Of a DNA stretch of 64,000 nucleotides, positions 1 to 64,000 are shown piece by piece. Source of the stretch: an uncultured Nitrosomonadales bacterium. Its GTDB lineage: Bacteria; Pseudomonadota; Gammaproteobacteria; Burkholderiales; Gallionellaceae. Positions within the stretch are counted from its first letter, which is position 1. Each line of letters opens with the position of its first letter. Both the position numbers and the translations under genes were made by a program. The notes under the pieces are model-generated. The model was not told where the DNA came from. It saw only the letters and a list, made by a program, of their open reading frames with translations, and ran no database searches. The stretch spans positions 6,813-70,812 of the forward strand of contig CAISHO010000084.1 in the NCBI GenBank assembly GCA_903885165.1. The letters are read 5' to 3'.

Positions 1-55
1 GCACCCGACCGCCCAACTGAGCGCAAATCTCCGTCAGTGTGTACGAAGCCACCAT
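1..55 (-). CDS. lpxD: UDP-3-O-acyl-glucosamine N-acyltransferase, 5' end only (runs off window)
   Basis: ATG at 55 reads MVASYTLTEICAQLGGRV, like LpxD N-termini; directly follows skp in the conserved bamA-skp-lpxD order. Confidence 0.8.
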   Translation of the reverse strand, partial: MVASYTLTEICAQLGGRV

Positions 56-56
56 A

Positions 57-554
57 CTACTTGCTGTCCGACAAGCTCTTGATCACCTTGTCGGTGATAT
101 CGATACGAGGATTACGGTACACCGCTTCCTGCAAGATCAAATCATACTTTTCAGTCTCTGCGATGGACTGTATTGCCTTGTTAGCACGTTCTAGCACCAC
201 CGCCAGCTCTTCATTTTTGCGCAGATTCAAATCTTCACGAAACTCGCGTTGCAGGCGTTGTAAATTGACGTTCAGTGCACTCAATTCACGTTCCTTGTTG
301 CGTCTGTCAGCGTCAGACAGGCCGCTGGACTCCTTCTCAAGCAGCGTTTGTACATCCTTCGCCTGCTTCATCGTCTTTTTGATTTCCTGATCGCGCTCAG
401 AAAACTCTTTTTCAATCTTTTTTTCCGCTTTCATCGCAGGTGCTGATTCGCGCAACACACGCTCAGTATCCACGATGCCAACTTTGAAATCGCCGGCAAC
501 AGCCGTACCCGCAGTCAGCAACAACGCACACAACGCTAATTTAATCTTATTCAC
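57..554 (-). CDS. skp: OmpH/Skp periplasmic chaperone
   Basis: Signal peptide, KVGIVD..., coiled coil, C-terminal DITDKVIK; between bamA and lpxD. Confidence 0.95.
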   Translation of the reverse strand: MNKIKLALCALLLTAGTAVAGDFKVGIVDTERVLRESAPAMKAEKKIEKEFSERDQEIKKTMKQAKDVQTLLEKESSGLSDADRRNKERELSALNVNLQRLQREFREDLNLRKNEELAVVLERANKAIQSIAETEKYDLILQEAVYRNPRIDITDKVIKSLSDSK

Positions 555-596
555 CGCAAACTCCTTACATAAGATCAGGTCATACCCGACTTCGCT

Positions 597-2870
597 TTAG
601 AACATCGAACCCAGGGTAAATTGGAATTTTTGCAACATATCCTGAGGCTGCCCATTCAACGGCACACCAAAACTGAACTTCAATGGCCCCATCGGAGACA
701 ACCAGGTCACCGCAGCACCCGTCGATGCGCGTATACCGGAACTACCCGGCAAGTCACCAGGGCCATATACCGCACCCGCATCCAGAAAAGCGCTCAGACG
801 CACTGACTTGTCCTTGATACCTGGAATCGGCGTCATCAGCTCCATACTGCCGACCACGCGGCGCGTTCCACCCAGTGCCAGATTAGTCGCATCGCGAGGA
901 CCCAATGAATTAGCCTGATAGCCGCGCACCGAACCGGTACCACCTGCGTAAAAATTCTTGAAGAATGGCATCTGCTTGCCGCCGTACCCACCGCCCACAC
1001 CGGCCATCCCGTTGGTCATCAATGTCCAGTTTGTAGACAGCGGATAGAACCACTGATGATCATAATTAAGCTTGTAATAGCGCATATCCATGACCGGCAG
1101 CGCGACTTCCATATAAGCATGCTGCACTGTCCCTTGCGTTGTATAGATCGCACTGTCGCGGGTATCCCGCCCCCAACCCAACGTGCCCAGCACGGTTGTG
1201 TTTGAAGCACCAAAGGTATTCACATAATTTATATAGCGCACCGGACTCAGCGCCGTCAATCCGATGTTGGTGTTTTCGGCGGAAAGACCGAAACTGATGC
1301 TTTGATCTTCCTGGATAGGCACGCCGAAACGAATACCGCCGCCCAGCGTAGAAGAGGTGTATTGGCTGATCGCAATATTGGTGGCATTCACGTTGCGTTT
1401 ATACACATCAAAACCGCGACTCATGCCTTCATCCGTGTAATACGGATTGGTATAGGAAACCGATACGTTTTGATTGATCTTGCTAGTATTGAGCTGGGTA
1501 GACAAATGGTTACCGCTACCGAACAGATTTGCCTGCGATACACCACCCGAGAACACCAGACCTTCACCACTGTTAACCCCCGCACCGACGGTAAAACTAC
1601 CCGTCGATTTTTCCTTGACGGCCACGTTGACATCCATTTGATCAGCCGTACCCTGAACCTGAGGCGTTTCTACACTCACCTCAGAGAAATAATCCAGCCT
1701 GTCGGCACGCTGCTTGGATTTCTTGATTTTCTCTACATCAAACCACGCACCCTCAACCTGCCGGAATTCGCGTCGGATAACTTCATCTCGCGTCTTGGTG
1801 TTGCCCGCGATATTGATGCGACGAATATAGACGCGCTGACCGGGATCGATCACCAGATTGAACGACACCTCATGCGTTTCTTTGTTTAGATTAGGAATCG
1901 CATTCACATTGGCGAACGCATACCCTTCAGCCGCCAGACGCTCTCCGACTACTTTACTGGTTTCAGACAAAGCCTTGCGAGAATAACTGTCACCGGATTT
2001 TATCTTGATCAACTTTTCTATTTCTTCCTTCGGAATCAAAGTGTTGCCAGAAACGGATACTTTAGTCACCGTATACTTGGCGCCTTCGTTGATATTGATT
2101 GTGATGTAGATATCCTTCTTGTCCGGTGTAATGGAAATCTGCGTGGAATTGATGTTGAACTCCAGATAACCGCTGTCCATGTAGAACGAGCGCATGGCTT
2201 CCATGTCCGCCGATAATTTCTGCTTGGAATACTGATCGTTTTTACTGAACCAGCTCATCCAGTCCGGCGTACTGAGTTTCATCAAGTCGAGCAAATCCGA
2301 CTCCGGATAGATTTTATTGCCGACGATATTGATCTGTTTGATCTTGGATACTTCACCTTCCACTACGTCAAAAACGATACCAACGCGATTGCGTTCCAGC
2401 TCGGACACTTTGGTATTGATAGTAACGCCATATTTACCGCGCGCCACGTATTGGCGCTTCAATTCCTGCGTCGCCTTTTCCAGCGCGCCCTTATCGAAGA
2501 TACGCGATTCGGCCAAGCCGGCATATTTCATATTGTCTTTGAGTTGATCCTTGGGAAAATCCTTCACCCCATTGACCTGAATGCTAGCAATCGAAGGACG
2601 CTCCTTGACCAGCACGATCAATACGCCCTGCTCGACTTCCAGACGTACATCCTTGAAGAAGCCCGTGCCGTACAAGGCGCGAATCGCGACGGCGGCCTGT
2701 TCATCGTTCATGGTTTCGCCCACCTTGACCGGCAAATAACTGAACACCGTGCCCGCTTCCGTACGCTGTATACCCTCAACACGGATATCCTTAACGGTAA
2801 AAGGAACAATGGCCCAGGCGGGCGTCATGAATAACAGCGAAATGATTCCTGCAAGTTTTGTTTTGTTCAT
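597..2870 (-). CDS. bamA: Outer membrane protein assembly factor BamA
   Basis: POTRA repeats (FTVKDIRVEGIQR), VRGY motif, C-terminal FQFTLGSMF. Confidence 0.98.
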   Translation of the reverse strand: MNKTKLAGIISLLFMTPAWAIVPFTVKDIRVEGIQRTEAGTVFSYLPVKVGETMNDEQAAVAIRALYGTGFFKDVRLEVEQGVLIVLVKERPSIASIQVNGVKDFPKDQLKDNMKYAGLAESRIFDKGALEKATQELKRQYVARGKYGVTINTKVSELERNRVGIVFDVVEGEVSKIKQINIVGNKIYPESDLLDLMKLSTPDWMSWFSKNDQYSKQKLSADMEAMRSFYMDSGYLEFNINSTQISITPDKKDIYITININEGAKYTVTKVSVSGNTLIPKEEIEKLIKIKSGDSYSRKALSETSKVVGERLAAEGYAFANVNAIPNLNKETHEVSFNLVIDPGQRVYIRRINIAGNTKTRDEVIRREFRQVEGAWFDVEKIKKSKQRADRLDYFSEVSVETPQVQGTADQMDVNVAVKEKSTGSFTVGAGVNSGEGLVFSGGVSQANLFGSGNHLSTQLNTSKINQNVSVSYTNPYYTDEGMSRGFDVYKRNVNATNIAISQYTSSTLGGGIRFGVPIQEDQSISFGLSAENTNIGLTALSPVRYINYVNTFGASNTTVLGTLGWGRDTRDSAIYTTQGTVQHAYMEVALPVMDMRYYKLNYDHQWFYPLSTNWTLMTNGMAGVGGGYGGKQMPFFKNFYAGGTGSVRGYQANSLGPRDATNLALGGTRRVVGSMELMTPIPGIKDKSVRLSAFLDAGAVYGPGDLPGSSGIRASTGAAVTWLSPMGPLKFSFGVPLNGQPQDMLQKFQFTLGSMF

Positions 2871-2876
2871 TTAGTA

Positions 2877-4232
2877 CTAACCTGAAATAAGGCGATTAAT
2901 ATCGTTGTAGACGGCGAAAACCATCAACGTACCCAGCAAAGCAATTCCTATCTTCTGTCCGATTTCCCAAGCCTGTTCTGAGACCGGGCTACCTTTGACC
3001 AATTCAACGACATAATACAGCAAGTGACCACCATCCAATAAGGGAACAGGCAGCAAATTCAACACACCCAGACTGATGCTGATCAACGCAAGAAAACCCA
3101 GATAGGCTGCCCATCCCATGTGAGCCGACTGACCGGCGTAATCGGCGATGGTAATCGGCCCGCTGATATTTTTCATGGACACTTCACCCAGCACCATTTT
3201 TCCCAGCATTTTCAAGCTGATAACTGAAGTGTCCCAAGTCTTATTCAAGGCATGCATGAATGCATCAACCGGTGGGTAACTGACCTCAACCAGCAGCGCA
3301 TCAAGGACTGATTTATCCACTTTGGGTGCGGCACCGATTTTCCCAACAATTTTACCGGACTCAGTCACCCCTTGCGGAATCATCTTCAGACTCAACAGCT
3401 GATTTGCTCGCTGAATGTCCAGTTGCACATTGAGCCCCGGATGGCTGCGCACCACCTCAACTAAACCGCTCCAACTCGTTAAAGGGATGTCATCTGCACG
3501 CAGCACAAGATCGCCCTCCTGCAACTGCGCCATCTGCGCCACACCACCTTCGGTCAGCTTACCGATCACCGGCAAAATCACCGGTTGATACAGATGTAAT
3601 CCCAGTTTATCCATAAACGCGCCGTCCAGATCACTCGCCTCCAATTCACTCAGATCTAATGAGTGAAACAGCGTCGTACCGTGATCGCTGAGCGTTTCGA
3701 TCTTAACTTCTCCTTGTTTCAACGCCAGCGTGAGTAATGACCAGTGCAGTTCCTGCCAACTCGGGATCGCGACACCATCGATACTGACGATAGTCTCTCC
3801 CGCATGCAACAAGGCCGCAGAGGCAGGCGTACCCGTCGGCACTACACCCAATATCGGCTTTAAACCCGGCAGGCCGTGCATCAATAACACCCAATACAAC
3901 ACAATCGCCAGCAGAAAATTAGCGATGGGGCCGGCTGCCACGATAGCCATGCGCTGTAAGACCGGTTTGCGGTTAAAAGCCTGGTTGAGTTCTTCTGGCG
4001 GCACTTCACCTTCGCGCTCATCCAGCATCTTGACATATCCGCCCAGCGGAATGGCGGATATCACCCACTCGGTATCCGAATGAGCAAAGCGTTTAGTCAA
4101 CAGCGGCTTTCCAAATCCCAGCGAGAAACGCAAAACTTTAACCCCGCAGCGGCGCGCCACCCAATAGTGTCCATACTCATGGAACACTACCAGCAGGGCG
4201 ATTGCAACAATGAATGAAAATAATGTAATCAA
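2877..4232 (-). CDS. rseP: RIP metalloprotease RseP
   Basis: HEYGH zinc motif, PDZ domains, [12 protein letters not shown]. Confidence 0.97.
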
Positions 4233-5416
4233 TTGATTATTTTGGTAATTTCTATATCAGCCGCACGGCGAGCTTGTGCATCGGCGCATAGCACATCATC
4301 CAACCCCGTCACCGAACAAACCGGCAGCGTATCGAGCACAGCGGAAATCACGCGCGGAATGGCTAAAAAAGCGATACGCTTATCGAGGAAAGCGGCAACT
4401 GCGATTTCGTTAGCCGCATTCAAGATCGCCGGAGCAGTCCCTGCGGTGCGCAGCGCCTGATAAGCCAAACCCAGACAAGGAAAACGCTCGAAATCGGGTG
4501 CTACAAAACTTAAGGTTGCGACCTTAAACAAGTCCAGCGCGGCGACACCGGAAGCGATGCGCTCTGGATAAGCCAGGCCATAAGCGATCGGCGTGCGCAT
4601 ATCCGGGTTACCCAGTTGTGCCAGGACCGAACCATCCACATATTCGACCAAGGAATGAATCACGCTCTGCGGATGTATCACCACCTGAATGTCATCTGCG
4701 CTGGCGTTAAACAGCCAATGCGCTTCGATCACTTCCAGGCCCTTATTCATCATGCTGGCGGAATCAACCGAGATCTTGCGCCCCATCACCCAGTTCGGAT
4801 GGGCGCACGCCTGCTCAGGCGTCACATTTTCCAAGTCAGCAAGACGGGTGTTGCGGAACGGACCACCGGATGCGGTGAGTAGAATCCGCCTGACGCCTGC
4901 ACCTGTCATATTACCATCGTAGCCGCGCGGTAAAGCCTGAAAGATGGCATTGTGCTCACTGTCAATCGGCAACAAGGCTGAACCGCTGATACGTATCGCG
5001 TCCATAAACACATTGCCCGCCATCACCAGCGTTTCTTTGTTCGCCAGCAGGATTTTTTTACCGGCACGTGCGGCTGCCAGCGTGGGTCGCAAACCGGCTG
5101 CCCCCACAATCGCTGCCATCACCGCATCCACTTCAGGCAACACGCTGACCTGTTCTAAGGCATCCACCCCGCACAACACCTCAGTCTTTAATCCGGCTTC
5201 ACGCAACAAGGCACGCAATTTCTTGACTGAAGCTTCATCCAGCAGCACTGCATAATCAGGTTTAAATTGGCTGCATTGCTGAAACAGCAAATCGACCTGA
5301 CGATTCGCTGTCAGCGCAACAATCCGGTATTTATCAGGGTGGCGTGCTACTACATCCAGTGTGCTGGTACCTATACTTCCGGTAGAGCCTAATACGGTCA
5401 AATTTTGCATGATCAA
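4229..5416 (-). CDS. dxr: 1-deoxy-D-xylulose-5-phosphate reductoisomerase
   Basis: [36 protein letters not shown]. Confidence 0.98.
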
Positions 5417-6267
5417 GTCAGTTGTTGCATCATAATCACTAGGGCTGCCAGCGGCAGAGTCGGGGTCAGGGCATCAATTCGATCCAGCAATCCGCCGTGA
5501 CCGGGCAACAAAGATCCGCTGTCTTTGACGCCGGCCTGACGTTTAATCGCGGATTCAAACAAATCACCGATGACGGCTAGTCCCACCCACCACCAGGCCG
5601 TCAGTAACAAGATGGGCAAAAGTGCCAGTTGAGCAGAATAGGGACTGATGGTCCACGTCAGCGTCACATAAACGGACACGCTAAGCATTGCCCCGACCAC
5701 CCCTTCCCAGGTTTTACCAGGACTGATGCTAGGAGCTAATTTGTGTTTACCGAATCGTCGTCCGCTAAAATAGGCACCAATATCGGCGACCCATACCAAC
5801 CCCATCAAAAACAACAACATCCAGGGCCCGGTAGCTAAAACGCTTCCCTCTTGTACATCATGACCGTGTAAATCCAGCATGGACAATCCGGTCGGAATCA
5901 GCACCAACCAACCAACTAGGCCCATCACCAGCGGGCTTTCCAATTTCCATCCGGCTATCATCCAGGTAGGCACAACGATAATCCAGAAGAAGGCAGCAAG
6001 GGCATAAATCAACAAGTGGGGAATAAGTTGCTCGACGTCGCTATGATTAGAATCAAACCAGAGCAAGCCTATCATCAACAACAGCGTAGCTGCGGCATAA
6101 GTATAGGCCAAACTGACGCTCATTTTTGCGAGTTTTGCCCATTCCAGCACACCTTGCATCACGACGACGACCACAAAACCCGCCCACCAGATATCGGGCA
6201 GCACGAACAGGACCATCAATAACAGCAGTAACAAGATGACAGCGGTGATGATCCTAGATTTAAGCAC
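5413..6267 (-). CDS. cdsA: Phosphatidate cytidylyltransferase
   Basis: SPGKTWEG and [31 protein letters not shown]; start placed at GTG 6267 (VLKSRII), ORF track extends to 6333. Confidence 0.95.
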
Positions 6268-7039
6268 GTGTGACTCCCAATGTTTTTTGTCCGCCTTGCA
6301 ACTGGTCGCTGGTCCGTCCAAAACGGCGCTCACGTTGCATATAGGAAGCTATCGCCTTTTCAAACTCCTGACGATCAAAGGCCGGCCACAAGGTATCAGT
6401 AAAATACAGTTCCGTATAAGCTAATTGCCAGAGCATGAAGTTACTGATGCGCTTCTCGCCTCCTGTACGGATAAATAAATCCGGTTCAGGCGCACCACTC
6501 ATCGACAAGTAAGGGCGCAGATCCTCTTCGCTAAAAGTCGTAGCCAGTTCGGGTTTATCCTGTAACAGAGTGTGCACCGCATGCATGACGTCCCAGCGCC
6601 CGCCGTAATTAGCCGCAATAGTAAGTACCAGCCCAGTATTAGCAACCGTCAATTTCTCGGCCGCAAGCATGGTTTGACAGAGCTTATCGTCAAATCGACT
6701 GCGATCACCGATAATTTTTAAGCGGATATTGTTTTTGTGCAGACTGGCAATCTCGCGTTCAAGCATTTTCAGGAACAGCGACATCAAAAAAGAGACTTCA
6801 TCGACCGGACGACGCCAGTTCTCACTGCTAAAGGCAAATACCGTCAGATAACCCACACCCAGATCGCGACAGGAGCGAACGGCATCGCGCAGCGACTCGA
6901 CACCACGCTGATGACCCATGATACGCGGCATGAAACGCTGTTTAGCCCAGCGCCCGTTGCCGTCCATAATGATGGCAACATGACGTGGGATACTGTCAGC
7001 ATCCGGGATAGTACGTGTCGAACTGGGCAGAGTAGTCAT
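6260..7039 (-). CDS. uppS: Undecaprenyl diphosphate synthase
   Basis: HVAIIMDGNGRWA, FSSENW, RTGGEKRISNF; likely ATG 7039, upstream extension is heptamer-repeat DNA. Confidence 0.96.
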   Translation of the reverse strand: MTTLPSSTRTIPDADSIPRHVAIIMDGNGRWAKQRFMPRIMGHQRGVESLRDAVRSCRDLGVGYLTVFAFSSENWRRPVDEVSFLMSLFLKMLEREIASLHKNNIRLKIIGDRSRFDDKLCQTMLAAEKLTVANTGLVLTIAANYGGRWDVMHAVHTLLQDKPELATTFSEEDLRPYLSMSGAPEPDLFIRTGGEKRISNFMLWQLAYTELYFTDTLWPAFDRQEFEKAIASYMQRERRFGRTSDQLQGGQKTLGVTRA

Positions 7040-7043
7040 ATAG

Positions 7044-7140
7044 GATCTCGGATTGAGATTTGAGGTTTGAGGATTGGGTAAAAATAGCAATCTGCAAGCG
7101 CGCCGTTCTCACTCCCTACTCCTTACTCCTCACGCCTCAC
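7044..7140. repeat. Two heptamer tandem arrays between frr and uppS
   Basis: gattgag-atttgag-gtttgag-gattggg (7051-7078) and ttctcac-tccctac-tccttac-tcctcac-gcctcac (7106-7140). Confidence 0.8.
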
Positions 7141-7145
7141 TCGTA

Positions 7146-7703
7146 TCAAACGGCCATTAAATCAACTTCTTTTGCAGCCAGCGCCTGGTCGATTTCAAGA
7201 ACAAAACGATCAGTGAGTTTTTGTGTTTCTTCCTGAATGCGGCGCTCATCGTCTTCGGAAATTTCTTTCTTCTTGAGCAATTCCTTCAGTGCGTGATTTG
7301 CATCGCGACGAATGTTGCGTACGGCGATTTTTGCATCTTCACCTTCCGCCTTGACCACCTTGATCAGGTCGCGACGGCGCTCTTCGGTCAGCATAGGCAT
7401 CGGCACTCGAATCAACTCGCCATTAGTCGAAGGATTCAAACCAAGATCGGCATCACGTATTGCACGCTCAACCTTGCCTATCATGTTCTTTTCCCACGGT
7501 TGCACGCCGATGGTGCGCGAATCGACCAGAGTGACGTTGGCCACCTGAGTCACCAGCGTTGGACTACCGTAGTAATCCACCATCACATGATCGAGCAGAC
7601 CTGTATGTGCGCGACCGGTACGAACTTTACCCAAGTCAGCTCTCAATGAATCCAGCGACTTACGCATTTTTTGTTCAGCAGTTTTTCTGATTTCAGCTAG
7701 CAT
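7146..7703 (-). CDS. frr: Ribosome recycling factor
   Basis: [30 protein letters not shown]. Confidence 0.98.
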
Positions 7704-7805
7704 GGTTATCTCCTATTTTCTCAGGTCTGGTCAACAACAGATCCAGACCGCAACCTATCGGGTTTAATGACACGCACACAACCCGAAAAAATATTTTATT
7801 AATTA

Positions 7806-7844
7806 ATAAGTTATAAACCGGCATCGCGCCGGTTTATAACTTAT
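7806..7844 (-). terminator. 16-bp inverted repeat at the pyrH stop, likely terminator or RNA stabilizer
   Basis: ataagttataaaccgg-7 nt-ccggtttataacttat. Confidence 0.65.
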
Positions 7845-8560
7845 TCTACACGAACCAAGGTTCCTTCACCCTCACCAAATACCACGCGTTTCAACGCGCC
7901 CGGTTTGAAGATACTGAAGACGATGATCGGCAATTTCTGATCGCGGCACAAAGTCAGCGCCGTCGCATCCATCACCTGTAAATTCTTGCTGATCGCCTCA
8001 TCAAAACTCAGAGACTGATAGCGTATGGCATGCGGATCCTTTTTGGGATCAGCCGTATAAATACCATCCACCTTGGTGGCCTTGATCACCACTTCGGCAC
8101 TCATTTCCACACCGCGCAATGCAGCAGCGGTATCCGTGGTAAAGAACGGACTACCAATACCCGCCGCAAAAATCACGACCTTACCTTCTTCCAGATAGCG
8201 CAGCGCCTTACCGCGTATAAACGGCTCGGCAACTTGCTCTAGATTCAGGGCTGACTGGACACGGCAATCCAGACCCGCACGGCTCATTGCGTCCTGCAAG
8301 GCCATCGAGTTCATTACCGTGGCCAGCATCCCCATGTAATCGGCGGTGGCTCTATCCATCCCTGCTGCGGCAGGTGCTACACCACGGAAGATATTACCGC
8401 CGCCGATCACCATCGCCACTTGCACACCCATCTCGACGACTTCCGCAATCTCAGCTACGATGCGCTCAATAACTACGCGATTAATGCCGTAGCTATCATC
8501 CCCCATCAGAGCTTCGCCTGACAGTTTAAGCAGAATACGTTTGTAAACAGGTGCGCTCAT
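7841..8560 (-). CDS. pyrH: Uridylate kinase
   Basis: [33 protein letters not shown]. Confidence 0.98.
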
Positions 8561-8565
8561 GATGA

Positions 8566-9465
8566 TTATCCTTGTGCCGCAGCGATCGTCGCAGCCACTT
8601 CAGCCGCGTAATCTTCAACCTTCTTCTCAATGCCTTCGCCAACCACAAACATCTGGAAAGCAGCAACAGAAGCGCCACGTGCCTTCAACAACTGTTCAAT
8701 GGTTTGCTTGCCGTCTTCCGCTTTCACAAAAACCTGACCCAACAGTGTCACTTCTTTTAGGAACTTTTGCACCGTACCTTCGGCAATCTTGTCCAGCATT
8801 GCATCAGGTTTGCCAGCTTCGCGTGCTTTTTCAATAGCGATGCGGCGTTCAGTTTCAATATCAGCAGGATTCACACCAGAGCTATCGACTGACTTAGGCT
8901 TAGAAGCTGCGATGTGCATACAGATATCGCGCCCCAAAGACGCTTCACCACCGGTGAAATTAAGCAATACGCCGATTTTGCTGCCGTGCAAATAACTCGC
9001 CAGCGTGCCGGTCACTGTTTCATAACGCTCAAAACGGCGTATAGAAAGATTCTCTCCCAGCTTCATCAGCAAGGCCTTACGGGTTTCTTCAACGCTCAAC
9101 TCACCACCAGCGATCACCACTTCAGACAAAGCGGCGATATCAGCAGGATTGTTCAGTGCAACCGTTTCGGCAACGGCCTTAGCGAACGCGATGAAGTCGT
9201 CATTCTTAGCCACAAAGTCGGTTTCGCAGTTGACTTCAACCACAGCACCAGTCTTGCCGTCAGCCGCGATAAACGCGCCAACTACGCCTTCAGCAGTCAC
9301 GCGGGAAGAAGCCTTGCTGGCTTTAGCACCGCTCTTGATACGCATCTGTTCTTCAGCTACCTTAAAATCACCATTAGCTTCGACCAAAGCCTTTTTACAT
9401 TCCATCATGCCAAGACCGGTTGCTTCACGCAATTCCTTGACCATACTTGCGGTAACTTCTGCCAT
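8566..9465 (-). CDS. tsf: Elongation factor Ts
   Basis: [29 protein letters not shown]. Confidence 0.98.
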
Positions 9466-9496
9466 GTTCTGCTCCTAAATTCTGATAAAAACTTAC

Positions 9497-9520
9497 AAAA
9501 AAAGGGGCTTGCGCCCCTTT
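9497..9520 (-). terminator. Intrinsic terminator-like hairpin between rpsB and tsf
   Basis: aaaggggc-ttgc-gccccttt with an A7 run that gives a U tract on the minus strand. Confidence 0.7.
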
Positions 9521-9537
9521 CTGCGCTCAATTTTAAA

Positions 9538-10272
9538 TTAAGCTACTTGTTCTGTCGGCTCTTCAGCAACTTGCTGAACCAGCTCATTCAATGCCTGCGC
9601 GCGACCTTCCAGAATCGCATCAGCGATACCGCGAGCATACAAACGAATCGCTTGTGTAGAGTCATCGTTACCAGGAATCACGAAATCAACGCCCAATGGC
9701 GAATTATTAGTATCAACGATACCGATAACAGGGATACCCAGCTTCTTCGCTTCAACAACCGCACCCTTTTGGTAGCCGACGTCGATCACGAATAATACAT
9801 CAGGCAGACCTTGCATATCCTTGATACCGCCCAGACTGCGGTTCAACTGCTCCAGTTCGCGGTTCAATACCAGCGCTTCTTTCTTGGACAGGCCTTCTGC
9901 ACCGCCGTCAGCCATGATAGCTTCCAGTTCACGCAGACGCTTGATCGACAATTGAACCGTCTTGTAGTTTGTCAACATACCGCCCAACCAGCGGTGATTA
10001 ACGAATGGGGAATTTGCTCGAACAGCTTCTTCTTGCAAAATATCACGTGCCTGACGCTTAGTCGCAACGAACAGGACGGTACCCTTTTTCGCGGACAATT
10101 TGCGTACATAGCTTTCTGCTTCTGCAAACAGCGCTACGGACTTTTCCAGGTTGATGATGTGAATACGGTTGCGATGACCAAAGATGAACGGTGCCATCTT
10201 AGGGTTCCAGAAACGGGTTTGGTGACCAAAGTGAACACCAGCATCCAGCATTTGACGCATTGTTACAGCCAT
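9538..10272 (-). CDS. rpsB: 30S ribosomal protein S2
   Basis: [35 protein letters not shown]; ATG 10272. Confidence 0.98.
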
Positions 10273-10287
10273 GTTTATTCCTATCGT

Positions 10288-10352
10288 AAGGGTTATAACT
10301 ACCATTCGCCAGCCTGACTCTTACGAGCACCCCAACTTGCGCGAATGGGAAA
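10288..10352 (-). promoter_or_regulatory. rpsB (S2) autoregulatory leader, t44-like
   Basis: Minus strand has a ccattcgc...gcgaatgg stem, GGGGUGC and UAACCC just upstream of rpsB, the hallmarks of proteobacterial S2 leaders. Confidence 0.75.
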
Positions 10353-10586
10353 TTTACACCGGCTAATTCCGATGCAACTCGTATTGTAACATCAATCAGT
10401 CACCCCACTCAACCGGAAAAAGCATCGACTAAAATTTAGCACAGATTATCTGCGCCCTTTATAGCACAGCGCTGACAGCAAAGTTACGTGCAAAAATTCT
10501 CGTAGCGATTTCACCAAACAATTGCTGGCTATAGCCGGTGGGTTTGAGCTCTTAAAATCTGCATCGTCGAAGAAAATATGAAAATG

Positions 10587-11813
10587 TTAAATGAACCCAT
10601 ACACTTTTAAGGTCTGTTGCTTTCCCTTGGCTACCACCTGACGTGCTTCATGATCGGTGGTTATCAGCTTCAGTACACCGGTGGCGTCTTCTGATAACAA
10701 TAGCTCTCCCGGTAACGCTGCACTACAAATCCGCGCACAGGTGTTAACCGGATCTCCAGTAATTCTGATGGCCTTGGTGGTGTTTGAGCCGACTAGCCCT
10801 TCTATCACTTCACCGTAATGAACGCCTATCCCCACCGTCAAACCAGATTGTTTTAGTTGATCGATACTCATTTTCTTCAGCGCCTGAATGCGCTCGAGCA
10901 AATTGTTATCAGGTGCAAACCATGTCATCACCTCATCCCCCGTAAACTGGGGTTTTGCTCCTCCGGCATTGACGATGCATTGCTCGGCGGTTTCATAATA
11001 TTCGTTGAGCATGGCTATGATTTCCTGTAATTGATGTTTTTCGCTCCACTGAGTAAATCCACGAATGTCCATGAAAAGGATGATTTTCTGTGTACGTTGC
11101 CCTTGAATCGAGACCACCCCTTCCACACTTGACTCCGTAAAGGCTTCATCGAAAGACCAGCCGGTTAATTCATGTAAACGTTTTGCAATGTGCTGTAACA
11201 GCGCAAAAGACTGATTCCTGGATGCCTCACTCACCCCGATCAGAAAACCGAACATGAGTGAACTGGAAAGAATATAGGCATGGCCGGGCAGACTCCAATA
11301 CTCAATGAATGAGGCGTAAGTCAAAACTCTGGCAATTTCCGTCGAATACCATTCTGCAAAAAAATAGAGCGAAGGAAAGAGCGAGACACGCAAGAGGTTC
11401 ATCAGGATGGTCTGTAGATGGACAAGCGACTGCTGTCTTGAGCGCCAATAGGTGAGCAGTGCCAATAGAACAGAAAATGCCCAATAAATCAAATGGTAGG
11501 GCGAATTGATAAATTTAGCCCAGCCATCCAAAGCAACATCCACAAGACTATAGGCAACGGGTGCAATTAATAAGTACAAGGCGCTTTTCCAGGCTGAGTG
11601 ACGCCCTGAATACTCAATAACCCAAGTTTGCAAGACAGCGCTTATCAATAACAGGTAATTGGCCGGATCTGCCAGCGTTGCCCTTATTCCATCGTTTACA
11701 GCGATATAGGTAAGAAAGAAAATCTGGAATAAGCCGGAGTTTAAAAAAAACTCGCGAAGCATACGTTCTTTCGGTGTACCTTCTATACGCTGACTGATGG
11801 ATATTGTTTTCAT
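10587..11813 (-). CDS. Membrane-anchored class III nucleotide cyclase (adenylate/guanylate cyclase domain)
   Basis: Several N-terminal TM helices; LFMDIRGFT, QFTGDEVM, GIGVHYGEVIEG, GDPVNTCAR, KGKQQ. Confidence 0.88.
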   Translation of the reverse strand: MKTISISQRIEGTPKERMLREFFLNSGLFQIFFLTYIAVNDGIRATLADPANYLLLISAVLQTWVIEYSGRHSAWKSALYLLIAPVAYSLVDVALDGWAKFINSPYHLIYWAFSVLLALLTYWRSRQQSLVHLQTILMNLLRVSLFPSLYFFAEWYSTEIARVLTYASFIEYWSLPGHAYILSSSLMFGFLIGVSEASRNQSFALLQHIAKRLHELTGWSFDEAFTESSVEGVVSIQGQRTQKIILFMDIRGFTQWSEKHQLQEIIAMLNEYYETAEQCIVNAGGAKPQFTGDEVMTWFAPDNNLLERIQALKKMSIDQLKQSGLTVGIGVHYGEVIEGLVGSNTTKAIRITGDPVNTCARICSAALPGELLLSEDATGVLKLITTDHEARQVVAKGKQQTLKVYGFI

Positions 11814-12146
11814 TTTTTCTGATGATGACCGGATGAAATAATGGAGACGTTAAATTTCTTTTGTTAGTGAACGTGTGGTTTACGCGTGACGCATTAGCCA
11901 GTTTTACTACGCCCGTAGATAGTGATTCCCATTACCACGAACACAAATCCAGCAACATAAAGGCATCGCTGACATCAGCCCTCTGCTACTGGTGTTGATA
12001 GCCACTCCAAACAAGCTTTCAATTCTTCTGCGGCACCGCGCACAATAATGGCAGAAATATCCTGTTATACCACTACCTATTTCTCTGGATACCTAACGCG
12101 AAGTTCATCCAGATCAGGGTTTGTTTTTAGCCATTCCAGCGTATTT

Positions 12147-12605
12147 TTATAGTAATATTTCTTCATAAAATAAACCACCGAAGAGCGCGTTCATCTGGCT
12201 TCCTTTTTTCGCCGCGCGCTTTTTCCATTCACTCTTTACCATCAGGTACCACAGCACGCGTGTTGCGAAATACCCCATAACGGCAAGCAAGGAAGCTAAT
12301 AGCGGCAGACCAATGGCAAAAGGTTCACCCAGTGTCAGCAGCCATTCCGGCAGGAAGGTGAATGGATTGGTATAAAGCGTAGTGAACATGGCCACTGGCA
12401 GGTTAACGCGAAACAGAACGGACACCATCGCTGCGCCTATCATTTGTAACGGGCCTGGAATCAGGCTGCAAAACACACCTGCCGCAACGCCGCCTGCCAC
12501 CGAGCGGCGGTTCAGATGCCACAGGTTCGGGTGATGCAGCCATGAACCGAAGGGGCGTATCCAGCGATTTTTCCTGATGGCTTCATGGTCAAGCACTGAA
12601 TTCAT
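12147..12605 (-). pseudogene. DUF2062-family membrane protein, 5'-truncated and apparently internally deleted
   Basis: LWHLNRRSVAGGVAAG and NLPVAMFTTLYTNPFT fit DUF2062; the usual N-terminus is missing and NPFT runs directly into EWLLTLGEP. Confidence 0.6.
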
Positions 12606-12831
12606 GGAATCTCAACGTGGATTTTGGATTTCCTGTCTTGATGTATTTACGCTTGCGAAGAGAACAGACAAGAGAACCGATAATGAGCATAGCTCCCGGG
12701 ATGCCCAGAGATCGACCAACCCAGACTAAATTCAATCGATGCAGGAGGTAGTCGCCACGGAGAGCGACTGCAGCCAGAAGGCTTAGCAGGATACTAAAGG
12801 TAAGAACATACAGCCTCAAGAGTGAGGTCAT
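12589..12831 (-). pseudogene. N-terminal fragment of a membrane protein (GRSLGIPG..SLRKRK..LRFHE type), truncated
   Basis: Two TM segments, then a stop just after HEFSA, overlapping the DUF2062 fragment; family assignment from memory. Confidence 0.45.
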
Positions 12832-13041
12832 TCTTTATACCTCAGTATTCTATTCGTCAGCGGCCGTCACACCACAGAAACCAGTCGCTCAGGCTCAGCC
12901 ACTCGACAGAACATTGGCAACGTTGCCGTTCATCATCACTATTGGTTTTATGGACATTCTACACACTTCACCCACTCAATTCCGAAGATTTACATACAAA
13001 TTTTCATGGCCAATTATTTACACCATCCAGTGACGGCACGG

Positions 13042-16000
13042 TCAATTTTCTGCCGCGTGAGCAGCCCTCCCCACTCGACGGCGCAGCCAGCTCACCCCGT
13101 CATCCACCAGGGTATACAACACCGGAATCACTAACAGACTCAGCAAGGTGGAGGTGATCAAGCCGCCGATCACAACAATCGCCATCGGTGAACGAAAACT
13201 GCCGTCGCTCGCGCCCCACTCCAGCGCAACCGGCAACATCCCCGCCCCCATCGCCAGCGTTGTCATCACAATCGGTCGCACGCGCTTGCGACAGGCGTCG
13301 ATCAGCGCCTCATGCCGCTTCATGCCGCGCTCACGTCGCGAAACGATGGCATATTCCACCAGCAGAATAGAGTTTTTGGTGGCGATCCCCATCAGCATAA
13401 CGATCCCTATCATCGATGGCATGGACATCGCGGTGCGGGTTAAAAACAACGCCAGAAATGCCCCCGGAATGGACAACACCAGTGCACCCAGAATGGTGAC
13501 AGGCTGTGCAAAATCCTTGAACAGCAGCACCAGCACGATATAGATGCACAACACGCCAGTGAACATCGCCAAGCCGAAACTGGCAAACAGCTCCTTCATT
13601 GACTCAGCATCGCCGATCGGCGCCATTTCCACCCCCGGCGGCAGGTGCTGCATAGAAGGCAGCGCCTTGACAGCCGAGTCCACCTTCCCCAGCGGCTGAC
13701 CAGCCAGCTCAACCTCGAAAGTGACATTGCGCTGCCGGTCATAACGGTCGATCTGCATTGGGCCGCTTTGCAGACTCACGCTGGCGATATTACCCAGCAT
13801 CACAGGTCCATGCGTGCCGGGTACCATCAGGCGAGAGAGCTGATCCATATCCTGCCGTGCATCGTCGCGCAACTTGACCACAATGGGCAACTGTCGTTCA
13901 GGCAGATTAAGCCTAGACAATTGCTGCTCGTAATCGCCATTAGAGGCCACCCGCAATGTGTCGGCAATACTGGCGGAGGTCACCCCCAGATCAGCGGCGC
14001 GGGCAAAGTCCGGTCGCACCACAATCTCAGGACGCAATACGCTGGAATTCGAGACCACATTGCCGATACCGGCGATAGTGCGCAACTCCTGCCCGACCTT
14101 CAAGGCGCTTACACCTAGCAACTCGCTATTCTCGCTAGTCAGAACCAACTGGTATTTATCCGCCGAAGAACCCATCCCGACCTTGACACGCACACCAGGT
14201 AGCGCCGTCATCGCCTCGCGCAACTGAGCTTCAATGATCTGTTTACCCGGGCGCGCACCACGCGCCTTGAGTTGGATAGACAGCGTCGCTTTACGCGCCT
14301 CAGGCACACCTGTCGGCTCAAACGCATTACCGCCCGTAGCCCCGCCACCGATGGCAGCATAGACCAGCGTTACATTGGCATTCTGCATGATAATGCTGCG
14401 CGCCTGCTCGGTCAGTGCCAGCGTCTGTTTAAATTGACTACCCGGCGGCAAGGTCAGGGTAATTTGCGTTTGCGACTGATTATCTTTGGGCTGAAATGCC
14501 TTTTCCAGCGTCGCAGTCAGTCCGAACGAGCCAAAGAAAAAGATCGCCGTCACCAGCAAGGTCGTCTTGCGATGAGATAAACACCAAGCCGCCCAGCCAA
14601 GATAAATAGCAATCCAAGCGGGTTGCGGATGAACTGCACGCGGGCGCAACAGATAGGCGGACATCATCGGCGTCAGCATCCGCGCAACCAGCAACGAAAA
14701 CAACACCGCCACCGCCGCCGTCCAGCCAAATTGCACGAAGAACTTCCCCGCAATGCCGCTCATAAACGCGGTGGGCAGAAACACCGCCACCAGCGTAAAG
14801 GTGGTGGCGATGACCGCTATACCGATCTCGTCAGCCGCCTCCATGGCAGCCTGATAAGGTGACTTGCCCATCTCCAGATGACGCATGATGTTTTCGATCT
14901 CGACGATAGCATCATCCACCAGCACCCCGACCACCAGCGACAACGACAACAACGTGATCACATTCAGGGAAAAACCAAACAGATACATCAGCGCAAAAGT
15001 CGGAATCACCGCCAGCGGCAAAGCGGTTGCCGCAACCACCGTCGCGCGCGTATTGCGCAGAAAAAAGATCACCACGATCACCGCCAGCAGTGCGCCTTCG
15101 ACGAGCAATTCCATCGAGCCTTCAAATGTTTCTTCTACAGCATCCACCGTGTTGAAAACCCGATCCACGCTGATCTCTTTGTTAGTTTCTTTGAGTTTGT
15201 TGAGTGCCAGTGCAACACCCTTAGCCACTTCAACATCGCTTGCACCCAGCGACCTAATCACTTCAAAGCCCACTACCGGCAAGCCGTTGTGCAGCGCAGC
15301 GGAACGCCGCTCGGCAATCCCGTCGCTGACTGTAGCGACATCGGACAAACGCACATGACGCCCGTCCTTTAAAGCGATCTCCATCTGCGCCAATTGCTCG
15401 GCGCCCTTCACCGTAGCCACCGTGCGTATCGCCTGCTCCATTCCGCCCAAATCAGCCCGCCCGCCCGGCGCCTCCTGCTGGATCTGACGCACTTGTGTGG
15501 AAATCTCCGCCGCCGAGAGATTAAATGCCAGCAATTTGACAGGATCGATCTCGACGCGAATCTGACGCGTCACGCCACCCACACGGTTAACCACCCCGAC
15601 GCCTTTGACGCCCAGTAATTGCCGGCTAACGGTATTGTCCACATACCAGGACAACGCCTCTTCACTCATATTGGGCACGTCTATGGTGTAAGTTAAGATG
15701 GGCTTGCTGGCCATCTCCACCTTATTCACCACGGGATCTAACATTTCACGAGGCAGATCACCGCGTATGCGCGACATGGCCGAGCGCACATCTTCCAGCG
15801 CGGCACGAGAATCGCGCTCCAGACGGAATTCGGCGGAAACGACGGCGCTGCCTTCCTTGACCTGAGTGTACAAATGCTTTAAGCCCTGCGCGCTGGCTAG
15901 GGCATTCTCGATCTTGCGCGCCACTTCAACTTCCATCTGATCGGGCGAGGCACCCGGCATGGTGGCATTGACCGTGATCATGGGTAAATCGATATCCGGA

Positions 16001-16110
16001 AACATCTGAATTTTCATGTCCCTGAAGGCCATTAAACCCAGAAATGTCAACATCGCAAATGCCAACACAGCAGGAATCGGATTGCGTATCGCCCAGGCGG
16101 AGACATTCAT
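13042..16110 (-). CDS. RND efflux transporter permease, AcrB/AcrD/AcrF family
   Basis: 1022 aa; LVDDAIVEIEN and GIATKNSILLVE proton-relay residues; RVRPIVMTT. Confidence 0.95.
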   Translation of the reverse strand: MNVSAWAIRNPIPAVLAFAMLTFLGLMAFRDMKIQMFPDIDLPMITVNATMPGASPDQMEVEVARKIENALASAQGLKHLYTQVKEGSAVVSAEFRLERDSRAALEDVRSAMSRIRGDLPREMLDPVVNKVEMASKPILTYTIDVPNMSEEALSWYVDNTVSRQLLGVKGVGVVNRVGGVTRQIRVEIDPVKLLAFNLSAAEISTQVRQIQQEAPGGRADLGGMEQAIRTVATVKGAEQLAQMEIALKDGRHVRLSDVATVSDGIAERRSAALHNGLPVVGFEVIRSLGASDVEVAKGVALALNKLKETNKEISVDRVFNTVDAVEETFEGSMELLVEGALLAVIVVIFFLRNTRATVVAATALPLAVIPTFALMYLFGFSLNVITLLSLSLVVGVLVDDAIVEIENIMRHLEMGKSPYQAAMEAADEIGIAVIATTFTLVAVFLPTAFMSGIAGKFFVQFGWTAAVAVLFSLLVARMLTPMMSAYLLRPRAVHPQPAWIAIYLGWAAWCLSHRKTTLLVTAIFFFGSFGLTATLEKAFQPKDNQSQTQITLTLPPGSQFKQTLALTEQARSIIMQNANVTLVYAAIGGGATGGNAFEPTGVPEARKATLSIQLKARGARPGKQIIEAQLREAMTALPGVRVKVGMGSSADKYQLVLTSENSELLGVSALKVGQELRTIAGIGNVVSNSSVLRPEIVVRPDFARAADLGVTSASIADTLRVASNGDYEQQLSRLNLPERQLPIVVKLRDDARQDMDQLSRLMVPGTHGPVMLGNIASVSLQSGPMQIDRYDRQRNVTFEVELAGQPLGKVDSAVKALPSMQHLPPGVEMAPIGDAESMKELFASFGLAMFTGVLCIYIVLVLLFKDFAQPVTILGALVLSIPGAFLALFLTRTAMSMPSMIGIVMLMGIATKNSILLVEYAIVSRRERGMKRHEALIDACRKRVRPIVMTTLAMGAGMLPVALEWGASDGSFRSPMAIVVIGGLITSTLLSLLVIPVLYTLVDDGVSWLRRRVGRAAHAAEN

Positions 16111-17222
16111 TGAGTGTGAACCTCGCGAGCGGCCACACGCACCGTATCCCCTTCGACCAGAAACGCGCCGCCCGTTTCAACCACCTTCACACCGGAAGCT
16201 AAGCCGTCGATGATTTCGATCTGATCACTGTAGCGACGCCCCACCGTGACACGACGTTCCCGGACGCGCAGGTCAGATTCGACCACAAACACAAAAGCGT
16301 TTCCATCGCGCAACATCACAGCAGACTGCGGCAACACCAATACGGGCTTGGTCTGTTCTGACAACTGAAAACTACCGTGCAGAAACATGCCGGCAATCAA
16401 GCCTGAATTGGCGGGCAACTCGACCAGCACCTGACCATAGCGCGTCTGCGGGTCAATAGAAGGCGAGATCACACTGACCACACCACGCACAGACCGACCC
16501 TGTACCGTCATCACTTCCACCTGCATGCCTTTGTGTATCAGCCCCAACTCATCAGCTGTCAAATTGGCATGCCATTCCAGCCTTCCCTGACGAATCAGGC
16601 GAAACAGTTCGGAACCGGGTTGTGTGAGCGCGCCCACCGTGGCACTGCGCGATGAGATCACACCATCATCGGGCGCGGTAATATTTTGTTGTGACAGTCG
16701 TAGTGCACTGCTTTGATGACGGGCGGACTGCGCCTCCAGTCGCGCTTTAGCGGTTTTCTCATTGGTTAATGCCTGCTCCAATTGCTGAGCACTGACAAAT
16801 CCCGACTCAGCCAGACGGCGTGTGCGAACTGCATTAGCACTCGCATCATCCAAAACGGCCTCGAGTTCGTGCAGCGTCGCCTGCGTTTCCGCTTCGTTTG
16901 CCTGCATCGACTCCACAGCCAGCCGTGCCAGCAACTGCCCGCGACGCACCGGGTCACCAACATTGACTCGAACATCAGCAATGCGCACACCTGAAACCTC
17001 AGCGCCGATGATTGCCTCCTGCCACGCCACCACACTCCCGTTCGCAGTCAGATATTGCATCCACTGAGCGGGTTTTAGCGTGGCGGTATTCACCGTCAAG
17101 GCTGCCTTTCCGGCAACAGGTTCAACCAAAGGCTTAGCGGCCGGTGCGTGCTGCCAGAATGCCACAACTAACAACGACATCACCAACACACCCGCCAGAC
17201 AACTTATTTTATTCAATTTCAT
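16107..17222 (-). CDS. RND efflux periplasmic adaptor (MFP) subunit
   Basis: Lipoyl-like halves (IGAEVSGVRIADVRVNVGD; ITAPDDGVI), hairpin coiled coil; overlaps the permease start. Confidence 0.93.
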   Translation of the reverse strand: MKLNKISCLAGVLVMSLLVVAFWQHAPAAKPLVEPVAGKAALTVNTATLKPAQWMQYLTANGSVVAWQEAIIGAEVSGVRIADVRVNVGDPVRRGQLLARLAVESMQANEAETQATLHELEAVLDDASANAVRTRRLAESGFVSAQQLEQALTNEKTAKARLEAQSARHQSSALRLSQQNITAPDDGVISSRSATVGALTQPGSELFRLIRQGRLEWHANLTADELGLIHKGMQVEVMTVQGRSVRGVVSVISPSIDPQTRYGQVLVELPANSGLIAGMFLHGSFQLSEQTKPVLVLPQSAVMLRDGNAFVFVVESDLRVRERRVTVGRRYSDQIEIIDGLASGVKVVETGGAFLVEGDTVRVAAREVHTQ

Positions 17223-17285
17223 ATCACAATAAAACCAAAATAATCAATTAGTTAATATACAAAAAGAATGGATTGCGCTATATTA

Positions 17286-17957
17286 CTAACCCTTTACACC
17301 CATCCAGATGGTGTGCCGGTTACCACGGCGAGCTTGGTGCGATCCCGCGCGGTGTTGAGTCACGGTAAATCCCGTCTGCTTCATACGCTGCGTAAAAGCG
17401 GCGTCATCGCAAGCAGACCAGACAGTCAGCACGCCGCCCGATTTTAGCGCATCGTAAGCACGTTGTAAGCCGCGCACGCTATAGAGCGCAGCGTTGTCAT
17501 CGCAGGTAAAGGAACTGGGACCGTTATCGACATCCAGCATAATCGCATCGAAATGTTTTTTGTGTGCCTGCATCACCAAGCCCACATCTAACTCCTGCAC
17601 CTCGACACGAGCATCGTTAAGCGGGAATCCGGCAAGCTTCCCCATATAGTCGCGGTTCCAGCGCACCACCGCCGGGATCAATTCAGAGACTACGACATGT
17701 GCATCAGGACGCGTATGCGCCAGGACTGCGGCCAGCGTAAATCCCATCCCCAACCCCCCCACCAACAAATGTGGATTTAACCGTCCGGCGATCTGTGTAC
17801 AGGCCAGTTCCGCCAGCACATCTTCCGAGTGATGTGCCCGACTGTTCATCAGCTCGCCTGCACGATCCACACGAATAGAAAACTCTACGCCGCGCTGATA
17901 AAGCCGCAGCATCGTTGTCTCCCAACTTGCGGTATCAAGCAGTTTAAACGGGATCAT
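17286..17957 (-). CDS. Spermidine-synthase-like SAM-dependent methyltransferase
   Basis: LVGGLGMG, VSELIPAV, FDAIMLDVDNGP. Confidence 0.8.
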   Translation of the reverse strand: MIPFKLLDTASWETTMLRLYQRGVEFSIRVDRAGELMNSRAHHSEDVLAELACTQIAGRLNPHLLVGGLGMGFTLAAVLAHTRPDAHVVVSELIPAVVRWNRDYMGKLAGFPLNDARVEVQELDVGLVMQAHKKHFDAIMLDVDNGPSSFTCDDNAALYSVRGLQRAYDALKSGGVLTVWSACDDAAFTQRMKQTGFTVTQHRAGSHQARRGNRHTIWMGVKG

Positions 17958-18026
17958 GGTTGAGTTCTTTCGTCAGATTAACAGGCGGCGCAATTAAAAG
18001 GAAATTCAAAATATTGCGCGCATATG

Positions 18027-18062
18027 TGAAAAAGCCAGTTAATTCATTGAATTAACTGGCTT
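18027..18062 (-). terminator. Terminator downstream of tRNA-Pro
   Basis: Perfect 15-bp inverted repeat aagccagttaattca/tgaattaactggctt followed by a U run on the minus strand. Confidence 0.8.
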
Positions 18063-18066
18063 AATT

Positions 18067-18143
<77 letters not shown>

Positions 18144-18186
18144 AAGCTTTGGATTGTAACAGATCAACCCGCAGAATAACTAACTA

Positions 18187-18612
18187 TTACACTTCCAGCA
18201 TAGCAATGATGTCTTTCAACTCACTCCTCAGCGCGGCCACATCCAGGCCAACAAACGCTTCAGCCCTAGTCAAAACATTCTCAACATAAACGGGAACGAT
18301 CGCTTGGCTTACAACTTCAGTTTCAAGCATACTGCTAGCAGTACGCGTATTTTCCAGACGGTTGCGCGCACCGCTAATCGTAAAACCCTGCTCGTAGAGC
18401 AATTCACGTATGCGACGAATCAAAACGACTTCATGATGCTGATAATAGCGGCGATTACCGCTCCGCTTAACCGGATTCAGCTGGGTAAACTCCTGCTCCC
18501 AATAGCGCAACACGTGCGCCTTCACCCCGCAAAGTTCACTCACTTCACCGATGGTGAAATAGCGCTTGGCGGGGATAGGAGGGAGTTCTGAGTTAGGCTT
18601 GTGGAGTTCCAT
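18187..18612 (-). CDS. MerR-family transcriptional regulator
   Basis: [32 protein letters not shown]; conserved ihfA neighbour. Confidence 0.93.
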
Positions 18613-18904
18613 GATACGACTTTTCCACCAGCGTCTTCAGTTTCTGACTAGGGTGGAATGTCACCACACGGCGTGCTGAAATCGGGATTTCCTTGCCTGT
18701 CTTAGGATTACGACCAGGACGCTGAGGCTTGTCGCGTAGTTGAAAATTACCAAAACCTGACAGTTTGACAGTCTCGCCCTGCTCCAATTGTATACGAATT
18801 TCCTCAAAAAACGCTTCCACCATATCTTTGGCTTCACGCTTATTGAGTCCCACTTTCGAAAATAGCAAATCAGCTAATTCGGCTTTTGTTAACGTTGATA
18901 TCAT
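18593..18904 (-). CDS. ihfA: Integration host factor alpha
   Basis: [26 protein letters not shown]; ATG 18904. Confidence 0.97.
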
Positions 18905-18914
18905 AATCCCCCTC

Positions 18915-21266
18915 TTACATGCGCAACTGCGCACCCTGCTTATTCAACACTTCCACTAACATCGCAATGCCGGGCTCAATTTCAGCATCAGTGAGTGTTT
19001 TTTTAGTATCTTGTAACAACACACGGAACGCAAGGCTTTTCTTGCCCTGTTCCACCCCTTTGCCGCGATATACATCAAATAAAACAACTTCCTGCACGTA
19101 CGGCGCACAAGAGCGAAGCATACCATCCAGCAAGCTTTGTGCGCTAGTGGACTCATCAACTAAAACCGCTAAATCGCGTCGAACCGGCAAAAACTTAGAG
19201 ATTTCGGCCAAGCGAGGAACCGCCGCTTGCATCACCGCCGCCAACTCCACTTCAAACCATACCGGCGCCAAGGGCATCTCCTTCAACCATTGCGGATGCA
19301 ACTCACCTATCCAGCCAATCGCCCGCTCAGCAAAATACACTTGCGCGGAACGTCCCGGATGCAGCGCCGGGTGCTTTGCCGCCACAAAACGCAAAGCGTT
19401 CGGTGCAAACAAGGATTCCAGATCCGCCTTCATATCGTAGAAATCGACATTGCGAGCCGCCGCGCCCCATTGTTCAGTCACGATAGAACCATAGGCAATG
19501 GCCGACAAACGCTGGCTTTGTAAATACTCGCCAGCGACATTAGCAAAACAAGCCCCCGCTTCGAACAGACGCACGCGCGACTGACGGCGATTGAGATTAA
19601 AGCGCAACGCCTCCACCAGACCGCCGATCAGGCTACTGCGCATCACCGCCAGATTGCTGGCAATCGGATTTTGCAGGGCAACCGGATTTGTATTGCCGGA
19701 CAACTCGCGCTCGGACTGCTCATCGACGAAGGCGTAGCTGACGATTTCCTGATAATCGCGAGCCACCAGCGTCTGCATGATGCGCGGCAAGGGACGTAGC
19801 GACTCGTCCAGCGGTAACATAGTCAGCGCGGCATGAGGAGCGGTAGCCGGAATATTGTCGTAACCGTGCAGACGGGCGATTTCCTCGATCAGATCGGATT
19901 CAATCGACAAGTCAAAACGGAAACTGGGCGGCGTAACGCTAAAGTTGTCGCCATCGAGCTGATAGTCAAAATGCAAGCATTTGAATATATTTGATATTTT
20001 ATCGACATCCAGCACAACACCCAGCACGCGTGCGACACGCGATGTGCGCAGGGTAATTGATTCGCGCGCAGGCTGCTCGCCGCGCACTTCGGTAATTGAA
20101 CCTACCGAACCGCCGCAAATTTGCAAAATTAATTGGGTCGCGCGTTCCAGCGCAGTGACGGTCGAAGCGAAATCAACCCCGCGCTCGAAACGGAAGGAGG
20201 AATCCGTCGCCAGACCGAAGCGACGCGCGCGTCCGGCAATTGCAGCAGGATGGAAAAATGCGGCTTCCAGAAATACATCCTGAGTTGTCAGTTCAACACC
20301 GCTACCGGCACCGCCCATGATACCGGCCAGCGCCAACACACGCGCCTCATCGGCGATCACCAACACTTCTTCATCCAGCAACACAGCCTGATCGTTCAAC
20401 AAGGTCAGCGCTTCCTCATGACGGGCACGGCGCACCGTGATGCCGCCTGAGAGCTGAGCCGCATCAAATGCGTGCATAGGCTGACCCAGTTCCATCATCA
20501 CGTAGTTGGTGATATCCACCACCGCATTGATGGTGCGCAATCCGCAGCGCTCCAGTCGGCGTTGCATCCAGACCGGTGTCGCGGCAGCGGCATTCACGCC
20601 ACGGATCAAACGTCCGCTATACAACGGACAGGCGATTTTATCTTCAACAGTAACGGGGAGCTGTTCAGCCAATACAACAGTCTGAGCTTCAACCGCTACG
20701 AGCTTCAAAGTGCTACCTGTTAACGCCGCCACTTCGCGCGCAATACCGGAAATTCCCGAACAGTCGCTGCGATTCGGGGTCAGTTTCAGCGTGATCAGCT
20801 TATCGTCCAGATCCAGATACTCGCGTACAGACTGGCCTACCGGCGCATCAACGGGGAAAATCCACAGACCGTCGCTCTCGGTGGCCAGGCCAATTTCGAC
20901 AGCCGAACACAGCATACCGAAAGAGGCAATCCCGCGCACCTTGGCCTGTTTGATCTTGAAATCGCCGGGCAGCACTGCACCGATGCGTGCACAAGGCACT
21001 TTGATGCCAACCGCCACATTGGCCGCACCACAGACGATAGTCAGCGGAGCCTCTTCACCCACATTGACCTGGCAGACATTCAGCCGGTCGGCATCAGGAT
21101 GCTTCTCAACCGACAACACTTGGGCCACCACCACGTTATTAAACTCAGGGGCTACGCCTTCCAGCGCTTCGACTTCCAGCCCCGCCATCGTCAACACATG
21201 GCCCAGCGCCTCGCTGGACAAATCGGGATTAACCCAGCTTCTTAACCAATTTTCAGAAAATTTCAT
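18915..21266 (-). CDS. pheT: Phenylalanyl-tRNA synthetase beta subunit
   Basis: MKFSENWLR, tRNA-binding OB fold, [21 protein letters not shown] domain. Confidence 0.98.
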
Positions 21267-21276
21267 CGCGATATTC

Positions 21277-22697
<1,421 letters not shown>

Positions 22698-22707
22698 GTT
22701 CTACTCC

Positions 22708-22905
22708 TTACGCGTATGGCAGCATGCGACGAACCGCTGCTGTGTTGGTTGAGTGAACTTCCGCAGTACCACGCAGTTGACGCTTAGTCTTGGTCGTCTT
22801 CGAAGTCAGAATGTGGCGTTTAAACGCACATGCGCGCTTGATAGTGCCGCCAGCACGTATGACGAAGCGTTTTTTTGCTCCGCTTTTGGTTTTCATCTTA
22901 GGCAT
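22708..22905 (-). CDS. rpmI: 50S ribosomal protein L35
   Basis: [21 protein letters not shown]. Confidence 0.98.
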
Positions 22906-22920
22906 AACTACTCCTTGATT

Positions 22921-22975
22921 TATGGTGGGAGGTGTTTTCCACTGTGGAAAAGCTTGTTAACCCATACACCACTTA
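22921..22975 (-). promoter_or_regulatory. Structured leader upstream of rpmI (candidate L20-binding element)
   Basis: Inner hairpin ttttccac-t-gtggaaaa enclosed by tggtggg/cccatacacca pairing, just upstream of the rpmI SD. Confidence 0.45.
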
Positions 22976-23024
22976 TTGTTCGGGGATCTTGGTACAACTT
23001 CTTTCTGATCGGCCCCTGCTACCA

Positions 23025-23085
23025 GAAAGCTAAGCTTTCAGCCTTTAGCTAGCAGCCTACTTCAAGCTACCAGCTATAAGCTATC
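23025..23085. repeat. Degenerate AGCT-core heptamer arrays between infC and rpmI
   Basis: caagcta-ccagcta-taagcta (23063-23083) with an oppositely oriented degenerate set upstream. Confidence 0.65.
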
Positions 23086-23086
23086 T

Positions 23087-23614
23087 TTATTTCTTCAACG
23101 CCGCCTTAGGGGAAAGTACCATCACCATCTGACGACCTTCCATCTTAGGGAATTGCTCAACAATCGCGAACTCTTCCAGATCACCTCTGACGCGCTCAAT
23201 CAAGCGCATACCGATTTCCTGGTGAGCCATTTCACGACCGCGAAAACGCAGCGTAATCTTGGTCTTGTCGCCATCAGCCAGGAATTTGATCAAATTGCGC
23301 AACTTGATGTTGTAGTCGCCTTCATCCGTACCCGGACGAAATTTGATTTCCTTAACCTGAACTTGTTTCTGTTTAAGCTTCGCTTCGTGCTGCTTCTTGC
23401 TTTCGGCATATTTAAACTTGCCGAAATCCATGATGCGACACACGGGGGGGTCTGCCAAAGGCGAGATTTCAACCAGATCTAACTCTGCTTCACCAGCCAG
23501 ACGCAAAGCTTCTGTACTGGATACAATCCCAAGGGGCTCTTTCTCTACACCAATGAGTCGCACGCGGGGTGCATTGATCATCTCATTGATGCGTTGTAGT
23601 TTATTCTGTGCTAT
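23087..23614 (-). CDS. infC: Translation initiation factor IF-3 with non-AUG (ATA) start
   Basis: GGAG SD then in-frame ATA GCA CAG AAT AAA CTA CAA CGC ATC AAT GAG, 11 codons upstream of the ATG in the ORF track; KEIKFRP, FRGRE. Confidence 0.93.
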
Positions 23615-23636
23615 TGGAATGTCTCCGTATGAAAAA

Positions 23637-25550
23637 TTAAACCGTGCTGCCCGATTTGATTTCAGTCTTAAAACGCTCGATTAACGCATCGATCGTCATC
23701 TGTCCGAGATCTTCACCACTACGGGTACGCACGGCAATCAATCTTCCAGCCACTTCCTTATCGCCGATAATCAGCTGGTAAGGTAATTTCTGCAAGCTAT
23801 GTTCACGGATTTTATAGGTAATCTTCTCATTGCGCAAATCCATTTGCACACGAATGCCCGCATCGAGCAATAAACGACCGATTTCACGGGTATATTCTTC
23901 CTGCGCTTGTGAGATATTGATCAGCACAGCCTGTACCGGCGAGAGCCAAAGCGGGAACGCACCGGCGTGATGTTCGATCAAAATCCCGATGAAGCGCTCC
24001 ATCGAACCTAAGATAGCGCGATGCAACATCACCGGCGCTTTACGCGTGTTGTCTTCATCGACAAATTCCGCATCCAGTCGCACTGGCAGATTAAAGTCTA
24101 ACTGGATGGTGCCGCACTGCCACATTCTGTCCAGACTGTCCTTGAGAGTAAATTCAACCTTGGGACCGTAAAACGCACCTTCACCGGGTTGAATCTCATA
24201 GGCCAGGCCATTCTGTTGCAAAGCCGCCGCCAACCCCGCCTCCGCCTTATCCCAGGTCTCATCAGCACCCACGCGCTTCACAGGACGAGTCGACAACTTC
24301 ACGATCACCTCGTTGAAACCGAAATCGCGGTACACCTCGTTTAGCATTACGATAAAACCTGACACCTCGTCCTGCACCTGCGCTTCGGTACAGAAGATAT
24401 GCGCATCATCCTGAGTAAAGCCGCGCACGCGCATCAAACCATGCAGCGAACCGGAAGACTCATTGCGGTGACAGGAACCGAATTCCGCCAGACGCAGCGG
24501 CAGATCGCGGTAGCTGTGCAGACCGTTGTTGTAAATTTGCACGTGTGCCGGGCAATTCATCGGTTTCACCGCATAATCGCGATTCTCCGATGAGGTCGTG
24601 AACATATTGTCGCGGTAGTTTTCCCAGTGACCAGACTTCTCCCATAAGGATTTATCCATAATGGTCGGCGTACGCACTTCCTGATAATTGTGCTCGCGGA
24701 ACTTAGCGCGCATGTACTGCTCGACTTCCTGCCACAGCGTCCAGCCCTTGGGGTGCCAGAACACCATACCCGGCATGGTGTCCTGCATATGAAACAGATC
24801 CAGTTGTTTAGCCAGCTTGCGGTGATCGCGCTTCTCCGCCTCTTCCAGTCTATGCAGATAAGCTTCCAGTTCATCCTTCTTTACCCAGGCCGTGCCGTAG
24901 ATGCGTTGCAGCATCTCGTTCTTGGAATCGCCGCGCCAGTAGGCGCCAGCTAACTTCATCAGCTTAAATACCTTGAGCTTACCGGTGGACGGCACGTGAG
25001 GGCCGCGACACAGATCGGTAAAATTGCCTTGTGTGTAGAGCGAGACATCCTGATCGGCCGGAATCGATTCGATGATCTCGGCCTTGTAATTTTCGCCCAA
25101 GCCCTTGAAGTAAGCTACTGCCTCATCGCGCGGCATCACGCTGCGCACTACCGGCAAGTCACGCTTGACGATCTCGGTCATACGCTTCTCGATGGATTGC
25201 AAATCTTCAGGAGTAAAGGCGCGCTGATAGGAGAAATCGTAGAAGAAGCCGTTTTCGATTACCGGGCCGATAGTTACCTGCGCCTCAGGGAACAACTCCT
25301 TGACCGCATGCGCCATCAAGTGAGCCATGGAGTGGCGTATCACCTCGACACCCGTTGCATCCTTGTCGGTGACGATCGCCAGACTTGCGTCCTTCTCGAT
25401 CAGGAATGAAGCATCTACCAGCACGTCATCCACCTTGCCCGCCAGCGTGGCGCGCGCCAGACCCGCACCGATACTCGCAGCGACATCGAGCACCGTGACT
25501 GACTGTTCAAAAACACGTTGAGAGCCATCCGGCAAAGTGATAATAGGCAT
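23637..25550 (-). CDS. thrS: Threonyl-tRNA synthetase
   Basis: TGS domain ([10 protein letters not shown]), [24 protein letters not shown]. Confidence 0.98.
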
Positions 25551-25710
25551 TCTTTTTCTTTCAATAAACAATAAGCGCGAACAATTCGCGCTCATAACAT
25601 TAAAACCTGAAAATACGTAGCTATTTGATTCAGATAGATATTTTAAATATCAAACCGGGCTTACACCCGGCCAAAATCGATTAACCGCGAATTGTCCCAC
25701 AGTCACTCCC

Positions 25711-25980
25711 CTATCGACAAGTTGAAACACCCGCCAGCTGCGATTGAATCAGCGCCAGTTTTGCCTCGCGGGTTAACTTTTTAATTGCCATTTCCCGTTT
25801 GGAAGCCGCCGACCTGTCGACACAGTCTTCCGTATACGTTAAGCGTACCGGACCGCGCGCCCTTGTATATTTGGCCGCCGTACCTGCGTTATGCGCCGCG
25901 ATACGTTTATCCAGATCGTTGGTGATACCACAATACAAAGTCTCGTCTGCGCAATAAAGCAGATAGCAAACCCAACTCAT
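25711..25980 (-). CDS. GIY-YIG nuclease family protein (UPF0213/YhbQ-like)
   Basis: CYLLYCADETLYCGITNDLDKRIAAHN, AKYTRARGP; ATGA overlap with the lnt stop. Confidence 0.88.
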   Translation of the reverse strand: MSWVCYLLYCADETLYCGITNDLDKRIAAHNAGTAAKYTRARGPVRLTYTEDCVDRSAASKREMAIKKLTREAKLALIQSQLAGVSTCR

Positions 25981-27533
25981 CGTCCGCGATGAAAAAACAC
26001 AGGGAATGCCGGAAATAACTTACGCGACCAACCCCAGGCACCGGCCAGCAGCAATGCTATCAACAGCAACACAGCCCAATTACCCAAACGCACATAAGGG
26101 GTAGAGCCCTCATAGCCCTGCACTTTGCCTTGCAGCACGCCCTGCTGATGTTGCGGCAATTGTTGCAGGATCTTGCCATTCACGCCGATGATGGAAGTCA
26201 CACCGGTGTTGGTTGCGCGCAGCATCATGCGCCCCGTCTCCAGCGCACGAAACCTCGAAATCTGGTTGTGCTGAGCTGCCGCATGCGACACGCCATACCA
26301 CCCGTCATTAGTCACATTCACCAGCAGCGTTGCATCTGGGAGTGCGCTGATGATTTCTTCACCGAACACATCTTCATAACAGATATCCACCGCCACACGC
26401 TGCCCGGCGACCTTCATCGGCGCCTGCACTGTCTCACCGCGCGCCAAATCGCCCATCGGAATATGCAGCACCTCGTTAATAATCCAACCCAATACAGGAC
26501 GAAATGGAATGAACTCACCGAAGATCACCAGATGATGCTTGCGGTAGTGCTGCTGTGCGCCTGCAAAGCCATCTTCCGATGCGCCCAGCGCAATCACACT
26601 GTTGTAATAACCGGCTCGATCGCGTTCAAACACGCCCACCAGCACATCGCCTTCGTTCAGTCTGGCTTGATCACGCAATTGCTCAACCAGATCCTGAGGC
26701 ACTTCTTCGCGGAACATAGGCAAAGCGGTTTCCGGCAGGATCGTCAGTCGCGCCGGATTTTGCATCACCAGACGACGATAGCTCTCCAGTGTCTCCACCA
26801 TCGCCTCATCCCTGAACTTGATGTCCTGAGAGATATTACCCTGCACCAGCGTGACAGAAATAGGCAAACCTACCGCTTGAGTCCAGCTAACGCCGCGCAA
26901 TTTGGCGCCACCCGCCCACAAGGCGAGCAGCACCGCCAGCGCCACGCGCACCGGAATACTGAGCAACACAGCTTTACGCTGCGCCAGCACATTGATAAAA
27001 ATATAGGCCAGTAATCCAGAACTGACAGCGGCTACCAGAGAAACACCATAAACACCCAGCAGCGGCGCGTAACCTGTAAGCGGACTGTCGCTGTGCGCAT
27101 AGCCTAAGGTCAACCACGGAAAACCAGTGAATATCATGCCGCGCAACCACTCGACAGCCACCCAGATGGCGGGCATCACCAGGATGGTGCGCGGCGCATG
27201 GTCCATGGCAAATCTGGCCTGCACATACCCGGATAACGCGGTGAATAAGGATAAGAAGGTGGCAAACAGCAAGGTGACGGGAATAGCTATCCAGGCCGAC
27301 ATCTCGCCGAAATCGTGCAGCGCGACATAGATCCAGCCTATACCAGCCGAAAACAGACCGAGACCGAAGAAGAAACCCAAACGAGCCGCTTCAGATCGCG
27401 TATCCGCGCGGCTCCACAAAACGAATAACACGGCCAGCGCAAACATCGGGACCGGAAAATAGCCGAACGGCGCAAAGCCGGATACGCAGGACACGCCTGC
27501 CAGCAATGCCAGTCCTTTACTCAATATACGCAT
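25977..27533 (-). CDS. lnt: Apolipoprotein N-acyltransferase
   Basis: LVQGNI, LPETAL, YRKHHLVIFGE, DICYEDVF catalytic E-K-C triad. Confidence 0.97.
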   Translation of the reverse strand: MRILSKGLALLAGVSCVSGFAPFGYFPVPMFALAVLFVLWSRADTRSEAARLGFFFGLGLFSAGIGWIYVALHDFGEMSAWIAIPVTLLFATFLSLFTALSGYVQARFAMDHAPRTILVMPAIWVAVEWLRGMIFTGFPWLTLGYAHSDSPLTGYAPLLGVYGVSLVAAVSSGLLAYIFINVLAQRKAVLLSIPVRVALAVLLALWAGGAKLRGVSWTQAVGLPISVTLVQGNISQDIKFRDEAMVETLESYRRLVMQNPARLTILPETALPMFREEVPQDLVEQLRDQARLNEGDVLVGVFERDRAGYYNSVIALGASEDGFAGAQQHYRKHHLVIFGEFIPFRPVLGWIINEVLHIPMGDLARGETVQAPMKVAGQRVAVDICYEDVFGEEIISALPDATLLVNVTNDGWYGVSHAAAQHNQISRFRALETGRMMLRATNTGVTSIIGVNGKILQQLPQHQQGVLQGKVQGYEGSTPYVRLGNWAVLLLIALLLAGAWGWSRKLFPAFPVFFHRGR

Positions 27534-27615
27534 ATCACCTGCCTGTCAAATTGCAAAACTCGCGCAGCATACCCGATACAACCCCTTCCCCGCTAATGCT
27601 AAAAACTAAAGGGGT

Positions 27616-27630
27616 GCGGCAATATGTCGC
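27616..27630. promoter_or_regulatory. RegA/RegR/PrrA-type binding box
   Basis: GCGGC-AATAT-GTCGC, an exact match to GCGGC-N5-GTCGC, 66 nt upstream of the next ATG. Confidence 0.6.
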
Positions 27631-27695
27631 AGCGCCACTCGCCTGCACTGCTATAAAATTACACTAATTTGATTATTTTTCTACAGGATACCCGC

Positions 27696-28718
27696 ATGAA
27701 ATACCTTAAAATTTCACTGAGCATCGCATTAGCCCTGACAACCATCACCTCCGGCAGTAACGCGTTCGCCTGCGCCGCTTGCGGCTGCACCCTATCCAAA
27801 GACTGGGAAACACAAGGCATCACCACCAAACCCGGCTTCTCTGCCGACTTATCGTACGATACGCTCAACCAGAACCAGCAACGTTATGGCTCAGGAAAAG
27901 CATCCGGCGCGCTGATCAACACACTGAACACCGCTGGTCAGGAAATTGAAGCCTTTACCAAGACACAAACCGTGACTGCTGCGCTCAACTATAGCGGTGA
28001 GACAGTCGGCGTGAGCATACAGATTCCTTTCGTCAACCGCACACACGGCACTTATGGCAATCCTGCGGGCGTAACCGGACCAGTGGGAACCAGTTATTCA
28101 ACTTCTAGCGACAATAGTCTGGGCGATGTGCGCATCATCGGCCGCTACACCGGCTTTTCTGCTGAAAAAACATCTGGCATCATAGCCGGCATCAAATTAC
28201 CTACCGGCAACACCGGCGCGACATTTACTGCGGGCACCAATGCAGGAGCCGCACTTGATTCCGGTTTGCAAATCGGCACAGGCTCTACCGACCTTATTTT
28301 AGGCGGATACACCTCCGGTTCGTTTAACAAATACGGCTGGTTTGCACAGGGCACCGTGCAACACGCGGTTGCAACCGATCTGTCAACGACTGGCACTTAC
28401 CGCCCGGGCGATGCCTACACATTAAACACCGGCCTGCGCTATGCCGAGTTCGGCGCAAAAATCACCCCCATGCTGCAACTGAACATCATCAAACGTCAGG
28501 CCGACACCGGCACCAGCGTTCCTGTTGATCAGTTGAATTTTTCCACGCCTATCAGCGGCGGCACACTGGCTTATCTGGCACCGGGCGCATCCATGCGTTT
28601 AGGCGGCGGCACCTCAGTCTACGGCTTCGTCCAACTGCCAGTTTACCAATCGGTCAACTCGTTGCAACTCGCCCCCCAATACACATTAACCCTGGGTGTG
28701 AGACAATCCTTCGAATAA
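27696..28718 (+). CDS. Predicted outer-membrane beta-barrel protein with N-terminal CxxCxC motif
   Basis: Sec signal (AFA|C), mature N-terminus CAACGC, alternating aromatic beta strands, C-terminal LGVRQSFE. Confidence 0.75.
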   Translation: MKYLKISLSIALALTTITSGSNAFACAACGCTLSKDWETQGITTKPGFSADLSYDTLNQNQQRYGSGKASGALINTLNTAGQEIEAFTKTQTVTAALNYSGETVGVSIQIPFVNRTHGTYGNPAGVTGPVGTSYSTSSDNSLGDVRIIGRYTGFSAEKTSGIIAGIKLPTGNTGATFTAGTNAGAALDSGLQIGTGSTDLILGGYTSGSFNKYGWFAQGTVQHAVATDLSTTGTYRPGDAYTLNTGLRYAEFGAKITPMLQLNIIKRQADTGTSVPVDQLNFSTPISGGTLAYLAPGASMRLGGGTSVYGFVQLPVYQSVNSLQLAPQYTLTLGVRQSFE

Positions 28719-28738
28719 TCACTTCGAAGCTGCCTATC

Positions 28739-29230
28739 GTGAATACAACGTATCGTTTCCTGTCCATCAAAGCAATGCTCTGCACCTTGCTGCTGAGTTT
28801 ATCCTTCAGTTGCGAGGCTGAAACCTGGTCGCTCAAGGATAAGGAAGGCGTGCGTTATACCTCAGCCGGATTGCAGGGGCGCTGGGTGTTGGTCAACTTC
28901 TGGGCACCCTGGTGCCCGACCTGTTTACAGGAAATTCCCGAACTGGATGCGCTCCAAGCGAAACACAAGGACGTACTAGTAATCGGCGTCGCGGTGATGT
29001 ATAAAAACCGCAAAGAAGTGATGGAAATCGTGCACAACCAACCGGTCACCTACCCGGTGGTATTCGGCTCTGAAGACACAGCCAGCGATTTCGGCGGGAT
29101 GCCGGGCCTACCGACGAGTTTCCTATATTCCCCGTCAGGGAAACTGGTTGGCCGCCATTCAGGGCCGCTCACCCAATACGACATCGAACAGGCCATAGAA
29201 CAAGGTTCCAAGGCGCTGTTTAGCCTTTAG
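28739..29230 (+). CDS. TlpA/ResA-like thioredoxin disulfide reductase
   Basis: LVNFWAPWCPTC, GLPTSFLY cis-Pro loop, N-terminal signal or anchor. Confidence 0.9.
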   Translation: MNTTYRFLSIKAMLCTLLLSLSFSCEAETWSLKDKEGVRYTSAGLQGRWVLVNFWAPWCPTCLQEIPELDALQAKHKDVLVIGVAVMYKNRKEVMEIVHNQPVTYPVVFGSEDTASDFGGMPGLPTSFLYSPSGKLVGRHSGPLTQYDIEQAIEQGSKALFSL

Positions 29231-29339
29231 AACTTGACGAAGTCACTGACTGCACGACACAAGACCACATTTTATTACTCACAACAGGCCGCTTTGTGCT
29301 TAAATCGCGCCTTGACTCACTGCCACACTTAAAATCATC

Positions 29340-30071
29340 ATGGAAAAAATTCGTCTCTCCAAGCGCATGTCTGAACTTGGCCTTTGCTCACGCCGCGAGG
29401 CTGATGTTTATATCGAAAAAGGCTGGGTGGATGTCGATGGTGAAACCGTCAGCCTGCTGGGCACCAAGGTTTATCCTAACCAGCAGATCACCTTACGCAC
29501 CGCAGCCGTTAACACCCAGCAGCAACGCGTGACTATTTTACTCAACAAACCCATCGCTTATGTATCGGGACAGGCTGAACACGGCTACAAACCAGCCTCC
29601 GCCCTGCTCGATGAATCCAGTCACTGGGCGGAAGACCCTTCCCCCATCAAATTTCATCGTAGTCAGATGATAGGCTTAGCGCCAGCAGGACGTCTGGATA
29701 TAGATTCGCAGGGTTTGCTGGTATTGACGCAAGACGGGCGCGTTGCAAAACAGTTGATAGGCGAAGATTCCAAGGTGGACAAGGAATATCTGGTGCGTGT
29801 GCAGGGCAAACTGGAAACCAGCGGACTGGCCCTACTCTGCCAGGGGCTCAAGCTCGACGGCGAATACCTGAAACTCGCCAAAGTCACCTGGCAGAACGAA
29901 GACCAGCTGCGCTTCGTGTTGCGCGAAGGTAAGAAACGCCAGATTCGCCGCATGTGTGAACTGGTGGGTTTGACCGTCACCGGTTTGAAACGCATCCGTA
30001 TCGGCAAGGTTAAATTGGGCCAGCTACCGGTCGGACAGTGGCGTTATCTGGGCGAGTTTGAGCAGTTCTAA
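29340..30071 (+). CDS. rRNA pseudouridine synthase (RsuA family, RluF-like)
   Basis: S4 domain (RLSKRMSELGLCSRREAD), GRLDIDSQGLL, EGKKRQIRRM. Confidence 0.92.
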   Translation: MEKIRLSKRMSELGLCSRREADVYIEKGWVDVDGETVSLLGTKVYPNQQITLRTAAVNTQQQRVTILLNKPIAYVSGQAEHGYKPASALLDESSHWAEDPSPIKFHRSQMIGLAPAGRLDIDSQGLLVLTQDGRVAKQLIGEDSKVDKEYLVRVQGKLETSGLALLCQGLKLDGEYLKLAKVTWQNEDQLRFVLREGKKRQIRRMCELVGLTVTGLKRIRIGKVKLGQLPVGQWRYLGEFEQF

Positions 30072-30109
30072 ACCCTCGCTTTTTAATTTTTTGTAGAGCC
30101 TGAAAAAGT

Positions 30110-30138
30110 TTGCATTAATAAGAATATTCTAATATACT
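30110..30138 (+). promoter_or_regulatory. Sigma70 promoter with palindromic operator in the spacer
   Basis: TTGCAT-17 bp-TATACT; spacer contains the perfect palindrome AGAATATTCT. Confidence 0.7.
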
Positions 30139-30142
30139 TAAA

Positions 30143-30223
30143 CTCTGTGATTATGAAGCCGACTCCCTGCGGCTTCTGAAGTATTCTCGCTGTTTGGGCA
30201 TCCGATTGGATGCCCATTTTTTT
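30143..30223 (+). ncRNA. Candidate trans-acting sRNA (~80 nt)
   Basis: Promoter, then hairpin gaagccg-actccctg-cggcttc, single-stranded tgaagtattctc, terminator tgggcatcc-gatt-ggatgccca-T7; no ORF; flanking genes converge. Confidence 0.7.
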
Positions 30224-30294
30224 GCTGAAAAAAGCCTTAAACCTTAAAAAGCTATTTTTCGCAGATTGTATGAATTAACCCGCTATCTTGATAG

Positions 30295-32379
30295 TCAATC
30301 TTTATTAATCAATAAGTTACAAAATACGATGTGCGTATCTGTAAGCGCACTTCCCACCGGATAACTGCGGCGACAACGATCCATCACCTCTACACAGCGC
30401 GGCGCAAAATGACAACCCGCTGGCGGATTCGCAGGCGACGGCAGATCACCCGCCAGCCGGACGTATTCACGACGATCTCCATCTATGCGAGGCACAGCCG
30501 ACAACAAAGCCTGCGTATACGGATGACGCGGCGAGCGCAACACCTCCGCCGTAGTGCCGCGCTCGACGATGCGCCCCAGATACATCACACACACTTCGTC
30601 TGCCAGATATTCCACCACCGCCAGATTATGCGTGATAAACAAATAGGAGAGATTCAGTTCCTGCTGCAACGATTTGAGCAAATTCAAAATTTGCGCCTGC
30701 ACCGACACATCGAGCGCACTGGTCGGTTCATCGCAGATCAATAACTGCGGCGACACGGCCAACGCGCGGGCTATCGCAATGCGTTGCCGCTGACCACCGG
30801 AAAATTCATGCGGGTAACGCCACTTGGCCTCGCGCGCCAGCCCCACTTTATCGAGCAGAATGTCGATCTGCTCCTGACGCGCTGCACTGTTGCCGCCGAT
30901 AGCCAGCGCACTCATCCCCTCTTCGAGGATTTCTGCAACGCGCATCTTAGGATTGAGCGAAGCATAAGGGTCCTGAAACACCATCTGCATCGAGGCACGC
31001 TGCACCGCACGGCCACCGACCAGTTCGAGTCCATCAAATTTCACACTGCCCGCCGTAGGTGGCACAAGTTGCAGCAACGCCTTACCCAGCGTAGTTTTCC
31101 CGCAACCGGACTCGCCCACCAGCGCCAGCGTGCGCCCCTTTGCGATTGTCAACGACACGCCGTCCACCGCCTTAACCTGCCCCGCTACGCGTTGCAAAAT
31201 TCCCTTGCGGATCGGAAAGTGAACTTGCAAATCGAAAACCTCAAGCAGCTTGTAGCCGGTAGCCGGTAGCCGGTAGCTCTCCCCTGCAAAATCTCTCTCT
31301 CCCTCTTGGTTTTTGCTCTTAGCTACGAGCAACAAGCTACCCGCTACCCGCTCGTCATACAGATGGCACCTGACGCCCCGCCCATCCGCCAACTGCGTCC
31401 AGACCGGCGACTGCTCCAGACACGGTGTAAAAGTCTGATCGCAACGCGGTGCAAAACGGCAGCCCGACGAAATACTGCCCAGCGGCGGGACGGAGCCCGG
31501 AATCGCCGCCAGCGGCTGATTACGACTGCCCTCGCGCGGTAAGGCGGCGAACAATTTTTGCGTGTAGGGATGCAAAGGCTGAGCAAATAACTGCGTACGC
31601 GATGCCGACTCGACGATCTGCCCTGCGTACATCACCCCCACCCTATGGGCCATTTCCGCCACCACGCCCAGATCGTGCGTAATCAGCAACAAGCCCATCC
31701 CGGTTTTTTCCTGCGTCTCGCGCAACAGATGCAACACCTGCGCCTGTATCGTCACATCCAGCGCTGTGGTCGGCTCATCGGCTACCAGTAACTGAGGCTC
31801 ACCCGCCAGCGCCATCGCGATCATCACGCGCTGTTTCATGCCGCCTGATAACTGAAACGGATATTCATCCACTCGCCGCACCGCATCTGGAATGCCAACC
31901 TGATCGAGCAAGTCTATGCAGCGCTGACTAACTCCTTCCCCTTGAAAGGAGGAAGGTTGGGATGGGGATAATTTTTGATGCAGCGCCAGAACCTCGGCGA
32001 TCTGCGCCCCAACAGTCATCACCGGATTCAGACTCAAGCCCGGCTCCTGAAAGATCATCGCCATCTTACCGCCGCGTATACCACGCATCTCACGCTCGGG
32101 CAAACCAAACAGCGAAATACCGTTCAATTCCACCCCGCCAGATTGATTGATCACCCCATCCGGCAACAACCGCATCAGCGAAAGCGCAGTCATAGATTTG
32201 CCGCAACCGGATTCACCCAGCAACGCAAAGGTCTGCCCCGCTAAGATCTCGAACGAGATACCATCCACGATGGCCATGCCATTGTGTAAGCCGGTAACGA
32301 GATTGCTGACCACAAGCAGATGGGCGCGCCCGTTCGAGGCAGATTCGATTACTGGGGTGTTTTCAGGTTTATTGGTCAT
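30295..32379 (-). CDS. Fused two-domain dipeptide/oligopeptide ABC transporter ATPase
   Basis: Two GESGCGK Walker A motifs, LSGGMKQR and FSGGQRQR signatures, C-terminal GC.FAPRC Fe-S domains. Confidence 0.93.
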   Translation of the reverse strand: MTNKPENTPVIESASNGRAHLLVVSNLVTGLHNGMAIVDGISFEILAGQTFALLGESGCGKSMTALSLMRLLPDGVINQSGGVELNGISLFGLPEREMRGIRGGKMAMIFQEPGLSLNPVMTVGAQIAEVLALHQKLSPSQPSSFQGEGVSQRCIDLLDQVGIPDAVRRVDEYPFQLSGGMKQRVMIAMALAGEPQLLVADEPTTALDVTIQAQVLHLLRETQEKTGMGLLLITHDLGVVAEMAHRVGVMYAGQIVESASRTQLFAQPLHPYTQKLFAALPREGSRNQPLAAIPGSVPPLGSISSGCRFAPRCDQTFTPCLEQSPVWTQLADGRGVRCHLYDERVAGSLLLVAKSKNQEGERDFAGESYRLPATGYKLLEVFDLQVHFPIRKGILQRVAGQVKAVDGVSLTIAKGRTLALVGESGCGKTTLGKALLQLVPPTAGSVKFDGLELVGGRAVQRASMQMVFQDPYASLNPKMRVAEILEEGMSALAIGGNSAARQEQIDILLDKVGLAREAKWRYPHEFSGGQRQRIAIARALAVSPQLLICDEPTSALDVSVQAQILNLLKSLQQELNLSYLFITHNLAVVEYLADEVCVMYLGRIVERGTTAEVLRSPRHPYTQALLSAVPRIDGDRREYVRLAGDLPSPANPPAGCHFAPRCVEVMDRCRRSYPVGSALTDTHIVFCNLLINKD
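31246..31354. repeat. Oppositely oriented heptamer arrays inside the ABC ATPase linker
   Basis: gtagccg x3 and gctaccc x2, translated in frame (ESYRLPATGYKL). Confidence 0.7.
31932..31968 (-). repeat. CCCC-AACC-TTCC...GGGGAAGG palindromic element, in frame in the ABC ATPase
   Basis: Minus strand ccccatcccaaccttcctcctttcaaggggaaggag encodes SPSQPSSFQGEG. Confidence 0.6.
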
Positions 32380-32621
32380 ACTGAAGAAAAATACTCGATG
32401 AAGTGCGGCGCACGAAAATCCCCGCCTATTATACGGCGCTGCAACGGAGCTACACTTTCGACATGCTTAAAAAGCTCCTTTATGGCTGAAATAGATGCAT
32501 TCACTTTACCCCGCGACGGGGTGGACTGGCGTCGATTCAACTTTCGACTTGATATTTCAGCACATTCGCGGCACGATTCGGTTATACCGATACTATTCTT
32601 CTGTCTTTAGAGACTCTGCAC

Positions 32622-32900
32622 ATGGATAAAACGACTCAAAACCTCTCAGCCGCTGCCCTGGTCATCCTCGGCATTTATACGCTGGTCATCGGCGGCATTG
32701 TTTCAGTGCCCTACCACACGAATATCGTGGTTGGCTGCTTCTGGACTGAAATCATCCTGATCGTCGCGATGCTTTTCAAAGTCCAGCAATCGCCCGGCGC
32801 CGTACTGCCCACCGTTTTCGCCACACTATGCATCATCACGCCCACTGCGGCCACGGTACTTGCAGCCAGCGCAAACTTAGTCAGACATGTGATTCATTGA
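32622..32900 (+). CDS. Small hypothetical membrane protein (about 3 TM)
   Basis: 92-aa hydrophobic ORF with ATG and a downstream hairpin; no motif recognised. Confidence 0.55.
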   Translation: MDKTTQNLSAAALVILGIYTLVIGGIVSVPYHTNIVVGCFWTEIILIVAMLFKVQQSPGAVLPTVFATLCIITPTAATVLAASANLVRHVIH

Positions 32901-32907
32901 AAGCACA

Positions 32908-32940
32908 AGGTCTTGCGTGTTAATGCAAGACCTGATCCCG
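32908..32940. repeat. REP-like hairpin / possible terminator
   Basis: aggtcttgc-8 nt-gcaagacct followed by gatccc. Confidence 0.5.
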
Positions 32941-33187
32941 CTAATACATTTACGACCGCAATCACCCCGATTAATAATATCCGCTTCCAAAAAATTTCTC
33001 TGAAGCCGCTTTCGCCCTGACTAGCCCGAAATTTAGAACAGGCGTAAGATAGCTTCAAGGGATCAGCCATCCGACCGGGTTATTTATAATAATCCAATAA
33101 AATCAATTAAATGAAAACATAAAATATAAAATAAGTTGTGTTCTGCAGATATCCGCACTCTTTTTTATGCCCGTTTGATGAAAGACA

Positions 33188-34882
33188 ATGAAGCTTAATA
33201 CCCGATTCTTTTTGTTGATGACCTGCATTTTTTTGTTGTTTGCATTGCTGTCCTGGCTGTCCTTCAGTCAAATGGTAGATGAAATCAACCAGCAATGGGC
33301 AAGCCAATTCGCCGAACGCCAAGTATTATTCGACAAGCACCGAACCCTCTCCCCGCTGATCCGCGAAATCCGTATGGCACGCCAAATGGCGGCAGAACCG
33401 GCGCTGATTGAAATGGCCTTGCATGAAGACAATCCTGAAGTGGTACGGCGCGCCACCGAGGTCATGGAAAGCTATCGCTTTAATTTCCGCGATCACAGCT
33501 ATTTTGCCGCCTTTGCCCATAGCGGCAATTACTACTTCAATGACGCAGCAGGGCAATTTTCCGGTAAACAGTTCAGATATACGCTATCCCCCACGGTCAA
33601 AAGCGATTACTGGTTCTATGCCACGCTAAAAGACGGTGCGGAGTATCAGGTCAATCTTGATCCTGACCTTCATCTGGGCGTTGTCAAGGTATGGATCAAT
33701 GTGCTTTTAAAAAAGGGCAATAATGTGCTTGGCGTCATCGGTACAGGGATGGACCTGACCGACTTTCTCAAAGAAAGCGTAGACATTGAGCAACCCGGGA
33801 TACACAACCTTTTTGTCGACAAGAGCATGGCGATTCAACTCTCCTCCGACCCGAAGCTGATCGACTATGCCAGCATTTCAAAAACGGTGGGCGAACGCAC
33901 GAAAATTGACGTGTTACTCAAAAACCCGGCCGATGTCGAACGACTGCGGCAAGCGGCTCGGCGCATAGAGAAAAATCAGGGGGAAAATGTCACCACGATG
34001 TGGGTAAATTTCATGGGCGGATCGCACCTCTTGGCCATCGCCTATCTGCCTGAAATCGGCTGGTATGATCTCACCCTGATGGACGAGAAAAGCCTGACGG
34101 TATTGAACGGTTATACCTGGCTACCGTTCGTTGTCGGCGCACTGTTTCTGCTCGCCTTGCTGGTGGTGGGCTATTTCCTGCACCGCTGGATTTTAAAACC
34201 TATCCATAAACTCCAGTCAGCCACCGAAGAGATACAGCATGGGAATTACGACATTGAACCCCCTCAAGTTGGCAACGGTGAAATCGCCGCGCTATCGAAC
34301 TCCTTCGGTAAAATGGTCCAGTTCGTCCAGCACACCAAGCAGGACCTGGAACGCAAAGTCATCGAGCGCACCGAAGATTTGCACAGACTGACGGAAATCG
34401 ACCCACTGACCGGCTTGCTTAACCGCCGCGGCATGATGGACAGATTTGACAAGGAAATCGCTCGGCAGGCGCGTCAGAATGGCAAATTGGGTCTACTGCT
34501 GCTCGACCTTGATTTATTCAAACAAGTCAACGATATACATGGCCATGCTGCCGGTGATCTGGCGCTGTGTGCCACCGCCAATGTCTTGCATTTGACCAAG
34601 CGCAGCTACGATCATGCCGGGCGCTGGGGTGGAGAGGAATTTTTGTTATTACTACCCGAATGCAGCGAAAAAGATTTGCTGGCCATCGCCGAACGCATAC
34701 GCGAAGCGGTTCAGAGCCTGTGTATCGAAACAGGGGGTCAAACGGTATCCTTTACAGTCAGCATAGGCGCGTACCATGCCAATAGTCCGCAAACGCTGGA
34801 TGCGATGCTGCATCAAGTCGACAAGGCACTGTATGAAGCGAAAGACGCAGGCCGCAATTGCGTGCGCCTGGCTGAGCATTGA
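33188..34882 (+). CDS. Diguanylate cyclase with periplasmic Cache-type sensor and HAMP domain
   Basis: Two TM helices, HAMP (LKPIHKL..EIAAL..F..M), DPLTGLLNRR, RSYD I-site, GGEEF. Confidence 0.93.
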   Translation: MKLNTRFFLLMTCIFLLFALLSWLSFSQMVDEINQQWASQFAERQVLFDKHRTLSPLIREIRMARQMAAEPALIEMALHEDNPEVVRRATEVMESYRFNFRDHSYFAAFAHSGNYYFNDAAGQFSGKQFRYTLSPTVKSDYWFYATLKDGAEYQVNLDPDLHLGVVKVWINVLLKKGNNVLGVIGTGMDLTDFLKESVDIEQPGIHNLFVDKSMAIQLSSDPKLIDYASISKTVGERTKIDVLLKNPADVERLRQAARRIEKNQGENVTTMWVNFMGGSHLLAIAYLPEIGWYDLTLMDEKSLTVLNGYTWLPFVVGALFLLALLVVGYFLHRWILKPIHKLQSATEEIQHGNYDIEPPQVGNGEIAALSNSFGKMVQFVQHTKQDLERKVIERTEDLHRLTEIDPLTGLLNRRGMMDRFDKEIARQARQNGKLGLLLLDLDLFKQVNDIHGHAAGDLALCATANVLHLTKRSYDHAGRWGGEEFLLLLPECSEKDLLAIAERIREAVQSLCIETGGQTVSFTVSIGAYHANSPQTLDAMLHQVDKALYEAKDAGRNCVRLAEH

Positions 34883-34909
34883 CACAGCAGAACACCGGAT
34901 ACGGGGAAG

Positions 34910-35686
34910 TTAAGCTGACCGACTCTTTTTGATCAGATCGTAGGCCAGTTGGATCTCTTTGGCCTGCTCGGTCGCCATCTTGATCATATCTTCAGGCACG
35001 CCCTGCCCCATCAGTTTATCGGGGTGATACTGGCTGATCAGTTTGCGATAAGCGCGTTTAATCACGGCATCGCTGCTGTCTTTAGCAACACCCAGCGCCT
35101 TATAAGCTTCGTTCAACGCATCGACCGGATTAGCTTTTCCAGCTCCCATCTGCGCCTGATTGAGCACCATTTCCAGTATTTGTCTGAAGGCCGCCTCGTC
35201 ATAACCCAGATGAGCGGCGATTTGCTTTAGCAACGCCTGTTCGGCAGGATGGAAGTCTCCGTCTGCGAAGGCCAGCGTAATCAGATAGACCAGCAGCACC
35301 TGCTTCAAATTCCGGGTATTCCCGCACACATCCATAAAACGGTTGCAGGCCGGCACGATATCAAAGGCAGGATCGGTTCCCATCTTGAACCAGTTGATCG
35401 CATCGGCACGATGTTCCGCCGTCATGCCCAGTTTCTGCATGAATGCCTCAACATGATCGATCTCGTCTTGCGTCACCACGCCGTCTGCCTTGGCCAGTTT
35501 ACCCATCAGGATAAACACAGACTCCATAAAAACCGCCTGGCGCAACGCATTCTGCAAGGGATTCATCGCCCCCGCGCCATACGCGCGCAGACGATCGATG
35601 AAGCTACCGAAAAACAACCCTAGCAGCGCGCCGAACAAACCGAGAAAGTAATAACCCGCAATAAAACCGATCAACTTAAACAACAC
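34910..35686 (-). CDS. djlA: Co-chaperone DjlA
   Basis: N-terminal TM, TerB-like domain (AKADGVV), J domain with YHPDKL. Confidence 0.95.
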   Translation of the reverse strand: MLFKLIGFIAGYYFLGLFGALLGLFFGSFIDRLRAYGAGAMNPLQNALRQAVFMESVFILMGKLAKADGVVTQDEIDHVEAFMQKLGMTAEHRADAINWFKMGTDPAFDIVPACNRFMDVCGNTRNLKQVLLVYLITLAFADGDFHPAEQALLKQIAAHLGYDEAAFRQILEMVLNQAQMGAGKANPVDALNEAYKALGVAKDSSDAVIKRAYRKLISQYHPDKLMGQGVPEDMIKMATEQAKEIQLAYDLIKKSRSA

Positions 35687-35715
35687 AGACTCCTGAATAA
35701 ATAATCAATTAAACA

Positions 35716-35741
35716 AAAGGCGACCAGATGATCGCCTTTGT
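35716..35741 (-). terminator. Terminator-like hairpin after purL
   Basis: aaaggcga-8 nt-tcgccttt with an A run. Confidence 0.55.
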
Positions 35742-35757
35742 GTACTTCAAGTTAAGA

Positions 35758-38700
35758 TCAACCCACCCAACGACGTGCGTTCTGGAACATCTTCAGCCAC
35801 GCACCATTTTCCTGCCAGTCAGACGGATGCCATGAATGCTGCACAGCACGGAACACGCGCTCAGGATGCGGCATCATGATGGAGAAACGACCGTCTGGCG
35901 TAGTCAGCCCGGTAATCCCTTGCGGTGAGCCGTTAGGATTCAGCGGATAAGTCTCCGTCGCCGCACCGCGATTGTCCACATAACGCAGCGTCACCAGTTC
36001 TTGCGCTGCTTTAAGCTTTTTAGCGCCGCCGAAATCGGCATACCCTTCACCGTGCGCGACCACGATAGGCATACGACTGCCGGCCATGCCGTCGAACAGG
36101 ATGGATGGTGATGGCTGAATCTCGACCATCACGAAGCGGGCCTCGAACTGCTCTGATCTGTTACGCGAGAAATGCGCCCAGTTTGAAGCACCGGGGATGA
36201 TTTCGTGCAGATTGCTCATCATCTGGCAACCGTTGCATACGCCTAGCGCGAAGGTGTCGGTACGATTGAAAAACGCCTCAAACTCGTCGCGTGCACGACT
36301 GTTTAACAGGATGGATTTCGCCCAACCCTCACCCGCGCCCAGCACATCGCCGTAGGAGAAACCGCCGCAGGCTGCCACGCCCTTGAAATCCGCCAGATTA
36401 ACGCGACCGCTGATGATATCGCTCATGTGCACGTCGACAGAGGCGAAGCCGGCACGGTCAAACGCCGCCGCCATTTCTATCTGACCGTTCACACCCTGCT
36501 CGCGAAGAATCGCCATTTTGGGACGAACACCAGAATTACGGATCGAGGATCGAGGATTGAGCGTCGCGTTCAGATCGTAAGTCAGACTCACGTGCAGACC
36601 GGGGTCCGTCGCATCCAGCAGACGGTCGAATTCAGATTGCGCGCAATCCGGATTGTCGCGCAGCTTTTGCAACTGGTAAGTCATCTCGGACCAGATGCGT
36701 TGCAGATTGACGCCGGTATCGGCATACAGTGTTTCGCTGCCACGCACCACGTTGATCATGCCGGTCTGATTAGGTACGGCGATGTTGTAAGCCGCCAACC
36801 CAGCATCGCGCGCCTGCTGCAGAATAGCGACAGCGTCGCTGCTGCGCACCTGAACCACTGCGCCCAACTCCTCGTTGAACAAGGCTGCCAACGCATCGCC
36901 CGGCAATTCATCCAAGCTGACATCCAAACCAATGTGCGAGGCGAACGACATTTCGCACAAGGACACCAGCGTGCCGCCATCAGAACGATCGTGATAGGCC
37001 AGCAGCGAACCATCGGCATTAAGTGATTGAATTAATTCAAAAAATGATTTTAAAGTTGCAGCGGAATCGACATCAGGCGCGACATTGCCGACCTGTTTGT
37101 AAACCTGCGCCAGTGCGGATCCACCCATACGGTTTTTGCCACAACCCAGATCGATCAGCAACAAAGTCGTATCGGGATCGGCCAGCAGTTGCGGGGTGAG
37201 CGTGCTGCGGGTATCCGAACAAGGTGCGAATGCCGTCACAATCAACGATAAAGGCGAGGTCACCGATTTGTTTTCATCGCCATCCTTCCAGGTCGACTTC
37301 ATCGACATCGAGTCTTTACCGACCGGAATGCCTATCCCTAAGGCAGGGCACAGTTCCATCCCCACCGCATGCACGGTATCAAACAGCGCGGCATCTTCGC
37401 CGTGGTGACCGGCCGCCGCCATCCAGTTCGCCGACAATTTGATGTCGCCGATTTTAGCAATCTTCGCCGCCGCGATATTGGTCAGTGCTTCACCCACTGC
37501 CATACGACCGGAAGCGGCCGCATTCACCAGCGCCAGCGGGGTGCGTTCGCCCAGCGCATACGCTTCACCCAGATGCGTATTGAAACCCATCAAGGTCACG
37601 GCCACATCCGCCACAGGCACCTGCCAGGGACCGACCATCTGATCGCGCGCGGTCATACCGCCCACGGTACGATCGCCGATAGCAATCAAAAAGGTCTTGT
37701 TAGCGACAGAGGGCAGACGCAACACGCGTTCCAGCGACTCTTTCAAGTCCAGCGTCGTGGTATCAAAAGCCTTCAACTGGGGTGTTTCACGCACCACATT
37801 ACGCGTCATCTTGGGCGGCTTGCCGAGCAATACCGACAGCGGCATATCCACCGGATTGTTTTCAAATTCGGTATCGTGCACGATGATCTGATCATCTTCC
37901 ACCGCCACACCGACCACCGCAAACGGACAACGCTCGCGTTCACAGAAGGCGCGGAATTCTTCCAAACGTTCCGGCGCGATCGCCAGCACATAGCGTTCCT
38001 GCGATTCATTGCACCAGATCTGACGAGGTGACATGCCGGTTTCATCCAGCGGGATCTTGCGCAGTTCAAACGCCGCCCCGCGACCGCCGCCATGCACCAA
38101 CTCCGGCAGCGCGTTAGACATACCACCCGCGCCCACGTCGTGGATGGACAGGATAGGATTGTTCTCGCCCAATTGCCAGCAACGATCGATCACTTCCTGG
38201 GCACGGCGCTGCATCTCAGGATTCCCGCGCTGCACCGAGTCGAAGTCCAGATTTTCCGCATTGCTGCCGGTGTCCATACTGGAAGCCGCCCCGCCACCCA
38301 GTCCGATCAGCATACCGGGTCCGCCCAGATGCACCACCAGCGCGCCGATCGGCAGATCGTGTTTATGCGTGTGGATCGCCGAAATACTGCCCAAACCACC
38401 CGCCAGCATGATGGGCTTATGATAGCCGCGCATCTCGCCTGCGACATTTTCTTCAAAGGTGCGGAAATAGCCGGTCAGATTCGGGCGTCCAAACTCGTTA
38501 TTGAACGCCGCGCCGCCTAAAGGGCCGTCCAGCATGATCTGCAACGCGGTGACAATACGCGAAGGCTTGCCGTACTGATTCGAAACCTTCTCCCCCGCCC
38601 CCTCTCCCGCTTGCGGGCGAGGGGAATAATTTTCCCAGGGCTGCTCGAACCCGGGAATATTCAGATTGGACACAGAGAATCCGGTCAAGCCCGCTTTAGG

Positions 38701-39693
38701 ACGTGAGCCGATACCGGTCGCGCCCTCATCGCGTATCTCGCCTCCTGATCCGGTTGCCGCCCCCGCAAAAGGCGCAATCGCAGTCGGATGGTTATGCGTC
38801 TCCACCTTCATCAGCGTGTGCGTCAGTTCTTCGGAAAATTCATACGCGCCGCCGGCACGGGGATAAAAACGCTCGACCGACGCACCTTCGATCACCGAAG
38901 AGTTATCGGAATACGCCACCACCGTACCGGTCGGGCTGACCTTATGGGTGTTGCGTATCATGCCGAACAGCGACATATCCTCTACCTGCCCGTCGATCAC
39001 CCAATCGGCGTTAAAAATCTTGTGGCGGCAATGCTCGGAATTGGCCTGAGCGAACATCATCAACTCGACATCGGTCGGATTGCGCGCCAGTTTCTTGAAG
39101 TTTTCTACCAGATAGTCGATCTCATCGATCGACAAGGCCAGCCCCATCTCGCGGTTAGCGGCGGATAACGCCTCTGCGCCTCCCTGCAAAATATCAACCG
39201 ATTCAAGTGGTTGCGGCTCGCCATGACGGAATATTTTATCCGCTGCGGTGGCGATATCGGCCAATACCGATTCGGTCATTCTGTCATGCAGCAACGGCAA
39301 TACGGCAGCCTTTTCCGCTTCGGAAAGTTTCGCGCCGTTTTTACCGGACAAGTAATACTGGACACCGCGTTCGATACGCACAACGCCGGTCAGACCGCAA
39401 TGCTGCGCGATATCGGTCGCCTTGGTGGACCAGGGAGAAATGGTGCCCAGACGCGGCACGACCAGCACGCGAGTCAACTCAACCGAAGGTTCAGCAATCG
39501 TTTTGGCCAGTCCCAGCACACGGTCCAGCAAACCTGCCTGAGCCTTGTCCAGTCGATTGACGCTCAACGCGCTGAAGTAACAGTAACGGGTATCAACAAC
39601 GGCGACATGGGGTGCAACGGCAGAAATCGCGGCGCACAATTTTTCCAAACGGAAAGCGGATAAGGCGGAACTACCGACAGAGACTTTAAACAT
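35758..39693 (-). CDS. purL: Phosphoribosylformylglycinamidine synthase (large PurL)
   Basis: [34 protein letters not shown]; ATG 39693. Confidence 0.98.
36534..36561. repeat. Heptamer array in frame in purL
   Basis: gatcgag-gatcgag-gattgag, encoding LNPRSSIRN. Confidence 0.7.
38587..38624. repeat. CCCTCTCCCGC..GCGGG.GAGGG palindromic element in frame in purL
   Basis: cctctcccgc-tt-gcgggcgagggg, encoding [13 protein letters not shown]. Confidence 0.75.
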
Positions 39694-39762
39694 GGCGGGT
39701 GAGAATAAAATTCGGGACGCGATTATACTATGCCACGCGCCATTTAATTTAGCGAACCCGTT

Positions 39763-40602
39763 ATGAACCCACTCAGCATCACACAACAACAAGTGACAAA
39801 GTATCTGCCTGAACGACCGCGTGACAGCCACAAAGGTCTATTCGGCAGCGTCTGCGTCATCGGTGGGGCCCCTGGTATGACCGGTGCTGCACTGCTGGCA
39901 GGACGCGCTGCCCTCAAACTGGGCGCTGGCTGCGTCCATGTGGGCTTGCTAAGCGACAACCCGCCCACTGTCGACTACACTCAGCCCGAACTGATGCTGC
40001 ACAATGCAAAAACCGCGATGCAACTCCCCGGCGTCACCGTGTTGGCCATCGGTTGCGGGATGGGACAGGCACCGCCGGGACTGTTACTAGAAGCGATACA
40101 GACCGACGCTGCGCTGGTGCTCGACGCGGATGTTCTCAACATTCTGGCACAACGCCCTGATCTGGGACGACGACTGAACGCAACGAACCGCGCGATCGTG
40201 CTCACACCGCATCCAGGCGAGGCGGCACGACTACTCGCTTGCAGCACAGAAGAAATACAAGCAGACCGCATCAATGCGGTGCAACAACTGGCACAAAGAT
40301 ATGGCTGCGCCGTGGTATTGAAGGGCGCCGACAGCCTGTGTGCCACCAGCGAGGGATTATTTATCAATCACACCGGCAACCCCGGCATGAGCGCGCCCGG
40401 CATGGGCGATGTGCTCACCGGCATGATCGCCGCCTTTCTCGCCCAGGGCTTAACTGCCGATCACGCCTTGCTGCTAGCCGTCCACCTGCACGGCGCGGCG
40501 GGCGACGAACTGGCCAAATTCAAAATCGCCATCGGCATGACCGCAACCGAAGTTACCGACATGGCACGCCGACTCTTAAATAACTGGATAGCTCAACCGT
40601 AG
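39763..40602 (+). CDS. nnrD: ADP-dependent NAD(P)H-hydrate dehydratase (stand-alone domain)
   Basis: [36 protein letters not shown]. Confidence 0.92.
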
Positions 40603-40638
40603 CACAGAGCGATTCCACCCTACCCAAACAGCAAAAAT

Positions 40639-41394
40639 ATGACGACACCTATCGATATCTCTGAACAAGACGGCGTGCGCTACCTGCACTTCGGCTCCAC
40701 CTGGGTCCAAGGCGCGATGCGCATCAATCGTCCATGGAATCTGGAACTGGAATACACCCGCGAAATGATGGCCTCCTTACTGTTGCGCGACGAGGCACGC
40801 TGGCCGCGCCGCGTACTGCTGATCGGCTTAGGCGCAGCCTCGCTGACCAAATTTCTCTATCGCTACCGGCCACTCGCGCATCTTACCATCGTGGAAATTG
40901 AACCCGATGTCGTCGCTGCCGCCCGTCACTTCTTCAAACTACCCGAAGACGACAAACGCATCCACATGGTGGTGGACGACGGCGCAGAGTTCGTGCTCTC
41001 GACCAACAAGAAATTCGATTTAATCCTAGTGGATGGCTTCAATGAACACGCCCATCCCGGCCAACTCAATTCGCTGCCTTTCTATCAGGCCTGCCGCAGT
41101 TGTTTAAACGATCAGGGCGTGATGGCGGTCAACCTGCTAGGACTGTGCAAGGGTGTACTGGGCGGCTTCACACATATTCTCACCGCGTTCGACGAACGAG
41201 CGCTGCTGTTCCCGTCCTGCAAGAGCGGCAACACCATTGCCTTTGCCACCGAGGGTGAACGCATTAACATCAGCCTGGATGACCTGAAGGACCGTGTCGC
41301 CACACTCAAAGAGGAAACAGGAATGAATCTCTCGACGACCTTGGACCGCCTCATCGAATCAGGTCTCTGCAAAGACAACAGCTTGAGTATCTGA
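40639..41394 (+). CDS. Spermidine-synthase-like methyltransferase
   Basis: VRYLHFGSTWVQGAM, LLIGLGAAS, VEIEP, FDLILVDGF. Confidence 0.85.
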   Translation: MTTPIDISEQDGVRYLHFGSTWVQGAMRINRPWNLELEYTREMMASLLLRDEARWPRRVLLIGLGAASLTKFLYRYRPLAHLTIVEIEPDVVAAARHFFKLPEDDKRIHMVVDDGAEFVLSTNKKFDLILVDGFNEHAHPGQLNSLPFYQACRSCLNDQGVMAVNLLGLCKGVLGGFTHILTAFDERALLFPSCKSGNTIAFATEGERINISLDDLKDRVATLKEETGMNLSTTLDRLIESGLCKDNSLSI

Positions 41395-41405
41395 CGGAGA
41401 ACACA

Positions 41406-41972
41406 ATGAACTCATTGATTTTATTAGCATTAACGTCTGTCACACTGATCTATGCCATCAGTCTCTACAATCGTCTGGTGAATATCAAACACGCGGTTAG
41501 CCGAGCGTGGGCGAATATCGACGTGCTGCTCAAGCAGCGCCATGACGAACTGCCTAAACTGGTCGAGGTGTGCAAACAATACAAGGAATTTGAACAGTCC
41601 ACCTTGCAGAAGGTCATCGCCGCTCGTACTCAGGTGCAGACTGCGCGGGAGAGCCAGAATATCGAATCGCTGGGTCAGGCGGAAGGCCAGTTGCGTGCGG
41701 GGTTGGGCAGTTTGTTTGCGGTCGCGGAAGCCTATCCTGCACTCAAAGCTGATGAAAACTTCATGCAATTGCAGACGCGCATCACCGGACTTGAAAACGG
41801 CATCGCGGATCGACGCGAGTTGTATAACGAATCGGTCAATATCTACAACGTCGGCATAGAGCAATTTCCCGCCGCACTGATCGCCAATATGTTCCACTAC
41901 GAAGCACGGTCGTCACTGGATTTTTCCAGCAGCGAGAAGGCCGATGTAGACGTCAAATCGCTGTTCGGCTAA
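41406..41972 (+). CDS. lemA: LemA family protein
   Basis: YNRLV..WANIDVLLKQRHDELPKLV, AEAYPALKADENF, RELYNESV. Confidence 0.95.
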   Translation: MNSLILLALTSVTLIYAISLYNRLVNIKHAVSRAWANIDVLLKQRHDELPKLVEVCKQYKEFEQSTLQKVIAARTQVQTARESQNIESLGQAEGQLRAGLGSLFAVAEAYPALKADENFMQLQTRITGLENGIADRRELYNESVNIYNVGIEQFPAALIANMFHYEARSSLDFSSSEKADVDVKSLFG

Positions 41973-41978
41973 TTTTTC

Positions 41979-42878
41979 ATGCTGGCCTCGCTGCGCCGCA
42001 GTTATGCGATGCTGGTCACCTCATGCGCACAACTGTTACTGCTGTTTGTCGGTTTCCAGCTCGGCACTCGCAACGCCTGGTTGACAAGTCTTGGACTGAT
42101 GGCCACGATCAGCCTTTCCGCTTGGCTCTCCGCGCTCAAACGACTGCGCGCGGTACGTGACACACCCACATCGAAAGTAGCTTCCGCAGCACAAGGCTAT
42201 GTGGAACTGACCGGGCGTGGCGCGGCATTCGGCGATACGCCCTTGTATAGCAAACTCAAGCTGCGCCCATGCCTGTGGTATCGCTACGAAATTGAACGGC
42301 GCGATTCGGAAAAAGACTGGAAAACCGAGGATAGCGGCGAGAGTTTTGATTCATTTCTATTACGGGACGAGAGTGGCGTGTGCGTGATTGATCCGGAGCA
42401 GGCGGAAATTTCCACCCGTCACAAGGAATGCTGGGCAATAGATGATCATCGCTACACCGAATGGACGCTGGATCTGGAGGACAGGTTGTATGTGATCGGC
42501 GAATTTCGCACCAAAAATTGCGCGCTCGAATTTGACAGTCGCGTTGAACTTAACGAGTTACTGGCCGAATGGAAGAAGGACATGCCTGCGCTGCACCGTC
42601 GTTTTGATCTAAACAACGACGGCGAACTCGATGAAAAAGAATGGGCGCTGGCGCGTCAGGCCGCCAAACGTGTTGTGGCAAAAAACCAGCGGGAAATTGA
42701 AGCTAATACTGATATGCATCTGATAGGAAGACCACGCAACGGCAAACCGTTTTTAATCAGCAACCTTGCACCGGAAAAATTATCGCAACGCTATTTGTTG
42801 TGGAGCTGGGCACACCTGATAATTCTTTTAGGTGCCCTGATCGGGTTGGGGCGGGTATGGCAAAGTGACGGATTTTAA
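41979..42878 (+). CDS. GIDE (E3-ligase-like) domain membrane protein with EF-hand
   Basis: DTPTSKVASAAQGYVELTG, CLWYRY, F.LRDESG...IDP; EF loop DLNNDGELDEKE. Confidence 0.75.
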   Translation: MLASLRRSYAMLVTSCAQLLLLFVGFQLGTRNAWLTSLGLMATISLSAWLSALKRLRAVRDTPTSKVASAAQGYVELTGRGAAFGDTPLYSKLKLRPCLWYRYEIERRDSEKDWKTEDSGESFDSFLLRDESGVCVIDPEQAEISTRHKECWAIDDHRYTEWTLDLEDRLYVIGEFRTKNCALEFDSRVELNELLAEWKKDMPALHRRFDLNNDGELDEKEWALARQAAKRVVAKNQREIEANTDMHLIGRPRNGKPFLISNLAPEKLSQRYLLWSWAHLIILLGALIGLGRVWQSDGF

Positions 42879-42896
42879 TAACAACGAGGGGCAGGA

Positions 42897-42930
42897 ACGA
42901 GACGTATATGGAGCTCCACATAAGTCTCGT
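42897..42930. repeat. 34-bp near-perfect palindrome
   Basis: ACGAGACGTATATGGAGCTCCACATAAGTCTCGT, two mismatched pairs. Confidence 0.8.
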
Positions 42931-42948
42931 AAACGGAATTTCGCCATT

Positions 42949-43440
42949 GTTAAGGGTTGTCGGATAGCGGCCCTTAAACAGCGAGCTGTCAGGATACAAC
43001 AAAACGCTGCGGACAGGTGTCGGGCAAGCCCCGAGGGACGAAACGGCGTGATGTTAGCGATGCCTGTCAGACTCGACAACGGACTATGGGGATTTGAATG
43101 TTTACTCTGCCGCTAGTCAGGACGAGCGCGTCGCTTTGAGTGAGATCGGCGAGATCCCTTGGTCGACCAGACGCAGTTGGTAACATCGCAAATCTTCGAC
43201 GGTCGCAGTGTCGGGTGAGCGTCCCAGCCAGCCATAAAACCGGCTGACGGTGCGGAGATAACCGCTTTGGGTCTTGGGGGGAGAGTTTGCGCATCCGCAT
43301 TTCATCGAGAAAGCGTTGGCGCAACGGAGAAATCGTTTCAATCGTTGAGTTCATGATCCTCCTCCTTGTCGAAAAGCGAGGCGGATTGCCTCGCTTTTCA
43401 ATATGGGGAACAAATTCTTTCAGTCAAGCAACGACACACG
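42949..43440 (-). mobile_element. Internally deleted IS91-type (tyrosine recombinase + HUH transposase) element remnant
   Basis: Integrase N-terminal fragment, a 12-bp hairpin upstream of it, and a distal end ...ATCCGACAACCCTTAAC; end assignment from recalled similarity. Confidence 0.6.
43125..43354 (-). pseudogene. Frameshifted, truncated phage-integrase N-terminal SAM-like domain
   Basis: SPLRQRFLDEMRMRKLSP then a +1 shift in a C6 run (43276-43281) to KTQSGYLRTVSRFYGWLGRSPDTATVEDLRCYQL; homology stops at ISLKAT. Confidence 0.85.
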
Positions 43441-43591
43441 TAAAACCAACCTCAGGCGTAGGATCGAAGCGCCCATACCGCGAAGCGCTTTAGTCCACCA
43501 TCACTAAGCAGTCATTCGCACCAACTTGAAATACCGCACAAACACTAGGATTATGATTAGCAAAAAATAAAACAATAAGTTACAAAACGCT

Positions 43592-44671
43592 CTATCTCGC
43601 CAGCGCCCATTCAACGTGTTCGCGCACCAGTTCTGAGGCATGGCAGCGGCGGGCATGCAGCGCAGCAACAATCCCCTCACTTTTCGGTGCATTACCCAGC
43701 GCCACGGCGATGTTACGCAACCATTGTTCATGACCGATGCGATAGATGGCGCTCCCCGCCAGTTTTTCCTTGAACTCATCCTCATCCCAAGCGAACAGTT
43801 CCACCAGACTTACCTCATCCAGACCATGACGCACGGCAAAATCGGCCTCAACCGTGGTTTGCGCGAAGCGATTCCACGGACACGCTAACTGGCAATCATC
43901 GCAACCGTAGATGCGATTACCGATAAGCGGGCGCAACTCGACTGGAATATTTCCTTTTAATTCAATGGTTAAATAAGAAATACAGCGGCGCGCATCCAAC
44001 TGATAAGGTGCGATAATCGCCTGAGTCGGACACACCTCGATACATCGTGTGCAACTACCACAATGCGCAACTACTGGCTCATCAACCGGCAGCGGCAAGT
44101 TCAGGTATATTTCACCCAGAAAAAACCAAGACCCGGCATCACGCGAGAGCAACAGAGTGTGCTTACCCCGCCACCCCAGACCAGACTTACTCGCCAGCTC
44201 CACCTCCAACACCGGCGCGCTGTCGCTAAAAACCCGCCCGTCAAATTCAGCCACCTCATGTCGAATTTTATCGGCCAACTGGCTCAGACGGCGGCGCATC
44301 AGCTTGTGATAATCGCGTCCTAACGCATAGCGGGAAATAAAAGCGCTATCACCTTGTTGCAACACCTGCTCGCTGTCGGCAGCCCCTCTGGCCAAATAAT
44401 TCATCCTCACGCTGATCACGCGCACGGTGCCGGGCACAAGTTCCGCCGGACGACTGCGTTTCACACCGTGTTTTGCCATATAATCCATCTCGCCGTAAAA
44501 CCCCTGCGCCAGCCAATTCAACATACCGGTTTCGGCACAGCGAAGATCCGTATCTGCAATACCTGCTGCCTGAAAACCGAGTTCACGCGCCCATACACCT
44601 ATCATTTTGACAAGCTGGTGATATTTATCCTGTAATGGATTTTGCACTGACTGAGGATTTATATTTTGCAT
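43592..44671 (-). CDS. queG: Epoxyqueuosine reductase
   Basis: SRYALGRDYH, DSAPVLE, CGSCTRCIEVCPTQA, RIYGCDDCQLACPWN. Confidence 0.97.
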   Translation of the reverse strand: MQNINPQSVQNPLQDKYHQLVKMIGVWARELGFQAAGIADTDLRCAETGMLNWLAQGFYGEMDYMAKHGVKRSRPAELVPGTVRVISVRMNYLARGAADSEQVLQQGDSAFISRYALGRDYHKLMRRRLSQLADKIRHEVAEFDGRVFSDSAPVLEVELASKSGLGWRGKHTLLLSRDAGSWFFLGEIYLNLPLPVDEPVVAHCGSCTRCIEVCPTQAIIAPYQLDARRCISYLTIELKGNIPVELRPLIGNRIYGCDDCQLACPWNRFAQTTVEADFAVRHGLDEVSLVELFAWDEDEFKEKLAGSAIYRIGHEQWLRNIAVALGNAPKSEGIVAALHARRCHASELVREHVEWALAR

Positions 44672-44712
44672 GCTCCCGATGATAGCCGAATCTCCCTGCG
44701 GGCACGGTTCAA

Positions 44713-45246
44713 TTGCCACTAATTATGACGATAGCCAACATGCCCGCCCCTAACCCTCCCCCGCATGCGGTAGAGGGAAAGAACGAACGCTCTGCGAATA
44801 GTTCAATTGTGCTCGACGATGAAAATGCCACGCTCGCCCTAGCGACCCGTCTGGCGGCACAGATCAAACCCGGCATGGTGATTTATCTGCACGGCGATCT
44901 GGGTGCGGGTAAAACTTGCCTGGTGCGCGGCGTACTCAATGCCTTGGGATTTAAAGGACGCGTCAAGAGTCCGACTTATACATTACTTGAACCCTACCAT
45001 GCCGCTGGGTTAGACTTACGCCACTTTGACTTATATCGTCTGCAAGATGAAAATGAGTGGGAATTTGCCGGATTTCGCGACGAATTTGATGGAAAATCGA
45101 TATTTTTTATTGAATGGCCCGATAAGGCCAGCTCATTTATTCCTCCGGCAGATTTAGAAATCAGTCTGGATATTTTGCCGCAGGGGCGCCTCGCCGATAT
45201 CAAAGGCAACACCTCAATAGGACTAGCATGTTTAAAGCAGTTATAA
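44713..45246 (+). CDS. tsaE: tRNA threonylcarbamoyladenosine biosynthesis ATPase TsaE (repeat-derived N-terminal extension; exact start uncertain)
   Basis: LHGDLGAGKT, VKSPTYTL, HFDLYRL, IEWP. Confidence 0.95.
   Translation: MPLIMTIANMPAPNPPPHAVEGKNERSANSSIVLDDENATLALATRLAAQIKPGMVIYLHGDLGAGKTCLVRGVLNALGFKGRVKSPTYTLLEPYHAAGLDLRHFDLYRLQDENEWEFAGFRDEFDGKSIFFIEWPDKASSFIPPADLEISLDILPQGRLADIKGNTSIGLACLKQL
44739..44805 (+). repeat. ~70-bp dispersed palindromic element, copy 1
   Basis: catgcccgcccctaaccctcccccgcatgcggtagagggaaagaacgaacgctctgcgaatagttca. Confidence 0.75.
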
Positions 45247-45248
45247 AG

Positions 45249-46574
45249 ATGATTTTATTTTCACTCCGAGTAAGCTGCGGGCTACTGCTGACTGCATGCT
45301 TGTTCATGCCGCCAGCAGCACAGGCCGCCATCGAAATCATCGCCACACGGATATGGCCGGCACAGGATTACACCCGGTTGACGCTGGAGTCGAAGTTGGC
45401 CATACGCCACAACATGTTTTCAGTAGAAAATCCAGATCGTTTAGTCATTGATCTTGAAGGCGTAGAACCGGGCGAAGCACTTAATCAACTCACCAGTAAA
45501 ATAGGTGAAGATGACCCTTACATTAAAAGCGTACGGGTGGCACGTTTTAAACCGGGGGTGGTACGCATGGTGCTTGATCTCAAGAGTCAGGTTAAACCGC
45601 AACTGTTCGACCTGACCCCGGTAGGCGAATATGGTTACCGTCTGGTACTGGACGTCTATCCGGCCAAGGGACATGATGCCATGATGACGCTGCTGGATCA
45701 GGACAAACCTGCCGCACCTGAGGAGATACTACCTGCACCCAACAAACAGACCCCACGCACGCCGCACAGCGAATCGCCTGAAGTCGCCCAACTCCCGACC
45801 ATCAAGACTCCAACTGCACCAACTCACCCGCCCAAAAATCAACCTGAGGTTCGCGCGCGAACCCTGATCATCGCGATCGATGCCGGTCACGGCGGTGAAG
45901 ACCCCGGTGCACGAGGTGGTCGCGGATCGCATGAAAAAGATGTCACCCTAGCGATTGCGCGCCGTTTATGTACGCTGGTCAATGAAACGCCGAATATGCA
46001 TGGCGTGCTGATCCGCGACGGAGACTATTTCATCCCACTGGGAGGACGCGTAGTCAAAGCACGTCAGGCGCGCGCCGATCTGTTCGTCTCGATACACGCG
46101 GATGCGTTTATCAGACCGGATGCACACGGCTCATCCGTGTTTGCACTCTCAGAACACGGCGCGACCAGCACCGCCGCACGCTGGCTGGCCAAGAAGGAAA
46201 ATGAGGCGGATTTGATCGGTGGTGTCAACATCGCCGTCAAAGATCCGTATCTGGCGCGCACGCTGCTTGACCTGTCGCAAACCGCCACCATCAATGACAG
46301 CATACGACTGGCCCGACACGTGCTGGGCGAACTGGACAACATCAACGATTTGCACAGCGGCCACGTCGAACAGGCAGGCTTTGCCGTGCTCAAGTCGCCG
46401 GATATCCCTTCGATACTGGTTGAAACCGCGTTTATCAGCAACCCCAGCGAAGAGGCTCGTCTGAACGACGAAGGCTATCAGACCAAATTAGCCAATGCAG
46501 TACTGGGCGGCATCAAACGTTACTTCGCACAAAACCCGGCCCTATCCAAACAGAATATCGCGCAAAACTACTGA
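45249..46574 (+). CDS. amiC: N-acetylmuramoyl-L-alanine amidase (AMIN + Amidase_3)
   Basis: AMIN domain (RIWPAQDYTRLTLE), IDAGHGGEDPGA, FVSIHADA, LVETAFISN. Confidence 0.92.
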   Translation: MILFSLRVSCGLLLTACLFMPPAAQAAIEIIATRIWPAQDYTRLTLESKLAIRHNMFSVENPDRLVIDLEGVEPGEALNQLTSKIGEDDPYIKSVRVARFKPGVVRMVLDLKSQVKPQLFDLTPVGEYGYRLVLDVYPAKGHDAMMTLLDQDKPAAPEEILPAPNKQTPRTPHSESPEVAQLPTIKTPTAPTHPPKNQPEVRARTLIIAIDAGHGGEDPGARGGRGSHEKDVTLAIARRLCTLVNETPNMHGVLIRDGDYFIPLGGRVVKARQARADLFVSIHADAFIRPDAHGSSVFALSEHGATSTAARWLAKKENEADLIGGVNIAVKDPYLARTLLDLSQTATINDSIRLARHVLGELDNINDLHSGHVEQAGFAVLKSPDIPSILVETAFISNPSEEARLNDEGYQTKLANAVLGGIKRYFAQNPALSKQNIAQNY

Positions 46575-46597
46575 GGCAACCTCGTGTTGAAAATGCC

Positions 46598-47545
46598 ATG
46601 GATCAGCGACTCATCAGGATTTTAGGCGGAACCACCGAACACTACCCATACGCACTGGAGAATAAATATCCACGCATCCTGGAGACGATCATGTCGCTCT
46701 GGGATCACGACGAAATCGATCCTTATTTCATGGAGTTGATGGTCAGCGACCGAGAGGGTCGTGGCGGTTTCCCGCCCGATGTGGCCGCCAACATTATGCG
46801 ACTGAGCCTGCTCCACGCAGCTCAGGAAAAACCGGATAAAATCAAAGATATATGGGATGCTTCCGCCACCGCTTTCGTCAACTTCAAACCGCAACCTCTC
46901 ACCGAATGGATCAATCCAACCGACACGCTCATCGATGCACTGCAAAAAATCAACCTGCCCTGCACGCCGGCTGCCTTTTTTGAAGCCATTGAAACGGGCA
47001 ACCGCACTGCATTGGCTTTGTTTATCGATGCCAAAATAAACACTGACATTCGCGATAACCGGGGCTGGACGCCGCTGATGGCCGCCGCCTTCCGTGGACA
47101 AAATGAAATCATCGATTTGCTCATCCGGCATGGCGCCGAGATTAATGCAATCGACTCAGGCGGAAACACGGCGCTGCACTGGGCCGCATTTAGCGGGCAT
47201 ACGGATTGCGCCCGGCAGTTGATTGCACATTCGGCCAGTATCGATCTGCGTAACCACTTTGGCTGGACCCCTCTGATACAGGCCGCCGCACGCAATCACG
47301 CAGAGGTCCTGTCCCTGTTGATATCCAGCGGTGTCAATCTCGACACCTGTGCCAATGACGGCTATACCGCACTGCACAAGGCGGCCGAGTTGGGTTATGG
47401 CGAAATCGCGCAACTGCTGCTGGCTCGGGGAGCGAACCCGGATCTGGCCAACAGCGAGGAAAATACGCCGTTAAAGCTTGCCATCAAAAACAAACAGGAC
47501 GAAATGGTGAAGTTATTAACCTCCGTCCCCAACAACCCTGCATGA
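46598..47545 (+). CDS. Ankyrin repeat protein with an uncharacterised N-terminal domain
   Basis: About 6 ankyrin units (GWTPLMAAA, GNTALHWAA, GWTPLIQAA, GYTALHKAA). Confidence 0.9.
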   Translation: MDQRLIRILGGTTEHYPYALENKYPRILETIMSLWDHDEIDPYFMELMVSDREGRGGFPPDVAANIMRLSLLHAAQEKPDKIKDIWDASATAFVNFKPQPLTEWINPTDTLIDALQKINLPCTPAAFFEAIETGNRTALALFIDAKINTDIRDNRGWTPLMAAAFRGQNEIIDLLIRHGAEINAIDSGGNTALHWAAFSGHTDCARQLIAHSASIDLRNHFGWTPLIQAAARNHAEVLSLLISSGVNLDTCANDGYTALHKAAELGYGEIAQLLLARGANPDLANSEENTPLKLAIKNKQDEMVKLLTSVPNNPA

Positions 47546-47768
47546 TGCGAGGAAAATCACATAAACCAATAAATTCAATACAATCAACAAGTTATAAATA
47601 ATTTTGCAAGCCGATCATTGCCAACCGGCCTTTCGGCGGCGCAAGCAATGCACCGCGAAGAAATTGAGCGTTTGCCGCGCACCCTCATTTATAGGTAATA
47701 TCGCGCCTATTGCACTCACGGGGTCGCATGACCTTCCCCCTTTAATTCACTACTCATTCAGGAATACT

Positions 47769-48590
47769 ATGTCCGAATTACAACAGATTATCGAAGCCGC
47801 TTTTGAACGTCGTGCCGACATCACCCCGCGCAACGCAGATGCTCAACTCAAAGAAGCCGTAGACTCAGTGATCATGCAACTGGATCAGGGTAAATTGCGC
47901 GTCGCAGAAAAAATCGACGGCGACTGGGTCACCCATCAGTGGCTGAAAAAGGCCGTGCTGCTGTCATTCCGTCTGGAAGATAACGCCTTCATCAAGGGTG
48001 GTTTCACTAACTACTACGATAAAGTGCCATCAAAATTTGCCGACTACAACAGCCGTGACTTCCGTGAAGGCGGTTTCCGCGTTGTTCCTCCGGCCGCAGC
48101 ACGCCGTGGTGCCTACATCGCCAAAAACGTGGTTCTGATGCCATCCTATGTCAACATCGGTGCGTTTATCGATGAAGGCACTATGGTCGACACCTGGGCG
48201 ACGGTTGGTTCCTGCGCGCAGATCGGCAAGAACGTACATCTGTCAGGCGGCGTGGGTATCGGCGGCGTGCTGGAACCGGTCCAGGCCAATCCCACCATCA
48301 TCGGTGACAATTGCTTCGTCGGCGCACGTTCAGAAATCGTCGAAGGCGTGATTCTGGAAGACAACGTGGTGATCTCGATGGGCGTGTTCATTGGTCAAAG
48401 CACCAAGATCTACGATCGCGAAACCGGCACCGTAACTTATGGCCGTGTTCCGGCAGGCTCTGTGGTTGTCAGCGGCAGCATGCCTTCACCGGATGGCAAA
48501 TACAGCCTGTACTGCGCGGTGATCGTCAAAAAAGTCGATGCTAAAACACTGTCCAAAGTCGGCATCAACGAACTGTTACGCGGCATCTAA
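47769..48590 (+). CDS. dapD: Tetrahydrodipicolinate N-succinyltransferase
   Basis: [41 protein letters not shown]. Confidence 0.98.
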
Positions 48591-48593
48591 ACT

Positions 48594-48669
48594 AGGATGG
48601 AAGATCGAAGATTGAGGAGCGAGGAAAACCTGAGCCTACCTCAATCCTCATTCCTCATTCCTCAATCCT
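48594..48669. repeat. Inverted heptamer arrays forming a long imperfect hairpin
   Basis: aggatgg-aagatcg-aagattg-aggagcg versus caatcct-cattcct-cattcct-caatcct. Confidence 0.8.
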
Positions 48670-48685
48670 GTTTTGGGAGCTTTCG

Positions 48686-49839
48686 ATGATCGTCACACCT
48701 CTGCTGAAGCTGGCATCTGACCGGAAAGCGTCCGACCTGTTCTTCTCGGTCGGTGCGCCGGTCAACATCAAGATCGACGGCGTCACCGTTCCTGTCAACG
48801 CGCAACTGATGAATGCGGAGACCATCAAACGGATCGCTTACGAATTGATGTCCTCGCGGCAGATCATCGAATTCGAAGCCAGCATGGAAATGAACTTTTC
48901 CTATCGCGTAGAGGGATTGGGAAGTTTTCGCGTCAATGTATTCCGGCAACGCGGCGATGTCGCCGTCGTGATCCGTCATATCCGCAGTAAAATCAACACT
49001 GTGGACGACCTGCGCCTGCCCTCCGTGCTCAAAAAATTGATCATGGAAAAACGCGGGCTGATTCTGGTCGTAGGTGCAACGGGTTCAGGAAAATCCACCA
49101 CGCTAGCCTCGATGATCGAGCACCGTGCCGAGATACAGGGCGGTCATATTCTGACCATAGAAGATCCGATTGAATATATTTTTCAACACGGAAAATCTGT
49201 CGTCAATCAGCGTGAAATCGGCACCGACACACAGTCGTACGACAATGCTTTATCGGCGGCGATGCGCGAAGCGCCCGATGTGTTGATGATAGGTGAAGTG
49301 CGCGATCGCGAAACGCTCAAGCAATCGCTGATCTTTGCGCAAACTGGTCATTTATGTCTGACCACCTTGCACGCCAACAACAGTTATCACGCCTTGAACC
49401 GCATCGTGAATTTCTTCCCCTACGACTCGCGCCAAAGCGTGCTCTCCGATCTGGCGATGTGTTTGCGCGCGGTTATTTCACAACGTCTGGTTCGCACCAC
49501 GCAAGGCAAGCTGGTTCCGGTGGTGGAAATTTTGCTCAATACCACCCTGATTGCCGACCTGATCAAGGATGATGAAATCGACAAGGTCCGCGAGGCGATC
49601 GAAAAAAGCGTCTCTAGCGGTTCGCAAACCTTTGAGCAGGCCTTATACAAACTGTTCAAGGACGGCGAAATCACCAAGGAAGAGGCAATGCGCAATGCGG
49701 ATTCAGCCAGCAACTTATCCGCGCTGGTCGACTTCTCAGAACGCACGACCACCATGCACGTACCCATTTATACACCTCCCGAAACGCCCAAACCGGCTAA
49801 ACCTGACTTCACCAACATCAAACTCGATCTGGATGTATC

Positions 49840-49843
<4 letters not shown>
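48686..49843 (+). CDS. pilU: PilT/PilU family type IV pilus retraction ATPase (PilU-like)
   Basis: ASDLFFSVGAP, GATGSGKSTT, TIEDPIE, AMREAPDVLMIGEVRD, TLHANN. Confidence 0.9.
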
Positions 49844-52329
<2,486 letters not shown>

Positions 52330-52511
52330 AATATAAATTCAGAATTTCGGGATGAAGTACCAGGAGCCGCGCAGAGAATGACGAGACATACCGCAAAGGT
52401 AGGCGAGGAATGAGCGAGCACGGGACGCAGGGAGCGGAAGGGTCGATGCGTAAGAATCGGGGCACCCCCGGCCTACCCCTTGCGGGTGAATTCGCCCGAA
52501 AAATGGATTTT

Positions 52512-53327
52512 ATGCCTGTTGAGCATTACGAGAACTTCCCGGTCGCATCCATCCTGATGCCCAAACGGCTGCGTCGTCCGGTGGCGGCGATTTATCATTT
52601 CGCAAGAGCTGCTGACGATATTGCCGACGAGGGAGATTTATCCGATACCGAGCGGTTGCAAGGGCTGGCTGCATTTCGCGAAGAGTTAAACCGCATCAGC
52701 CAAAACGAAGCGCCGGCAACACCCTTGTTTCAAAATCTGCAAGCCACCATCCGGCAGTATGAATTACCGTTGCAGCCGCACTACGATTTGCTCGATGCCT
52801 TCTCGCAGGATGTCGTCCAGAAACGCTACAATAACTACGCCGATCTGCTCGACTACTGCCGTCGCTCCGCCAATCCGGTAGGCATACTGATGCTGCACCT
52901 GTACGGCGAAGCGACACCGGTCAACATCGATTATTCGGATGCGATCTGCACCAGCTTGCAGTTAATCAATTTCTGGCAGGATGTCGCCAAGGATATCGCC
53001 ATCGGGCGCATCTACCTGCCGCTGGACGAGATGGCAAAGTTCGGCGTCACCTCCTCCCAGATTGAACAGCAACTCTGCGATGACAACTGGCGCCGTCTGA
53101 TGCAGTTTCAGGTGACCCGTGCCCGCGCACTGATGCTGCAAGGCGCGCCATTAGGCAGCATACTCACTGGGCGCATCGGACTCGAAATGCGTATGATCAT
53201 CGCCGGCGGATTACGCATCCTGGATAAGATTGAAAAGGTGCAATTCGATGTTTATCGCCGCCGCCCGGTGCTAGGCCCGCTCGACTGGGTTATCATGCTG
53301 GCCAAATCCGCACCCCACTCGTACTAA
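52512..53327 (+). CDS. hpnC: Squalene synthase HpnC
   Basis: HYENFPVAS, ARAADDIADEG, RRSANPVG, NFWQDV; ATG 52512 or 52503 preferred over 52410. Confidence 0.95.
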   Translation: MPVEHYENFPVASILMPKRLRRPVAAIYHFARAADDIADEGDLSDTERLQGLAAFREELNRISQNEAPATPLFQNLQATIRQYELPLQPHYDLLDAFSQDVVQKRYNNYADLLDYCRRSANPVGILMLHLYGEATPVNIDYSDAICTSLQLINFWQDVAKDIAIGRIYLPLDEMAKFGVTSSQIEQQLCDDNWRRLMQFQVTRARALMLQGAPLGSILTGRIGLEMRMIIAGGLRILDKIEKVQFDVYRRRPVLGPLDWVIMLAKSAPHSY

Positions 53328-53328
53328 C

Positions 53329-54162
53329 ATGACTCCAGACCAATATTGCCAGGAAAAAGCCGCTGCCAGCGGTTCCAGTTTTTACTACAGCTTTATGTTC
53401 CTCCCCAAAGAAAAGCGCCGCGCGATCATCGCGCTGTACGCCTTCTGCCGCGAGGTGGACGACGTGGTGGATGAATGCACCGACGAACAGGTCGCCCGCA
53501 CCACGCTCAACTGGTGGCGCGGTCAGGTGGCTGAGATCTACGGCGGCAAACCGCAACATCCGGTCGCCATCGCGCTGATTCCTGTCGTTGTAAAATTCAA
53601 CATGGCGCAGGAACTGCTGCTTGAGATCATCGACGGCATGGAGATGGATCTGGATCAGCCGCGCTACAACGATTTCAAATCGCTGCAACTGTATTGCTAC
53701 CGCGTCGCCTCGGTGGTCGGTCTGTTGTCGGTGGAGATTTTCGGCTACACCGATCGTCAGACACTCAAATATGCTCACGACTTAGGCATCGCCTTTCAGC
53801 TCACCAACATCATCCGCGATATCGGCGAAGACGCCAGACGCAACCGCATCTATCTGCCCATGGACGAGATGCAGCAGTTCGGCGTCACAGCAGCGGACAT
53901 CCTCAATGCGAATGAGACCGAAAATTTCCATAAACTCATGGAATTCCAGATCGAACGCGCGGAAGGTTTTTACCAGCAGGCACTCGCACAATTGCCACCC
54001 GTCGACCGTAAAAACCAGCGCACAGGCCTAATCATGGCGGCGATCTATCGCGCCACACTGGATGAAGTCAAAGCTTCCGGTTGCCATGTCTTAAAGGAGC
54101 GCATCTCCCTCACCCCGCTGCGTAAACTGTGGCTGGCATGGACGACCTGGGTCAAATCCTAG
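53329..54162 (+). CDS. hpnD: Presqualene diphosphate synthase HpnD
   Basis: SGSSFYYSF, FCREVDDVVD, TNIIRDIGEDA. Confidence 0.95.
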   Translation: MTPDQYCQEKAAASGSSFYYSFMFLPKEKRRAIIALYAFCREVDDVVDECTDEQVARTTLNWWRGQVAEIYGGKPQHPVAIALIPVVVKFNMAQELLLEIIDGMEMDLDQPRYNDFKSLQLYCYRVASVVGLLSVEIFGYTDRQTLKYAHDLGIAFQLTNIIRDIGEDARRNRIYLPMDEMQQFGVTAADILNANETENFHKLMEFQIERAEGFYQQALAQLPPVDRKNQRTGLIMAAIYRATLDEVKASGCHVLKERISLTPLRKLWLAWTTWVKS

Positions 54163-54169
54163 CAAAACA

Positions 54170-55486
54170 ATGACTAAAGGCTTTTTCAATGCCGCCGTGA
54201 TCGGTGGTGGTTACGCAGGGATGGCGGCCGCCGCCCGGCTTGCCGAACTGGACATTCCGGTGACCGTGTTCGAGAGTGCAAGACAACTGGGTGGTCGGGC
54301 GCGCGGCGTCGGCTACGAGAATACTCAGCTCGATAACGGCCAGCATCTCTTGCTAGGCTGCTATCACCAGACTCTGGCGCTGATCGAACAGGTCGGCGGC
54401 AATGTCACAGAGGATTTTTTACACCTGCCGCTGCAACTGGAACTGCACGGTCATTTTTCCCTGAAAGTCCCCCGCCTGCCCGCGCCATTTCATCTATTGT
54501 TCGCACTGTTGTTCGCACACGGTTTGAGCTTTGCCGAACGATTGAGCGCTGCGCGCTTCATGCAGGCAATGAAAAATAATAATTTCAAAATAATCAAAGA
54601 TATAAGCGTCAGATCGCTATTATCAGAACACAAGCAAAGTCCGGCACTGATCCAGAAACTTTGGGAACCGCTGTGTATCGCGGCGCTCAACACCCCGCTC
54701 CGTATCGCATCCGGCCAGGTATTGCTGAATGTTTTAAGGGATGCATTGAATCAGACGCGTTCCGACAGCGACATGCTGCTGCCGCGCATTAATTTCACCG
54801 CACTGTTTCCCGCCCGTGCCGAAAAATATATAAAGCGACGTGGCGGACATGTGTTGACCTCCTGTGGCGTAGAGCAACTGCTACCCCACGAACACGGTTT
54901 CGAGATCATCACCAAACGCGGCAGCCTGTTCTTCAGCCACGTGATCTGCGCGACCCCGCCGGTCATCACGGCCAAACTTCTGCGCCCGTATCCAGCGCTC
55001 GCGCCCGTCGTCGCACAAATCGATGCGCTGCAACATCAGCCCATCTATACCGTGTATCTGCAATATCCGGCATCTGTCCGTCTGCCTCACCCCATGCTGG
55101 GCTTGCATCAACGCTATAGTCAGTGGCTGTTCGACAAGGGGCAGATCGCAGGACAAGACGGACTGATCGCGGCAGTCATCAGCGCGGAAGGCTTGCATCA
55201 GGAATTATCTCAAGATGAACTGGCGCAAAGAGTGATCGCCGAATTAAAGGATGAATTCGGCTTCAGCGAAGCCCCCCGCTGGTACAAAGTCATCGCGGAA
55301 AAACGTGCGACCTTTGCCTGCACACCAGACCTTAACCGCCCGGCACAACAAACGCCACGCGCCAATCTATTGCTCGCGGGCGATTACACCAAAGGCGATT
55401 ACCCAGCGACACTAGAAGGTGCCGTGCAAAGCGGCATCCACTGCGCCGAGATCATCGAGCAAGACGCTATTTCTAACTCACACTAG
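54170..55486 (+). CDS. hpnE: Hydroxysqualene dehydroxylase HpnE
   Basis: GGGYAGMAAA, LGGRAR, DNGQHLLLGCY, YPATLEGAVQSG. Confidence 0.95.
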   Translation: MTKGFFNAAVIGGGYAGMAAAARLAELDIPVTVFESARQLGGRARGVGYENTQLDNGQHLLLGCYHQTLALIEQVGGNVTEDFLHLPLQLELHGHFSLKVPRLPAPFHLLFALLFAHGLSFAERLSAARFMQAMKNNNFKIIKDISVRSLLSEHKQSPALIQKLWEPLCIAALNTPLRIASGQVLLNVLRDALNQTRSDSDMLLPRINFTALFPARAEKYIKRRGGHVLTSCGVEQLLPHEHGFEIITKRGSLFFSHVICATPPVITAKLLRPYPALAPVVAQIDALQHQPIYTVYLQYPASVRLPHPMLGLHQRYSQWLFDKGQIAGQDGLIAAVISAEGLHQELSQDELAQRVIAELKDEFGFSEAPRWYKVIAEKRATFACTPDLNRPAQQTPRANLLLAGDYTKGDYPATLEGAVQSGIHCAEIIEQDAISNSH

Positions 55487-55581
55487 GCCGTCTCAAACGG
55501 CGAACTGGAAACATGAGGTCATTCGTGCCACAATCGCAAGTTAGAGACGTATAAACCACTAAATTGATCACGCAAAGCACT

Positions 55582-57114
55582 ATGACAACCGAAACCACCA
55601 CTCCCCAGTCCGAAAAACTTCCAGATGCACATCCGAATGACGATAATCAGATTATTGCCGAGCGCCGCAACAAGCTGGCTGCTATCCGCAAAGCGGGTGT
55701 CGCTTTCCCAAATGACTTCAACCGCACGCATCTGGCGGGAAACCTGCATGACGAATTAGGTCACATGTCCCACGAAGATCTGGAAGCTGCGCAACTGCAG
55801 GTGAATGTCGCCGGGCGCATGATGTTGAAACGCGTGATGGGCAAGGCCAGTTTCGCCACTTTGCAGGACATGAGCGGGCGCATCCAGTTGTTCATCAGCA
55901 ACAATGAGATCGGCGAGGAAGCGCACGGCGCCTTCAAGCATTACGATCTGGGTGATATTCTGGGTGCTGCGGGCGTGGTTTTCAAGACCAAGACAGGTGA
56001 ACTTTCGGTGCGCGTCACACAGTTACGCATGCTGACCAAGTCACTGCGCCCGCTGCCGGAAAAATTCCACGGCCTGTCCGATCAGGAGCAAAAGTACCGC
56101 CAGCGTTATCTCGACCTGATCACCAATCCGGATGCGCGCAGCGTATTTATCAAGCGCACCAAAATCATTCAGGCGATCCGCGAATTCTTCATCGGCGAAG
56201 GTTATATGGAAGTGGAAACCCCGATGATGCATTCGATTCCGGGCGGGGCATCTGCAAAACCTTTCGTCACCCACCACAATGCGCTGGATATGGAGATGTT
56301 TTTGCGCATCGCGCCGGAACTATATCTCAAGCGGCTAGTGGTCGGTGGCTTTGAAAAAGTCTTTGAAATCAATCGTAATTTTCGCAACGAAGGTTTGTCT
56401 ACTCGCCACAACCCTGAATTCACCATGCTGGAATTCTACGAAGCCTATCGCGATTACAAATATCTGATGAACTTCACCGAACGCCTGCTAAGAGAAGTCG
56501 CGCAAAAAGTACTGGGCACCACGCAGCTCACCTATCAGGGACGCGAACTGGATTTGAGTCAGCCATTCCATCGCCTGACCATGGTTCAGGCCATCCAGAA
56601 ATATCATCCGCAATTTACCGATGAGCAACTGGCCGACCGCGAATTCGTACTGGCCGAGTTGCAAGACTTGAAAGCCAAGCACAATCCAAAAGATGCGTTG
56701 GGCGGTCTGCAATTATCTCTGTTTGAAGAGTTGTCCGAGACATTGCTGTTTGAACCTACCTTTATCATCGACTATCCGGTGGAAGTCTCACCGCTGGCAC
56801 GCAGCAGTGATGCGAACCCTGCGATCACCGAGCGCTTCGAATTATTCATATTGGGACGCGAACTGGCCAACGGATTCTCCGAGTTGAACGACGCCGAAGA
56901 TCAGGAAGCCCGTTTCGATGCGCAAGTCATGGCCAAAGAAGCCGGCGACGAAGAGGCGATGTATAAGGATGCTGATTATATACGCGCGCTGGAATACGGC
57001 CTGCCACCAACAGCAGGAGAGGGCATCGGTATCGACCGCCTGATCATGATGCTGACTGACTGCGCCAGCATACGCGACGTGATCCTGTTCCCGCAGATGC
57101 GTGCGCAAGCCTAA
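55582..57114 (+). CDS. lysS: Lysyl-tRNA synthetase (class II)
   Basis: [42 protein letters not shown]. Confidence 0.98.
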
Positions 57115-57152
57115 CGGGCACGAAAAATTCACACCTTAATAATGAAACTCAC

Positions 57153-57226
57153 CATGCCCGTTCCCCCTTATCAACCTTCCCCCGCAAGCAGGGGAAGGGG
57201 CGGACGAACGCTTACGCGAATTTCAC
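57153..57226 (+). repeat. ~70-bp dispersed palindromic element, copy 3 (intergenic)
   Basis: catgcccgttcccccttatcaaccttcccccgcaagcaggggaaggggcggacgaacgcttacgcgaatttcac. Confidence 0.75.
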
Positions 57227-57239
57227 ATCAATCTCGGCT

Positions 57240-57905
57240 ATGCTAAGCCCGGACATCCGCGCCCGCATTTTGCTGCTCTACCCGATGCTGGGGGAGCTGC
57301 CGACGGCGGAACTGGACGGGCTGTTAGTTAGCGCCAGCCTGATGCAACTGCCGTTAGGCACCGTTGTCTTCGACGAACATCAGGCCTGTCAGGGATTTCC
57401 GCTGCTGCTGTCCGGCAGTCTGCGCATCATCAAGTCAGCGGCCAGCGGGCGGGAATTGCAACTGTACCGCGTCGTTCCCGGCGAGAGCTGCATCATGACC
57501 AGCAGTTGCCTGCTCGGCGACAGCCGCTATCAGGCACGCGGCATCGTGGAAGAAGCCGTCGAAATGGTGTTTTTACCGGCGGCGGTTTTCCACAACATGA
57601 TGGGCAAATACGACGCCTTTCGCCGCTACGTGTTTCATCTGTTCACCGACCGCATCACCGATTTGATGGAACTGGTCACGACGGTGGCATTCCAGAAACT
57701 CGACCAGCGTCTGGCCGCGCTACTGGTTGCCAAAACCAGCCCGATCCATACCACGCATCAGGCCATTGCCGATGAACTGGGCTCGGCACGCGAAATGATA
57801 AGCCGATTGCTCAAGGGGTTTTCTGAACAAGGGTGGGTCACGCTAGGCCGAGAGCAAATCGTGGTCACCAACCTTGCCGCACTCAAGAAATTCGCCGCAC
57901 TATAA
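57240..57905 (+). CDS. Crp/Fnr family transcriptional regulator
   Basis: cNMP-binding-like barrel (GRELQLYRVVPGESC), HTH THQAIADELGSAREMISRLL. Confidence 0.93.
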   Translation: MLSPDIRARILLLYPMLGELPTAELDGLLVSASLMQLPLGTVVFDEHQACQGFPLLLSGSLRIIKSAASGRELQLYRVVPGESCIMTSSCLLGDSRYQARGIVEEAVEMVFLPAAVFHNMMGKYDAFRRYVFHLFTDRITDLMELVTTVAFQKLDQRLAALLVAKTSPIHTTHQAIADELGSAREMISRLLKGFSEQGWVTLGREQIVVTNLAALKKFAAL

Positions 57906-57917
57906 CCTTCGATGCGG

Positions 57918-57933
57918 TGTGCTGATGATCACT
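57918..57933. promoter_or_regulatory. CRP-like operator upstream of the DUF2892 gene
   Basis: TGTGC-TGATGA-TCACT, two mismatches to TGTGA-N6-TCACA. Confidence 0.4.
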
Positions 57934-57973
57934 CACTCTATGCTTGTTAAATCACCTTAAGGAAACACAAAAA

Positions 57974-58165
57974 ATGAAAAAAAATGCCGGCGTATTGGAT
58001 CGAGGGCTACGCGTCCTGGCAGGATTAGGCGCAATCGAACTGGCCTATGCAGGCCTGATCGGCTCATGGGGCTATTTTGGTATTATTCCCATGTTGACCG
58101 GCATCATCGGACTGTGCCCGGCTTACGCGATTATCGGCATCAACACCTGCCAGATGAGACGCTAA
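57974..58165 (+). CDS. DUF2892 (YgaP-like) small membrane protein
   Basis: KNAGVLDRGLRVLAG, PMLTGIIGLCPAYAIIGINTC. Confidence 0.9.
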   Translation: MKKNAGVLDRGLRVLAGLGAIELAYAGLIGSWGYFGIIPMLTGIIGLCPAYAIIGINTCQMRR

Positions 58166-58376
58166 GCAACCGAGTAAAATAACAGCAACGCCACAATAGA
58201 CGACCATTGGTGTGATATAACAACGTGCCATACGGAGTCCGTCAAGGTGCAAAAAATCTAGCAAGAAAGCTGTCTGTCGAAGCCTGGAAATAAATCGAAA
58301 GCTGCTTGATGCAAGTCGTTGACATGAGTCGTACATTATCCGAAATCTAAGCATTTTTGATAAATTAAGGGACTGA

Positions 58377-60833
58377 ATGAGCAAGAAACACGCACAGCAT
58401 GATTTTGACCAACTACGCTGTGCAGCCAAGGCTAAGCTGGCCAACGAACCACAGCCCAATGTGCCGGATCTCTCATTCGAAGCGTTGCTACATGAGTTGC
58501 AAGTGAATCAGATTGAGCTTGAGGCACAGAATGAATCATTGCGCCAGGCTCACATTGAGATGGAAGAATCTCGCGACCGTTACGTGGATTTTTATGATTT
58601 TTCACCCGTCGGTTATCTCACTCTCAACCAAGATGGCATGATAGTCGAGATAAACCTCACCGGCGCCGAACTGATCAGGGAAGATCGCCAAAAAATCCTT
58701 AAGCGCCGCTTCTCCACTTACATTACCACGGAATACCAAGACAACTGGCATAGATATTTCATGTCTGCGCTTAAAAATACAAATGGGTTTCGTTGTGAGC
58801 TGGTTCTGCAACGCCGTGATGGCTCACGCATCTTCACACAATTGAATGGTTTGCGCCTGAAGAAAGATGGCAAAGATCCAGTAGTACGCATCGTGCTGAC
58901 TGATATTACTGAACGCAAGCAGGCTGAGGAGTTGCTTCACGAAAGCAATGATCGACTTGACTTTGCATTTAAGGGTTCTGGTGATGGCATGTGGGACTGG
59001 GATGTCACCACGGCCATGGTAAGGTATTCAGTGCTATGGAAATCCATGCTGGGCTATGACGATGGCGAACTTGCTAATGAATTTGAAGAATGGGAGCAGC
59101 GTGTTCATCCGGATGATTTGCCCAAGGCCTTGGCTGATATCAAATCCTATTTGCATGGTGAGACATCCGTTTATAACAATGAACATCGTCTATTGTGCAA
59201 AGACGGTAGCTATAAATGGATACTCACTCGCGGCATTGTGAGGAGTCGCGCTGCGGATGGAACGCCTCAACGCTTGATTGGCACACATACAGATATTTCT
59301 GAACAGAAAAAAATAGAGGAATCACTGCGCATCTCAGCGACAGCATTTGAGACTCAGGAAATCATCATGGTGACCGATGAGCGTGCTGTCATTGTTCGCG
59401 TTAACAGCGCATTCACGAATCTGACGGGTTATAGCGAAGAAGAGGTCATTGGTAAACTGCCATTCATTCTTCAATCAGGGCGTTATAACGCAGCCTTTTA
59501 CCAGTCTCTTTGTGAGGCAATTGGTCGTGACCATAACTGGCGGGGAGAAATATGGGGCCGGCGCAAGGACAGTACAGAATTTTTGGCGCAGCTCAGCATT
59601 TCTGCAGTAAAGGATAAGGGATGGATTACGTCGCATTATGTCGCTACTTGGCGGGACATAACCGCGCAAAATCATGCCGAGGAGCAATTGCAACTTTCGT
59701 TTCGTAAACTGGAAGAAAAGGAATTAGCTAAGACCAGATTTCTTGCCGCAGCCGGACATGACCTGCGACAACCATTGGCAGCCGCCCAAATGTTTATCTA
59801 TGCGCTCAATGCAGGCAACCCCACTACGGAACAAAAGGATCTGATCCAAAAGTTGATGTCCTCAATGTCTACTTTTAAAGATCTGCTTGATGCTTTATTG
59901 AATTTGTCAAAACTTGATTCTGGCAGGATTAAATCTAAATGCGAGCCGATTAATATACCGAATTTAATGATCTGGTTGGAAGCCCACTTTGCGCCTATCG
60001 CAAGGGAGAAAAAACTTGTAATAAACCTATATTTTTCATTGGCTGAGATAATTAATATTAGTTCTGATCACGGCTTGCTTAAATCGGTGCTGATAAATTT
60101 GGTTGCTAATGCCATCAAATTTACCACTAGTGGTGCCATTCTATTGAGCGCCAGACGTCGCGGCAAGGATGTGCTGTTTCAGGTCTGGGATACTGGGATT
60201 GGAATTGCAGAAGAAAACTTGCAACATATCTTTGAAGAGTTCTATCAGATAGATAATCCACAAAGAGATAGGGTCAGCGGTCTGGGATTGGGCTTACCCA
60301 TCGTGAAACGCACCTTGGATTTATTGGGAAGTGAAATTAGATGTCATTCAAAACTTGGTCGTGGATCAGTTTTTGAATTTCGTTTACCAATCTTGATGAC
60401 TTACGATGTAACGCTGCTGCGGAATGTGATGACGGTGCAAAACAATCAGGCTGACTATTCTTTTCTGCTAGGGAAACAGTTTGTTTTGATTGAGGATGAC
60501 ATGCTTTTAAAAGAAGCCACAACAGCATGGATAGAAGCAGTGGGAGGCCACGTGGCAGTCTTTGATAGCGCCGAAAGTGCCTTGGAGTACGCAAATATTG
60601 AAGGCGCCGATTACTACATTGTTGACCACATGCTGAAAGGGAAACTGAGTGGAATTGATTTTCTGAATATGCTTTATAAAAGAACTTGCAAGTCCATCAA
60701 TGCGGTACTGGTGACAGGTAATACATCAAATGAACTTGTTCGTGATGCAGATGGTTTTAAATGGCCGGTACTTTTTAAACCAGTTAATGCGTACAATTTG
60801 GTTTCCTGCCTTACTGAGGAAGTATCAAGGTAA
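58377..60833 (+). CDS. Multi-PAS hybrid sensor histidine kinase with C-terminal receiver domain
   Basis: Three PAS/PAC domains, AAAGHDLRQPL H-box, NLVANAIKFT, VWDTGIGI, GLGLGL; receiver IEDD...VDH...LVTG...FKP. Confidence 0.93.
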   Translation: MSKKHAQHDFDQLRCAAKAKLANEPQPNVPDLSFEALLHELQVNQIELEAQNESLRQAHIEMEESRDRYVDFYDFSPVGYLTLNQDGMIVEINLTGAELIREDRQKILKRRFSTYITTEYQDNWHRYFMSALKNTNGFRCELVLQRRDGSRIFTQLNGLRLKKDGKDPVVRIVLTDITERKQAEELLHESNDRLDFAFKGSGDGMWDWDVTTAMVRYSVLWKSMLGYDDGELANEFEEWEQRVHPDDLPKALADIKSYLHGETSVYNNEHRLLCKDGSYKWILTRGIVRSRAADGTPQRLIGTHTDISEQKKIEESLRISATAFETQEIIMVTDERAVIVRVNSAFTNLTGYSEEEVIGKLPFILQSGRYNAAFYQSLCEAIGRDHNWRGEIWGRRKDSTEFLAQLSISAVKDKGWITSHYVATWRDITAQNHAEEQLQLSFRKLEEKELAKTRFLAAAGHDLRQPLAAAQMFIYALNAGNPTTEQKDLIQKLMSSMSTFKDLLDALLNLSKLDSGRIKSKCEPINIPNLMIWLEAHFAPIAREKKLVINLYFSLAEIINISSDHGLLKSVLINLVANAIKFTTSGAILLSARRRGKDVLFQVWDTGIGIAEENLQHIFEEFYQIDNPQRDRVSGLGLGLPIVKRTLDLLGSEIRCHSKLGRGSVFEFRLPILMTYDVTLLRNVMTVQNNQADYSFLLGKQFVLIEDDMLLKEATTAWIEAVGGHVAVFDSAESALEYANIEGADYYIVDHMLKGKLSGIDFLNMLYKRTCKSINAVLVTGNTSNELVRDADGFKWPVLFKPVNAYNLVSCLTEEVSR

Positions 60834-60897
60834 ATTTTCGTCTACACTAAGTTCGCCATACTTTGTTGGATACTGTTTTGTGCATTATTTGGCGGTT

Positions 60898-61329
60898 TTA
60901 AGTACCAGCTGCAACAGTCAATGCTTGATAGCATTCCATGTATTTCATATCATCCGTCATCATGTGATTTATTAGTATATTTTTAATTTCTAATCCGGCA
61001 GTTACCCATCCTGTATCATGACCATATGGTGTGAAATTCGACATAATTTCGTTGAGTTTTTTCAGAACATTAGCGTGTGTTTTTGCATGATCTTCTAAAT
61101 TGATATATTGCCACTCCTTAAATAGTCGCTCTTCATGAGCAAAGTGCTGCACGGCATCATCAATGATGAGGTGCAATCGCTGTTTGATAACATCCGGGTT
61201 ATTGCCGCCAGTAATAGACCAGTTGAAATCATTGATTAGGAGAATAAAATTTTTATGATCCGCGTCGATTTCCGGAATTCCAACGCTCATTTCATCGTTC
61301 CACGCAATCGTACAAGTAAGCTTTTGCAT
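60898..61329 (-). CDS. Bacteriohemerythrin (single domain)
   Basis: W....SVGIPEIDADH, HFAHEE, HAKTH, HMMTDD: all di-iron ligands present. Confidence 0.92.
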   Translation of the reverse strand: MQKLTCTIAWNDEMSVGIPEIDADHKNFILLINDFNWSITGGNNPDVIKQRLHLIIDDAVQHFAHEERLFKEWQYINLEDHAKTHANVLKKLNEIMSNFTPYGHDTGWVTAGLEIKNILINHMMTDDMKYMECYQALTVAAGT

Positions 61330-61436
61330 TTTTATGCTCCAATGGAGATTGATATATTTCCGCACTGAGTCAATAAATAAAGTGCAAATATCGCTTTGGC
61401 AGTTTACGCCGAATATTAAAAATATTCACACTTTTA

Positions 61437-61464
61437 CCTGATGCCTGATGCCTGATCCCTGATC
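61437..61464. repeat. Heptamer tandem repeat
   Basis: cctgatg-cctgatg-cctgatc-cctgatc. Confidence 0.8.
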
Positions 61465-61803
61465 TGCGGGCTGTTATGTACCAAAAGCACGTTGAAATTA
61501 AGTGTAGTGTTAGATTCGGTGTGGCAGATTTTTGAGTACATCTGCAAGGTGCCATTTATATCGATAGCCAGAATGGCACCTACAAATGATTAGGCAGATT
61601 CAGTAATTCATATCCACTAAAAATATTGAATGGGGACAGCCCATGGGCAGGAGTTCTATGGTGTACTATTGAAACTAGCATGCCATAGGGAATCACAGAG
61701 CCTTCAGAAGGCATAAAAATTTTCGTTTACACGCCCTTGACTATTCAATCGATTTCTAAATTCATTGGGTTCTAGGCGCGTTATTTGGTGCGAAGGATAT
61801 TGC

Positions 61804-64000
61804 ATGAGCAAGAAGTCTGTACATCAAGATTCTGACCAACTGCGCAAAGCCGCTGAGGCGAAACTTGTCCGCGAACAACATCCCAAAGTCCCGGCATCTT
61901 CTACCGATGAGCTACTACATGAATTGCAGGTGCATCAGATTGAGCTTGAGATGCAAAATAAAAACCTGCGTGAGGCTCATCTTAAGCTGGAGCAGTCCCG
62001 TGACCGCTATGTGGATCTGTATGATTTTGCGCCGGTAGGTTATCTCACGCTTAGCCGCGAAGGCCTGATTACAGAAGCTAATTTAACCGCAGCTAATTTA
62101 CTGGGGGAGGAAAGCAGGAAGCTGATCCGACTTCACTTCACTAAATTTATCATACCTGCCGAGCAGGATCGCTGGCACTCGTTTTTTCTGCATGTGCTGA
62201 AACAAAGCAATAATTTGAATTTTGAACTCACGTTGCAGCATGCCGATGGCACAAGTTTTTATGCTCAACTAAGTTGTTTGAACACAAAAGCAAATGATTT
62301 GAAAACAAGGGTACGTGTCACGCTGACCGACATCACTGAGCACCAGCAACTGGAGCGCGCCCTTCGCAGTCAGCAAGAGTTTGAAAATAAGGAAGCTGAA
62401 CGCAAGAAACTTGAATACGCCTACGATGAATGGATCAATGCACTGGATGCGGTTAACGACCCCATTTTCATGCACGACATGGAATTCCATATTCTTCGTT
62501 GCAACGATGCTTACCAGAAGCGTGCGGGGATTCCCTTCCAGCAGATTATCGGTCGGCCCTATTACGAAATCTTCCCGCTGACACCTGCGCCGATGCCCGG
62601 TTGCCTGGCGTTGCTGGAGAAACAAGAAGAAGAAGAAATCAACGTTGGCGACACCTGCTTCCGTTCTCGTGCCTTTGCTATCCGTGACGAGCAGAATGCG
62701 TATCTGTATTCCGTGCACGTTCTGGAAGATATTACAGAACAAAAAAATAACCAGAACGTGCTTACCATCCAAGCTCGTATTGCGAGCATTTTCGCTTTAA
62801 TATCCAATGAGGAACAATTCAACGAGGTATTGAAAATCGTTCTTGAAGCGAGCTCCAGTCCCTTCGGCATTTTTGGTTATCTGGACACAGATGGCACGTT
62901 TGTAGTGCCGACCATGACTCGCCAGGTCTGGGATCAATGCGATATACCCAGGAAATCCATACGTTTCCCACGGGAAGCCTGGGGTGATTCAAGCTGGCCA
63001 CGTGCCATACGAGAAAAGCTCAGTAACTATTCCAACCAACCCTCCTCCAGTATTCCTGAAGTACATGTAAGCATTCAAAGGCATATTTCCATGCCGATTC
63101 TGTACCAGGGAGAAGTGATTGGGCTTTTTCAAGTAGCCAACAAGGCGTCAGATTACAGCGAAACGGATATTCAACTGTTAAGTATCATTGCCGCTCATGT
63201 CGCCCCCTTGTTGCAGGCAAAATTACAACAAAATATAAGCGCACTCACACTAAATCATGCTAACCGCGCACTTGAGACAAGAAGCCTTGTGAACAGAAGC
63301 CTGGTAAATGCAACCGAAGAGCGTTCACTGATGCAAGCTGTCTGTCAGGCCATTGTCAGCCAGCGAGGTTTCAGGATGGCCTGGGTAGGTTATTCGCGGC
63401 ATGATGAAGATAAATCCATCGAAGTCATGGCGAGTGAAGGCGATGACCGGGGATATCTCGAATTTGCGCGACTTGTATGGGGGGAGACAGAGCGTGGCAT
63501 GGGGCCTTCCGGACTTGCCATCCGTAGTGGTATAAAACAAGTGTGCCAGGACATCGCGCATGATCCTGCATACTTACCCTGGCGCGATGCTGCACTTGAT
63601 CGCGGCTATGCTGCAGTTATTGCGTTGCCACTGTTCGATTCTGAAGGGAATGTATTTGGCATTCTGGATGTCTATGCCGACCAGCTGAATGCTTTTATCC
63701 CTTCAGAAATCAAGTTGCTGGCGGAAATGAGTGAAGATTTGAGTTTTGGCGTAATGGCATTACGTACTCGCCGGGAACGAAACTTGGCAACGAAGAAGAT
63801 TCAACAGCAATTTTTGCAACTGCAGGACAATCTGGATAATACGATCAAGGTGATTTCCACCATTGTAGAAATGTGTGATCCCTATACCGCTGGACATCAG
63901 CGCCGTATGGCTGATCTGGCGTGTGCGATTGCCAGGCAAATGGGGCTGCCCGATGAACAGGTGCATGGCATTCATATCGCCGGCATTGTGCATGATCTGG
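61804..64000 (+). CDS. PAS-PAS-GAF-GAF-HD-GYP cyclic-di-GMP phosphodiesterase, 3' end outside the window (absent from ORF track)
   Basis: Open frame from ATG 61804 (MSKKSVHQD) to the window end; ends DPYTAGHQRRMADLACAIARQMGL...AGIVHDL, the start of an HD-GYP domain. Confidence 0.88.
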   Translation, partial: MSKKSVHQDSDQLRKAAEAKLVREQHPKVPASSTDELLHELQVHQIELEMQNKNLREAHLKLEQSRDRYVDLYDFAPVGYLTLSREGLITEANLTAANLLGEESRKLIRLHFTKFIIPAEQDRWHSFFLHVLKQSNNLNFELTLQHADGTSFYAQLSCLNTKANDLKTRVRVTLTDITEHQQLERALRSQQEFENKEAERKKLEYAYDEWINALDAVNDPIFMHDMEFHILRCNDAYQKRAGIPFQQIIGRPYYEIFPLTPAPMPGCLALLEKQEEEEINVGDTCFRSRAFAIRDEQNAYLYSVHVLEDITEQKNNQNVLTIQARIASIFALISNEEQFNEVLKIVLEASSSPFGIFGYLDTDGTFVVPTMTRQVWDQCDIPRKSIRFPREAWGDSSWPRAIREKLSNYSNQPSSSIPEVHVSIQRHISMPILYQGEVIGLFQVANKASDYSETDIQLLSIIAAHVAPLLQAKLQQNISALTLNHANRALETRSLVNRSLVNATEERSLMQAVCQAIVSQRGFRMAWVGYSRHDEDKSIEVMASEGDDRGYLEFARLVWGETERGMGPSGLAIRSGIKQVCQDIAHDPAYLPWRDAALDRGYAAVIALPLFDSEGNVFGILDVYADQLNAFIPSEIKLLAEMSEDLSFGVMALRTRRERNLATKKIQQQFLQLQDNLDNTIKVISTIVEMCDPYTAGHQRRMADLACAIARQMGLPDEQVHGIHIAGIVHDL

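Follow-up and report, generated by a model that had tools for sequence, protein, structure and literature searches.

A membrane-anchored class III cyclase with a Gln/Arg base-specifying pair in an iron-oxidiser-type betaproteobacterium: a candidate guanylate cyclase

Bacterial signalling by cGMP and other non-cAMP cyclic nucleotides is known from a handful of enzymes, and the basis of nucleotide choice by class III cyclases is a matter of debate. For some members of the class, specificity does not hinge on the two base positions. Mycobacterium tuberculosis Rv0386, whose first base residue is Gln, uses ATP as well as GTP; this Q/N enzyme is reportedly a producer of mainly cAMP, with cGMP formed as a side activity. 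In guanylate cyclases, specificity is determined chiefly by the contact that Glu makes with N1/N2, and the second residue differs between enzymes (PMC7384201; PMC4215837); the base pair of Cya2 is E/G (PMC6005667). A precedent for a cationic second residue comes from PucC, which carries Glu118 and Lys195 at the canonical positions in an AF3 model and whose measured product is cGMP (bioRxiv 10.64898/2026.08.12.744502). PycC enzymes select pyrimidines through residues at D1-2, D2-4, D2-2 and D2+1, and their pocket is narrowed by bulky residues (PMC11224242).

In this work, we focused on a cyclase gene encoded in a 64,000-nucleotide stretch of DNA (hereafter the window) from an iron-oxidiser-type betaproteobacterium. 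We assessed the architecture and catalytic residues of the protein, its base-specifying pair and the distribution of such pairs among its relatives, and the genomic context of the gene.

Protein architecture and catalytic residues

The cyclase gene is located at 10587..11813 on the minus strand and was retrieved complete from the ORF list, with an ATG start and 408 codons followed by a stop codon. The identical protein is carried by 288 metagenome blocks and is abundant in certain lakes (for example JGI 3300004805). Its N-terminal part has six predicted TM helices and is followed by a long helix and then by a class III cyclase domain, and AF2 models of the protein reached pLDDT values of 86.8 and 85.7. 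Comparison with its 91% orthologue at locus L001 gave a dN/dS of 0.14 for the whole gene (TM domain, 0.18; catalytic domain, 0.11), i.e. the gene is under purifying selection.

The N-terminal membrane domain (residues 1-197; 11223..11813, minus strand) was delimited by hydropathy profile, AF2 and conservation. The initial annotation had described an unrecognised multi-TM region, a description that still applies: topology prediction yielded six TM helices (N-in/C-in), no match was obtained in Pfam or NCBIfam, and a Foldseek comparison with the PDB returned no fold match (best E = 1.3). Residues F29, Q62, Y88, H107 and G193 are invariant, with polar ones among them inside the bilayer, and TM6 contains a G189xxxG193 motif. 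A full-length family-profile search (alignment A2) returned only cyclase-linked members and one stand-alone copy. The region may represent a new type of membrane sensor that is specific to cyclases. It is followed by the cytoplasmic continuation of TM6, helical to about residue 220, and a linker (together residues 198-238; 11100..11222, minus strand; AF2 and conservation). In this part AF2 predicts helices at residues 176-220 and 223-230, and L213 and W219 are invariant.

The class III cyclase homology domain (residues 239-408; 10590..11099, minus strand) was identified by Pfam, by Foldseek and by profile comparison with the PDB. It matched PF00211 over residues 244-399 with 61.7 bits (Pfam cut-off 21.9), and was modelled by AF2 with a pLDDT of about 90. 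Foldseek retrieved CyaB (3r5g), CyaC (1wc3) and Cya2 (2w01) at an E-value of 1e-12 and target TM-scores of 0.75-0.78, and the family profile scored 110-113 bits against PDB structures.

All six catalytic residues other than the base contacts are intact, and all are encoded on the minus strand. D249, the first metal-binding Asp (FMDIRGFT; 11067..11069; alignments), and R251, a phosphate-binding Arg (11061-11063), are the equivalents of Cya2 D448 and R450 (PMC6005667 Table 1). The second metal-binding Asp, D293 (FTGDEVM; 10935..10937), was assigned from alignments and conservation; directly after it stands E294, nearly invariant in the family, at a site that is occupied by a small residue elsewhere in class III. 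The transition-state Asn and Arg form the motif N357-T-C-A-R361 (10731..10745), intact in 181/184 family members. Finally, K396 (10626..10628), the phosphate-binding Lys of a KGK motif, was recognised by its conservation, being nearly invariant across the family, and by its spacing: it lies 39 residues past N357, as does K608 from N569 in Cya2 (PMC6005667). The two metal-binding Asp (FMD and FTGD) and the transition-state N-x3-R (NTCAR) had been reported in the initial annotation and were found again here, together with R251 and K396, which were absent from its list. With this residue set and the predicted fold both present, the protein appears catalytically competent, as that annotation had proposed.

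The base-specifying pair and its diversity in the family

Base position 1 is occupied by Q289 (CAG; 10947..10949, minus strand), four residues before D293, and base position 2 by R350 (AGA; 10764..10766, minus strand), seven residues before N357, both placed by alignment with reference cyclases. An ungapped phmmer alignment to OaPAC set Q289 on Lys (KFIGD) and R350 on Thr (DYTILGDAVN), and family-profile alignments to CyaB (K/T) and Cya2 (E488/G562) gave the same register at both positions. The three alignments thus agree with the Gln and Arg first read at these spacings; Lys/Thr at the specificity sites, which had been named as the outcome that would overturn that reading, was looked for by alignment, and Gln/Arg was found instead.

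This pair departs from the canonical ones. Compared with adenylate cyclases, Gln replaces Lys and Arg replaces Asp (class IIIa/c/d) or Thr (IIIb). Compared with guanylate cyclases, Q289 is the isosteric amide in place of Glu, and R350 occupies a position where Cys, Ser, Thr, Gly, Ala or His are described (PMC4215837). Nearest sequence and structure relatives as well as arm length fit class IIIb, with Arg instead of the Thr/Ser of that subclass at position 2.

The Q/R pair is invariant in all of the about 12 clade sequences found (59-100% identity), Arg being encoded by AGA, AGG, CGC or CGG and Gln by CAG or CAA. As far as sequences tell, the pair is under selection and not accidental, because it is kept down to 59% identity and through four Arg codons in a gene whose dN/dS is 0.14. 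Clade-specific site analysis additionally revealed that T352, on the same strand face as R350, co-varies with it; in the immediate subclade, differences between sisters are almost confined to positions 289, 350 and the adjoining 352.

The cyclase is a member of a family that has not been described before, with proteins of about 410 aa; 184 full-length sequences of it were surveyed. The D/D/N/R set is intact in 181 of these 184, and the base pair occurs in 27 combinations. K/D is the commonest (n=55), therefore adenylate cyclase is the family default; this state and K/T (n=11) are presumed to be the ancestral adenylate-cyclase states. Members with E/T, E/S or E/A are of the known guanylate-cyclase type. 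Lys at position 1 is paired with D, T or E. The partners of Gln at this position are R, G, S and N, and pairs of Gln with D or E are lacking from the sample. As in the Glu type, small neutral partners predominate. Arg at position 2 was found exclusively with Gln (n=12) or Glu (n=3), in two independent lineages, the E/R one consisting of REC/GAF-linked catalytic domains. The CNB proteins adjoining one E/R member (P0213) were checked as a clue to the product; both are uninformative in this respect because they lack the canonical phosphate-binding Arg.

Close sisters with Q/R, H/C, K/T and R/M pairs are one nucleotide apart per site, at 55-68% identity. The H/C clade, whose pair resembles the E/C of guanylate cyclases, is nested within the Q/R clade, and the K/T sister, P0012, carries the class IIIb pair. 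As the pocket is otherwise constant, this series is a near-ideal test set for specificity rules. All such proteins are currently labelled 'adenylate/guanylate cyclase domain-containing protein'.

Genomic context and candidate products

The cyclase was inserted as a single gene beside rpsB, where synteny breaks off, and 13 related loci of Gallionellaceae lack this break with its cyclase. The GC content of the gene is 45%, vs about 52% for the window. It was found in three genomic contexts, i.e. the window and two others (L001 and L111) with close copies, and is mobile. Apart from these copies, its nearest relatives belong to Patescibacteria, a distribution that suggests freshwater gene flow between Patescibacteria and bacteria of the Gallionellaceae type. 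The suggestion that the gene lies in accessory DNA therefore holds for the synteny break, the low GC and the two other contexts, but not for the immediate neighbours, which are the core genes rpsB-tsf-pyrH-frr-uppS. Genes with ordinary signalling or housekeeping roles surround most members of the family.

Of the sequences flanking the gene, only the ~55-60 bp upstream of it (11814..11872, minus strand) are shared by the window, L001 and L111; this stretch travels with the gene and is presumed from its conservation to be a promoter or 5' leader; a sigma-70 consensus scan of the conserved 60 bp gave no match. A terminator-like hairpin (10438..10456, minus strand), indicated by consensus scan only, lies between the cyclase and an rpsB promoter-like site (10383-10412). 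On the other side, blastn to L001 (81-91% identity over 11916..12146) revealed that a P-type ATPase gene (11916-11980, minus strand) and a 338-aa ORF (11991-12146, minus strand) survive there as decayed remnants; both genes are intact at L001, between DUF2062 and the cyclase. DUF2062 itself was discarded as a conserved partner, for it adjoins the cyclase in the window and L001 and is absent from other contexts. An Rfam scan of 10250-12900 returned just one sub-threshold chance match. CNB PROSITE patterns had zero matches across the window, and the sole CRP/FNR-family gene in it (57240-57905) is devoid of the GE...R[ST]A phosphate motif. At L111, an MBL hydrolase was considered as a phosphodiesterase partner and rejected: it scored 25.6 bits with the Anti-Pycsar Apyc1 model (cut-off 50) and is therefore a generic MBL hydrolase.

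We propose, with a probability of about 0.4, that the protein is a membrane-anchored homodimeric class III cyclase which serves as sensor of a signal and converts GTP into 3',5'-cGMP, possibly with side activities. In this enzyme, a six-helix membrane domain of a new type would sense the signal, and the TM6 extension and short linker would relay it to a cytoplasmic class IIIb-like catalytic domain, in what is probably a homodimer. Two-metal catalysis would proceed through D249 and D293, with the triphosphate held by R251, R361 and K396 and the ribose by N357. The base pocket would have been re-tooled from the canonical Lys/Thr to Gln289/Arg350. Arg350 should be unable to accept the hydrogen bond of adenine N6 and could donate to guanine O6/N7; Gln289, isosteric with the Glu of guanylate cyclases, could accept from guanine N1-H and N2-H. 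Given this hydrogen-bond fit to guanine, GTP would be the most likely substrate and cGMP the product, a tentative assignment drawn from sequence. The long Arg and the family-specific E294 could, on the other hand, narrow the pocket, which would count against GTP. The window also yielded no cGMP receptor, another point against this reading.

The enzyme might still be an adenylate cyclase in which Q/R relaxes or tunes the use of ATP, pair diversity then reflecting loose constraint and not new products. Rv0386 (Q/N) and Rv1900c (N/D) are analogues of such a tuned pair, and the Rv0386 pair exists within the family (P0285 and P0287). This explanation is also consistent with the K/D or K/T default of the family, with class IIIb adenylate cyclases as closest structures, and with the fact that class III specificity is partly set during catalysis, beyond base contacts (PMC7384201). 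We nevertheless regard it as less likely: each clade strictly keeps its own pair, Arg even through four codons, which argues against loose constraint, the adenine N6 hydrogen bond is beyond the acceptor capacity of Arg, and Lys at position 1 never occurs with Arg. That the protein is a weak or inactive pseudo-cyclase, serving as membrane receptor or scaffold, seems very improbable. Engineered non-canonical base residues often reduce activity (PMC4215837), but here the six non-base catalytic residues are all conserved, the catalytic domain has the dN/dS of 0.11 given above, and D/D/N/R is retained in nearly the whole family (181/184).

A cyclase forming cCMP or cUMP, with Arg350, Glu294 and Phe247 filling the purine pocket and an anti-phage or other accessory role, is improbable in our view, even though several observations point in its direction. 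The narrow pocket of PycC contains bulky or charged residues, and EaPycC has an Arg/Gln set (PMC11224242); the gene is mobile, with three contexts; its L111 copy adjoins an AbiEii toxin-antitoxin module; and PADLOC PycC models match the cyclase. The best of these models, however, reached 53.9 bits and did not improve on the score of generic PF00211. F247 and E294 are family-wide, K/D members included, and the PycC determinants exclude position 2, the site of Arg350. Moreover, no effector with a cNMP-binding domain (TM or TIR fusion) was found within ~10 kb of the cyclase, either in the window or at eight other family loci, and the genes of the family lie mostly among the ordinary neighbours mentioned above. 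Lacking an adjoining effector gene, the locus is not a Pycsar operon; with nine contexts devoid of such a partner and PycC selectors at other positions, the Pycsar/defence flavour of the initial annotation found no support. A broader proposal has the whole family as a specificity radiation on one scaffold, with different cNMPs made by different clades (K/D, E/S, Q/R, H/C, S/T and H/N among them) and a cyclic pyrimidine as a non-Pycsar second messenger of the Q/R clade; this too appears doubtful. Overall, the evidence favours GTP over pyrimidines, and if Q/R enzymes do make cGMP, Gln/Glu with Arg would be a new signature for annotating bacterial guanylate cyclases.

Comparison with described cyclases

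The top match by both profile (112.7 bits) and Foldseek is Pseudomonas aeruginosa CyaB (3R5G). CyaB, CyaC, bPAC and OaPAC share with the window protein an equal arm length before position 2, and its sister P0012 even has their class IIIb K/T pair; these enzymes, however, are Lys/Thr cAMP producers with other sensors (MASE2, BLUF and others). Synechocystis Cya2 (2W01; 109.7 bits, TM-score 0.75-0.77) is likewise a homodimeric bacterial membrane-linked class III enzyme, with the same eight-residue catalytic layout and, at equal spacing, a non-Lys, non-Asp pair (E488/G562). This Glu/Gly pair and its CHASE2 periplasmic sensor set Cya2 apart from the window protein, which has Gln/Arg and whose six-helix domain lies wholly in the membrane.

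Rv1625c and mammalian-type 6-TM adenylate cyclases are organised along the same general lines, as dimers in which six TM helices are joined by a helical linker to the catalytic part, but their catalytic domains are class IIIa with K/D, and Foldseek comparison of the membrane domain with the 6-TM anchor of 7yzk gave no detectable relation (TMq 0.25, E = 5). PycC enzymes have in common with the window protein the class III fold and two-Asp chemistry, with weak to moderate matches to the PADLOC PycC models; they are encoded in two-gene operons with effectors and select pyrimidines at other pocket positions. Rv0386 shares Gln at position 1, but is a soluble multidomain protein whose Asn at position 2 can both donate and accept, whereas Arg can only donate. 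Finally, PucC (Pucsar) is soluble, Pycsar-related and located beside a CNB-TIR/CNB-TM effector, while the window gene has another N-terminus and no partner; what both have is an acceptor at position 1 and a cationic donor at position 2, the proposed guanine reader.

The gene, its catalytic residues and its membrane domain

The cyclase ORF, 10587..11813 (-), opens with ATG and encodes 408 aa, of which residues 244-399 match PF00211 (Pfam, 61.7 bits vs a cut-off of 21.9). The motifs described in the initial annotation, i.e. FMD249, FTGD293 and N357-TCA-R361, are all present. In an ungapped phmmer alignment with OaPAC, a photoactivated adenylate cyclase with a K/T pair, Q289 stands opposite the specificity Lys (KFIGD) and R350 opposite the specificity Thr (DYTILGDAVN). 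A profile built from 81 members of the family of ~410-aa membrane cyclases aligned the same two columns with those of OaPAC (K/T), CyaB of P. aeruginosa (K/T) and the guanylate cyclase Cya2 (E488/G562) (PMC6005667); the Gln/Arg pair, claimed earlier, was thus recovered by both approaches, with no Lys/Thr at these sites. Spacing of the pair is canonical, position 1 being the second Asp minus 4 and position 2 the Asn minus 7 (PMC6005667 Table 1). At the eight catalytic positions listed in that table, the protein has D249, Q289, D293, R251, R350, N357, R361 and K396; therefore all six residues not involved in base recognition are intact and the base readers alone are unusual.

In the metagenome collection, 288 blocks encode a protein identical to the cyclase. 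Comparison of the cyclase with its 91%-identical orthologue P0001 gave dN/dS values of 0.14 over the full length, 0.18 in the membrane domain and 0.11 in the catalytic domain, and Q/R was kept in 12/12 recovered sequences of the clade, at 59-100% identity. Among the five members with DNA, the Gln codons are CAG and CAA and the Arg codons AGA, AGG, CGC and CGG; the latter four indicate that the Arg has been maintained across repeated synonymous change. The gene is real, intact and under selection, and encodes a membrane-anchored class III cyclase.

The AlphaFold2 model obtained with the family alignment (mean pLDDT 86.8) and hydropathy predicted six membrane helices (about 20-41, 50-69, 74-96, 105-126, 128-157 and 176-197); in the model, TM6 extends to ~residue 220 and is followed by a short helix, then by the catalytic domain from residue 239. 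An N-in/C-in topology would fit the basic residues present at the N-terminus of the membrane domain and in its loops 70-76 and 123-127. Five residues of this domain are invariant in the family (F29, Q62, Y88, H107, G193) and six nearly so (E21, N25, S26, Y53, Y150, G189), which points to a possible polar pocket within the bilayer; the GxxxG of TM6 may likewise be a packing motif. Residues 1-243 have no Pfam or NCBIfam match and the membrane domain modelled alone (pLDDT 85.7) found no fold in the PDB (Foldseek, best E = 1.3), including that of the Rv1625c membrane domain (E = 5, TMq 0.25). Neither its sequence nor its fold is therefore recognised, as first proposed, and it is a new putative sensor domain. 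A 264-aa protein from a 66-kb Nitrospirota contig (P0188) consists of the family membrane domain standing alone, without a cyclase domain. The catalytic domain superposes on the class IIIb enzymes CyaB 3r5g, CyaC 1wc3, Cya2 2w01 and PACs (Foldseek, E ~1e-12, TM-score 0.75-0.78 on target). E294, just C-terminal to the second metal Asp, hardly varies across the family, whereas other class III enzymes have a small residue there.

Genomic setting and mobility

Tsf and RpsB of the window share 75-88% identity with Gallionellaceae MAG proteins, and its source is a Gallionellaceae-related betaproteobacterium. The cyclase gene lies directly upstream of rpsB-tsf-pyrH-frr-uppS-cdsA-dxr-rseP-bamA and is bordered on the other side by an RND pump, an 80-aa membrane ORF and DUF2062; none of 13 related rpsB-tsf loci has a cyclase, DUF2062 or RND gene within ~5 kb. 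Its GC content is 45% vs ~52% for the window. The orthologue P0001 is located elsewhere (locus L001), where the genes run DUF2062, 338-aa ORF, P-type ATPase, cyclase, with hemYXDC-ppc on the other side of the cyclase. In the window, the 338-aa ORF and the P2-type cation ATPase persist as decayed remnants (81-91% identity) at 11916-12146, between DUF2062 and the cyclase; as both genes are intact in L001, about 3.4 kb was deleted in the window lineage. A Q/R cyclase of 84% identity (L111:2457-4733) is found in a third setting, with bamC and an MBL hydrolase on one side and an AbiEii toxin-antitoxin module on the other, the cyclase being immediately upstream of a 98-aa ORF and the AbiEii nucleotidyltransferase toxin; a REC-HD-GYP-type protein is encoded downstream. 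Only the gene and ~55 bp upstream are common to the three contexts. The description as accessory DNA is thus fair for the cyclase gene but not for the adjoining genes.

The nearest other relatives belong to Patescibacteria MAGs (55-67% identity; pairs H/C, K/T and R/M), which suggests gene transfer between Patescibacteria and Gallionellaceae, or possibly MAG binning errors. A Nomurabacteria (Patescibacteria) homologue (L007:5423-6642) is split into two reading frames around residue 61-70, owing either to pseudogene formation by frameshift or to faulty assembly. A 2.1-kb contig carrying a cyclase 100% identical to that of the window (CAIZDF010000690.1) was binned as 'uncultured Tolumonas sp.', probably wrongly, because the window core genes are Gallionellaceae-like.

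Several other features of the window were recorded. The DUF2062 gene, 12147-12605 (-), has an in-frame 117-bp (39-codon) deletion with 8 bp overlap at its flanks relative to three metagenome contigs otherwise 99-100% identical (152 aa vs 191 aa). The sole tRNA gene is a tRNA-Pro (GGG) at 18067-18143 (-). A second nucleotide-signalling gene, 33188-34882 (+), encodes a HAMP-GGDEF diguanylate cyclase. The stretch 58377-61365, of low GC (41-47%) and reversed GC skew, encodes an 818-aa hybrid histidine kinase with three PAS domains and a receiver domain, and, on the opposite strand, a hemerythrin-domain protein.

Radiation of the base-reading pair in the family

A word-indexed search retrieved ~90 full-length relatives (395-452 aa), and others came from a profile search against 1.84 billion cluster representatives. 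The catalytic D/D/N/R residues are kept in 181/184 full-length members, in which the base pair takes 27 combinations: K/D (55/184), S/T (23), T/T (15), K/T (11), E/T (11), Q/R (10), H/N (9), K/E (9), Q/G (8), E/S (5), H/D (5), H/C (4), N/D (3), A/T (3), and 13 members with singleton pairs. A later profile search yielded 30 more K/D and two Q/N members. K/D predominating, the family default is the adenylate-cyclase pair; the known guanylate-cyclase signature is present in the E/S, E/T and E/A clades.

In the neighbour-joining tree, the R/M sister (L006) and then the K/T sister (P0012) adjoin the Q/R clade, in which H/C is nested; this tree has no support values, so the branching order is provisional. 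Codon comparison indicated that all switches between sister pairs amount to one nucleotide per site, with AAG (K), CAG (Q), CAT (H) and AGG (R) at position 1, and ACG (T), AGG/CGC (R), TGC (C) and ATG (M) at position 2. The sites fixed in Q/R, rare elsewhere and differing from at least one immediate sister are only 289, 350, 352 and 226; site 352 is Thr in Q/R and H/C, Asn in K/T and R/M, and hydrophobic elsewhere. The most informative pattern is that the catalytic residues stay constant while the base pair radiates, sister pairs being one nucleotide apart at each site; it makes the question of specificity directly testable.

Substrate readings and comparison with known cyclases

Adenylate cyclases contact adenine N1 through a Lys donor and N6 through an Asp/Thr acceptor, and the main determinant of guanylate cyclases is a Glu accepting from guanine N1/N2, their second residue being variable (C, S, T, H, A, G) and possibly acting mainly by shape (PMC7384201; PMC4215837; PMC6005667). 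In our sample, the partners of Q at position 1 are R, G, S and N, and D and E are never among them; mostly they are small and neutral, as in Glu-type members. K is paired with D, T or E. At position 2, Arg was found solely where position 1 is Q or E; among these cases is an independent E/R lineage, whose related catalytic domains are joined to receiver or GAF modules. Three proteins of this lineage (P0209, P0213, P0247) have GDEIM-type cyclase domains with the Glu/Arg pair; P0213 (L114:6001-7506), a HisKA-REC-cyclase protein, is clustered with a PAS hybrid kinase, a receiver and two CNB-domain proteins, both without the canonical phosphate-binding Arg.

Gln is the isosteric amide of Glu, and Arg is a hydrogen-bond donor only; it therefore cannot assume the Asp/Thr role towards adenine N6 and is suited to guanine O6/N7. 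The partner preferences of Q, the restriction of Arg to Q or E, and the rise within the Q/R clade of H/C, which resembles the E/C guanylate-cyclase pair, would all fit a guanine-type reading, this covariation comprising few independent events. From residue chemistry, covariation and the precedent of PucC, we tentatively favour GTP -> cGMP as the reaction of the cyclase (probability about 0.4).

A relaxed adenylate cyclase is plausible, if doubtful: the adenylate-cyclase pair is the family default, and the family includes Q/N members, a pair also carried by Rv0386, whose main activity is adenylate cyclase, with guanylate cyclase as a side activity. A pyrimidine cyclase appears improbable. PycC pockets are narrowed by bulky or charged residues (F100/R142/Q144 in EaPycC; Y50/D94/R97 in BcPycC; PMC11224242), and R350 with E294 might narrow the pocket likewise; however, PycC determinants are D1-2, D2-4, D2-2 and D2+1 rather than position 2, F247 and E294 are common to K/D members, and the effector gene is absent. 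No gene for a TM- or TIR-fused cNMP-binding domain stands beside the cyclase in the window or in eight other family loci (Gallionellaceae-type, Patescibacteria, cyanobacterial and unassigned contigs), and neighbourhoods are wholly unconserved among these nine contexts. PADLOC PycC models match the catalytic core only, at best with 53.9 bits, no better than the generic Pfam score. Because no such effector gene was adjacent, a Pycsar operon was rejected, and the phage-defence flavour of the initial annotation was not upheld. A CRP/FNR-family regulator, 57240-57905 (+), with cNMP_binding (39.6 bits) and HTH_Crp_2 domains, is without the GE...R[ST]A cNMP phosphate motif and is probably not a cyclic-nucleotide receptor. 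An inactive pseudo-enzyme is unlikely because of the conservation of residues in the cyclase and its family.

We know of no biochemically characterised cyclase with a Gln/Arg base-reading pair. For the favoured cGMP-forming activity, a comparison is offered by PucC, the cGMP-forming cyclase of Pucsar defence, whose Glu118/Lys195 were modelled at the K497/D566 positions of an engineered adenylate cyclase (2026 preprint, bioRxiv 10.64898/2026.08.12.744502): the modelled PucC pair joins an acceptor to a cationic donor.

Follow-up and report, generated by a model that had tools for sequence, protein, structure and literature searches.

The window, that is, the whole 64-kb stretch of DNA analyzed in this work, harbors at positions 27600-29230 a two-gene unit in which gene 1 codes for a predicted barrel protein and gene 2 for a thioredoxin, with a box (GCGGCAATATGTCGC) lying 5' of gene 1. 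All the features described in the original prediction (the box, the two-gene unit, the CAACGC start of the mature chain, and the CPTC thioredoxin) were found at the locus, and the observation itself is confirmed. In the window, the pair is accompanied by lnt, a GIY-YIG gene, thrS, and a pseudouridine synthase gene; lnt lies on the opposite strand, in divergent orientation, and its start is 83 nt away. The search for regBA and copper genes across the 64-kb window gave a sole and weak match, a hybrid kinase at 58377-60833, and no copper gene was found near the pair in the window. The sequencing runs holding the locus consist of freshwater metagenome DNA, the host being a freshwater iron-oxidizing bacterium, and no RNA runs holding it were found.

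Gene 1 (27696..28718, + strand) codes for a protein of 340 aa, whose assignment as an outer-membrane 12-strand beta-barrel derives from the AF2 model, Foldseek, and the homolog family; a Shine-Dalgarno sequence, AGGA (27685..27688, + strand), can be read 7 nt 5' of its ATG. The protein starts with MKYLKISLSIALALTTITSGSNAFA, followed at the predicted cleavage site by CAACGCTLSKDW, and the mature chain would begin with CAACGC. The signal peptide (25 aa, 27696..27770, + strand) is of the signal-peptidase-I type and ends with A-F-A; the site (N-A-F-A before the Cys) exhibits Ala at -3 and -1 and a polar residue at -4, and in the homologs an A/V-x-A precedes the Cys, with A or V at -3 and polar or acidic residues at -4 and -5 (E, D, or N at -4). 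The reading of the Cys motif as a lipoprotein signal was rejected, in that the lipobox [LVI][ASTVI][GAS]C with Cys at +1 is missing and an AxA site is found instead, in agreement with the predicted absence of a lipobox; moreover, the type-B relatives carry the Cys at +2 (ASCG), where it could not be lipidated. A haem-attachment site (CXXCH) was also discarded: the second Cys is followed by G, D, or E, and H was never seen at this position (CAACGC, CAACDS), which implies that this is not a haem c attachment site.

The mature N-terminal segment, CAACGCTLSKDWETQG (27771..27818, + strand), represents the family signature; it contains all the cysteines of the mature protein, no further Cys being found in the mature barrel chain. 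The Cys motif is always present in the gene 1 family, and its variants across the superfamily (CxxCGC, SCGxxFC, and CACGCG) are placed directly after the signal peptide. In 36 gene 1 homologs, residues C26, C29, L33, S34, W37, and Q40 are invariant, whereas about one third of the close homologs (Gallionellaceae) have D, S, G, H, T, or Y in place of the third Cys, CxxCGC being dominant in more distant relatives. To judge from these alignments, the conserved core in the Gallionellaceae is CxxC and not three Cys; the three-cysteine N-terminus originally proposed must, in the clade of the window, be reduced to its first two cysteines. By analogy with the COG4313 proteins, the Cys segment can be regarded as a putative metal-binding plug or gate: in Pput2725, the N-terminal segment preceding strand 1 occludes the barrel lumen (PMC4493636), and in gene 1 the segment before strand 1 consists of 21 residues.

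Structure prediction yielded, as anticipated, a confident beta-barrel model of gene 1 (12 strands, pLDDT 90.7), the N-terminus of which has a mean pLDDT of 80 at residues 31-40 and values below 50 at residues 18-28; the Cys residues are thus modeled with low confidence, and the position of the plug is tentative. Foldseek retrieved FapF (E 2e-14) and the COG4313 structure 4rl8 (E 3e-11), with TM values of about 0.6-0.7. No match to gene 1 was found in Pfam (even at E 10) or in NCBIfam, and a sequence-profile search of the PDB sequences gave nothing; its distant relatives match PF13557 with 22.3-23.4 bits, the cut-off being 22. According to the model, gene 1 is a member of a family that has no name and is a distant relative of the COG4313/Phenol_MetA_deg and FapF channels, a placement made through the fold search and the distant relatives because sequence matching of gene 1 itself was unsuccessful. 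All 780 gene 1 homologs are annotated as hypothetical. The family includes at least 930 clusters at 50% identity, occurs in Proteobacteria, Acidobacteria, and Planctomycetes, and is widespread beyond iron oxidizers; Thiobacillus thioparus, Massilia, and Noviherbaspirillum are cultivable carriers. The literature searched (on COG4313, on Phenol_MetA_deg and copper, on copper in Gallionellaceae, and on barrels with N-terminal cysteines) contained no paper on the gene 1 family, in line with the previous remark that no functional characterization of the pairing was known.

Gene 2 (28739..29230, + strand, GTG start) begins 20 nt after gene 1 on the same strand, and the two genes are presumably co-transcribed. 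Pfam and NCBIfam matches and synteny point to an exported thioredoxin-fold thiol:disulfide reductase of 163 aa, with an N-terminal signal sequence ending in an AxA site and the motif WAPWCPTC; according to the sequence coordinates, the active-site CPTC (residues 59-62) is encoded at 28913..28924 (+ strand). Redoxin and AhpC-TSA are matched in Pfam at E ~1e-14, and Thioredoxin is matched as well; together with the signal sequence and WCPTC, these matches bear out the predicted exported CPTC thioredoxin. The nearest proteins are ResA (E 1e-15), DsbE/CcmG, and TlpA (1jfu, E 1.5e-8). The score against the NCBIfam TlpA model NF047696 is 53.7 bits (cut-off 230), that against ResA is 69 (cut-off 170), and that against DsbE is 49.6 (cut-off 123); the name TlpA originally given to gene 2 is thus correct at the family level (TlpA/ResA/CcmG type), but gene 2 is not a TlpA equivalog. 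The WCxxC motif is kept in the orthologs, as WCPPC (30), WCPTC (7), WCPSC (5), WCEPC (4), and others. A thioredoxin gene lies directly 3' of the barrel gene, on the same strand, in 57 of the 59 Gallionellaceae and Mariprofundales (Zetaproteobacteria) loci, so that the predicted pairing extends to the homologs, and this adjacency is maintained while the flanking genes vary. Beside type-B relatives, a thioredoxin is rare (4 of 80 loci).

The box (27616..27630, unstranded) is an exact match to GCGGC-N5-GTCGC, as originally noticed, and has the form of an imperfect GCG...CGC inverted repeat, which makes it a candidate RegA/PrrA-type site for a response regulator of the RegA family; a degenerate GCG inverted repeat has been described as the target of PrrA/RegA (PMC4263372). 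Its center falls about 42 nt 5' of the predicted transcription start, and a -10 element, TATAAAAT (27652..27659, + strand), with TATAAT-like hexamers at a fixed spacing, is kept in the homologous promoters. The promoter search found no canonical -35/-10 promoter at the locus, and the lack of a recognizable -35 hexamer suggests an activator-dependent sigma-70 promoter.

Within the window, the box is the single match to GCGGC-N5-GTCGC; 0.32 matches are expected per window, and at least one was obtained in 30 of 100 shuffles. The relaxed form GCGNC-N5-GNCGC occurs three times (2.98 expected), the other two matches (8929 and 51749) falling within ORFs and being left out of account. Hence, the lone match in the window is not beyond chance, and the significance of the box comes from its conservation across orthologous promoters and not from within-window statistics; it is this conservation across loci that rules out a chance box. 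Indeed, of 57 Gallionellaceae loci, about 48 keep GCG[AG]CAAT[AT]TG[CT]CGC 5' of the orthologous barrel gene, some 75 to 130 nt ahead of its start codon, and the distance from the end of the box to a TAnnnT -10 hexamer is 23 nt in 40 of 46 loci. A total of 59 box matches were counted in 836 kb of loci, about 49 being placed directly ahead of the barrel gene and the others mostly 5' of regBA-like or copper genes. The same box also precedes regB/regA-like, PCuAC, Csp1, Sco, and MbnP genes, and similar boxes lie 5' of the family member in 21 of 75 type-B loci, as well as 5' of members from Holophagaceae and Phycisphaeraceae. An RNA hairpin was ruled out: positions 4 and 12 vary independently, and the most common form, GCGAC...GCCGC, would leave an A-C mismatch; the lack of covariation at these two positions speaks for a protein site.

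Of 159 loci, 28, belonging to several phyla, have genes resembling ActS/PrrB/RegB and ActR/PrrA/RegA no farther than 6 kb from the barrel gene (RegA-like genes: 14 of 79 loci of type A and 14 of 80 of type B). Such genes occur in related Gallionellaceae, and none is encoded within the 64-kb window. The kinases adjoining the barrel score 191-253 bits over a full-length alignment against NF033792 (ActS/PrrB/RegB; equivalog cut-off 350), and the regulators 146-200 bits against NF033791 (ActR/PrrA/RegA; cut-off 250), full length at 200, so that both remain below the NCBIfam equivalog cut-offs. The RegB kinase of R. capsulatus is defined by a GGxxNPF quinone-site heptapeptide and by a redox Cys about 40 residues past the phospho-His. 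All 21 kinases examined carry GG(S/V/P)xNP(F/L) and a Cys at +38 to +43 (mostly +40) from the phospho-His, and in many linked kinases the TM5-TM6 loop is Met/His-rich; the linked regulators combine a receiver domain with a Fis-type HTH (NISATARALNMHRRTLQRKL). The kinase of locus L037 was excluded, being an AtoS-like protein unrelated to RegB. In 38 of 70 regB loci, a box is found at the promoter of these genes themselves. RegBA systems are global redox regulators, and many respiratory genes belong to their regulons. The original assignment of the box to the RegA type is therefore sustained by its conservation, its promoter-proximal activator position, the linked RegB/RegA genes, and the occurrence of the same box on those genes, and the box is a putative binding site of a RegA-like regulator.

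The neighborhoods of the relatives revealed a recurrence of copper-handling genes, namely PCuAC, Sco, Csp1, MbnP/MbnH, and DUF2946 (CruR), and of TonB-dependent receptors. PCuAC was counted in 10 loci of type A and in as many of type B, frequently as the gene immediately 3' of the barrel gene, and in relatives with no thioredoxin gene it occupies the position of the latter; in 10 Gallionellaceae loci it is divergent from regB. DUF2946/CruR lies directly 5' of the barrel gene in seven type-A and four type-B loci, and Csp1, Sco, and DUF2282 were found in five, two, and two loci, respectively. One locus (L043) exhibits the order MbnH-MbnP-Sco-Csp1-RegA-barrel-thioredoxin-DUF2282, with five boxes within 2.7 kb; in three others (L018, L008, and L028), a TonB-dependent receptor, PepSY, TonB, and ExbBD stand beside Csp1, the barrel, the thioredoxin, and PCuAC. 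Only about one fifth of the loci have a copper gene at a distance of up to 6 kb from the barrel gene. The copper context proposed at the outset is supported by the neighborhoods. Rhodanese and cysteine synthase genes lie near some loci, separated from the pair by housekeeping genes.

On the whole, we suggest, with a probability of roughly 0.55, that the pair is a RegBA-activated two-gene operon for an outer-membrane copper channel and its dedicated thiol reductase. The model builds on the sequence features, the fold, the family-wide Cys motif, the thioredoxin synteny, the conserved box, and the linkage with RegBA-like and copper genes. A RegA-like regulator, probably encoded elsewhere in the genome, would bind the GCG...CGC repeat centered near -42 and activate a sigma-70 promoter having a -10 and no -35 element. 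The gene 1 product would be cut by signal peptidase I and inserted into the outer membrane as a 12-strand barrel, with its 21 mature N-terminal residues, whose CxxC(xC) provides the only thiols of the protein, placed in or under the lumen if the COG4313 fold is a valid guide. Cu(I) might be bound by the motif, or formed there by reduction of Cu(II), and copper would move inward to periplasmic PCuAC, Sco, and Csp1 and from these to cuproenzymes, e.g., haem-copper oxidases; the gene 2 product, a soluble periplasmic reductase, would keep the CxxC in the dithiol state or return it to that state. The earlier interpretation, in which a TlpA keeps a three-cysteine plug reduced for the capture of copper or another soft metal, is in agreement with the comparative evidence as far as the box, the barrel, the pairing, and the copper neighbors are concerned, and has to be amended for the third Cys and the status of gene 2 as a TlpA equivalog. 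A wider version of the model is more tentative and, taken as a whole, doubtful. It would make the barrel a fourth, TonB-independent copper route over the Gram-negative outer membrane, in which the N-terminal CxxC(xC) plug captures or reduces copper and either the thioredoxin recycles the plug or copper passes to PCuAC; the RegB/RegA of the beta, gamma, and zeta branch would govern, as master regulator, a copper-delivery regulon composed of the barrel-thioredoxin pair, PCuAC, Sco, Csp1, and MbnPH, with the kinase sensing periplasmic copper via its Met/His-rich TM5-TM6 loop in addition to quinone redox.

Several findings weigh against the copper reading. The window has neither regBA nor a nearby copper gene, the third Cys is variable, the thioredoxin is rare in type-B relatives, and the linked kinases and regulators score below the equivalog cut-offs. 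Moreover, respiratory genes are numerous in RegBA regulons, so that the copper genes could simply be fellow members, and about four fifths of the loci (~80%) have no copper gene within 6 kb. The barrel might then be a thiol/disulfide-gated channel for a non-copper substrate, either hydrophobic or sulfur-containing, whose CxxC acts as a redox latch opened by the thioredoxin, the copper genes belonging to the same RegBA respiratory regulon, as the global redox role of these systems would allow. This possibility is also in keeping with the rhodanese and cysteine synthase genes near some loci and with the fold relatives Pput2725, TcpY, and SphA, COG4313 proteins that have been linked to the uptake of hydrophobic molecules (PMC4493636). 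However, the recurring neighbors are specifically copper-handling, with CruR directly 5' and PCuAC directly 3' in the same orientation, genes for catabolism or sulfur oxidation do not recur at operon positions, and the rhodanese and cysteine synthase genes are cut off from the pair by housekeeping genes, so that we consider a non-copper channel rather unlikely. Copper might also be handled in the opposite sense, that is, for copper or soft-metal tolerance, with the barrel as an exit or sequestration site like PcoB/CopB and the thioredoxin repairing copper-oxidized thiols. Csp1 stores copper, DUF2282-type peptides are found beside the pair, and Cys-rich motifs and periplasmic thioredoxins are also encountered in copper-stress systems (the Scs system, PMC10907172). 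Nevertheless, PCuAC, Sco, OprC-like receptors with PepSY, MbnP/MbnH, and CruR operons are tied to acquisition or cuproenzyme assembly, neither CopA, CusCBA, the multicopper oxidase CueO/PcoA, nor CopR/CusR recurs beside the pair, and the promoter carries a RegA-type box instead of a CueR/CusR site; a role in tolerance appears distinctly improbable.

The cysteines could, on the other hand, serve for a structural or assembly disulfide only, the thioredoxin being a general reductase for cytochrome c maturation (CcsX/CcmG/ResA) placed there by chance or for respiratory co-regulation. Gene 2 is in fact closest to ResA and DsbE/CcmG, CPTC is the CcmG-type active site, and RegBA regulons include cytochrome genes. 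It would then be difficult to explain why the two genes are adjacent in dozens of genomes despite changing flanks, why no ccm, ccs, or resBC genes flank the pair, and why relatives without the thioredoxin have PCuAC in the same position; furthermore, the mature barrel has no other Cys to which the CxxC could staple the plug at the barrel wall. We regard this explanation as very unlikely. As for the box, the 0.32 matches expected per window and the lnt start 83 nt away on the other strand might suggest a chance match, or a site belonging to the divergent lnt or to another transcription factor. This appears hardly credible in view of the number of matches directly 5' of the barrel and of regBA-like or copper genes and of the boxes at the promoters of the RegBA-like genes; indeed, the box remains with the barrel gene at a fixed -10 spacing whatever gene adjoins it 5', lnt being there in only part of the loci.

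Gene 1 represents a large family with no name, Pfam model, or literature found, which carries a conserved thiol motif and is tied by box and gene order to copper chaperones and to RegB/RegA, and the two-gene unit suggests a new copper route across the outer membrane. Gallionellaceae are microaerophiles and depend on cbb3-type oxidases. If the copper reading is true, it would explain the copper supply of such microaerophiles; RegB/RegA would gain a concrete copper-supply regulon, with a bearing on the Sco homolog that Rhodobacter carries between regB and regA, and the TlpA-type reductases would gain an outer-membrane client.

The comparison with known systems helps to define this proposal. The reviews recognize three copper routes over the outer membrane, i.e., general porins, the TonB-dependent OprC/NosA, and chalkophores (PMC7558416). 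OprC/NosA are likewise outer-membrane proteins proposed to take up copper via Cys-containing sites (CxxxM-HxM in OprC), with a suggested thiol-mediated reduction of Cu(II) (PMC7558416), and they have neighborhoods with PCuAC, PepSY, and DUF2946 in common with the barrel family; they are, however, 22-strand and TonB-energized, whereas the small barrel of gene 1 has 12 strands, lacks both a TonB box and a plug domain, and might rely on a periplasmic reductase instead. CruR (DUF2946) heads copper-acquisition operons that are repressed by copper and that also contain PCuAC, Sco, and AhpC_TSA genes (PMC9426467). The DUF2946 directly 5' of the barrel in Burkholderiales relatives (L060-63, 66, 70, and 72; type-B L115, 118, 124, and 131) has CxxC and RAPP motifs, and the barrel occupies there the position of published copper-uptake genes. 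Unlike these, the operon of the window has a RegA-type box in place of DUF2946, and the barrel family has neither a name in the CruR operon survey (PMC9426467) nor a Pfam model.

With the COG4313/PF13557 channels (Pput2725, PDB 4RL8; TcpY, SphA) and FapF (PDB 5O65), gene 1 shares a 12-strand barrel of about 300 residues and GD and KLPTG-type motifs common to the alignments; it differs from PF13557 members in having no Pfam match itself. The Cys motif of its family is absent from Pput2725, and the Pput2725 paper does not mention cysteine (PMC4493636). COG4313 genes are embedded among aromatic-catabolic genes, whereas gene 1 has a thioredoxin or PCuAC partner, RegA-type control, and a copper neighborhood. 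Cyc2 (a fused cytochrome-porin) and MtrB, which has an N-terminal CXXC, have in common with gene 1 the outer-membrane barrel, the iron-cycling host, and a Cys motif near the mature N-terminus; the CxxC of gene 1 is not followed by His, its barrel is much smaller than MtrB, and its family is widespread outside iron oxidizers. Gene 2 resembles TlpA, ResA, and CcmG (DsbE) in its exported thioredoxin fold, WCxxC, and cis-Pro GlPTSF region, and differs from them in falling below every NCBIfam equivalog cut-off and in having a cleavable signal peptide instead of a membrane anchor. In Sco and CoxB, the cysteines of the copper site are reduced by TlpA prior to metallation (PMC7558416); the client proposed here, an outer-membrane barrel, is known for no member.

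Lastly, the RegB/RegA systems (PrrBA, ActSR, RegSR, and RoxSR) agree with the present loci in the box, which fits GCGNC-N5-GNCGC, in the GGxxNPF and the Cys 40 residues past the phospho-His kept by the linked kinases, and in the probable autoregulation of the linked system via the same box. The box is unusually sharp here (GCGRCAATWTGYCGC), whereas the alphaproteobacterial consensus is weak (PMC4263372). The beta, gamma, and zeta branch also differs in its scores below the equivalog cut-offs, in the Met/His-rich TM5-TM6 loop of many of its kinases, and in the targets seen, which are copper-delivery genes and not photosynthesis or oxidase structural genes (oxidase genes lying outside the comparison). 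In Rhodobacter, regB and regA are separated by senC/prrC, a Sco homolog, which is a copper link parallel to that of the loci described here.

The RegA-type box and the two-gene unit behind it are as originally described, and the cysteines at the start of the mature outer-membrane protein and the exported CPTC thioredoxin are all present. The box, GCGGCAATATGTCGC (27616-27630), is followed after 21 bases by a putative -10 element, TATAAAAT (27652-27659), and by an AGGA ribosome-binding site (27685-27688), both read from the sequence; a consensus scan returned neither a canonical -35/-10 promoter ahead of gene 1 nor a terminator between the two genes. Gene 1, coding for the barrel (27696-28718, ATG at 27696, 340 aa), begins with MKYLKISLSIALALTTITSGSNAFA, after which the predicted cleavage leaves a mature chain starting with CAACGCTLSKDWETQG. 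Gene 2, coding for the thioredoxin (28739-29230, GTG start, 163 aa), follows after 20 nt; its signal sequence ends in SCEA, cleavage is followed by ETW, and the active site reads WAPWCPTC. Its start is ambiguous between GTG 28739 and ATG 28775, neither of which follows an evident Shine-Dalgarno sequence; the longer version agrees in length with homologs and has the positive n-region (R6, K11) typical of signal peptides. The pair is embedded in unrelated housekeeping genes (upstream a divergent lnt, a GIY-YIG protein and thrS; downstream an S4/pseudouridine synthase), and no copper gene adjoins it.

Within the window the box is not beyond chance: the expectation for GCGGC-N5-GTCGC is 0.32 matches, and three matches to the relaxed form GCGNC-N5-GNCGC compare with 2.98 expected, the other two of the three being intragenic. 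The perfect match is there, but its significance comes through conservation across genomes and not from window statistics. In the comparison set of 79 loci with gene 1 relatives, taken from species-representative genomes, GCG[AG]CAAT[AT]TG[CT]CGC stands upstream of the barrel gene in about 48 of 57 Gallionellaceae-type loci, and in 40 of 46 cases 23 nt separate its end from a TAnnnT -10 hexamer, a spacing that places the box centre near -42, covering the position of the absent -35 element. The pattern was found 59 times in 836 kb of fetched DNA, about 49 of these directly upstream of a barrel gene. Positions 4 and 12, the two degenerate ones, change independently of each other, which makes the element a protein-binding site rather than an RNA stem. 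At some promoters two or three boxes are arranged head to tail with an exact 15-bp periodicity, for example at 164, 179 and 194 in one of the loci fetched from other genomes (L054:164-208), at L055:1894-1923, and upstream of barrels of type B (a branch of the superfamily with its own N-terminal Cys motif) in L103, L113, L125, L152 and L153; these arrays suggest that several regulator dimers bind cooperatively.

Many barrel genes have a histidine kinase and a response regulator as neighbours. The regulator combines a receiver domain with a Fis-type HTH, and its best NCBIfam model, aligned over the full length, is ActR/PrrA/RegA (146-200 bits, below the cut-off of 250); the kinase matches ActS/PrrB/RegB from end to end (191-253 bits, below the cut-off of 350). 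GGxxNP(F/L) and, about 40 residues past the phospho-His, a Cys are present in all 21 kinases examined; in RegB these serve as quinone site and redox cysteine, respectively. Of the type-A loci, 14 of 79 have RegBA-like genes no more than 6 kb from the barrel, among them one Mariprofundales, two Holophagaceae and one Phycisphaeraceae genome; in type B the figure is 14 of 80. In a reverse search, 80 regA-like loci were fetched from Betaproteobacteria and Gammaproteobacteria; the box occurs at the regB promoter in 38 of 70 of them, which indicates a probable autoregulation of RegBA, and six have a barrel gene alongside. PrrA/RegA have been described as binders of a degenerate GCG inverted repeat (PMC4263372). 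We are highly confident in predicting that a RegA-family regulator uses this box, and regulation of the operon by RegA-type proteins is very likely. The 64-kb window encodes no RegA-family regulator gene; the sole two-component-like gene found in it, an ORF of about 818 aa (58377-60833, + strand) that weakly resembles histidine kinases and receiver domains, is orthologous to neither RegB nor RegA. RegB-like kinases adjoining barrels (L051:4444-5829, - strand; L052, L029, L056, L059 and others) have a Met/His-rich loop between predicted TM5 and TM6 (PHSEPAMPSNTGMAGMDGMAHDMGGMSPDN, PHMHMPGEN and QPHQHQHHDASD are examples), periplasmic by RegB topology, that can be likened to Cu(I)-binding Met motifs, so that this branch of RegB might sense copper directly.

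Gene 1 matches no Pfam or NCBIfam model. Its 780 homologs in a large protein database are all annotated as hypothetical, the closest coming from Gallionella and Sideroxydans metagenome-assembled genomes; an exhaustive search gave 930 clusters at 50% identity, and some distant relatives barely reach the threshold of PF13557 (Phenol_MetA_deg). The AlphaFold2 model, computed from an alignment of 89 diverse sequences, has twelve strands (mean pLDDT 90.7) and is structurally closest to FapF (E 2e-14) and then to the COG4313 channel Pput2725 (E 3e-11); we have little doubt about this predicted twelve-strand barrel. In the Pput2725 structure the residues ahead of strand 1 enter the lumen and almost close it (PMC4493636), whereas the corresponding segment of gene 1, 21 residues long and the family's most distinctive stretch, bears cysteines. 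By analogy with the fold family, this segment may form a plug in the lumen, the model's confidence being low at the cysteines themselves. Our literature search found nothing on a Cys-plug barrel family.

The Cys motif stands at the mature N-terminus throughout the superfamily, as CxxCGC(T/S)L(S/N)xDW in type A, to which gene 1 belongs, SCGxxFCxxNTxW in type B and CACGCGVF in type C, and the mature barrel protein has no further cysteine. Among 36 close homologs, C26, C29, L33, S34, W37 and Q40 never vary. The three cysteines of the original prediction must be reduced to a conserved CxxC core, the third being substituted in about one third of the Gallionellaceae barrels, although more distant type-A members generally keep it. 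Polar residues stand ahead of the cleavage site, A/V-x-A, and the type-B Cys is at +2; thus, the family is not lipidated, and a lipoprotein reading is ruled out. Likewise, CxxC is not a haem site, since His never follows.

Gene 2 codes for an exported thioredoxin-fold protein nearest to ResA (E 1e-15), DsbE/CcmG and TlpA (E 1.5e-8); it is TlpA-like at the family level, but scores under every equivalog cut-off. The expected linkage was borne out: 57 of 59 Gallionellaceae and Mariprofundales loci have a gene 2 homolog immediately downstream of the barrel and in the same orientation. The flanks differ between genomes (lnt, amidase, cysteine synthase, nirK-like clusters and others), so the constant pair moves as a unit. 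Active sites among orthologs are WCPPC (30), WCPTC (7) and others. The thioredoxin gene abuts the barrel gene convergently in Burkholderiales relatives; in type B it is found in only 4 of 80 loci and PCuAC in 10, in several of these in the downstream slot. Cytochrome b561 (PF01292) replaces the thioredoxin after the barrel in two Gallionellaceae loci (L051:7037-7681 and the same position in L052) and may supply the Cys motif with electrons in its stead. The strict box is absent from L033, L038, L040, L044 and L045, in which a cluster of two NirK-like genes with multicopper-oxidase domains and a gene for a di-haem cytochrome c sits directly upstream of the pair.

The recurrent genes around the pair are copper handlers, as confirmed by family models: PCuAC (PF04314), DUF2946 (PF11162), SCO1/SenC, DUF2282, MbnP with its di-haem peroxidase partner, a Csp1-family copper storage protein (TIGR04401, above cut-off), and TonB-dependent receptors with PepSY_TM, TonB and ExbBD. 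Within 6 kb, PCuAC occurs in 10 type-A and 10 type-B loci, DUF2946 in 7 and 4, Csp1 in 5 and Sco in 2. A copper island (L043:100-7900) unites an MbnH-like peroxidase, MbnP, SCO1/SenC, Csp1, a RegA-like regulator, barrel, thioredoxin and a DUF2282 peptide, with five boxes in 2.7 kb (3183, 3493, 4948, 5153 and 5805), one before each transcription unit. A small exported Cys-containing DUF2282 protein, of the family of bufferin-type copper-binding peptide precursors, follows the thioredoxin at L043:7554-7889 and L055:4606-4896. DUF2946 is CruR, a copper-sensing upstream ORF heading copper-acquisition operons that also hold PCuAC, Sco and AhpC_TSA genes (PMC9426467). In Limnohabitans, Polynucleobacter and other Burkholderiales (L060-L063, L066, L070, L072), DUF2946/CruR precedes the barrel, and a convergent AhpC-TSA/Redoxin thioredoxin ends at the barrel stop codon, followed by DUF2244 and PCuAC in L060 and L062 and only by DUF2244 in L072. 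These loci have no RegA-type box, so copper control may instead be exerted via CruR.

The model that we favour, with a probability of about 0.55, is a RegBA-activated copper barrel with a thiol-restoring thioredoxin. A RegBA-family system would activate the operon from the site near -42; the barrel would sit in the outer membrane, its CxxC(xC) N-terminus placed within or beneath the lumen, where thiolates would bind Cu(I) or reduce Cu(II) before release to periplasmic chaperones, and the thioredoxin would return the motif to the dithiol. TlpA reduces the copper-site cysteines of Sco and CoxB, and thiol-based Cu(II) reduction has been suggested for OprC (PMC7558416). Copper as the substrate has about an even chance. 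A copper gene lies within 6 kb in 19 of 79 type-A and 14 of 80 type-B loci, the majority having no copper neighbour, and a redox-gated channel for another substrate, the copper genes being merely fellow regulon members, is an unlikely alternative, to be set beside the recurrence of copper handlers. The storage protein Csp1 among the neighbours could be read as a sign of copper tolerance or export, which we regard as improbable beside the CruR and PCuAC genes of acquisition operons. It is still less probable that the barrel cysteines form a structural disulfide served by a general cytochrome-maturation thioredoxin, a reading for which the similarity of gene 2 to DsbE/CcmG may be cited, and to which the constancy of the pair may be opposed. 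That the box is a chance match or a foreign element, as the counts in the window alone would allow, is very improbable given its fixed place before barrel genes.

At the comparative level, the original prediction of a RegA-box-controlled barrel with TlpA, forming a candidate redox-regulated metal or thiol import module, largely stands, corrected as to the Cys core, the TlpA identity and the significance of the box. Fold, reductase class and regulator class were already known; what is new is the Cys-plug barrel family with its constant pairing with a reductase or copper chaperone, and its apparent place, judged from sequence, in a sharply defined RegA-type copper-delivery regulon. In ten Gallionellaceae genomes (L161, L162, L171, L174, L175, L178-L182) PCuAC is divergent from regB, with a RegA-type box at the regB promoter in most of them; this position of PCuAC beside regB parallels that of senC/prrC (Sco) inside the regB-regA cluster of Rhodobacter.

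Follow-up and report, generated by a model that had tools for sequence, protein, structure and literature searches.

In a Gallionella genome, the short spacer that separates a gene for a pseudouridine synthase from a converging gene for an ABC ATPase holds a credible candidate for a small RNA (sRNA) gene, of narrow distribution and outside every described family. It lies at positions 30110 to 30223 of the window, by which we mean the whole 64-kb stretch of DNA analyzed. The unit has the anatomy of a transcription unit, a stable fold and the signature of purifying selection acting module by module. We give a probability of about 0.5 to the reading in which a narrow Gallionella clade has here a gene for a small RNA that is transcribed independently and would act in trans.

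Genomic setting and anatomy of the unit

The window covers a housekeeping region of the Gallionella genome, with bamA, skp, rseP, dxr, frr, pyrH, tsf, rpsB, pheST, infC, thrS, lnt, purL and squalene synthase genes of the hopanoid type. Two squalene/phytoene-synthase-family genes followed by a flavin amine-oxidase gene (52410 to 55486, plus strand) form an hpnCDE-like squalene synthesis cluster. When the whole window was searched against all 4227 Rfam families (cmscan, gathering score), the only match was a tRNA gene elsewhere (18070 to 18143, minus strand), which adjoins a MerR-family regulator gene (18187 to 18612); the element itself was unmatched. A permissive scan of 29900 to 30450 (E ≤ 10) gave chance matches to unrelated families only.

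The gene upstream of the unit (29340 to 30071, plus strand) encodes an RluF/RsuA-type pseudouridine synthase, as judged by its domain matches (S4 and PseudoU_synth_2) and the names of its homologues, which JGI calls “23S rRNA pseudouridine2604 synthase,” i.e., RluF. Further upstream are genes for a 349-residue protein that has no Pfam match and carries an N-terminal CAACGC motif (27669 to 28718, plus strand) and for a TlpA-like redoxin (28739 to 29230, plus strand), a pair also seen ahead of rluF at many Gallionellaceae loci. On the other side, a fused double ABC ATPase gene (two ABC_tran and two oligo_HPY domains; 30295 to 32379, minus strand) converges on rluF and leaves an intergenic spacer of 223 nt. 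This ATPase is of the oligopeptide/nickel type, and neither a permease nor a binding-protein gene is found beside it.

A sequence-only reading of this DNA had described an ORF-free unit between two convergent genes, made up of a promoter, a stem with a C-rich loop, an unpaired tract and a terminator, and all of these parts were recovered at the positions given for them. After 38 nt of nonconserved sequence behind the rluF stop codon (30072 to 30109) comes a predicted sigma-70 promoter (30110 to 30138, plus strand), with TTGCAT at 30110 to 30115, a 17-nt spacer and TATACT at 30133 to 30138. It contains an imperfect dyad, ATAAGAAT/ATTCTAAT (30118 to 30133), in which 7 of the 8 pairs are formed and which has a perfect core, AGAATATTCT, at 30121 to 30130. 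The start-site region and 5' leader (30139 to 30154) evolve fast, and transcription would start near 30145. Hairpin 1 (30155 to 30176) has a 7-bp stem, GAAGCCG and CGGCUUC, that closes the C-rich loop ACUCCCUG (30162 to 30169). It is followed by a single-stranded linker, UGAAGUAUUCUCGCUGUU (30177 to 30194), which includes the unpaired tract UGAAGUAUUCUC from 30177 and has two invariant parts, a core of AUUCUC and the UGUUU that immediately precedes the terminator. The intrinsic terminator, UGGGCAUCC-GAUU-GGAUGCCCA plus T7 (30195 to 30223), consists of a 9-bp stem (30195 to 30216) with a GAUU loop and a run of seven U residues (30217 to 30223). From there to the stop codon of the ABC gene, the sequence (30224 to 30294) is again nonconserved.

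As a single sequence, the unit has both a strong fold and a strong terminator. The 80-nt RNA has a predicted folding energy of −30.5 kcal/mol (z = −5.3), and none of 200 shuffled sequences folded as well. The same two hairpins are predicted for the RNAs of the two related lineages in which we found the element. These are represented by L001, a Gallionella MAG (JBAZVL01) whose RluF is 98% identical to that of the window, and by L096. A pairing between leader and linker was considered and discarded; its register varies between lineages and it is missing in L096. By consensus the promoter is weak, TTGCAT agreeing with TTGACA at three of six positions and the two hexamers together at 8 of 12. A promoter scanner run over 6 kb found five such sites against 3.8 expected from shuffled sequence, i.e., the chance level, and did not call the site in L001 or L096.

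The unit is effectively free of open reading frames. An 8-codon frame from the ATG at 30153 (30153 to 30179) has ACG for its start codon in L096 and has lost its stop in L001. A 44-codon frame on the minus strand is only 25 codons long in L001, and nearly all the changes in it are nonsynonymous. Since the small frames are not kept on either strand, the unit appears to be noncoding.

Module-wise conservation

We compared the unit segment by segment, with boundaries that had been set beforehand from the annotation of the window alone. The comparison rests on three independent sequences, two of which (L001 and L096) are closely related. From the rluF stop to the −35 hexamer, 32 of the 45 alignment columns differ between the window and L001, and likewise between the window and L096. 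The promoter then shows a single difference in 29 positions in either comparison, the leader 6 in 16, hairpin 1 one (L001) or none (L096) in 22, the linker 4 or 3 in 18, and the terminator with its U7 one in 29. In the downstream spacer, 75 (L001) or 69 (L096) of the 99 columns differ. For reference, the same pairs differ at 21 to 27% of the 4-fold degenerate sites of rluF and at 43 to 46% of those of the ABC gene. Promoter, hairpin 1 and terminator jointly differ at 2 to 3 of 80 positions, which has a binomial probability of at most 8 × 10^−6 even at the lowest neutral rate; for the promoter alone the value is at most 8 × 10^−3. In pairwise alignments, identity begins at the first T of TTGCAT and stops after the U-run, and both flanks are unalignable. 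This confinement between the −35 hexamer and the U-run supports a discrete, selected transcription unit, and to that extent the earlier proposal of an sRNA gene is probably right; the operator, Fur and iron-sparing parts of it find no support (see below).

The changes that did occur within the unit are few. Both promoter hexamers and their 17-nt spacing, for all their modest agreement with the consensus, are invariant in the three lineages, and so is the loop ACUCCCUG. The sole change in hairpin 1 is an A-to-G substitution in L001 that yields a G·U pair. The terminator stem is the same in L001 and L096 as in the window, and the relatives have one change in its loop. In L095, a contig from the species of the window, C30199T falls within the terminator stem and pairing is again kept as G·U. 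Within the rluF-ABC spacer, the other contigs of this species (L086 and L092 to L094) differ from the window only by T30244A, which lies outside the element and is found in L095 as well. Thus, both stem changes preserve pairing, but no compensatory double change was seen in the three variants, which are too few for a meaningful covariation test; it is conservation and folding energy that support the two-hairpin structure.

The leader behaves differently from its neighbors. Between L001 (4807 to 4820) and L096 (minus strand, about 3495 to 3510), 7 of its 16 columns differ, and these two lineages are only 8 to 11% apart at 4-fold degenerate sites, which makes the leader a local hot spot of change beside invariant modules. 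A variable 5' leader next to an invariant loop indicates that the functional surface would be the loop and not the 5' end.

A terminator in common with rluF

It should be noted that part of this conservation would be expected without any sRNA. Downstream of the rluF stop, the window, L001 and L096 alike have a single plus-strand terminator ahead of the one that belongs to the ABC gene, namely that of the unit, and no intrinsic terminator occurs before 30195. Since rluF has no terminator of its own, the element also forms the 3' end of its mRNA, and the terminator would be kept anyway for that reason. It is therefore possible, if on the whole unlikely, that the unit does no more than provide rluF with a 3' untranslated region and a terminator; the hairpins would then stabilize or end the mRNA and the promoter-like block would be silent, with no function in trans. 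The weak consensus match of the promoter fits this explanation, as does the situation in other Gallionellaceae, where rluF is often trailed directly by a terminator, 5 to 30 nt past its stop. However, this same short distance means that the extra 125 nt found here are not needed for termination. Nor does a mere 3' end explain why 28 of 29 promoter positions are kept while the 38 to 45 nt just past the stop codon are unalignable. The sequence-only reading had itself foreseen that the hairpin could act only as the terminator of the upstream gene. It is indeed the sole intrinsic terminator downstream of rluF, but the promoter block is conserved too.

The convergent arrangement offers another explanation, in which the unit is a cis element, either antisense to the read-through 3' end of the ABC transcript or an insulator hairpin that works in both directions. 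In the window, there is no good minus-strand terminator between the ABC stop (30295) and the element, so that the ABC transcript could enter it. However, a separate terminator of the ABC gene (CACCCC..GGGGTG) is kept in L001 and L096, between the ABC stop and the element, and the overlap is thus not a conserved feature. Besides, read on the minus strand, the hairpin at 30195 to 30216 is followed by AAACAG and not by a U-run. We consider a role of this kind quite improbable.

Distribution and synteny

Besides the Gallionella species of the window, only the two related lineages (L001 and L096 to L098) were found to carry the element. A synteny search of species-representative genomes through RluF gave 80 Gallionellaceae loci, with the element in L001 alone; it was not found 3' of rluF in the other 79, where the genes downstream are unrelated. 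An RluF homologue with 93% identity (P0121) lacked it as well. We scanned metagenomes with the pattern CGACTCCCTGCG-N5-15-GTATTCTC, which returned one true match (L086, of the window's species) and seven chance matches. This pattern is overly strict and misses the variant found in L096 and the JGI contig L097 (GCATTCTC), so that the scan does not establish absence elsewhere. Contigs with homologues of the ABC ATPase added further members of the same species (L092 to L095), and the third lineage (L096 to L098) was reached through the ABC homologue P0008, with the layout of rluF, element and ABC gene kept. The three variants were combined into a covariance model (R1), which detected no further member in 736 kb of loci, the scope of this search being the 8.7-kb syntenic loci.

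On the ABC side, the element was not found beside the closer relatives of the ATPase, P0003, P0004 and P0005 (85 to 88% identity; L089 to L091), in which the ABC gene is paired with an S8 peptidase gene and joined to it by a plain two-way terminator. For P0007, P0009, P0010, P0016 and most other relatives, the genes that come after the ABC gene are DUF883, a holin-like gene and YqjK. We also considered a repeat or mobile element of the REP or MITE kind. The element is single copy in the 64-kb window, had one true contig match in the metagenomes and was unmatched in blastn searches against plasmids and phages, and this candidate was rejected. As far as the search reached, only a narrow clade thus has the element, and its site is a synteny breakpoint.

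The two flanks of the spacer have different relationships. RluF is 98% identical between the window and L001 or L096, and the ABC ATPase across the spacer only 79%; the ABC relatives at 85 to 88% identity occupy a different neighborhood. At the level of these comparisons, the rluF-ABC spacer appears to be a breakpoint of both synteny and recombination. A 63-residue fragment of a phage integrase (1052 to 1243 in L096) immediately precedes the ABC gene in L096, L097 and L098, which hints at a past insertion on that side of the locus.

A recombination boundary within the spacer, as suggested by the 98 and 79% identities, raises the question of whether the conservation is only apparent. The neighborhood of rluF could have been exchanged recently, leaving the unit as a neutral relic with a function limited to termination. 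Against this, 3 differences in 80 positions stand out even from the 4-fold rate of rluF itself (21%; P = 8 × 10^−6), and a transferred tract would not hold 38 to 45 unalignable nucleotides between rluF and the conserved block. A relic seems improbable to us.

Promoter dyad and iron

The sequence-only reading had seen in the promoter spacer an AT-rich palindrome that would act as an operator, and had proposed a candidate iron-sparing sRNA under the control of Fur or another repressor. A 16-nt dyad does exist at 30118 to 30133, but the 18-mer quoted as the palindrome is not symmetric, and a dyad of this quality appears in 5 to 10% of composition-matched shuffles of the 29-nt promoter, which is the chance level. 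The relatives do not preserve it. The corresponding sequence is AGAATATCCT in L001 (T30128C) and AGAATACTCT in L096 (T30127C), and each substitution breaks a different central pair, with no compensating change in the left arm; the perfect core is found in the window only. The best match of the promoter to the Fur box GATAATGATAATCATTATC is 10 of 19 positions, and 1278 position-strands of the window score as well. A 7-1-7 variant of the Fur box matches at 9 of 14 positions, and scores for the Zur, Irr ICE box and ARG box consensus sequences were at background level. A dyad broken in the relatives and a Fur score at background lend no support to Fur or to any repressor binding the dyad, which is probably not an operator.

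The best Fur-box-like site of the whole window lies elsewhere. It is GGTAATGGGAATCACTATC (11918 to 11936, minus strand), with 15 of 19 positions matched, about 105 nt upstream of a gene with an adenylate/guanylate-cyclase domain (10587 to 11813, minus strand), and no iron-related gene is nearby.

Other evidence of a connection with iron was likewise negative. The Rfam models of RyhB, PrrF and NrrF gave no match between 29900 and 30450 even at E ≤ 10, no iron-related genes were found near the element, and sdh, acn and sodB are not in the 64-kb window. An RNA of the RyhB/PrrF/NrrF/BrrF type, Fur repressed through an operator in the promoter spacer, would fit the generic layout, in which the promoter spacer of a small RNA gene contains a dyad, and a host family that, by the titles of its records, consists of iron oxidizers. 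Nevertheless, with a Fur box no better than background, a dyad at chance level that is broken differently in each relative, iron sRNA families unmatched and no iron-related genes nearby, we regard it as extremely improbable. Control of the unit by Fur or iron is not indicated.

Proposed mode of action and comparison with known sRNAs

If the unit is indeed an independently transcribed sRNA gene, the sigma-70-type promoter TTGCAT-17-TATACT would drive transcription from near 30145 and yield an RNA of some 79 nt. From 5' to 3', this RNA would carry the variable leader, hairpin 1 presenting ACUCCCUG, the AU/U-rich single-stranded linker and the strong terminator with its U7-8. The same sequence would also end the rluF transcripts, which would reach 30223. 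We infer that, most likely, the C-rich loop would serve as the seed for base pairing in trans, its CUCCC pairing with Shine-Dalgarno-like GGGAG or GGAG sequences, and that such pairing would alter the translation or stability of target mRNAs. The linker, the terminator hairpin and the U-tail may constitute a chaperone-binding 3' module, presumably for Hfq. Such a 3' end, a U7-8 terminator with UGUUU and a second hairpin ahead of it, agrees with the 3' module that chaperone-dependent sRNAs carry. The generic features of such modules are found here, i.e., U7 (U8 in L096), UGUUU before the terminator and hairpin 1 upstream, and they are conserved. The linker (30177 to 30194) could possibly be an Hfq-contact site or a second pairing site. 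The hfq gene is not in the 64-kb window.

We searched the 64-kb window for targets through duplex energies, seed complements and the longest complementarity near 50 gene starts, and found none beyond chance; within this search, duplex energies were uninformative, as were counts of Shine-Dalgarno motifs at mechanically defined ORF starts.

Several known sRNAs resemble the candidate in part. RsaE/RoxS of Firmicutes and AbcR1/2 of Rhizobiales pair with ribosome-binding sites through C-rich loops. By analogy, the candidate would be akin to them as a short RNA with an intrinsic terminator and a C-rich apical loop whose CUCCC is the complement of a GGAG/GGGAG Shine-Dalgarno core; like AbcR, it adjoins an ABC transporter gene. 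Unlike these RNAs, it has one C-rich loop and not two or more, belongs to another host clade and is unmatched by any Rfam model. The sRNAs of the DapZ/MicL type have their own promoter and a terminator in common with the upstream mRNA. The element likewise uses the only terminator of the upstream gene and has a promoter-like block just upstream, but its predicted promoter lies past the stop codon and not inside the coding sequence. With RyhB, PrrF, NrrF and BrrF, it has in common the size class, the intrinsic terminator and the status of a free-standing intergenic gene, and differs from them in having no Fur box, no conserved dyad, no Rfam match and no iron context in the window. Finally, the betaproteobacterial toxic small RNA family, to which a link had been thought worth checking, also has a betaproteobacterial host and C-rich motifs; however, its covariance model did not match the element at E ≤ 10 over 29900 to 30450.

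Origin and significance

Hairpin 1 (30155 to 30176) and the two-way terminator on the ABC side of the relatives (AAAAGCCACCCTGCGGGGTGGCTTTTTT) have AAGCC..AC..CCCTGCGG in common, as compared at L090 (5059 to 5140), L089 (4264 to 4306) and L096 (3345 to 3359). This likeness could go back to the duplication of a terminator or be fortuitous. Tentatively, we suggest that the unit may be a young regulatory RNA gene, born at the synteny breakpoint in one Gallionella clade, possibly from a duplicated terminator hairpin, and acting through its invariant anti-Shine-Dalgarno loop; we see this as a conjecture with more chances against it than for it.

We found no published description of small RNAs in Gallionellaceae. 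The more exciting claim, a Fur-controlled iron-sparing RNA in an Fe(II) oxidizer, is unsupported. The practical weight of the candidate is limited, as its hosts are known from metagenome assemblies only and the family consists of three sequence variants. Its defined parts make it a concrete target for RNA-seq or Northern blotting in enrichments of iron oxidizers. As it is narrowly distributed and sits at a rearrangement junction, it may also exemplify the recent origin of an sRNA, and if the young-gene reading is true, it would represent the datable birth of an sRNA in an uncultured lineage of iron oxidizers.
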